Virus record (IMG/VR): IMGVR_UViG_2534681626_000023
Source: a virus
Taxonomy: Duplodnaviria; Heunggongvirae; Uroviricota; Caudoviricetes
Direction: 5' to 3' (one strand)
Length of the DNA: 15,519 nucleotides
The position numbers were made by a program, and so were the translations under genes. This document shows, in pieces, positions 1 through 15,519 of the stretch (positions within the stretch are counted from its first letter, which is position 1; each line of letters starts with the position of its first letter). Under the pieces are notes generated by a model, which was not told where the DNA came from, searched no databases, and was given only the letters and a program-made list of their open reading frames with translations.

Positions 1-1479
1 TCATTTTGTCGCCTCATTGCGCGGGGCAGGAATAAATTCGCCGTCATCAGTAATTTTTCCGTCCAGATATCCCGTTTTGTAATTTACGCCATAGCCATAT
101 CCCGAATGTTGTTCCTTCCAGATTAAGCGAACTTGTTTCGGATCAGCGGTGCGGTATCGCCAGAGCTGCGCGCCATCAAAGCTGTAAATGTAGCGGTTAT
201 CGCGGGCATACCATCTGCGCAAAAAGGGATGGTCATTAAGATGGGCTTCGCGTTCATCCGGAGAACGGTTATCCAGTAAGATCAGCGGTCCGTCAGATTC
301 AAACACATGTAAACCGGAATGGTATGGCCACCCTTCGGCACGCGTAAGTAAATAGCCGTGGCGTTTCCCGGCGTTGAAACGTTTGTTGATAATAAGATTG
401 GGATCATCAAGTTTCACGATTTCCAGCTTGCGGTCACCAGACTCTGTTTCGATGATGGTATAAAGCGAGTCCTGATACTGGGCGACAGCATCACTGATGG
501 GTTGAAACTGCTCCGGATCGAGTCCGGGTAATTCTTCCTGTTTACAAGCAGGTCCTTTACGCCAGAACACTTTCTTTTCCAGCAGAGAAAAATCCAGACA
601 GTGCTTTGTTAAATCTTCATCCCACGCCAGATTTTCCTTGTCGAGGACTTTACGCTGCAGCCCGTTTTTATCACGCCAGGTCAAGAGTGAGCCGGGCATC
701 CAGCGCACGACGGAAAAGGTGTCCGGGTCGGCATCAAGCTGTTCGCCGTTGATCAGGATTTTGGTCCGTGTACGAGCCAGGGTATCCCAGGGGCCAAATG
801 GCATAGCCACACAGGGATTAAACGCGGTAGAAAACTTTCCTCGCTGATCCCATGACTTTTGTGCCAGCACACGGAAACTATCGGGATCTGCGAGGCGATG
901 CCCATTGATATACAAGAAATTAGCGTCACGTAATATCAGCCCCAGTAAGTCAGGATCCCGGGGAGGCCGGAATTCCACCTGATGCAGTGTTTTGATATCT
1001 AAGCGATTTCCCCCGCCATTGTTATCTGTGCGCTTGCCTTCGAAATAGAGACTGTGTTTATCTGCGGCAAAATCACCCCACGCCTTGAACGAGGCGACAT
1101 CGACGGGAGGTTTGTCTGGCGGGGTTTGCACAACTTCACCCGCGTAGAGGATATAGCGACCATCGCTATGCAAGGAGTAATGAGGATACCAGGCCTGTGC
1201 GCCTTCATAGAGGTAGTCGGTTGTCAGATCAGTCAGAGGAGGTACTTTATCCCATTTGTCTAGTGTTGTCGGGTCTATTAATAAATTGGGTAAACGGCGC
1301 AAACTTTTGTAATTCACGTCAGGAAGAGAAAGATTTGTTTCTTTATAAGGGCGCAGGTATACCACGCCTTTTCCCTGTTTCTGGTAAATATTATGTTCAG
1401 GCGGATCAAGCCGACATCCCCATGCCGACGATAAAAACAATGAACAAGACAACAAACAAACCACATTGCGATAGTGCAT
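1..1479 (-). CDS. Host chromosomal gene, 5' part (about 492 aa in window; C-terminus runs off the window start). Predicted secreted or periplasmic protein of unknown function with an N-terminal signal peptide.
   Basis: Long minus-strand ORF open to position 1. The ORF track starts it at 1506, but 1494..1506 is Mu terminal sequence that happens to be open in frame. The first ATG on the host side is at 1479, preceded by AGGA (1490..1487) at 7-nt spacing. N-terminus MHYRNVVCLLSCSLFLSSAWGC has a basic n-region and hydrophobic core, typical of a Sec signal peptide. Family not recognised. Confidence 0.6.
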   Translation of the reverse strand: MHYRNVVCLLSCSLFLSSAWGCRLDPPEHNIYQKQGKGVVYLRPYKETNLSLPDVNYKSLRRLPNLLIDPTTLDKWDKVPPLTDLTTDYLYEGAQAWYPHYSLHSDGRYILYAGEVVQTPPDKPPVDVASFKAWGDFAADKHSLYFEGKRTDNNGGGNRLDIKTLHQVEFRPPRDPDLLGLILRDANFLYINGHRLADPDSFRVLAQKSWDQRGKFSTAFNPCVAMPFGPWDTLARTRTKILINGEQLDADPDTFSVVRWMPGSLLTWRDKNGLQRKVLDKENLAWDEDLTKHCLDFSLLEKKVFWRKGPACKQEELPGLDPEQFQPISDAVAQYQDSLYTIIETESGDRKLEIVKLDDPNLIINKRFNAGKRHGYLLTRAEGWPYHSGLHVFESDGPLILLDNRSPDEREAHLNDHPFLRRWYARDNRYIYSFDGAQLWRYRTADPKQVRLIWKEQHSGYGYGVNYKTGYLDGKITDDGEFIPAPRNEATK

Positions 1480-1493
1480 AAAGCCATCCTGGC

Positions 1494-1575
1494 TGAAGCG
1501 GCGCACGAAAAACGCGAAAGCGTTTCACGATAAATGCGAAAACTTTAGCTTTCGCGCTTCAAATGAAACAGCAGT
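1494..1575 (-). other. attR: Mu right-end attachment region (attR) with transposase MuA end-binding sites (R1-R3 type repeats); element terminus at 1494.
   Basis: Terminal TG dinucleotide at 1494-1495 followed by repeated CGAAAA / TTTCAC-containing motifs (CACGAAAAACGCGAAAG, GCGTTTCACGATAAATGCGAAAAC) resembling the MuA binding consensus. Recalled from the Mu literature, not computed. Confidence 0.75.
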
Positions 1576-1587
1576 ATTAATTACTGC
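1571..1587. terminator. Short hairpin (GCAGTA-TTAAT-TACTGC) between the mom stop and attR, with a T-run on the plus strand; possible weak terminator.
   Basis: 6-bp inverted repeat read directly. On the plus strand it is followed by TTTTTATTC, on the minus strand by TGTTTCATTT. Stem is AT-rich and short, so function is uncertain. Confidence 0.25.
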
Positions 1588-1608
1588 TTTTTATTCATTA
1601 CATGGGGA

Positions 1609-2304
1609 TCACTTAGGGTATGGCTGAACCCTGAATAGTTTGGTATTTAGCCGCTTCCTTGCTCGCTTGTTCAGGAATCTGATGTAGCGATACTGATTAA
1701 ATTTGTGCACCACGGCACGCTCTTTATTAGCCCGTAAATACACGCCTCGTTGTCCACCCCGCTTAATCGCGTTCATTGTTATCTCGTGATACCACTCACC
1801 ATCCAGCTCGTAGAACGTGCTTTCATGGCTGCCAATAAAATCAAAATTCGACGCCTGATACACAACGCCTGCGCGTCCGCAGCGTTCGTCAGCAAATGAC
1901 TGAACCCACTCCACTGACGGATACAGTAATCTGATAACTTTCAGCGCGTAGCTGATGGCCCGTGATTCAGAGTTGCGGGGCATGTCGTCGTGTAGCCACA
2001 TGCGATTCAACTCCATATAGCCCCGGTTATCCGTTTCAAGCACGACACGACGACCTGAGTTGGGGTTAAGGGCATATCCCCACTGGAGAACGCCAACCAG
2101 ATCGCGTCCGCTGAATACTCCCAGGTGGAGGTAAGAGTTATTCACAAAACGGCGGGAATAGTGCTTTGTCTGAATAATTGTGCGGGCCAGCCAGCAGGAT
2201 ATGGTTTCAACGCGCAGTTCCTTTGAACCATAGCCAACAATCTGGCCTTCATACTCAATAACGCACGGTTTCGTCAGAATGCGTGATTTTTTCTCTTTTC
2301 CCAC
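1609..2304 (-). CDS. mom: Mom DNA-modification protein (adenine methylcarbamoylation; anti-restriction), 231 aa, GTG start.
   Basis: ORF 1609..2334 translation matches the Mu Mom family as I recall it. I place the start at GTG 2304 rather than the track ATG 2334, because GGAG lies 7 nt upstream of the GUG and both sit inside a CCCAC...GUGGG hairpin (see 2300..2320), matching the known Com-dependent translational control. Overlaps com by about 50 nt. Confidence 0.88.
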
Positions 2305-2443
2305 AATGTTTCTCCGTGGGATGCTCGCAGGCATTCAGCATTATGATGTGACGTTTGCAACGCGGACACCTGATTTCAATGTGATCAAAGGAATCCGCCT
2401 TAAATAACAGTTTGTTGCAGTTTTTACAGCGAATTGATTTCAT
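2255..2443 (-). CDS. com: Com, zinc-finger translational activator of mom (62 aa).
   Basis: 62-aa [17 protein letters not shown]...[11 protein letters not shown] with two C-x2-C pairs (zinc-binding), located immediately upstream of and overlapping mom. Matches Mu Com as I recall it. Confidence 0.9.
2300..2320 (-). promoter_or_regulatory. mom translation-initiation hairpin that sequesters the SD (GGAG) and GUG start; target of Com translational activation.
   Basis: mRNA sequence CCCACGGAGAAACAUUGUGGG: CCCAC pairs with GUGGG, with GGAG and the GUG start inside the loop and 3' stem. Read directly; interpretation follows established Mu com/mom biology. Confidence 0.7.
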
Positions 2444-2555
2444 CTCACCTCCTTTGCATCAATTCGCCACTATCTTAAAAAACATCGTGGGTTGAGTGTG
2501 GTTATTGGGGCATAATCGATCTGTATTACCGATCGATTCAATTGATTCGATCGTC
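2444..2555 (-). promoter_or_regulatory. com-mom promoter and upstream control region with a cluster of three Dam GATC sites (2518..2521, 2531..2534, 2549..2552); expected OxyR and C-protein responsive region.
   Basis: Three GATC sites within 35 bp, read directly, about 75-110 bp upstream of the com ATG and overlapping the 3' end of gin. In Mu, methylation of such a triad blocks OxyR repression of mom and the late activator C binds near the promoter. Exact -35/-10 elements not assigned. Confidence 0.65.
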
Positions 2556-3119
2556 GTTTTCTATATGCGTTCGTTTGGCGGGGTGTTTTTTATACAGCGT
2601 TGACAGGGCCACATCGTAGATCAATGCGACCTGCTTGCGGGGGATTCCTTGTGCTAATAAACGCCCGGCCTGCTCCCATTCCGCTTTGGTTAGTTTAGGT
2701 GGTCGACCACCGATACGGCCTTTATTTCTGGCAGCAGCAAGTCCAGCCATCGTTCTCTCGATGATTAGTTCTCGTTCCATCTCAGCCAGGGCACCCATAA
2801 CGTGGAAGAAAAAACGCCCCATTGGAGATGACGTATCAATACTGTCAGTAAGACTGCGAAAATTAATCCCTCGCTCTCGTAATTCCCCTACGAGAGAAAT
2901 CAGATGTTTCATGCTTCGCCCGAGGCGATCCAGTTTCCAGACAACCAGCGTGTCACCTTTTTGAAGGCGCTTTAAAGCGCGTCTTAATCCCGGTCGGTCT
3001 GTCTTTGTCCCGCTTAATTTATCTTCAAATATTTGTTCACATCCTGCACAAACAAGAGCGTTTCGTTGCAAGTCTGTATTCTGGTCATTTGTTGATACCC
3101 TTACATAGCCAATCAGCAC
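2538..3119 (-). CDS. gin: Gin DNA invertase (serine recombinase of the Gin/Hin/Pin/Cin family), 193 aa, GTG start.
   Basis: Translation (V)LIGYVRVSTNDQNTDLQRNALVCAGCEQIFEDKLSG... carries the serine-recombinase catalytic motif RVSTNDQ and a C-terminal HTH region. The track starts at TTG 3137; I prefer GTG 3119, which is preceded by GGGAGA at 7-nt spacing and gives the Mu Gin N-terminus (M)LIGYVRVS. Confidence 0.9.
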   Translation of the reverse strand: MLIGYVRVSTNDQNTDLQRNALVCAGCEQIFEDKLSGTKTDRPGLRRALKRLQKGDTLVVWKLDRLGRSMKHLISLVGELRERGINFRSLTDSIDTSSPMGRFFFHVMGALAEMERELIIERTMAGLAAARNKGRIGGRPPKLTKAEWEQAGRLLAQGIPRKQVALIYDVALSTLYKKHPAKRTHIENDDRIN

Positions 3120-3173
3120 GCTGAATCTCCCGTCCAAAAGCGTAAATCATGCCATGCAGGTCAGAAACGGCCA

Positions 3174-3199
3174 TTATCTAAAACCTCGGTTTGCAGGAA
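3174..3199. repeat. gix: gix recombination site (gin-proximal), 26-bp core TTATCTAAAACCTCGGTTTGCAGGAA; inverted copy of 6309..6334.
   Basis: Read directly. It is in inverted orientation to TTCCTGTAAACCGAGGTTTTGGATAA at 6309..6334 (2 mismatches in 26) and lies within longer imperfect inverted repeats of about 92 bp (about 10 mismatches). Closely resembles Hin/Gin-family hix/gix sites. Central crossover dinucleotide at 3186-3187. Confidence 0.85.
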
Positions 3200-4270
3200 A
3201 CGGTAAATCTGGCTTCTGGCGCATTACAAAAAAACCAGAACGGCGCGGATATTCCTGATAAGGATCGCTTCCTGAGTAACATTAATGTTTACAGCAAAGG
3301 CGAGGTGGATAAGAAAAAAGGAATGCGGCAGTACGCATTTAATGCGCCGTCTAATGCAGTTGGTGGAAAGTGGTATCCAGTTATTTTCCGGCGTTCCACA
3401 GGCAGCACTGGCGAGCTGGCTTCCAGAGTGATTATAACGACCACATCTGCCACTGGTGATTACGCAATGAATAACTGCGAATTCAATGGAATGGTAATGC
3501 CTGGTGGCTGGACTGATCATGGTTCATATGCGGCAGGTTATTTTTCGACGTATCAGACTAATGAGCGCGCAATCCACTCCATTGTAACAAGCCTTAAAGA
3601 AGATGATGTATGCAGCGTTTTTTACGTTGAAGGCAGGGCTTTTCCTGTGCGGGTTTCTGCTGAAGAAGGGCTAACGGTTATTGTTCCAACTCAGGATTAT
3701 ACCGTCGGTCAAACAACATATAAGTGGGGAGCAACTAATCCCGCGACAGAAAGCACGAACGCACAAGCCATTCTGGATTTTAACAATGGGCGAGGGTTTT
3801 ATTGTTCTCACTCAATATTCGGTATTAATGCCATTTTTAGCGGAAATCTGGGGATTGGAACGGCTAATGCCCTGGGGGGAAATTCAATAGTTTTAGGAGA
3901 TAACGATACTGGGTTTAAACAAAATGGTGATGGGGTGCTGGATGCTTATGCTAATGGTGTGCATGTGTTCCGCTTTCAGAACGGTACGTTACAGAGCAAA
4001 AAAGAAATAAGTATCACTGGGCGGATATTACCGTCTGATTTCAGTAATTTAGATTCCCGATATGTAAAAGATGTTCGGCTTGGCTCACAGCAATATTATG
4101 GTGTGAACAACTGGCAAACATGGAATTTCCAGTGCCCGTCAGGTCATGTATTATCTGGTATTAATGTTCAGGATACAGGGTCCAATTCTGCCGATAATAT
4201 AGCGGGTGTTTATTACAGACCAGTTCAAAAGTATATAAATGGCACTTGGTATAATGTAGCGAGCGTTTAA
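3191..4270 (+). CDS. S: Silent alternative tail-fiber variable cassette (Sv-type), promoterless and start-less; would be fused to the constant S N-terminus after inversion (predicted fusion about 530 aa).
   Basis: ORF open from the gix site with no credible own start (the track M is a TTG inside the repeat). N-terminal residues [21 protein letters not shown] mirror the junction of the expressed fiber, and the C-terminal tip ...[12 protein letters not shown] is paralogous to the expressed tip ...CINGTWYNAGSI. Frame checked: in phase with Sc after inversion. Confidence 0.8.
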
Positions 4271-4271
4271 T

Positions 4272-4799
4272 ATGATGCACTTAAAGAACATAAAAGCAGG
4301 TAACGCTAAAACACTGGAGCAGTATGAGTTAACAAAGAAGCACGGAGTCATCTGGCTTTACTCTGAGGACGAAAAAAACTGGTATGAGGAAGTGAAAAAC
4401 TTTCAGCCAGACACAATAAAGATTGTTTACGATGCAAATAATATTATTGTCGCCATCACTAAAGATGCCTCCACGCTTAACCCTGAAGGTTTTAGCGTCG
4501 TTGAGGTTCCCGATATAACAGCCAACCGCCGCGCTGATGATTCAGGAAAGTGGATGTTTAAGGATGGAGCTGTAGTTAAACGGATTTATACGGCAGACGA
4601 ACAGCAACAACAAGCCGAATCACAAAAGGTCGCGTTGCTTTCTGAAGCTGAAAGCGTTATTCAGCCACTGGAACGCGCTGTCAGGCTGAATATGGCGACG
4701 GATGAGGAACGCACACGACTGGAGTCATGGGAACGCTACAGCGTTCTGGTCAGCCGTGTGGATACAGCAAATCCCGAATGGCCACAAAAGCCTGAGTAA
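4272..4799 (+). CDS. U: Tail fiber assembly protein, alternative copy (175 aa), currently in the silent orientation.
   Basis: Begins 1 nt after the Sv stop. N-terminal 120 aa are clearly paralogous to the 177-aa minus-strand chaperone (MMHLKNI.AGN.KT.EQY.LTK...WYEE.KNFQPDT...[18 protein letters not shown]). Tail-fiber assembly chaperone family by position and similarity. Confidence 0.85.
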
Positions 4800-4804
4800 A
4801 AATT

Positions 4805-4824
4805 AAGGCCCAATATCGGGCCTT
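4805..4824. terminator. Hairpin (AAGGCCC-AATATC-GGGCCTT) shared by the convergent U and U' genes at the centre of the G segment; likely bidirectional terminator.
   Basis: 7-bp GC-rich stem read directly, lying in the 28-bp gap between the two convergent stop codons (4797..4799 and 4828..4830). On the minus-strand transcript it is followed by AAUUUUUA. Confidence 0.45.
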
Positions 4825-4827
4825 CTC

Positions 4828-5361
4828 TCATTCTGGTTGTTCGGGAAACGTTACTGGCAGGCTGGAGGTGTCTGTAGATTCGACTTTCTGCGCATAGAGC
4901 ATCCACTCGGTTAATTTTTGTTTATTCTCGTCGGAAATGATGCCCAGCCGTAGCTGTGAGTCCCATAGCTGGGTTTTATCCCTGACAAGTTGCAACAGGC
5001 TTTGCTTTTCATTTTCCGCTTGTTGCCTCTGCTCTTCCTCGGTATAAGTTCGCTTTATCACTACGCCATCTTTGAACAACCATTTCCCCGAAATATCAGC
5101 CCGGCGATTTGCTGTAATATCAGGTAATTCAACGACGCTTGCGCCTTCCGGATTAATTGCTGAAACATCCTTTTCAATACAAATAATAACGCCGTTATGG
5201 TCATAGACCATTTTCAAAGTGTCTGGCTGGAAATTCTTTTGTTCCTCATACCAGTTTTTTCCATCATCTGAATAAAGCCATTTGATGTTAAATTGCTTTG
5301 TTAGCTGGTATTGCTCTTTTGTTTTAGGGTTGCCAGCAGTAATATTTTTTAAGTGCATCAT
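4828..5361 (-). CDS. U': Tail fiber assembly protein, currently expressed copy (177 aa).
   Basis: Immediately downstream (minus strand) of the expressed tail fiber gene. Paralogous to the plus-strand 175-aa copy. Confidence 0.85.
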   Translation of the reverse strand: MMHLKNITAGNPKTKEQYQLTKQFNIKWLYSDDGKNWYEEQKNFQPDTLKMVYDHNGVIICIEKDVSAINPEGASVVELPDITANRRADISGKWLFKDGVVIKRTYTEEEQRQQAENEKQSLLQLVRDKTQLWDSQLRLGIISDENKQKLTEWMLYAQKVESTDTSSLPVTFPEQPE

Positions 5362-5363
5362 AA

Positions 5364-6830
5364 TTAAATACTCCCCGCGTTATACCACGTTCCATTAATG
5401 CAATACTGAATTGGCCTTGCCTGAGTTATATCAATTAATTCATCACGGTTTCCGTTAACTGAACCAGTAACGACATAACCTGACCTGTCAGACCAGCCAG
5501 GACCATTCCATGTCTGAACAGATGACAGACCGCCAAGGCGAATACCTGTAATAAACCTTGAGTTACATTCTGCCTGCGTATATGCACCAACATCTCCCGC
5601 AGAGGGTTTGCGTGTTGTGGTGTAAAACTCTGACCAGTTAGCTTCAAAGCCATAACCATCACGCGCTGAACGATAAAAGATACCGCCATTTCTGTAATTC
5701 ACGCGGAACTGTACAGCAGGGCAACTCCCCGCATTCATATTAAAGTGGAGGATTAATGTCGATGCGCCACTGATATCTGCATCATAAACGCCGCTATTCC
5801 AGTTCCAGCCAACAGCTTTATCATTTGCGACCCTGCGTCCTGTTTGCCCTAAAGCAAATGCAGGCTGCTGGTTTTTCGTGTTGTAGTCTCGTCGCCAGCC
5901 AGGAGCGTAAGCATCACCATGATTAATATAAGTGAATTGAGCGTTAGTGATTCCGCCACCGCTGGACGTGCTCGGCGTGGTAACGCGTATGGTCATTGCG
6001 CCGCGGGTGCCAATAACTTCCACCACAGCACCTGCAAGACAAATATTTCCGCAACCTGTATCTGTAATGACCTTATTATTTGCATAAGCCCATGAGCCTT
6101 TGCACATCCAGTAAGGATGGTTAAATGCCCCCTGACTCTCCAGCCACGAAATAAATTGCGCAGTTGTCCAGACCTGACTATCGCCACCAATATTCAGCCA
6201 TGCGCTATATGCGCGACAGGCCCCAATATTTTTGGTGAAGGTATCTTTTCCCGGAATATCTGCGCCGTTCTGTTTTTTCTGTAATGCGCCAGAAGCCTGA
6301 TTTACCGTTTCCTGTAAACCGAGGTTTTGGATAAACAGCGGCTTATTGGGAATATCTGCTCCGTTCCGGTCTTTTGCCAGACGGGCATTGGCATTATCCA
6401 TCGCAATTTTCACCGCTTTTGCGGTGGCTGCCAGCGTTTCACTGGGGCTGTCAGTGGCACTGGTTAGCTGAACGAGGCCTTTTTTGTTCAGGCTGGCATC
6501 CCAGATATCCAGATTTTCACGTGCTGTACGCTGTGCTGATGCCCCGGCAATTTTAATTTCGCTGAGGTTATTTTTTATCAGCAGCGCGTTATTGCTCATA
6601 ATGGCTTTAATGGACAGTGCAAGCTGGTTTAATTTTGTTTTATCCGGTTGAATACCGGCTTCTTCCAGCGTGTTTAATAACTCCGCCTGCACAATATTAA
6701 ACCAGTCCATACCGGGCCATGTGATAGCATTATTCCCGTCACCTTCTGAAAACCAGCGAACGATAGCACTACGCTGGGCGGATACGGGCGGCATGACGGT
6801 TACGCCGCTGTCGTTATCAATATAAAACAT
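5364..6830 (-). CDS. S': Tail fiber protein in its currently expressed form (488 aa): constant N-terminal part Sc (6322..6830, outside G) fused to the variable cassette inside G (5364..6321).
   Basis: ORF crosses the gix site at 6309..6334 (encoding [11 protein letters not shown]). Its start ATG at 6830 overlaps the stop of the upstream baseplate gene. Assignment as the S' (G-minus) form is an inference from the sizes 488 versus about 530 aa and chaperone lengths 177 versus 175 aa. Confidence 0.85.
   Translation of the reverse strand: MFYIDNDSGVTVMPPVSAQRSAIVRWFSEGDGNNAITWPGMDWFNIVQAELLNTLEEAGIQPDKTKLNQLALSIKAIMSNNALLIKNNLSEIKIAGASAQRTARENLDIWDASLNKKGLVQLTSATDSPSETLAATAKAVKIAMDNANARLAKDRNGADIPNKPLFIQNLGLQETVNQASGALQKKQNGADIPGKDTFTKNIGACRAYSAWLNIGGDSQVWTTAQFISWLESQGAFNHPYWMCKGSWAYANNKVITDTGCGNICLAGAVVEVIGTRGAMTIRVTTPSTSSGGGITNAQFTYINHGDAYAPGWRRDYNTKNQQPAFALGQTGRRVANDKAVGWNWNSGVYDADISGASTLILHFNMNAGSCPAVQFRVNYRNGGIFYRSARDGYGFEANWSEFYTTTRKPSAGDVGAYTQAECNSRFITGIRLGGLSSVQTWNGPGWSDRSGYVVTGSVNGNRDELIDITQARPIQYCINGTWYNAGSI
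6309..6334. repeat. gix: gix recombination site (tail-gene-proximal), 26-bp core TTCCTGTAAACCGAGGTTTTGGATAA, located inside the tail fiber coding sequence.
   Basis: Inverted copy of 3174..3199. Central crossover dinucleotide GA at 6321-6322. Confidence 0.85.
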
Positions 6831-7372
6831 TAGTTATCTCCGTCATGGTAAACAAATTTATAAATCTGATGCGCGGGTTTATATTTCTCCAGTAAACATT
6901 CCAGCGCACCCGATTCATAAACACGTAACGGCGTCAGAACATTATCCAGCACCGTTGCGTTGCGATAATTTTTAATACCGTAAATATTGACCTGCGTAAC
7001 CCACTGGCCTTCTGTGGAATCCGTCAGCCTGACGGTAAAACCGTACTGCGCAGCCAGCCATTCATAAAAGCGCCGACTCAGATTGCCGGTCATACGCATT
7101 TTATTCGCGGCAGCCCGCCGGCGTTCTGACAGGGTGCCGTTTTCGCTTGTACAGTCCGGCAACCCCAGAAATGATTCCCACTCACCCAGATACCAGCGGG
7201 ATGTGGACGGGAAACGCTCCCGCAGCATTTGCCGCGCATCATCCGCCGCAGTGGCAATCACGTCGCTGATGGCCTGCGCCAGCGCAGATAATTTGCTGTC
7301 GGGGCTTTTATTCCAGGCAAGCCCTGACGGCAGTAATTGCAGAAAGGCCGTCTGCCAGGGTGTTACAGCCAT
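6830..7372 (-). CDS. R: Baseplate wedge protein (Mu gp48 / P2 gpI-like), 180 aa.
   Basis: Position between the J-like baseplate gene and the tail fiber gene, size, and translation (MAVTPWQTAFLQLLPSGLAWNK...) consistent with the gp48 / DUF2313-type family. Stop overlaps the S start. Confidence 0.8.
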   Translation of the reverse strand: MAVTPWQTAFLQLLPSGLAWNKSPDSKLSALAQAISDVIATAADDARQMLRERFPSTSRWYLGEWESFLGLPDCTSENGTLSERRRAAANKMRMTGNLSRRFYEWLAAQYGFTVRLTDSTEGQWVTQVNIYGIKNYRNATVLDNVLTPLRVYESGALECLLEKYKPAHQIYKFVYHDGDN

Positions 7373-8445
7373 TCAATTGTCCCCGGTGTTAACAGTTCCG
7401 TATTCTCCGAACGCTGGATGTCTGTCGGGAAACGCACTTCAAAATCATCCAGACCGGTAACACCTGCCACCGCACGGATAATACGGGAGGGGGCAAGTGC
7501 ACCGCCCGGCGTCACCTCATTAAAAAACATGGTATTAATGGCGTGAGTAATAGCCTGTTTCAGTTCGGCTGTCTTCGGCGATATATAAATCCGTGGATTT
7601 ACCGGCTTTGCCTTTGGTGCAAATACCGTGACATTTACACCATCAGGCTGTCCGACAATCAGGCCGGTTATCGGGTCAGTATGACCGGCGATATAATCCG
7701 CCACGCGTTCCACATCTGCCGGTTGTGGAAAAATATTGCTCCGGTTATCCATAACAAACGTCACCCCGACTGTGCCACCGCCTTTCCATGTCGGAAAAGA
7801 CCAGGCACGGGTAACGCCGCTGACTTCACGTGCCCAGCGAACATAATCAAACTGATTACCGCCGAACGGAGGATACTGGACACGATATTCCAGCCGTGAC
7901 AGCAGCTCCGCTGCACTCTCAATATCAGCTCCACCGGAAAACCCTTTTACAGTGATGGCATCGGAAACAACACTGGCAACCGGGGTGATCAACGTTAAAA
8001 GGGTATTCTCACCGGTATTTCCTGCCTCACCGGCAGCCAGTGCGGTAACGGTAATTTCCGTCGTTCCTGCACGGTCAATCACAATGGCATCAGCCAGGCT
8101 GTAAACCACACCATCAGCACGCTGCCAGCGTGTACCGGCAGGAATGGTGGTCGCTGCCGATGTGGTGACAGTCAGCGGGCCGCTGGCGGCTGTCGCCTGT
8201 TTGCGGCGCACGCCCCAGAACCGGCAGTGCTCCAGCAACTCATCTTCATCTGCTGTCGACGGGATAATCTGCCGTCCAACCCATGAAATATGCTCGTGAA
8301 AACCGGCAGCAAGGCCCGCCTGAGCATAAGCAATGGCACTCAGCGTTTTTTCACGGGCCTGAGGCCAGCTACCCGGCAGGCGCTGTTCAATATTCTGTTC
8401 TGTACGGGCAATCAGCGATGATAATGTCGGTGGTGAATAAGCCAT
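7363..8445 (-). CDS. W: Baseplate J-like protein (Mu gp47), 360 aa.
   Basis: Size and position in the baseplate module. Overlaps the downstream gene by 10 nt. Family assignment from recalled Mu/P2 baseplate organisation. Confidence 0.8.
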   Translation of the reverse strand: MAYSPPTLSSLIARTEQNIEQRLPGSWPQAREKTLSAIAYAQAGLAAGFHEHISWVGRQIIPSTADEDELLEHCRFWGVRRKQATAASGPLTVTTSAATTIPAGTRWQRADGVVYSLADAIVIDRAGTTEITVTALAAGEAGNTGENTLLTLITPVASVVSDAITVKGFSGGADIESAAELLSRLEYRVQYPPFGGNQFDYVRWAREVSGVTRAWSFPTWKGGGTVGVTFVMDNRSNIFPQPADVERVADYIAGHTDPITGLIVGQPDGVNVTVFAPKAKPVNPRIYISPKTAELKQAITHAINTMFFNEVTPGGALAPSRIIRAVAGVTGLDDFEVRFPTDIQRSENTELLTPGTIEWL

Positions 8446-8883
8446 TTAAACCCCGTTAAATGCTGCTTTAAACTCATAAGGAATAACGGAACCATCCGGT
8501 AATGTCAGTGCAATGTAGAGGTATAACCAGCCCTGATGTAACTGTTCCGCTCTGACGTTAATCGCACTCACCCGGCCCGCTGTTTTCAGCCATTCCAGCG
8601 CCTCTTCGGCATACCCTCTGGCGCGTTCCAGCGTATCCGGTGTGGCTTTTTCACGTGATAACAGCCACAACCGCGAACCGATGGGGCGGTCGCGGTAACT
8701 GTCACCCCACCATCCACGGCGATCATCTGAACCATCCGGCAGCGTGTCAGAATCCAGCGCGCGCCGGTCGGTAAACAGGGAGATTGTCACATCGGTCGTC
8801 AGACTGTCGTCGGTCAGCATATCAATGCCATCCTGTGCAATATCGCCGCGTCCGTTCGTCCAGATAATGGCTAAATCGGTCAT
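8446..8883 (-). CDS. V: Baseplate protein (Mu gp46; T4 gp25 / P2 gpW-like), 145 aa.
   Basis: Small acidic protein directly between the spike and J-like genes. Its stop abuts the next start. Confidence 0.75.
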   Translation of the reverse strand: MTDLAIIWTNGRGDIAQDGIDMLTDDSLTTDVTISLFTDRRALDSDTLPDGSDDRRGWWGDSYRDRPIGSRLWLLSREKATPDTLERARGYAEEALEWLKTAGRVSAINVRAEQLHQGWLYLYIALTLPDGSVIPYEFKAAFNGV

Positions 8884-9473
8884 TGCATCGGCCCCGTGGT
8901 TCCGCCGCTGTCGCCACGGTGGATATGCTTATCCGTCGATTTGCCATTGATGATGGCATCCGGGGCAGTAATATTGCTGTCGAACTGGCTTTTACCTTTA
9001 ACGCCCAGACCTTTCTGGATCTCAACGTCGCCGGTAAACGTGGTTCTGGGTGTATCAACGGTCATGCTTTCATCAGCGTAAATCTCAACCGTTTTACAGG
9101 TAATGATGCAGCGCCCGTCCTTTGTCAGCCTGATACGATGCCCCTCGTGGTGGTAAATGCCAGCATCACCCGGTTCAAGATTTGTCGGGCGGTAGCGGCG
9201 GTCTTCCACCACAACGGCAATCCCCTGATCACGTTGTGCACCCACACAGGCAATCAGCGCCTCTGCGCCCGGCAGAGGAACGCTGAAATGCCCGTAATTT
9301 TGCAGGCGCTCTACTTCATCGGATTCCTCATCATCCAGCAGACCGACCTGCAGGTTCTGAACCTTTCGCCCGTCGTTAATCACGTTAACAACAGCGCGCG
9401 CAAGCATCAGGCGTACACGACGCATCAGCGGTGTCAGCAGGCGGTTCATGGCGGAATCATTTACTCTTTCCAC
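8880..9473 (-). CDS. Q: Baseplate central spike / puncturing device (Mu gp45; P2 gpV-like), 197 aa.
   Basis: 197-aa ORF with beta-rich C-terminal region (…TFTGDVEIQKGLGVKGKSQFDSNITAPDAIINGKSTDKHIH) typical of gpV-type spikes. ATGA overlap with the downstream gene. Confidence 0.8.
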   Translation of the reverse strand: MERVNDSAMNRLLTPLMRRVRLMLARAVVNVINDGRKVQNLQVGLLDDEESDEVERLQNYGHFSVPLPGAEALIACVGAQRDQGIAVVVEDRRYRPTNLEPGDAGIYHHEGHRIRLTKDGRCIITCKTVEIYADESMTVDTPRTTFTGDVEIQKGLGVKGKSQFDSNITAPDAIINGKSTDKHIHRGDSGGTTGPMQ

Positions 9474-10594
9474 GGCGGCGTTTTCTCCGGGTGTCTGCGA
9501 TAATAATCTTCAACCAGCGCATCAACGCCATCATTACCATCCCCTCTGGATTTGCGGTCACTTTCAACCGGCACCAGAAAGCCTTCGCGTGGCGCAAGGC
9601 TGACACGGGTTTTCAGCCCGTCCTGGTCATTCAGTATCAGGTTAACTTTGCTGACCAGTAATTCCGTGGTTTTGATGGCATATTTCGAGGCATCAATAGT
9701 GACCAGCAGGTTCGGCATCCAGAGTTGCCCGTCCCTGCGAGTCCATCCGTCAATTTCAGCCTCAAAGGTGATGGATTTTGCCAGTCTGCGGCGTTGCTCA
9801 CGCAGGGCGCGGGCCTGTGCATCCTTCGCCGTAATTTTGCTGTCGGCAATGATGATCATCGGTCTGTAACGGGTTACATCACTGTCAGTGGCGGTCCCTT
9901 TCCGGGAGACGATACTTTTCGCATCAATATCATCACCCTCAGCGCCGTTTGCGCGGGCATAACCCTTGACAATGTATTCGCTGAACCGGTCACGGAAATC
10001 TTCGTCAAAATCCACCGTCAGCAGATTTTTCCCGAGGATCAGCTCATCAGTGACCGTACTGGCAGCCCGGCTGAATACCAGCTCTCCGGCGGCATTGCTG
10101 GTCATCAGTACACCACGTGCGCGGGAGGCCCGCACCAGCGCTTCATAAACCGTTTCTGAATGGTCAAGCGTAAAAGACGGAAACGACGCTGCGCTTTCCT
10201 TGTCTGACAGTTCCCAGCGAACGGTGACGCCATAAGGGGCGCACAGGTCACGTGCAATCTGTTCCAGTGTGCGTTTTTTCCACTGTCCGCCACGGTAAAC
10301 GGCAGCACAGTCAATCAGGTCAGCCGTTTTGTCGCGTCCGGCGACAGTGATTTTCATACTGTCAGCGGTCATCTGGCGTCGCCGTGAATCGATATAACCG
10401 GTGCAGACAATCTGCCCGTCGATTTCGAGCGTGAACTTCTTCCCCGGAGCCAGCCCGGATAAATCCGTGCCCGGTGGCACGTTCACCCCCAGCTCAAAAT
10501 ATCCGGCTACGGATTCAATCGAGCGGGTGACAGAGACTGACGTCCAGCCGGTAAAAAGCCTGCCATCCGTTCGCAGCGTGACGGTATTACTCAT
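9461..10594 (-). CDS. P: Baseplate hub protein (Mu gp44; P2 gpD-like), 377 aa.
   Basis: Size and position immediately downstream of N. 8-nt overlap with the N stop. Confidence 0.8.
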
Positions 10595-12074
10595 TAATCA
10601 CCTCAATACTGACGCCACCGGGAACAAACAACGGGTTGCTGATACCGTTCCTGCGGGCCAGCCGTTGCCAGTTCCGGCTGTTTCCTGTGTAACGGTACAG
10701 GGCCACCATTGCAGGCATCGTCTCCGGCAGGCGGTGCGTTTCACTGCCCGCCAGTTGCAGCCCGCGTTTTTCCAGGTCGGCAACAACCAGCAGACGCAGT
10801 TGTGTAAGCTGAACGCTGTCTGTCGAAAATCCCTGCTCAGATGCCGTCAGAATGACGGTATCCAGTGCAGCCCCCAGCATGGCGGCTGTTTTTCCGATAT
10901 CGGACACACTTTCAAATACCGGGGGCGTGGCTGTACCACTGTCTGAAAAGGATACCTGTGAAAAGCCGCCGTCCGGGGTTATGGCAGTTAACTGTAACTG
11001 TCCCTGTGTGACGGTAGCAGATGTGCTGCTGGCCCCGCTGGCTGTGCCGGTTGTGGTGGACGGGGCATCCAGTACAGGTGCACGGGCGGCATTATCCCTC
11101 CGGCGACTGAAATCCAGTGCCGCAGTCAGTGCCTGGCTGGCAGCTTCTGCCCGGAATGTCTGCGCCGCTGCCAGCATGACGTAGTTCAGTGTGGCAATAT
11201 TTTTTTTTGCAACCGGACTGTTGTACGAGGTTGTGATTGCCCCCTGTCTGCCTGCGGTGTCGGCATGGCGACGTTCGAACCGCTGCGCCAGACGGTTCCA
11301 GGTGGAAAATGCTGTCCGGGTATCGCATAACGATGAAACGCCGGACAGCGCCCCCATCAGCGAGGAGGCCAGCATGGCAGGCTGGTTAATCAGGCTGGTC
11401 ACAGAGCCTTTCATCGCAGAAAGCGATCCCATCAGACCGCTGACAGTCTGCGTAACCCCCAGATTGTCCACCGCATCACTGATATCATCGATAACACCGG
11501 TTACAGCTTCTATCACGGCGGTTGCCGCCGCAGTGCCATCTTTTACGGTCTGCCAGACAGAGGACAGCGTATCTCCCAGAGAACCGGTTACAGCAACGGC
11601 CTGTGCCGGTACGACTGCACTGGTGTCTGTCTCTGCGTCCGGGGCAGTATCCTGCAACGACGGATAAACGGTAACGGTGAACGCGTAATAATTCAGTTCA
11701 TCCGCTTTAGTGCGGCATTCCCATGAATCCACCATGACGTCCACAGTGCCGAAATCAGGATGTACCAGCTCACCGTTACCCGGAGCATCAAGAGCATCCA
11801 TCAGCGCACCCGCTTCATCTCTGGCTGTTTCTGCGTTGCTGTTCAGAATGCAGGCGCTGAATGTACGGGAGCGAAGCTTTTTCCCCAGGTCATTGACGCC
11901 TCCGGTATCACGTAACGGGTACTCGCGTTTAACCAGGCGACGTCCGCCAGCCTGTTTTTGCTCCTCGATGACGAGAAACGGCACGTTACGGAACGTGCCT
12001 TTGCCGGTTGTTTTCCTGCCTCCACCGGTTTTATCCCGGACAGCATTAACGGCATTTAAAGCATCTTCAAACAT
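10587..12074 (-). CDS. N: Tail protein N (Mu gp43, historically called DNA circularization protein), 495 aa.
   Basis: Large ORF directly after the tape measure gene, with Ser/Thr/Ala-rich central region. Size matches Mu N (about 490 aa). Confidence 0.8.
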
Positions 12075-12078
12075 GGTT

Positions 12079-14154
12079 TTACCAGCCTGTAATGTAGTTA
12101 TCGCCCGCGTAAATATTCAGCCCCATACCATCCTCGGTGACGCGGGAACTGGTCAGACGTAACCCCTCGCCAAGTTCGACGCGCAGCGAGGCTTCCGCAT
12201 TGACTTTTTGTTCCTGCGGTTCCTTATCCGTGACCGTCCATTTCTGATACAGGTCGGTTACAAAACCGCCCAGATACTCCCCGGCGACACTGCCCAGCGT
12301 GGCACCGGCAACCGTACCCAGCGGTCCGGCAAGGCTGCCAACGGCACCGCCGAGCCATGCACCGGCTGTACTGCCAATTGCGCCTGCTTTTTCATGGGTT
12401 GACGCCTGCTCATCCATCAGGACGGGGGCAAGCTGGAGTGCCCCCATTACCGGGCCACCCAGACGTGACAACGCACGACCGGCACCTTTCCCCATCCAGC
12501 CCAGCGCCCCGGCACCTTTTGTCACAACCCGACCGATCGCACTGCCTGCAAGTTTGTTTCCGATACCGGAAAACCACCCGCCAGCGGCACGCCCGGCATC
12601 AGCCAGCTTTCCGACCGCTCCCGTAACCAGTTGCCCGGCAGCACTGCCTGCAAGCCTGCTCAGAAGACCGGATTTACCGGGTAAAGGTAATGGTGCAGGC
12701 CGTGCCGTTACCGGTACGCCGGGTGGGGGTAATGCCAGAACAGGGCGTGGTGCAGGTAATGCCAGCGGCTGTGGCCCGGACAGCAATAACGGCTGGCGGG
12801 GTAACAGGGGCGTCATGCCTTTGCCTTTCCGGGTGCGACCACCACGGCCACCGCTTCCGTAACCGCCGAACCCGTGAGGCCAGTTAGTGACAAACACACG
12901 CTGAATGCCGATACCCTGCAACAGCGTCTCAGACGTCATGGCATCCGGGACCGGCAGACCTGCCTGCCCACGTTTGCGGTTTCGCATCCAGCGCCACATA
13001 CGACGCCCGGTTTTAAACGGATAACTGGCAACCTGCCATGAGGGTTTTGCCACGGCCCAGCCTGCTCTCAGGGCTTTATTGGCAAGCCAGACAGACACCA
13101 GAACAGCAGCCAGTTTTTTCAGGCTGACAATATTCTGGTCAACCCATGCCAGCGCATCTTTACCCGGTTTCAGCCAGCGCCATAATTCCTGCGCCGCGAT
13201 TTTTACCTTTCTGAACGTGGTCAGGAATTTCTGACCAATGTTTTCTGCCAGTGCGTCCAGCTCCCCGGATTTATCCGCCGCATCGTGCCAGTTAAGCACC
13301 CGGCGCATCTCGTTCTTGATTTCTTCAAAGGGGCCGCTGTTTGCCACCTTCGTGCGAAACTCAAGCAGGTTGCCCTCCATCTGGGCCATCATCCCGTCCC
13401 AGGAGTTCATGGCAGCCGCCTGTGCGCCTTCTGACTGCTCCAGCAGGGTCCGGAATACCGTCAGAATGGCTTTCTTGCCCAGCTTGCCTTTTTCACCCAG
13501 CTTACGGATTTTTTTCTCATCCTTACCCGTTGCATCTGCCAGCACCTTGTAAACGTTGATACCGTAACCGGTCAGCAGGTTGGCGTCCGCCGCCGTGATT
13601 TGCTGGCGGGCAAACATCTGTTTGAACTGTAACGAAGCCCCCTGCGCGGTGGGTAAATCCCAGCCATGCATCGCGCCCTGATTCTGTAGCATGGTGATGA
13701 ACTGTTTTACCTGGGCGTCAGTCATGCCAAACGCCGTTGATGTGCGGATTTCCTGCAGAACGCCGCCCAGCCCCCAGGTGGTTTCTTTTGCGTTCTGCTT
13801 CGCCCACGCCATCATGGCCTGTGCTCTGGCCTTATCGCCGTGATACAGCGAGTTCATGGCGATAATCTGCTGCTCACGCTGGGCGGCGGCACCAATAAAC
13901 AGTTTATTGGCGGTGTAACCCACGCCAGCGATACCCAGCGCCCCGGCTGACAGCATTCGGAATGTACGGGTTGACAGTGAACCCATTCTGTCAATGGCAC
14001 CAGAAACGCGCACAACCTCCATACGCAGGGCACGAAGGGAACTTTGTCCGCTACGGGACAGGGCGTTTATCTGGTTCGAATACTCGCGGGAACGCCGGGA
14101 AAGATTGCCATTAAGATCAATAATGACAGACGCCTTTAAGCGTTTCCCGGTCAT
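12079..14154 (-). CDS. Y: Tail tape measure protein (Mu gp42), about 691 aa from the ATG at 14154; the ORF track extends it to an upstream ATG at 14247 (722 aa).
   Basis: Longest tail ORF, with a Pro-rich segment and C-terminal Gly/Ala-rich GxxxG-type hydrophobic repeats typical of tape measure proteins. ATG 14154 has a good SD (AGGA, 7-nt spacing); ATG 14247 has a poor one. Start is uncertain. Confidence 0.8.
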
Positions 14155-14298
14155 AGAGATTTCCTGATTTAACGGTGATATTGAGAGAGGGTTTTCGCCT
14201 GCTGGCAGTGCCGGAAAAAGCGGGACAGCGGGAGAGACAAGGCCCATTCCGGGCCACTTTTCAGAATAACGCCAATCGCTGTCGCCGCTTTCTCAATA

Positions 14299-14733
14299 TC
14301 ATTCCGGCACCGCAGCCACTCGCCCCCGTTCTTGCGTCAGCGATGCCGCCACAGCCATGTCGTGCATCTCTGTGGCCAGCGACAGACGCTGGAAGTCATC
14401 GACGGACAGCTTGCGCATCAGCGCCAGCGATAACGGGCCTTTGATGCAGCCCACGCTGGCAATCTGTCGGCGCAGCATTTCCAGTCCCATCCGGGACGGG
14501 GAACTGACCAGCACCGGGCCTTCCTTGCTCATTACCAGCTTTTCAGCCGCCGCCTGGGCATCAATCAGATCGCCTGCGGTCAGTTCACGCAGTGTCACGT
14601 CATACTGCATTTCAGTCTCGTCACCGGTGCCGAACGCCAGGCCGTCTTTCAGTTTCAGGCCACCGGACTGAAGCTCAGCCACAATACTGTCACGCAGTTC
14701 CTGTGCTTCAGGACTTAAATTCATTTCGTCCAT
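14299..14733 (-). CDS. Tail assembly chaperone (Mu gp41-like), 144 aa.
   Basis: Acidic small protein between the tail tube and tape measure genes, the conserved chaperone position. RBS AAGGGG upstream of the ATG at 14733. Confidence 0.75.
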   Translation of the reverse strand: MDEMNLSPEAQELRDSIVAELQSGGLKLKDGLAFGTGDETEMQYDVTLRELTAGDLIDAQAAAEKLVMSKEGPVLVSSPSRMGLEMLRRQIASVGCIKGPLSLALMRKLSVDDFQRLSLATEMHDMAVAASLTQERGRVAAVPE

Positions 14734-14742
14734 TGTTTCCCC

Positions 14743-15099
14743 TTATGCAATGCGTTTGCTTTTTTTTGCCGTCAGTACCAGCGAAATTTCGCCGCCGTCG
14801 TTTTTCGGTTCATCCGCCTGCCAGGCATTCGCCAGCATCCAGGTTTCACCGGTATCAGCCTGGAATTCGACGGTGATGTTTTCCCAGTCGATAATTTCAT
14901 CCAGCCCGATGGGACCGCCCCCCGGAATTTTGCATTCCACTTTTGCGGCACGTGGTTTACCTTTCCAGCCATAAACCCGCGAGCCGGTCACTTCTTCACG
15001 GGTGGTGCCGGAAGGCGTGAAGGAGGCACCTTCCATTGATTCAAGCTCCATGCCATTGACACGGATGAACGCCACCCCCTGACGCTGATTTCCAGCCAT
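14743..15099 (-). CDS. M: Tail tube protein (Mu gp40), 118 aa.
   Basis: 118-aa ORF directly downstream of the sheath gene, with a strong RBS (AAGGAG). Size matches the Mu tube protein. Confidence 0.85.
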   Translation of the reverse strand: MAGNQRQGVAFIRVNGMELESMEGASFTPSGTTREEVTGSRVYGWKGKPRAAKVECKIPGGGPIGLDEIIDWENITVEFQADTGETWMLANAWQADEPKNDGGEISLVLTAKKSKRIA

Positions 15100-15108
15100 A
15101 AATGCTCC

Positions 15109-15519
15109 TTACAGAATGAACTGAACTTGTGCCGCGAAAATGCGGAACTGGTTAATCAGATTCGGGCCGCACAGCACATCAAGACGGTCTTTGTCGTCCT
15201 TGTTACGTGCCACATACAGCTCCTCTTTGAACGTGTCGAAATCCTCGACCAGTCCGGCGTTTTCCCATTCTTCAAACAGTGCCAGCAGCTCCGTTTTGAT
15301 CACGGATGGCGTCACCACGGCCTGACCGGTGGCAAAGCGGGTGCCATCACTTGCCAGCTTGTGGTTCGGGAATTTCTGCGTGATGCGGGTTCGCAGCGAA
15401 TAACGCAGATAACTCAGCGTGGCGATGGTATTCACGTTCAGATAAGACGGATCGCTGTCACCATACTTGTTCGTGCGGTACATCGTGATCATGCGTTCAA
15501 TCTGCATTTCACCACCATC
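15109..15519 (-). CDS. L: Tail sheath protein (Mu gp39), C-terminal part only; N-terminus lies beyond the window end.
   Basis: ORF open to the window edge with no upstream stop. Position immediately upstream of the tube gene. The track M at 15507 is internal. Confidence 0.8.

Follow-up and report, generated by a model that had tools for sequence, protein, structure and literature searches.

Right-end junction of a very probable Mu-like prophage upstream of a DKNYY-like gene, most likely silent, in the cyaY-lptM islet of Escherichia coli

Prophage insertions of phage Mu are classically strongly polar in either orientation, and the classical Mu (and Mud) insertion mutations place an element of ~37 kb between a gene and its upstream signals, with loss of expression downstream. 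For the target of transposition, a stricter in-vitro consensus than N-Y-S-R-N, 5'-CYSRG, which is ~7-fold preferred in vivo, has been described by Walker and Harshey (PMC7350765). The mom promoter of the phage (Pmom) is weak and cannot work without the late activator C; in lysogens OxyR and Fis keep it silent, and the mom product is cytotoxic (PMC3378877).

The stretch of DNA analysed here, referred to as the window (15,519 nt), very probably crosses, at position 1494, the attR junction between an E. coli chromosome and a natural Mu-like prophage of the genus Muvirus, with the adjoining host gene most likely silent. The insertion is textbook Mu biology in a natural isolate, of a kind already known and involving no new mechanism. 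It agrees with a Mu prophage end in all the defining features that were compared, namely the terminal sequence, the right-end gene block, a non-specific site with an empty allele, and the target preference. Unlike the classical Mu and Mud mutants, it occurs in a natural isolate, and it lies in the leader of a gene whose open reading frame and Shine-Dalgarno (SD) sequence are wholly spared. The features on which the following account draws are these:

1..1479, minus strand: host gene, encoding a 492-aa DKNYY-like protein with the N-terminus MHYRNVVCLLSCSLFLSSAWGC..., signal-peptide or lipoprotein-like (ORF list and translation)
1487..1490, minus strand: Shine-Dalgarno AGGA with a 7-nt spacer to the ATG, on the gene side of the insertion (direct reading; kept in all aligned alleles)
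1489..1493, no strand assigned: target pentamer CTGGC, abutting the Mu terminus; presumed copy of the 5-bp target-site duplication (D5 empty site and fit to N-Y-S-R-N)
1494..1571, no strand assigned: Mu right terminus (attR), with the terminal TG (identical to the end of AF083977)
1588-1570, 1555-1536 and 1529-1513, minus strand: three weak predicted terminator-like hairpins, in the mom sense (pattern scan and folds)
1609..2334, minus strand: mom (DNA modification), pointing at the host gene (full length, 99.6% aa identity to Mu Mom; Pfam Mom)
2255..2443, minus strand: com, translational activator of mom (100% aa identity to Mu Com)
2444..2537, minus strand: Pmom regulatory region, with three GATC (Dam/OxyR) sites and a T-stretch (129/131 identical to Mu; promoter annotation of AF083977)
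2538..3119, minus strand: gin, G-segment invertase (full length, 98.4% aa identity to Mu Gin)
3174..6334, no strand assigned: invertible G segment (inverted repeats 3174-3271 and 6237-6334)
6830..15519, minus strand: tail and baseplate genes gp48, gp47, gp46, gp45, P, N, tape measure, gp41, M and the C-terminal 136 aa of L (tblastn, Pfam)

When positions 1494-4300 were compared with the phage collection by megablast, base 1494 coincided with the last base of Mu (AF083977, position 36717; 97.0% identity) and also with the last base of Shigella phage SfMu (position 37146; 97.8%). SfMu (KP010268) was the best phage match, the 97.8% identity extending over 70% of the 2.8 kb and ending at its last base. 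Moreover, 1494-1571 is identical to the Mu terminus at 78 of 78 positions, the first differences being found at 1572-1573; in Mu this stretch carries the MuA-binding sites R1-R3, which lie within the terminal ~80 bp. A preliminary description of this DNA, made from the letters alone, had placed the Mu terminus at the TG of position 1494, and the alignment, which reaches the final Mu base with all 78 terminal nucleotides identical, bears this placement out.

Beyond the terminus, the element shares with phage Mu (AF083977 / NC_000929) the terminal 78 nt, the gene order and the gene orientation: G segment, gin, com, mom and phage end follow one another as in Mu, and mom is transcribed outward. 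The Pmom region matches at 129 of 131 positions, and the tail, baseplate, Gin, Com and Mom proteins are 93-100% identical. Indeed, all 17 Mu proteins from L to Mom gave full-length matches by tblastn at 93-100% aa identity, except for the variable parts of the tail fibres and for L itself, which is cut because the end of the window (15519) is the end of the contig; the window contains the right 14,026 nt of the phage, and these are intact. In contrast with Mu, overall nucleotide identity is ~97%, and the variable parts of the tail fibres have diverged to 47-88% aa identity (Sv ~47% over only 83 aligned residues, S' 88%), which implies a host range different from that of Mu. The G segment also lies in the orientation opposite to that of the reference record, that is G(-) relative to AF083977, with the S'/U' parts joined to the constant part of S.

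On the host side, direct reading gives CTGGC at 1489-1493 and TG at 1494-1495, where the Mu end opens with TGAAGCGGCGCACGAAAAACGCGAAAGCG. The plus strand at 1475-1500 reads ...atagtgCATaaagccatCCTGGC|TGAAGCGGCGCACGAAAAACGCG..., and the minus strand over the junction reads GCCAGGATGGCTTT-ATG. Positions 1-1493 of the window are 99.9% identical to E. coli strain D5 and to many other E. coli chromosomes. The unoccupied allele of the near-isogenic D5 reads ...CATCCTGGC|GCGAGG..., or, in longer reads, ...CCATCCTGGC|GCGAGGTGCCGATCAC and ...CATAAAGCCATCCTGGC|GCGAGGTGCCGATCAC..., and holds CTGGC once; the empty site is continuous across 1493 in D5 and in many other strains. When complete genomes were compared with a 200-nt probe that had the junction at its centre, the host half of the probe matched thousands of them, and these matches end at probe base 100, the equivalent of window position 1493. 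Since host homology stops at 1493 and the empty site contains a single CTGGC, the break falls exactly at 1493/1494, and the chief value of the analysis is for annotation, as it fixes the prophage boundary to the nucleotide. A comparison with an uninterrupted copy of the locus had been proposed in the preliminary description, with contiguous host DNA from 1494 onward in homologous loci as the outcome that would speak against an insertion; in D5 and the other strains examined, the locus runs uninterrupted across 1493 with one CTGGC, and 1494 onward is not contiguous host DNA.

The pentamer CTGGC (1489..1493) had also been said to fit the Mu target consensus N-Y-S-R-N, and read directly it does so, agreeing in addition with four of the five positions of the strict CYSRG. 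Because a random pentamer fits N-Y-S-R-N with a probability of 1/8, this agreement alone is weak evidence. Nevertheless, ten other natural right-end junctions were read, from elements encoding the identical Mom protein or situated in the same islet, and nine of them fit N-Y-S-R-N (binomial p ~7e-8 against 1/8); eight of these came from the Mom-identical loci and one was the islet junction of strain MIN10, the exception being TGCAC at L018. This proportion argues that the laboratory-derived N-Y-S-R-N rule holds for natural lysogens in this phage lineage.

Concerning these natural relatives, Mom is identical in several of the E. coli Mu-like prophages (found in strains W, SE11, E24377A and MIN10, among others), and the index of the assembly collection lists the identical 241-aa Mom protein in 488 blocks, spread over many unrelated places in the chromosome. 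The closest complete prophages, however, are only ~94-97% identical over the 14 kb, and other natural Mu-like prophages occupy different, apparently random sites with N-Y-S-R-N pentamers, none of them the CTGGC site described here. Mu-type right ends were detected in 40 of 5,426 complete E. coli genomes (~46 right ends in total), several of which are laboratory strains or belong to the E. coli W family; 29 of these 40 genomes, all matching a 120-nt right-end probe, were at least 99% identical to the probe. With Mu-type prophages present in <1% of complete E. coli genomes, the locus enlarges a small collection of natural insertion sites by one.

According to the proposed mechanism, the MuA transpososome would have joined the phage 3'-OH ends to a 5-bp staggered cut at CTGGC, after infection or a round of transposition, the cut site lying in the 5' leader of the putative lipoprotein gene of DKNYY type in the cyaY-lptM islet. 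Gap repair should then leave CTGGC at both Mu ends, the attL copy being a prediction. In the sense of the gene, a simple insertion would give at attL 5'-GTGATCGGCACCTCGC-GCCAG-TGTATTGATTCACTTG-3', that is, host upstream DNA, the pentamer and the Mu left end (TGTATTGATTCACTTGAAGTACG). The source contig stops within gene L, so that attL lies on another contig of the draft assembly, and the left 23 kb of the phage, with c, ner, A, B and the head genes, lies outside the window. The predicted attL junction (CA+CTGGC+host) was absent from the GTDB representative genomes, and the more general pattern of Mu left end, N{0,12} and host was absent from the JGI metagenomes; likewise, none of the chimeric or neighbouring small ORFs predicted at attL was present in the protein collection. 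The 90%-cluster representative is a different allele, from a single ENA contig.

In the complete E. coli genomes, the two halves of the junction probe were never found together (0 of 5,426). The junction was found in two near-identical, independent draft assemblies, GCA_000358795.2 and GCA_000357345.2 (WGS prefixes APYR01 and APYP01). Contig APYR01000170.1 of the former shows no difference from the window in 1,493 nt of host DNA and in 9,986 nt of Mu, the latter being the part of the phage DNA that the comparison covered, while APYP01000072.1 of the latter differs at 2 of 11,822 nt. The source is a fragmented draft assembly, in which a Mu contig could in principle have been joined to an unrelated host contig, but such a chimera is exceedingly improbable: the break lies where transposition predicts it, precisely at the last nucleotide of Mu and next to an N-Y-S-R-N pentamer, and the recovery of the identical junction in two separate assemblies excludes a one-off assembly error.

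Alternatively, the element could be what remains of an old or defective Mu, such as one whose left half has been deleted or has decayed, given that the right 14 kb alone is visible, that the contig ends inside gene L and that the contig of GCA_000357345.2 stops 329 nt inside Mu. We consider this unlikely, since all 17 genes seen are of full length, their products showing 93-100% aa identity to those of Mu, the terminus and Pmom hardly differ from their Mu counterparts, the junction proved strain-specific when more than 5,400 genomes were compared, and the flanks are almost identical to those of empty-site strains (3 of 7,493 nt differ between the host flank and the empty site of D5). The combination of a rare junction, a near-identical flank and intact genes supports a recent, lineage-specific lysogenisation, in keeping with the preliminary description, which had seen here a recent lysogen and not an ancient domesticated prophage; the junction count of 0 in 5,426, the 3 differences in 7,493 nt of flank, the Mu-identical terminus and the full-length Mu genes of the window all point the same way. 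As a separate observation, the contig ends inside gene L and 329 nt into Mu might reflect a second Mu-like copy collapsing the assembly.

Of the two paralogous DKNYY-like genes that lie in the accessory islet between cyaY and lptM of E. coli, the host gene is the first. In D5 this islet, situated between cyaY and lptM/dapF, comprises one DUF3304 gene and two DKNYY-like genes. The match of the host protein to Pfam DKNYY scored 19.9 bits, under the 25-bit cut-off. The ORF ends with a TGA at positions 3-1 and, with its ATG at 1479-1477, is separated from Mu base 1494 by the 14 bp of 1480-1493; the insertion point lies 3 bp upstream of the AGGA. It had been stated that Mu inserted 14 bp upstream of the start codon and left the SD and the coding sequence intact. 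The coordinates are right for the ATG, which is the best-supported start, and both the AGGA (1490-1487) and the 492-aa ORF are whole.

As regards the start codon, PGAP, the annotation pipeline of NCBI, is inconsistent at the locus. It calls a GTG located 30 nt upstream in D5, MIN10 and 200177 (502-aa product), and the ATG in the alleles of 98207, MS20645 and MB53; the gene call in GCA_000358795.2 also uses the ATG. If the GTG were the true start, Mu would lie inside the coding sequence after codon 5 (in codon 6) and the gene would be disrupted, although an N-terminally shortened protein could still come from the internal ATG. This is possible but doubtful. Besides the 502-aa annotations, the reading frame is open upstream of the ATG and the 30 nt between GTG and ATG are well conserved; yet the three substitutions within these 30 nt comprise two non-synonymous and one synonymous change, and this mostly non-synonymous pattern gives no sign of purifying selection on a coding frame. 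Furthermore, PGAP itself uses the ATG in three other alleles, the AGGA is optimally spaced before the ATG with no comparable SD before the GTG, and the ATG product opens in canonical fashion with a short basic n-region and a hydrophobic core, followed by ...AWGC, whereas the added MIGTSRQDGF would make an acidic, atypically long n-region. From these sequence features the ATG appears better supported than the GTG as start codon. Under either model, the upstream signals are lost to the host gene.

The junction also explains why a mechanically called ORF (1..1506) runs into phage DNA. This ORF takes up a spurious GTG within the Mu end, and the resulting chimeric 501-aa product had no record on look-up.

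What the insertion took from the gene can be judged from uninterrupted alleles. In alleles without the upstream DUF3304 gene, only 189 nt separate the host gene from the divergent lptM, and these alleles share a conserved block reaching ~105 nt upstream of the ATG. In fact, the ~60-105 nt before the ATG are conserved across otherwise diverged alleles, including the pseudogene remnant of K-12, with a mean pairwise identity of 91.7% for -60..-1 vs 80.7% for +91..+270, and this stretch is probably a promoter or leader, judging by its conservation. Given the 189-nt spacing and the ~105-nt block, the native promoter is expected in the DNA now displaced to attL; we infer from this location that any native promoter has been moved away by ~37 kb. 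In the empty site, scanning the DNA upstream of the gene for a native sigma-70 promoter gave no consensus-like site, and Rfam searches of the conserved leader and of the whole window recognised no known RNA element. The idea that the leader is strikingly more conserved than the gene was rejected, the difference being only moderate (91.7% vs 80.7-88.3%).

In the lysogen, ~37 kb of phage DNA would part the SD and ATG from everything upstream of -14, and the remaining 14 bp are too short for any promoter. Moreover, a scan of 1300-3300 on either strand found no sigma-70-like site that could act as an outward or hybrid promoter. With no promoter in the 14 bp and with Pmom silent in lysogens, the host gene would be promoterless and silent; we infer that it is most likely a promoterless silent allele, as in a classical polar Mu insertion. 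The DKNYY-like gene can accordingly be flagged as probably silenced in this strain.

A contrasting reading is that the host gene is now driven from within the prophage, by read-through from Pmom or from the gin promoter across com-mom and attR. The arrangement would permit it: the host gene shares the minus strand with gin, com and mom, its SD and ATG have survived intact 14 bp past the Mu end, the three intervening hairpins are weak, and the scan for terminator-like sites gave none between gin and com on that strand. We nonetheless hold it to be improbable, because Pmom depends on C and, in lysogens, is shut off by OxyR and Fis (PMC3378877), three terminator-like hairpins stand between the mom stop codon and the Mu end, and late-lytic expression would be confined to cells about to lyse. 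In addition, as mom expression is cytotoxic, strong transcription through com-mom in a lysogen would be selected against (PMC3378877). Read-through into the host gene would therefore be at most weak and late in lytic growth. The preliminary description was right that mom shares the strand of the host gene and is aimed at it, mom, com and gin all being on the minus strand. Its further claim that the gene could now only be transcribed by read-through from Pmom stands in part: "only" is too narrow, gin lying upstream on the same strand and being expressed in lysogens, and Pmom is silent there. Since Pmom is silent in lysogens, the practical consequence of the insertion would be silencing and not re-wiring.

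The hairpins between mom and the host gene (1588-1570, directly 3' of the mom stop codon, 1555-1536 and 1529-1513) have predicted folding energies of -8.4, -10.0 and -9.3 kcal/mol, respectively, with imperfect U-tracts, so that they may let some transcription through. The terminator pattern scan gave 7 sites in 1300-3300 vs 2.0 +/- 1.5 in shuffled sequences, and the whole 143-nt stretch that holds the hairpins has a folding z of -3.8. The hairpin at 1570-1588 has a 7-bp stem without mismatches, AGCAGTA/TACTGCT, and is flanked on each side by T-rich tracts, unlike reference Mu, where the stem has 2 mismatches; the perfect stem also occurs in most natural E. coli Mu-like prophages. This hairpin may be a bidirectional terminator.

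The same islet has received Mu-like DNA on another occasion. In strain MIN10 (NZ_CP069677), a Mu-like prophage has independently entered the neighbouring DKNYY gene; it is oriented oppositely relative to the locus and shows a perfect 5-bp duplication, TCGGC, at both ends (L002 4000-4005; L006 3686-3692), the flanks reading ...AAAGA-TCGGC-TGAAGCGG... and ...CAATACA-TCGGC-TGTATG.... The MIN10 duplication lends indirect support to the one predicted for CTGGC. Two Mu-like insertions thus fall within ~3.7 kb of one islet, for which the probability under uniform targeting is ~0.02, a figure calculated post hoc. It is very unlikely, in our judgement, that the cyaY-lptM DKNYY/DUF3304 islet is a recurrent, favoured or selectively tolerated Mu landing site, or, in a related reading, that a host envelope protein has come under late-lytic (Pmom) control; selection for neutral sites suffices to explain two insertions in one islet. 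Apart from its islet insertion, the MIN10 chromosome is of interest in that it has two Mu-type right ends, at 3,096,479 and 4,971,977, which points to a double lysogen or to intragenomic transposition.

Follow-up and report, generated by a model that had tools for sequence, protein, structure and literature searches.

The mom gene of phage Mu encodes a lethal DNA-modification enzyme that is kept silent until the Com protein unlocks its start codon. The mechanism of this translational switch is already known. The Com-binding hairpin and the "translation inhibition structure" (TIS) of Mu go back to Wulczyn & Kahmann 1991, Hattman et al. 1991 and Hattman 1999, as these works are cited in PMC6483171, and the latter paper places the GUG start of Mom in the stem of the TIS. 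The Com target sequence is given there as 5'-GAAUGCCUGCGAGCAUCCCACGGAG-3', and the TIS is proposed to become unstable when Com binds. According to the summary in the same paper, probing and footprinting have backed both the presence of the TIS and the ability of Com to open it; the Com used in PMC6483171 itself was truncated, and TIS melting was not observed in that study. Binding of Com at its target and melting of the TIS are taken here as the published model, in the form in which PMC6483171 and the work cited there present it. The present analysis contributes the layout of the element and its match to the Mu sequence, the predicted fold, the lack of a Shine-Dalgarno (SD) sequence at an upstream ATG and the comparative exclusion of that ATG.

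We have analysed a locus of this kind in IMG/VR virus record IMGVR_UViG_2534681626_000023; the window is the whole 15,519-nucleotide stretch of DNA under analysis. We conclude with high confidence that the element is the com-mom translational control of a Mu/SfMu-like prophage and that Mom is a protein of 231 aa translated from the GUG at 2304-2302, not from the ATG at 2334. The 241-aa mom open reading frame (ORF) with an ATG start that is found in databases is very probably wrong.

Genomic context of the com-mom locus

The window contains the right-hand end of an E. coli prophage of the Mu/SfMu type, with gin, com, mom, the Mu right end and host DNA following one another on the minus strand. 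Within the minus-strand segment 1494-3137, gin occupies 3137..2538, com 2443..2255 and the mom ORF 2334..1609. Megablast over 1707 nt gave 98.5% identity of the prophage to Shigella phage SfMu and 97.1% identity to phage Mu. Between 2240 and 2460 (221 nt) the window matches Mu, SfMu and D108 with 100% identity; this stretch begins shortly before com and extends 60 nt beyond the start of mom. Because the com/mom junction is identical to that of Mu, experimental knowledge of Mu is directly applicable to the window sequence.

The com gene (2443..2255, minus strand) encodes a 62-aa zinc-ribbon translational activator (Pfam PF10122 Zn_ribbon_Com, E = 2.7e-9) and is 100% identical to Mu com. Its SD sequence GGAGG (2448..2452, minus strand) is the same as the ribosome-binding site (RBS) annotated in AF083977, and the best anti-SD duplex at the AUG of com has an energy of -12.9 kcal/mol. 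The mom coding sequence read from GUG (1609..2304, minus strand; 231 aa plus stop) encodes the DNA adenine-modifying enzyme Mom, which differs from Mu Mom in one residue near the C-terminus. The 3' end of com overlaps this GUG-started mom by exactly 50 nt (2304-2255), in line with the overlap of about 50 nt and the 231-aa product that the initial annotation had claimed from the same in-frame GTG. Upstream of the mom promoter lie three GATC (Dam) sites (2552-2549, 2534-2531 and 2521-2518, minus strand). The promoter region has 99% identity to that of Mu with the three GATC sites kept, and AF083977 annotates a late promoter in the region of these sites. No sigma-70 consensus was detectable when the mom promoter region was scanned for one. 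The GATC sites upstream of the mom promoter presumably have a role in the Dam/OxyR control of Mu.

Database names for the two proteins vary. PGAP calls Com a 'Com family DNA-binding transcriptional regulator' (RefSeq loci L128 and L129), whereas the literature describes an RNA-binding translational activator, and the Mom protein WP_001111707.1 is still labelled 'hypothetical protein' in one genome.

A terminator-like hairpin (1570..1588, minus strand) lies 3' of mom, and the Mu right end (...CGCTTCA) ends at about 1494 on the minus strand, after which E. coli DNA begins. The prophage/host junction is at 1493/1494, where the Mu right end adjoins E. coli DNA (window 1..1506, minus strand). The flank is recognisable in uninterrupted genomes such as that of E. 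coli D5, in which it carries the gene for a 502-aa hypothetical protein (WP_000580514.1) beside a DKNYY-family gene. The prophage is inserted about 16 nt within the 5' end of the WP_000580514.1 gene and leaves at the junction a 501-aa fusion ORF, the GTG start of which lies within the Mu end. The longest gin ORF (2538..3137, minus strand) has a TTG start and 199 aa, compared with 193 aa for the annotated Mu gin and 197 aa for that of SfMu and D108, and is a further case of a longest-ORF start unlike the annotated start. Beyond gin, the gene order across 3191..6830 resembles an invertible G segment, apparently oriented, with respect to gin, for expression of S-U; its ORFs lie at 5364..6830 (488 aa) and 4828..5361 (177 aa) on the minus strand and at 4272..4799 (175 aa) and 3191..4270 (359 aa) on the plus strand.

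Structure of the mom start region

The initial annotation had placed both the SD sequence of mom and a GUG start codon inside a stem of the mRNA, and the RNA string on which it relied, CCCACGGAGAAACAUUGUGGG, was located at 2320..2300 on the minus strand. Here CCCAC (2320-2316) pairs with GUGGG (2304-2300). Folding, which had been proposed as a check of the mom start, bears this stem out: RNAfold lengthens the 5-bp pairing to 8 bp (UCCCACGG/UUGUGGGA, closing a 7-nt loop), giving the TIS hairpin at 2299..2321 on the minus strand. The energy of the TIS in a 29-nt segment (2324..2296) is -9.5 kcal/mol. Dinucleotide shuffles have a mean of -3.94 +/- 1.81 kcal/mol (z = -3.07), and a single one among 200 reaches a fold as stable. 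The same hairpin recurs in folding contexts of 51, 63, 81 and 266 nt.

The GUG (2302..2304, minus strand) lies in the 3' arm of the TIS and is the start of the coding sequence in AF083977. In the 266-nt mRNA context all three of its bases have a P(unpaired) of 0.00. The SD sequence GGAG (2312..2315, minus strand) stands 7 nt 5' of the GUG and corresponds to the RBS at 35896..35899 in AF083977. Base by base, its P(unpaired) in the same context is 0.14, 0.33, 0.90 and 0.64; the first two G's are paired as G.U wobbles, and the A and the last G fall in the loop, at the stem/loop junction. The claim for the GUG was therefore accurate, but "SD inside the stem" was a slight overstatement because GGAG is only half sequestered. 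That the GUG is arranged as for Com-activated translation also stands, given a region identical to that of Mu, for which PMC6483171 places the GUG in the TIS.

Adjoining the TIS on its 5' side is the Com-binding hairpin AUGC[CUGCGA]GCAU (2321..2334, minus strand), with a 4-bp stem and a 6-nt loop that carries CC(N)3GAG, and this hairpin is contained in the published Com target. U2321 is common to both predicted stems. The in-frame ATG of the 241-aa ORF (2332..2334, minus strand) lies 30 nt upstream of the GUG and within com, where the initial annotation had described it as lacking an SD sequence. This description proved correct: the best duplex with the 16S anti-SD has an energy of -6.6 kcal/mol at the GUG and of +1.2 kcal/mol at ATG 2334, which consequently has no ribosome-binding site. 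By its predicted pairing ATG 2334 belongs to the 5' arm of the Com hairpin, so that its letters are stem bases and no start codon, and we judge that it is not the Mom start.

Taken together with the published model, this anatomy describes how the switch would operate. An activator-dependent mom promoter would supply a com-mom mRNA, on which com would be translated via its strong and open ribosome-binding site. As long as the mRNA is free, the TIS would hold the GUG together with the first two bases of GGAG, and ribosomes would be unable to initiate at mom because these bases are paired, leaving the toxic enzyme unmade. Com would bind the hairpin at 2334-2321 (loop CUGCGA, CC..GAG) that adjoins the TIS, and its binding would shift the equilibrium towards an open TIS with the SD sequence and the GUG exposed. 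Ribosomes could initiate at the GUG once the TIS is open.

Database records and residue numbering of Mom

Reference records disagree about the mom start. The curated GenBank Mu record AF083977 has a GTG start (mom 35907..36602, 231 aa, RBS at GGAG), as do two newer Mu-type phage records, PhiR68_1 and Mu_3F6. An ATG start is given in RefSeq NC_000929, in SfMu, in D108 and in the PGAP protein WP_001111707.1 of E. coli chromosomes. Comparison with reference annotation had been suggested as a means of settling the start; its outcome is ambiguous, and we rejected this route since the records contradict one another. The ATG annotations look like longest-ORF calls made without experimental evidence.

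Were these ATG records right, Mom would be a protein of 241 aa from ATG 2334 (2334..1609, minus strand) and the GUG an internal valine codon. We regard this as very unlikely. It is the longest ORF, it is the form annotated in the four sources just named, and a 241-aa construct is active when artificially expressed (PMC13219725). Against this form, its ATG has no SD sequence and sits within the stem of the Com-binding hairpin, and the GUG is the start named both in PMC6483171 and in AF083977. Furthermore, the ten additional residues are dispensable. Their removal (Delta10) "is well tolerated": the shortened Mom keeps full activity, and crystals were obtained with this form (PMC13219725).

The protein data agree with the shorter form. 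The Mom ORF matches Pfam PF25680 Mom (E = 2.8e-75), a domain that does not start until residue 39 of the 241-aa ORF. The PDB entry 8BV8, 'Methylcarbamoylase mom', aligns with the 241-aa ORF (E = 2.8e-158) from residue V11 onwards; the Delta10 "truncation" is the GUG-start protein itself. The calculated mass of the 231-aa form in the window, which has one residue unlike Mu Mom, is 27070 Da, and that of the 241-aa form is 28174 Da. For Mom lacking its initiator Met, a mass of 27050 Da has been reported (PMC7261163); this value was obtained with a recombinant construct and fits the 231-aa Mom minus Met.

The biochemistry of Mom in PMC7261163 was described in 231-aa numbering (H48, Y49, R101, S114, D139 and Y149). 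A 2026 paper (PMC13219725) calls the 241-aa form 'full-length' and numbers residues on the 241-aa ORF (H58, Y59, R111, S124...), and the residues it names coincide with invariant columns of our Mom alignment in the same numbering. The literature consequently holds two incompatible numberings, in which the same serine is S114 in PMC7261163 and S124 in PMC13219725.

Mu-like relatives at the start region

The loci of Mom relatives that were compared comprise 44 IMG/VR loci and 80 genome loci. Among the Mu-like sequences, 14 distinct variants of the start region were found, and GGAG and GUG are unchanged in all of them. The arms of the TIS stem, CCCAC and GUGGG, show a sole change, a C->U that turns a C-G pair into U.G and keeps the pairing (L008), and the 4-mer of the loop is variable (AAAC, CUGU, AUUC, ACAU, AAAU and UUAA). 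One alignment (A3, MAFFT) misplaces the 3' arm of the Edwardsiella anguillarum locus L051 and was left out of the TIS pair counts.

The stem arms lie within two overlapping reading frames, and conservation alone is therefore no proof of structure. Changes on both sides of a TIS pair were not seen within the Mu-like clade, so conservation there is inseparable from coding constraint. The hairpin might on these grounds be explained as a by-product of the overlapping frames (com ...HPTEKHCG..., mom VG...) with no regulatory role, since the arms encode conserved residues in both frames and would be expected to be invariant anyway; the single C->U change is the only one in this clade. The folding energy speaks against such a by-product, being equalled by only one shuffle in the set of 200, as do the published probing and footprinting results summarised in PMC6483171, which favour a TIS that Com can open. 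Distant loci of unrelated sequence, described below, weigh against it as well, and we consider the probability that the hairpin lacks a regulatory role to be practically negligible.

The relatives are more informative about the upstream ATG. In six close relatives among the IMG/VR loci GTG takes the place of ATG 2334, and pairing to the 3' arm of the Com hairpin is preserved through a G.U. In a Scandinavium MAG (L049), which has an intact Mom of 81% identity, the frame reads MPLSIPR*RRVIVGKQKK..., with an in-frame stop between ATG and GTG. An in-frame stop is found between the two codons in Apirhabdus too (L063; MPQSIPRS*LVGKENK...). The Edwardsiella anguillarum locus, with an intact Mom, has its GTG within CCCCAC...GUGGGG and has no in-frame start upstream of that GTG. 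Judged by their reading frames, these three loci exclude the ATG start outright, with less weight on the Apirhabdus locus. The mom gene of Apirhabdus apintestini is disrupted after about residue 194 (L063:1780-1950), where the frame diverges and stops appear; it is probably a pseudogene, and its upstream stop therefore weighs less than that of the Scandinavium locus. In an alignment of 32 proteins the N-termini of the homologues align at the Mu GUG (MGKEKKSR, MGKQKKSR, MAQKLSR...), and the ten extra residues of the 241-aa form are unaligned. The suspicion raised by the initial annotation that the ATG of the ORF track is wrong is thus supported by the GTG start of AF083977, by the stops in L049 and L063 and by the lack of an upstream start in L051.

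Use of both starts, giving isoforms of 241 and 231 aa with the ATG serving Com-independent or low-level expression, could be proposed since the two codons share a reading frame and either form has enzymatic activity (PMC13219725). The evidence against an ATG start holds here as well, the control circuit would be pointless if a toxic protein could be made without Com, and an intact Mom is kept in relatives with stops between the two codons. We give the two-isoform possibility hardly any credence and retain the GUG at 2304-2302 as the start of Mom.

One further Mom homologue of 81% identity, from an Enterobacteriaceae MAG (L050:1185-1220), has as its only candidate start a UUG in a perfect 13-bp hairpin, CUGUUUUCUCAAU...UUGAGAAAACAG. 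No com was detectable at this locus.

Com-type hairpins across Proteobacteria

A com-like zinc-ribbon ORF is present in 46 of the 75 analysable genome loci, mostly ending 35-75 nt inside mom. In the 70 nt preceding the picked mom start, 38 of the 46 com-bearing loci, which come from gamma-, alpha- and delta-type Proteobacteria, have one or two Com-type hairpins (NNNC[C-N2-4-GA]GN'N'N'), compared with 2 of the 29 loci without com. They typically lie at about -30 and, in many loci of the alpha-/delta-type, also at about -54. Their density is 16.8 per kb upstream of mom and 0.12 per kb elsewhere in the loci, counted on both strands. As an unbiased figure, three complementary pairs flank CC(N)2-3GAG in 57% of cases upstream of mom versus 6% elsewhere.

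The hairpins in alignment A5 were pre-selected for full pairing, and a value of '100% paired' in it holds by construction; only the diversity of pair types is therefore informative. At the position of the Mu "U-A" stem pair this diversity is considerable (C-G 11, G-C 6, U-A 4, G-U 2 and A-U 1), and the closing C-G of the Com hairpin is invariant in 24/24 of these sequences pre-selected for pairing. The stem positions that read "AUG" in Mu are ACG, AGG, GCG, GAG or AGA elsewhere. SELEX of Com ligands, in which the hairpin stem varied but the closing C-G did not (PMC6483171), agrees with the covariation seen here. The hairpin is also read in a different com frame in different loci: by manual reading of the sequences, Mu has A-AUG-CCU... 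(com AAU-GCC-UGC), unlike L077, which has GA[A-GGC-CAU-GGA-GCC-U]CC. This difference in com frame between Mu and alpha-/delta-proteobacterial loci points to selection on the Com hairpin at the RNA level, and it argues against the TIS hairpin being a by-product of overlapping frames.

In distant com-bearing loci a second hairpin containing the SD sequence and/or the start codon usually follows on the 3' side of the Com-type hairpin. The recurrence of a start codon/SD hairpin directly 3' of a Com-type hairpin in loci of unrelated sequence likewise runs counter to a by-product. Across 75 distant loci the median P(unpaired) of the mom start codon was 0.21 with com and 0.39 without, with starts picked by a crude SD score, and the lower accessibility predicted in the presence of com is only suggestive.

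An Rfam search with the com-mom element returned no family at the gathering threshold, and only chance-level matches to snoRNAs and sRNAs (E > 3). From these comparisons it seems likely that the Com-responsive element, made up of one or two Com-type hairpins and, after them, a hairpin with the SD sequence or the start codon of mom, represents a widespread and covarying family of cis-regulatory RNAs that is absent from Rfam. If so, an RNA stem of this family, and no start codon, would underlie both the 241-aa Mom start of RefSeq/PGAP and the way in which residues are numbered in the 2026 crystal-structure paper. The conservation of the Com hairpin with covariation across Proteobacteria could seed an RNA family model. 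The practical value of the present results lies in annotation, as RefSeq NC_000929, WP_001111707.1, SfMu and D108 carry a 241-aa Mom from a codon without an RBS. New here is the comparative support from the in-frame stops, from the relative with no upstream start and from the covariation of the "AUG" stem; the stops and the covariation argue independently for adopting the GUG as the standard start.

Two variations on the element were observed. Many alpha-/delta-proteobacterial com-mom loci (L077, L079, L080, L082, L085, L087, L098, L100-L102, L105, L108, L111, L117 and L118) carry a tandem pair of Com-type hairpins with a spacing of about 22 nt, such as GGGC[CGCGA]GCCC and AGGC[CAUGGA]GCCU, where Mu has one hairpin. 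Such tandem hairpins may be related to the bipartite SELEX motif of PMC6483171. In Symbiopectobacterium (L052, about 1170-1215) and Pantoea persica (L083, about 1190-1236) a com-like gene is present, and the SD sequence of mom is held in a strong hairpin, GUCUCCG...CGGAGAC, with the AUG just downstream. The CC(N)2-3GAG hairpin is absent from both of these loci.

Comparison with known systems

The closest described system is the com-mom operon of Mu. The locus in the window shares with it the nucleotides of com and of the mom start, the order gin-com-mom-right end, the promoter region with three GATC sites, the GUG, the SD sequence, the TIS and the Com target. In the element itself no difference was found; the prophage as a whole is nearer to SfMu, and Mom differs in one residue.

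The Com-regulated mom or methyltransferase loci of other Mu-like prophages, such as FluMu hin1523 (PMC3299994), resemble the locus in that the gene for a Com zinc-ribbon protein overlaps the 5' end of a modification gene by about 35-75 nt and in that a CC(N)2-3GAG hairpin lies 5' of a structured start region. They differ from Mu in their stems, and many have AUG instead of GUG or carry tandem hairpins. Unlike Mu, the loci L052, L083 and L057 sequester the SD sequence instead of the start codon.

A more distant analogy, drawn in PMC6483171, is that with HIV Tat-TAR. In both systems a small basic or zinc-binding protein activates expression from a hexaloop hairpin with CC..GAG and a closing C-G. 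The two are evolutionarily unrelated, and Tat-TAR acts on transcription elongation, whereas Com acts on translation initiation.

What the first reader, a model, noticed from the sequence alone, without database searches (positions are those of the whole stretch)
2518..2552. Three GATC sites, two within a 22-bp near-palindrome, overlapping the end of gin
The sites lie upstream of com in the region where Mu uses Dam methylation state to control mom transcription, so a toxic DNA-modification gene is coupled to host methylation. Two of the sites terminate a near-palindrome GATCGATTCAATTGATTCGATC (2531..2552) that overlaps the last codons and stop of gin. One sequence thus serves as coding sequence, methylation sensor and repressor site at once.
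Basis: partly seen in the sequence, partly recalled or inferred. Interest (0 to 1): 0.45.

Follow-up and report, generated by a model that had tools for sequence, protein, structure and literature searches.

The report
Mu mom promoter Dam/OxyR methylation switch

Summary
GATC lies at 2518-2521, 2531-2534 and 2549-2552. The last two end a 22-bp near-palindrome (10 of 11 pairs) that spans the gin stop codon TGA at 2538-2540.

The window is the right end of a Mu-like prophage read backwards. It is 97% identical to Mu and 98.5% to SfMu, and is inserted in an E. coli DKNYY-family gene. All three GATC sites are identical in position to those of Mu, D108 and SfMu.

They sit at -53/-56, -66/-69 and -84/-87 from the mapped mom transcription start (window 2465, minus strand). 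That is directly upstream of the C-activator dyad and the annotated late promoter. In Mu this is the region where Dam methylation prevents OxyR from binding and repressing mom.

As a count alone the cluster is only marginally unusual (P about 0.06). Conservation carries the argument. 48 of 49 mom loci have GATC-N14-GATC upstream of com, and 30 also have the third site at the same spacing. No GATC column varies among 13 distinct Mu-class sequences, against 30 of 99 other columns.

The overlap with gin is limited to site 1 and is specific to the Mu lineage.

Verdict: already known, low interest.

The parts
2549..2552 (-). GATC site 1, promoter-distal, at -84..-87 from the mom start. It lies inside gin codons 189-190 (GAT CGA).
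   Evidence: Invariant in 13 distinct Mu-class sequences.
2531..2534 (-). GATC site 2, at -66..-69. It lies 3 nt downstream of the gin stop in this window, but inside gin in SfMu and D108, where gin is 4 codons longer.
2518..2521 (-). GATC site 3, promoter-proximal, at -53..-56. It is 2 nt upstream of the C dyad.
   Evidence: The Mu 'late promoter' annotation starts at its last base.
2530..2553 (.). Near-palindrome CGATCGATTCAATTGATTCGATCG (11 of 12 pairs). It contains two PvuI sites 18 bp apart.
   Evidence: The 18-bp PvuI fragment of Pmom is reported in PMC3378877.
2519..2564 (-). Two overlapping best matches to the OxyR consensus (2528-2564 and 2519-2555, each 13 of 20 specified positions). 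The first starts with a conserved ATAG at 2564..2561, 8 nt upstream of site 1.
   Evidence: ATAG-N8-GATC is shared with class B mom loci, L049 and E. coli flu/agn43.
2549..2572 (.). Stretch corresponding to the Fis footprint -107..-84 mapped on Mu Pmom.
   Evidence: PMC3378877, transferred by alignment. Inferred for this prophage.
2538..3119 (-). gin, a serine invertase of 193 aa with stop TGA at 2540..2538. The HTH domain ends at residue 181, so the overlap with the switch falls in a 12-residue tail outside any domain.
2502..2515 (-). C-activator recognition dyad TTAT-N6-ATAA, at -50..-37.
   Evidence: Sequence, identical to Mu. That C binds over the mom promoter is stated in PMC4461284. The exact dyad assignment is from my own knowledge.
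2465..2482 (-). Pmom core: T6 run at 2482..2477, -10 hexamer TAAGAT at 2477..2472, and the transcription start G at 2465.
   Evidence: Derived from the -58..+20 fragment, its 78-mer oligonucleotide and the tin7 change at -14 (PMC3378877 and PMC4461284).
2255..2443 (-). com, a zinc-ribbon translational activator of mom.
1609..2334 (-). mom, the DNA modification enzyme and the regulated toxic gene.

Best explanation
This is 'region I' of the Mu mom operon control region, carried by a Mu-like prophage of E. coli.

The three GATC sites are targets of the host Dam methylase and lie within a binding site for the host LysR-type regulator OxyR. When the sites are unmethylated, and to some extent when hemimethylated, OxyR binds across them, just upstream of the C-activator site. 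It then stops C-assisted recruitment of RNA polymerase to the weak mom promoter. When Dam has methylated the sites, OxyR cannot bind, and the phage late activator C can switch on com-mom.

Transcription of the cytotoxic Mom enzyme therefore needs two things: a methylated promoter and the late-phase activator.

What is shown here: the identity and position of the sequence relative to the mapped Mu promoter, and its strong conservation. What is inferred from published work on Mu: OxyR binding and its sensitivity to methylation.

The overlap with the 3' end of gin concerns site 1 and the upstream part of the OxyR and Fis footprints. It falls in a tail of Gin outside any domain, and it is a consequence of tight gene packing in the Mu lineage rather than a requirement of the switch.
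For: Identity of the locus. The window is 97% identical to Mu and 98.5% to SfMu over gin-com-mom and the right end. Gin, Com and Mom match Pfam Resolvase/HTH_7, Zn_ribbon_Com and Mom. In the alignment the three GATC sites, the C dyad, the T6 run, the -10 hexamer and the com start are identical to Mu.

Position relative to the promoter. The Mu record's late promoter maps to window 2518..2452. The +1 position comes from three consistent published facts: the -58..+20 fragment, its 78-mer sequence, and tin7 at -14. It places the sites at -53 to -87. The 18-bp PvuI fragment reported for Pmom equals the spacing of the two CGATCG sites here.

Literature. Dam and OxyR govern Pmom (PMC3378877). Methylation of three GATC sites in a 43-bp region prevents OxyR binding (PMC7549136). 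OxyR represses the mom promoter (PMC4207228).

Conservation. 48 of 49 mom loci have GATC-N14-GATC upstream of com, and 30 have all three sites at the 18/13 spacing. These include L006, L048 and L049, whose intervening sequence is largely different. Among 13 distinct Mu-class sequences, 0 of 12 GATC columns vary against 30 of 99 others.

Relic. In L005, where com is truncated after about 8 codons and no mom follows, all three GATC sites have been lost while the promoter remains.

OxyR consensus. Two of the three top-scoring places in the whole window fall on this region. The proven OxyR/Dam target agn43/flu has nearly the same layout: ATAG-N8-GATC, then spacings of 19 and 13.
Against: No experiment on this prophage exists, so OxyR binding and methylation sensitivity are transferred from Mu.

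The match to the OxyR consensus is weak in absolute terms (13 of 20), and an equal score occurs once elsewhere in the window.

The GATC clustering alone is not statistically compelling (P 0.06-0.16).

The primary footprinting papers (Bolker and Kahmann 1989; Sun and Hattman 1996; Hattman and Sun 1997) are not in the held library. The footprint limits I quote (-104 to -46) therefore come from my own recollection.

The C gene lies outside the window, so I cannot tell whether this prophage still encodes its activator.
Confidence: 0.93

Rival explanations
1. The cluster and palindrome are a chance feature of the gin 3' end and intergenic DNA, with no function of their own.
For: Three of 33 randomly placed GATC sites fall within 35 bp in 5.6% of trials, and in 16% of Markov simulations.
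Against: The sites are invariant across 13 distinct Mu-class sequences, while 30 of 99 neighbouring columns vary. The same 18/13 spacing is kept in diverged loci whose intervening sequence differs. The sites are lost together in a relic without mom. They are identical to the experimentally characterised Mu region.
Confidence: 0.01
2. The palindrome acts as an RNA hairpin that terminates or stabilises the gin transcript. This would insulate mom from read-through, and the GATC content would be incidental.
For: The RNA can form a 7+2 bp hairpin across 2530-2553.
Against: No terminator-like site was found in 2300-2750 on either strand, and no U-run follows the stem. The fold is not better than shuffles (z = -1.35; 17 of 200 shuffles fold at least as well). 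In Mu the palindrome is weaker (9 of 11 pairs), and in SfMu and D108 the stop codon moves. In L006 and L048 the two arms are not complementary, yet the GATC sites stay.
Confidence: 0.03
3. The primary reader of the clustered GATC sites is some other host protein, for example SeqA on hemimethylated DNA after replication, or Fis. OxyR would be secondary.
For: Fis protects -107..-84 of Mu Pmom, which overlaps site 1 (PMC3378877). Closely spaced GATC sites are the kind of target SeqA binds (my own knowledge).
Against: The held literature names Dam and OxyR as the factors governing Pmom transcription, and describes Fis as an additional silencer rather than the primary regulator. The layout copies the OxyR/Dam site of agn43, including the ATAG element. 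No evidence for SeqA at mom was found.
Confidence: 0.03

Closest known systems
Bacteriophage Mu mom operon regulatory region I (Dam/OxyR control of Pmom)
   Same: The order gin-com-mom is the same. The three GATC sites are at the same positions. The C dyad, T6 run, -10 hexamer and com start are identical. Only 2 substitutions separate the window from Mu between -104 and +1.
   Different: The gin stop is TGA instead of TAA. This single A-to-G change raises the palindrome from 9 to 10 of 11 pairs. There is also a C/T difference at -22. The prophage sits at a different chromosomal site and carries a different G-segment tail-fibre set.
E. coli agn43 (flu) Dam/OxyR phase-variation switch
   Same: It has three GATC sites within an OxyR site. 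ATAG lies 8 nt upstream of the first GATC, and 13 nt separate the second and third sites. Methylation blocks OxyR repression.
   Different: The first spacing is 19 nt rather than 18. In K-12, GATC-I coincides with the 5' end of the annotated isrC RNA. From my own knowledge, the agn43 sites sit at and just downstream of the transcription start, so OxyR blocks the polymerase directly and the state is heritable as ON/OFF phases. Here the sites are at -53 to -87 and act together with a phage activator.
Salmonella/P22 gtr operon Dam/OxyR switch
   Same: Pairs of GATC sites lie inside OxyR half-sites upstream of a phage-borne modification operon, and methylation abrogates OxyR binding (PMC2909390).
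   Different: gtr has four GATC sites in two pairs, with three half-sites and alternative OxyR positions that give activation or repression. No such second arrangement is visible here.

Membership tests
Mu mom Dam/OxyR control region (region I) | Lies immediately upstream of the C-activator site and weak Pmom of a com-mom operon. | tested here: met
   The sites are at -53..-87. The C dyad is at 2515..2502. com and mom lie downstream.
Mu mom Dam/OxyR control region (region I) | Three Dam (GATC) sites within about 43 bp. | tested here: met
   Three sites within 35 bp at 2518-2552. The published description is in PMC7549136.
Mu mom Dam/OxyR control region (region I) | Sequence homology to the mapped Mu region. 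| tested here: met
   97% identity overall, with only 2 differences between -104 and +1.
Mu mom Dam/OxyR control region (region I) | Resemblance to the OxyR consensus ATAGnTnnnAnCTAT-N7-ATAGnTnnnAnCTAT. | tested here: inconclusive
   The score is 13 of 20, the top score in the window, and two of the three top places are here. The match is weak in absolute terms.
Mu mom Dam/OxyR control region (region I) | OxyR binds unmethylated DNA but not fully methylated DNA, and mom transcription is Dam-dependent. | not testable with these tools
   Needs footprinting or reporter assays. Transferred from work on Mu.
Mu mom Dam/OxyR control region (region I) | The host supplies Dam and OxyR, and the phage supplies activator C. 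| not tested
   The flank is E. coli DNA at 99.9% identity, so Dam and OxyR are expected. The C gene lies outside the window.
agn43-type heritable phase-variation switch | The OxyR/GATC site overlaps the transcription start, so that bound OxyR both blocks the polymerase and protects the GATC sites, giving heritable ON/OFF states. | tested here: not met
   The sites here are 53-87 bp upstream of +1, and the promoter needs a phage activator. It works like agn43 as a sensor but is not a member.
Intrinsic transcription terminator | A G+C-rich hairpin followed by a U-run. | tested here: not met
   No terminator-like site in 2300-2750. Hairpin z-score is -1.35.

The most novel reading that the evidence does not exclude
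The most novel reading not excluded is that the core of the sensor is a portable cassette. Its form is ATAG-N8-GATCGA-N10-TCGATCG, with an optional third GATC 13 nt further on. It would travel with com-type zinc-ribbon genes, independently of gin and even of mom.

Supporting observations: it occurs upstream of com-mom operons that lack gin. It occurs in a large class of mom loci that carry only two GATC sites, with CATC in the third place. In one viral contig (L093) it precedes a com-like gene followed by an N6/N4 DNA methyltransferase instead of Mom.

If all of these are OxyR/Dam-controlled, two points would follow that have not, to my knowledge, been stated systematically. The two-site dyad would be the functional unit rather than the classical three sites. 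Coupling to host methylation would be a general rule for phage DNA-modification genes guarded by Com.
Probability: 0.4. Interest if true: 0.3.

Novelty: already known. Interest (0 to 1): 0.1.

Why it matters
The element is a textbook case of a phage using the host's DNA methylation state, read by a host regulator, to time a lethal DNA-modification enzyme. Finding it intact in a prophage only shows that this copy probably keeps normal mom control.

The comparative survey adds a small point. The GATC pair with 18-bp spacing is the most conserved part across diverged mom loci, and the overlap with gin is incidental.

Tried and rejected
Literature. I tried to read the primary papers: Bolker and Kahmann 1989 (PMC401183), Sun and Hattman 1996 (PMC146201, PMID 8918810) and Hattman and Sun 1997 (PMC147061, PMID 9336472). 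I also tried three reviews (PMC1594586, PMC4231299, PMC2755769). None is held. The supplement of PMC3378877, which has the regulatory scheme, is not held either.

Database scans. The genome-contig scan with Mom gave only 3 loci. One of them, L008, is cut before the upstream region.

Pattern scan of viral contigs. 45 stretches matched, 10 of them not already in the Mom-derived set. Of those 10:
- 3 (L065, L081, L083) look like chance hits in G+C-rich DNA.
- 1 (L086) is followed by an ORF that looks like an IS transposase (my reading of the ORF, not tested).
- 1 (L074) has no recognisable com in the short stretch held.

OxyR scan with 17-nt spacing. The 'reduced' spacing gave nothing notable in the region: 11 of 20, against a window maximum of 12.

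Rejected readings. A sigma-70 consensus promoter scan found nothing in 2300-2750, which fits Pmom being a poor, activator-dependent promoter. The terminator reading was rejected. I also considered the palindrome as a Gin recombination site and rejected it, because the inverted repeats that bound the G segment are at 3174-3271 and 6237-6334.

Full report
**What the window is.** The genes around the finding lie on the minus strand. They are mom (1609-2334), com (2255-2443) and gin (stop at 2538-2540; 193-aa reading from 3119). Pfam assigns them to Mom, Zn_ribbon_Com and Resolvase plus HTH_7. A megablast of 1400-3300 finds phage Mu at 97.0%, SfMu at 98.5% and D108 at 95.9% identity. The match runs to the very end of those genomes. 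In the window the Mu right end (...CGCCGCTTCA) stops at 1494. Bases 1-1493 are E. coli chromosome, 99.9% identical to a DKNYY-family gene region in many strains. The window is therefore the right arm of a Mu-like prophage, reversed, with its host junction. The regulatory stretch 2440-2600 is 100% identical to a prophage of E. coli E24377A and six other listed genomes. The E24377A copy sits in ssuA, so it is a different insertion.

**The observation.** GATC occurs at 2518, 2531 and 2549. The 22-mer at 2531-2552 is a palindrome with one mismatched pair. It is the only one of that quality in the window, against 0.17 expected per simulated sequence. It extends to two CGATCG (PvuI) sites at 2530-2535 and 2548-2553. 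The last gin codons are GAC GAT CGA ATC AAT TGA, so site 1 is coding, the stop lies near the centre of the palindrome, and sites 2 and 3 follow the stop. As statistics, three sites within 35 bp is only marginal: 5.6% with 33 random sites and 16% in Markov simulations. GATC is in fact depleted in the window (33 against 52.7 expected).

**Mapping onto Mu.** In a four-way alignment with Mu, SfMu and D108 the three GATC sites are invariant. So is everything from the C dyad to the com start, apart from a few points. The Mu record annotates the late promoter at 35693-35759, which corresponds to window 2518..2452.

The transcription start can be placed from three published facts. The 78-bp Ptin7 fragment spans -58 to +20 (PMC3378877). 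Its oligonucleotide sequence is printed in PMC4461284. The tin7 change is at -14. All three agree on +1 being the G at window 2465, with the -10 hexamer TAAGAT at 2477-2472 and the T6 run at 2482-2477. The GATC sites are then at -53/-56, -66/-69 and -84/-87.

The same paper reports that PvuI cuts the Pmom fragment into 60, 18 and 182 bp, and that C binds only the 182-bp piece. The 18-bp piece is the interval between the two CGATCG sites seen here. The TTAT-N6-ATAA dyad that I take to be the C recognition element (my own knowledge) is at 2515-2502, two bases from site 3. The Fis footprint at -107..-84 corresponds to 2549-2572 and overlaps site 1 and the end of gin.

**What the literature says it does.** PMC3378877 states that an interplay between host Dam and OxyR governs transcription from Pmom. 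It also states that the promoter is weak, has a suboptimal spacer and a T stretch, and depends on C. [quoted passage not shown] From my own memory of Sun and Hattman 1996, which I could not check, reduced OxyR protects -104 to -46 and blocks RNA polymerase recruitment without displacing C. That span would be window 2569-2511, and it contains all three sites.

**Independent sequence support.** A scan with the OxyR consensus gives a maximum of 13 of 20 in the whole window, at three places. Two of these are 2528-2564 and 2519-2555. This is weak in absolute terms but correctly located.

The K-12 agn43/flu control region, a proven Dam/OxyR target (PMC7261158), reads ATAG-N8-GATC-N15-GATC-N9-GATC. 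The window reads ATAG-N8-GATC-N14-GATC-N9-GATC.

**Conservation.** A search of viral contigs with Mom returned 43 loci, and a search of genomes returned 3. Of 49 loci with upstream DNA, 48 have GATC-N14-GATC upstream of com and 30 also have the third site 13 nt on. The exception, L047, has spacings of 31 and 13. Among 13 distinct Mu-class sequences no GATC column varies, against 30 of 99 other columns. L006, L048 and L049 keep the 18/13 spacing although the bases between the sites are largely different. A large class of loci (L030-L046) keeps only sites 1 and 2, within a 28-bp near-palindrome, with CATC in the third place. In a plasmid relic (L005) com is truncated after about 8 codons and no mom follows. 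There all three GATC sites have mutated, to GCTC, GGTC and GATT, while the C site and promoter remain.

**The coding overlap.** In Mu and in this window gin stops between sites 1 and 2. In SfMu and D108 the stop codon is CAA and gin runs four codons further, through site 2. The Gin HTH domain ends at residue 181, so the overlap is with a short, variable tail. In L020, L022/L027 and the L023 group the gin sequence upstream is replaced or internally deleted, yet the module from about CATATAGAAAACGAC onward is retained. In class B, L006 and L048 the upstream gene is unrelated to gin. The overlap is therefore real but incidental to the Mu lineage. The A-to-G change that makes TGA here is what improves the palindrome from 9 to 10 pairs.

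**Rivals.** A terminator reading fails. No terminator-like site was found, no U-run follows, and the hairpin is no better than shuffles (z = -1.35). Chance is excluded by conservation. Fis, and possibly SeqA, may also read this DNA, but the literature treats Fis as an added silencer.

**Verdict.** The element is the known Mu mom Dam/OxyR switch, in a prophage copy that differs from Mu at two bases between -104 and +1. The novelty class is 'already known' and interest is low. The only modestly new material is comparative: the conserved two-site dyad, the portability of the module, and its presence in front of a com-like gene plus an N6/N4 methyltransferase in L093.

Noticed in passing
L093:2314-3342 (minus strand): The same three-GATC module (ATAG-N8-GATC-N14-GATC-N9-GATC) precedes a Com-like zinc-ribbon gene (Pfam Zn_ribbon_Com, E 8e-12). 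That gene overlaps a 260-aa N6_N4 DNA methyltransferase (E 2e-33) in place of Mom.
   Followed up: partly
L030-L046 (class B mom loci), about 200 nt upstream of mom: Mom is 93-97% identical to the window's, but com and the whole upstream region are different. Only two GATC sites are present, 18 nt apart, inside a 28-bp near-palindrome GACGATCGATAACATCATATCGATCGTC. The third position reads CATC, and no gin lies upstream.
   Followed up: partly
L023, L025, L026, L028, between GATC sites 2 and 3: The 9 nt between sites 2 and 3 read TGTATTACC, the exact reverse complement of the GGTAATACA found in Mu and in the window. This amounts to a 17-bp inversion bounded by the two palindromic GATC sites. 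The same loci have an internally deleted gin.
   Followed up: no
L005:1540-1660 (E. coli plasmid NZ_CP159120): A relic of the gin-com junction. com is truncated after about 8 codons and mom is absent. All three GATC sites are mutated (GCTC, GGTC, GATT), while the C dyad region, T run and -10 hexamer are largely kept.
   Followed up: partly
window 1..1494: The Mu right end (…CGCCGCTTCA) stops at 1494. Bases 1-1493 are E. coli chromosome (99.9% identity) within a DKNYY-family or hypothetical gene. No complete E. coli genome in the collection carries this exact junction.
   Followed up: partly
window 3174-3271 and 6237-6334: Inverted repeats of 98 nt (88% complementary) bound an invertible G-like segment of about 3.1 kb. 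The match to Mu stops at window 3255, so the tail-fibre genes inside differ from Mu. Window 3227-3300 resembles P2-like (Peduovirus) tail-fibre genes.
   Followed up: partly
window, whole: GATC is under-represented overall: 33 sites against 52.7 expected from dinucleotide shuffles, and all 200 shuffles had at least 33. There are none at all between 3519 and 7986.
   Followed up: no

Follow-up and report, generated by a model that had tools for sequence, protein, structure and literature searches.

A Mu-like prophage of Escherichia coli carries an active tail fiber switch, assembled in the G(−) orientation

Layout and gene content of the locus

The window, by which we mean the whole 15,519-nucleotide stretch that was analyzed (IMG/VR record IMGVR_UViG_2534681626_000023), contains an invertible segment of 3,135 bp (positions 3187 to 6321), flanked by two inverted 26-bp gix sites with a common TC core and adjoined by the invertase gene gin (Table 1). 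With this core at 3186/3187 and 6322/6321, the segment boundaries are exactly those given in an earlier note on this DNA (3187 and 6321), and the open reading frame and cassette sizes listed there all agree with our recomputed values. On one side of the segment, the Mu right end (TGAAGCGGCGCACGAAAAACGCG) begins at position 1494. Mom, Com, and Gp48 were all detected by Pfam; gp48 (6830 to 7372) lies upstream of the constant fiber part, Sc, and the genes upstream encode Gp46, Gp45, a Baseplate_J protein, and a tape-measure protein. The locus thus shows the features of a Muvirus prophage, namely, the right end, com and mom, and Mu baseplate and tail genes flanking the switch. A promoter scan returned sites that were no more numerous than in shuffled controls.

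Table 1. Features of the invertible segment and its surroundings (window coordinates)
Feature	Coordinates	Strand	Remarks
gin, serine DNA invertase, 193 aa	2538..3119	-	GTG start, as in Mu; adjoins the segment; intact; catalytic Ser9 present
Candidate recombinational enhancer (Fis-binding region), 5' part of gin	3012..3086	-	By position and identity to Mu; putative
gin-side gix	3174..3199	+	TTATCTAAAACC TC GGTTTGCAGGAA; core TC at 3186-3187; two substitutions relative to Mu gix, both outside the core
Silent alternative fiber C terminus, 1,084 nt	3187..4270	+	~361 codons, no start of its own; PHROGs tail fiber families
Silent tail fiber assembly chaperone, U type, 175 aa	4272..4799	+	90.9% identical to Mu U; Pfam Caudo_TAP
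Terminator-like GC-rich hairpin between the convergent chaperone genes	4805..4824	-	Consensus scan only; putative
Expressed chaperone, U' type, 177 aa	4828..5361	-	97.2% identical to Mu U'; Pfam Caudo_TAP
Expressed variable fiber C terminus (S'v), 958 nt	5364..6321	-	Length of the Mu S'v feature; part of the 488-aa ORF
Fiber-side (Sc-side) gix	6309..6334	-	TTATCCAAAACC TC GGTTTACAGGAA; core 6322-6321; identical to both Mu gix sites
Constant fiber N terminus (Sc), 509 nt	6322..6830	-	Outside the invertible segment; length and position of the Sc feature of the Mu record

The gix sites make up the outer 26 bp of longer inverted-repeat arms (3174 to 3271 and 6237 to 6334) of 98 nucleotides each, which are 88% complementary, differ at 12 positions, and lose their homology at the outer edge of gix. 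The repeat exceeds the 34 bp present in Mu because both cassettes of the window share their first ~25 codons. In the gin-side site, which carries the only departures from Mu gix, the core and the bases adjacent to it are intact. The outer half-site, TTATCT, also occurs in the site of strains 95JB1 and 95NR1, which has inverted, and the inner half-site, GGTTTG, was found in 14 IMG/VR contigs as well as in the pix site of e14. That the A-to-G change in this inner half-site disables gix was considered and rejected, since the same base is present in e14 pix, in the 14 phage contigs, and in the recombinant junction described below. One of the two substitutions falls on a position that we take, from Hin-hix studies, to be a minor-groove contact, and the inversion rate of this prophage could therefore differ from that of Mu. 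When a genome contig collection was scanned for the variant half-site, the 29-mer gave no match; the 18-mer matched 42 loci, nearly all from taxa unrelated to enterobacteria, and these are taken to be chance matches.

The invertase encoded next to the segment is identical to Mu Gin in 190 of its 193 residues, the changes being R39K, K46R, and A184T, and it retains Ser9, the catalytic serine of Gin (PMC3575834). It carries the Pfam domains Resolvase and HTH_7, and the Gin structures PDB 3UJ3 and 4M6F match over its full length. Over its 5' part, gin hardly differs from the Mu gene; three 15-mers in it match the Fis consensus and are unchanged in position and sequence relative to Mu. Kahmann et al. 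reportedly located the Mu enhancer inside the invertase gene in 1985. From these identities we infer that Gin is active here, that it depends on Fis, and that the enhancer lies where it does in Mu.

The expressed fiber is of the Mu S' type

Alignment to the reference proteins of Mu showed which fiber is joined to Sc in the assembled sequence. The 488-aa fusion shares 473 of 488 residues (96.9% identity) with Mu S', against 48% identity with Mu S, PDB 8JU3 (Mu S/S', 488 aa) matches it over its full length, and the segment aligns to the Mu reference, a G(+) sequence, in the reverse orientation. Taken together with the U' type chaperone that accompanies it, these alignments place the window in the G(−) state, with S' and U' joined to Sc.

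The earlier note had proposed the G-minus (S'/U') state on the basis of size, and that assignment stands on both proteins (96.9% to Mu S' and 97.2% to Mu U'): the 488-aa form is S' and not S, and, as set out below, neither gix site is defective. The note added that in Mu this state redirects host range away from E. coli K-12 toward other enterics. The S' protein of SfMu carries 18 substitutions relative to Mu S', and its host range is a different one (PMC4406740); ~97% identity to Mu S' therefore does not suffice to read the host range of this prophage, and statements on it are extrapolations from Mu.

The silent cassette differs from Mu S

In silico inversion of the segment yielded an open, in-frame fusion of Sc to the silent cassette of 530 aa, without stop codons, bearing out the earlier prediction of a fiber of about 530 aa with a 175-aa chaperone after inversion. 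The tip of this second fiber is not the one found in Mu, however. Protein identity to Mu Sv amounts to 36% in a local alignment confined to the distal part, the DNA match is limited to the last ~60 nucleotides, and homology over the full length was not found; the alignment also ruled out that the cassette represents Mu S with an insertion. Its best matches are instead side tail fiber proteins of P2-like and lambdoid phages, and it is ~97% identical to a cassette of enterohemorrhagic E. coli (EHEC) P2-like prophages, minus 56 aa. Among 5,426 complete E. coli genomes, every relative is longer by these 56 aa, and in the data searched, the shorter form was confined to the lineage of the window prophage. 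A simple deletion of the P2-type form was rejected as its origin: 231 nucleotides have been replaced by 62 nucleotides that do not align, so the cassette is better described as a mosaic than as the product of a clean deletion. The silent cassette is a mosaic receptor-binding tip distinct from Mu S, which corrects a reading of it as Mu S. Since the opposite cassette differs from Mu S, inversion need not restore K-12 tropism.

The 530-aa fiber would combine the Mu constant part, a lambdoid/P2-like side tail fiber domain, and a shortened connector to a SfMu/P2-like tip. We speculate, giving this somewhat less than even odds, that such a fiber could confer a second receptor specificity, unlike that of Mu S or Mu S'. 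If so, this family would shuffle whole receptor-binding cassettes among Mu-, P2-, and P1-type phages by way of a common gix-flanked module.

Both orientations of the same prophage are present in public assemblies

The window is identical (100% over 12,830 bp) to contig APYR01000170.1 of assembly GCA_000358795.2. Over 4,212 bp, another IMG/VR contig (L020) corresponds end to end to the window in its inverted form, apart from 1 mismatch. Its junction combines the outer base of the Sc side (a C, equivalent to position 3179) with the inner base of the Sv side (the G at 3193), while the other ten arm polymorphisms all remain with their own cassette. The crossover must therefore have occurred within positions 3180 to 3192, a 13-bp interval that includes the core at 3186-3187. 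Since an inverted copy of this prophage exists and has precisely the predicted hybrid junction, the gix sites are not defective, and the switch is active in the window prophage.

Further assemblies point the same way. In contig APYP01000023.1 (GCA_000357345.2), from a neighboring whole-genome shotgun series, the segment has Sc at both ends, fused in one case to S'v and in the other to the second cassette, a chimera that would be the expected product of a mixed population. The exact fusion proteins have also been deposited in NCBI, from 3 contigs for the 488-aa form and from 6 for the 530-aa form. Related prophages flip as well: two assemblies of E. coli W are distinguished solely by an inversion that runs exactly from gix to gix, and between the outbreak isolates 95JB1 and 95NR1, a related P2-type module is inverted over exactly 3,303 bp. 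With both states found, the assembled orientation represents one of two subpopulations and not a trait of the strain, as the earlier note had cautioned; the two junctions of APYP01000023.1 and the deposits of both fusion proteins now substantiate that caveat.

It might be argued that G(−) was selected, with the host strain or niche being infected solely by S'-type particles. Mu lysates grown by infection are indeed dominated by the orientation able to infect the host, whereas induced Mu lysates hold both types about equally (PMC4406740), and SfMu was likewise deposited in G(−). A prophage, however, is not subject to adsorption selection, and both states occur in sibling assemblies and in E. 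coli W derivatives; moreover, of the complete E. coli genomes that carry a Mu-type Sc, 45 in all, 12 have it joined to S'v and 23 to Mu Sv. We therefore regard selection for G(−) as very unlikely.

We give even less credence to a frozen switch, in which the gix substitutions, or a loss of Gin or enhancer function, would lock the prophage in S'/U' and make orientation a stable property of the strain. Such a scenario could draw on the two substitutions that separate the gin-side gix from that of Mu, and on the suggestion by the SfMu authors that a single-base change beside the gix core may reduce or abolish inversion (PMC4406740), a change that we confirmed in the SfMu sequence. In addition, the junction of Sc with the window-type cassette was found in none of the 5,426 complete E. 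coli genomes; because IMG/VR and NCBI drafts do contain this junction, its absence there reflects a cassette that is rare in Mu-like prophages rather than a defect. Against the scenario stand the inverted copy of the same prophage, carrying the exact hybrid gix expected from a crossover at the core, the neighboring-series contig with both junctions, and the six contigs with the 530-aa fusion. The variant half-sites, furthermore, are either widespread or present in sites known to invert, the core and its adjacent bases are intact, and Gin agrees with Mu Gin in 190 of 193 residues.

Least probable of all is inversion through RecA-dependent homologous recombination over the repeat: while this is 98 nucleotides long here versus 34 bp in Mu, a 98-nucleotide repeat of 88% identity is a poor RecA substrate, homology does not extend outward beyond gix, there are 12 differences between the arms, and the exchange took place between 3179 and 3193, in the 13-bp interval with the core, and not in the remaining 78 nucleotides of homology.

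We thus return to a site-specific switch. The locus combines an invertase adjoining the segment, inverted sites with the same core, in-frame fusions, a chaperone for each cassette, and both orientations, as expected of a Mu-type G segment (Din family), and we put at roughly 0.93 the probability that it is the G segment of a Mu-like prophage in the E. coli chromosome, with an active Gin/gix switch assembled in G(−). Following the mechanism described for Gin (PMC3575834, PMC3798978), the invertase would bind both inverted gix sites, with host Fis sitting on the enhancer within the 5' portion of gin. Cleavage of both sites at the central TC, a 180-degree turn of one half of the complex, and religation would then flip the 3,135 bp. 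The flip swaps the C-terminal receptor-binding cassette, together with its cognate chaperone, that follows the fixed first 170 codons of the tail fiber gene. In the assembled state, S'v with U' is the joined cassette, giving the 488-aa, Mu S'-type fiber of G(−), and the inverted state would produce the 530-aa fiber with its non-Mu mosaic tip and the U-type chaperone.

Implications

The host-range switch of Mu is known biology, and apart from the non-Mu tip of the alternative fiber, there is little new in the locus. It does illustrate the classic switch cleanly in nature, with both states present in public assemblies. For annotation, this means that the assembled orientation should not be taken as a property of the strain, and that switches of this kind leave their mark as contigs that break off or turn chimeric at gix, as in APYP01000023.1. 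As the second cassette shows, wild E. coli Mu-like prophages swap receptor-binding modules with P2-like prophages, an exchange that bears on the prediction of prophage host range and on the engineering of Mu- and P1-based delivery vectors.

Comparison with known systems

Mu itself (AF083977) has the same order of elements, from gp48, Sc, and gix, through cassette/chaperone and chaperone/cassette, to the second gix, gin, com, mom, and the right end. Its Sc (509 nucleotides), S'v (958 nucleotides), and fiber-side gix also correspond to those of the window. Mu differs in its second cassette, Sv (335 codons, versus 361 in the window, with the 36% local identity mentioned above), and in having been deposited in G(+) with a 34-bp repeat, whereas the window is in G(−), with a 98-nucleotide repeat and two substitutions in the gin-side gix.

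The best phage match is the Shigella phage SfMu (KP010268), which covers 83% of window positions 2400 to 7400 at 95.3% identity and in the same orientation. Its deposited sequence is likewise in G(−) and encodes a 488-aa fiber of the S' type; the outer half-site TTATCT is common to SfMu and the window, and the C-terminal 82 aa of its silent cassette agree with those of the window cassette at 89% identity. The first ~860 nucleotides of that SfMu cassette, however, are unrelated to the window's, the two S' proteins differ at 21 residues, and the substitution beside the core of the Sc-side gix of SfMu (TTATCCAAAACG) is absent from the window. The Mu-like prophage of E. coli W (NC_017635/NC_017664) shares the architecture and the inversion between two assemblies of one strain but has the classical Mu Sv as its second cassette (504-aa S), and both of its gix sites are those of Mu.

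In EHEC P2-like prophages (O103:H2 12009, O111 95JB1/95NR1, and O145), the invertase and the whole segment are 95 to 98% identical to the window, including the cassette that is silent there; both states are seen in the 95JB1/95NR1 pair, with 95NR1 expressing that very cassette. These modules differ in their constant part, which is of the P2 H type and yields fibers of 700 or 798 aa, in their cassette, which is 56 aa longer, and in their constant-side site (TTATCGAATACC).

More distant systems, i.e., the C segment of P1 and P7 (Cin), the P segment of e14 (Pin), and Salmonella Hin, likewise use serine invertases, 26-bp sites, and a Fis-bound enhancer. The segments of P1 and P7 have S'v, U', and U in common with the window at 89 to 94% DNA identity, and e14 pix has the same half-site G as the gin-side gix. 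All of these systems have other constant parts and other core dinucleotides (AA in pix and hix versus TC/GA in gix), and Hin differs further in that it controls a promoter and does not create a fiber fusion.

Fiber state and segment layout

The expressed 488-aa fiber shows 96.9% identity (473/488) to Mu S', against 48% to Mu S, and gives a full-length match to PDB entry 8JU3 (Mu S/S', 488 aa). For the 177-aa chaperone, identity is 97.2% to Mu U' and 56.5% to Mu U; the silent chaperone of 175 aa shows 90.9% identity to Mu U. At the DNA level, window positions 4208 to 6334 match the opposite strand of the Mu reference, which is in the G(+) state. By these sequence matches, the assembled orientation corresponds to the G(-) (S'/U') state, and the S'/U' identities, the opposite-strand match, and 8JU3 bear out the earlier note, which had proposed this state from protein sizes.

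All features described in that note were found at the positions it gave, and its boundaries of the invertible segment (3187 and 6321) proved exact, since the TC dinucleotides at the center of the two sites occupy 3186/3187 and 6322/6321. Sc (509 nt) and the expressed cassette (958 nt) have the lengths annotated for Sc and S'v in Mu record AF083977. In silico inversion joins 509 nt and 1,084 nt in frame, yielding a 530-aa product without a stop codon.

Features of the invertible locus and its surroundings
Feature	Window coordinates	Remark
gp48	6830-7372	leftward order from the tail genes: gp48, fiber gene, invertible segment, gin, com, mom
Sc (constant fiber N terminus)	6322-6830	
Fiber-side gix	6309-6334	
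Fiber-side repeat arm	6237-6334	
Expressed cassette (S'v)	5364-6321	
U'-type chaperone gene	4828-5361	expressed
U-type chaperone gene	4272-4799	silent
Silent cassette	3187-4270	
gin-side repeat arm	3174-3271	
gin-side gix	3174-3199	
gin	2538-3119	
com	2255-2443	
mom	1609-2334	
Mu right-end sequence	starts 1494	TGAAGCGGCGCACGAAAAACGCG

The gix sites form the outermost 26 bp of each of the two inverted-repeat arms, which are 98 nt long and 88% complementary. The fiber-side site (TTATCCAAAACC TC GGTTTACAGGAA) does not differ from either Mu gix site; the gin-side site (TTATCTAAAACC TC GGTTTGCAGGAA) carries two substitutions, both outside the core. The outer half-site TTATCT also occurs in SfMu and in the site of outbreak isolates 95JB1 and 95NR1, and the inner half-site GGTTTG is present in e14 pix and in 14 IMG/VR contigs, in combination with several different outer half-sites. 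Since natural sites thus carry the same half-sites and the core is untouched, we rejected the idea that the substitutions are defects.

Inversion in the same prophage

A second IMG/VR contig of this prophage (IMGVR_UViG_2531839129_000012; 4,212 bp) aligned end to end, with one mismatch, with positions 3180 to 7391 of the window inverted in silico, but with the actual window only as two opposed pieces. The repeat arms differ at 12 positions. At the junction, this contig has the Sc-side base at the equivalent of 3179 and the cassette-side base at 3193, placing the crossover within 3180 to 3192, around the core at 3186-3187; the remaining arm differences keep to their cassette. Confinement of the exchange to this interval is the signature of Gin acting at gix rather than of homologous recombination along the 98-nt repeat. 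The contig starts within the gin-side gix, as is typical of contig breaks at flipping repeats.

In APYP01000023.1 (GCA_000357345.2; positions 1 to 7771), Sc and gp48 flank the invertible segment on either side, so that both the Sc-S'v and the Sc-Sv junctions are present and both the 488-aa and the 530-aa fiber genes are called. We read this as an assembly chimera derived from a mixed-orientation population or culture. Among NCBI contigs, the exact 488-aa protein was found on three and the exact 530-aa protein on six, with the accessions of both in one ENC series; for the 488-aa protein, the NCBI name gives E. coli P0299917.8 (a strain name shown for one entry only). The WGS prefixes APYP, APYQ, and APYR run consecutively and, judging from this accession series, probably represent sibling isolates from one project. 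The anatomy of the locus, its two orientation states, and the crossover interval are direct observations.

Gin, candidate enhancer, and proposed mechanism

Gin and its Mu counterpart agree at 190 of 193 residues (differences R39K, K46R, and A184T), and the window gene has the same GTG start codon as in Mu. The Mu enhancer is reportedly located in the 5' part of gin, a location attributed to Kahmann et al. in 1985; this part is almost identical to that of Mu, with Fis-consensus 15-mers at the same positions and of the same sequence. Ser9, the catalytic residue of Gin (PMC3575834), is present.

Gin dimers would bind each gix site and, together with Fis at the enhancer, would assemble on supercoiled DNA into a synaptic tetramer. 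Cleavage of all four strands at the 2-bp core via phosphoserine links would follow, and half of the tetramer would turn 180 degrees before religation of the ends (PMC3575834, PMC3798978). In this prophage, inversion exchanges the last 319 codons of the fiber for 361 others and places the cognate chaperone gene in the late tail operon. Fis dependence, the switching rate, and the fiber receptors are what we infer here.

Prophage setting

The window holds the right-terminal part of a Mu-like prophage that resides in an E. coli chromosome, with the phage forward direction on the window minus strand. Bases 1 to 1480 show 99.9% identity to the chromosomes of many E. coli strains, and NCBI contig APYR01000170.1 (GCA_000358795.2) matches the window at 100% over 12,830 bp. 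The minus strand of 7363 to 15519 carries Mu baseplate and tail genes: gp47 (Baseplate_J), gp46, gp45, gp44-like, DNA_circ_N, and the tape-measure protein. In window 1 to 1509, the prophage right end falls 16 nt within the 5' end of a hypothetical gene for 502 aa that is whole in E. coli D5 (WP_000580514.1); this gene neighbors one of the DKNYY family and is located between cyaY and lptM. A GTG at 1506, within the Mu end, restores a 501-aa open reading frame, so that the interruption of the host gene falls in its first codons.

The silent cassette is not Mu S

That the silent cassette encodes Mu S was not borne out: only its last ~60 nt match Mu DNA, and identity to the Mu Sv protein is local (36%) and limited to the distal part, which rules out Mu S. 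Instead, its first 795 nt are 97.6 to 98.2% identical to a cassette of enterohemorrhagic E. coli P2-like prophages (O103:H2 12009, O111 95JB1/95NR1, and O145), also present in one Mu-like prophage (strain MB06231), and its terminal 82 aa match the 95NR1 fiber exactly and SfMu ORF52 at 89% identity. In the middle (3982 to 4044), it has 62 nt where all close relatives have 231 nt and is therefore 56 aa shorter. Across 5,426 complete E. coli genomes, the long form was found in 12 of the 12 best-matching places listed; IMG/VR yielded the short form in just two contigs, both from the prophage studied here. A clean deletion is rejected because the 62-nt and 231-nt stretches do not align, so that the short form is a mosaic replacement.

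In translated searches, the N-terminal ~230 aa grouped with side tail fibers of lambdoid, 9g-like, and P2-like phages and the C-terminal ~145 aa with P2-type fiber tips, while PHROGs assigned the cassette to tail-fiber families. In 95NR1, the long form is expressed as the end of a fiber of 798 aa, so cassettes of this type function in relatives.

Related prophages and host range

Two E. coli W assemblies, NC_017635 and NC_017664, are the same over 7.5 kb except that the sequence between the gix sites is exactly reverse-complemented, a 488-aa fiber being expressed in one and a 504-aa fiber in the other; the W derivatives KO11FL and LY180 agree with NC_017664. Similarly, comparison of 95JB1 with 95NR1 shows an exact inversion of 3,303 bp between identical flanks. 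Mu-type Sc and gp48 were present in 45 of 5,426 complete E. coli genomes, with the Sc-S'v junction in 12 and the Sc-Mu-Sv junction in 23 of these 45, counts that are not independent, since several of those genomes are clonal derivatives. E. coli ST18 (NZ_CP060709.1) has two Mu-type Sc copies (at ~388,500 and ~498,500), one with S'v and the other with a Mu-type Sv, and thus two Mu-like prophages assembled in opposite states. In SfMu (KP010268), the fiber-side gix at locus position 2067 (TTATCCAAAACG TC GGTTTACAGGAA) has a C-to-G change beside the core, in agreement with the single-base change that its authors suspected of lowering inversion (PMC4406740).

E. coli K-12 is the host of Mu G(+) particles; the hosts of G(-) particles are E. 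coli C, Citrobacter freundii, Shigella sonnei, Enterobacter cloacae, Serratia, and Erwinia, and induced lysates contain both particle types in about equal amounts (PMC4406740). The host range stated in the earlier note is therefore right for Mu but, as the case of SfMu illustrates, not precisely transferable to this prophage. Between the SfMu fiber and Mu S', 18 residues differ, and SfMu plates on Shigella flexneri serotypes Y and 3b, with O antigen as the receptor, while an induced Mu lysate, expected to contain G(-) particles, formed plaques on 0 of 12 serotypes tested (PMC4406740). The window S' has 15 residues that depart from Mu S' and 21 that depart from the SfMu fiber, and five of its residues are of the SfMu type (K185, D350, D352, S354, and F402). 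Since the alternative fiber is not Mu S, the 530-aa state need not be K-12-tropic.

Apart from this correction regarding the other cassette, the interpretation as a Mu-type switch in the S'/U' state is supported: the locus is the canonical G-segment switch of Mu, carried by a new prophage with a variant second cassette. Compared with Mu, the inverted repeat is longer (98 nt versus 34 bp), and, unlike Mu Sv, which departs immediately after gix, the two cassettes of the window have their first ~25 codons (QETVN.ASGALQK.QNGADIP.KD.F) in common.
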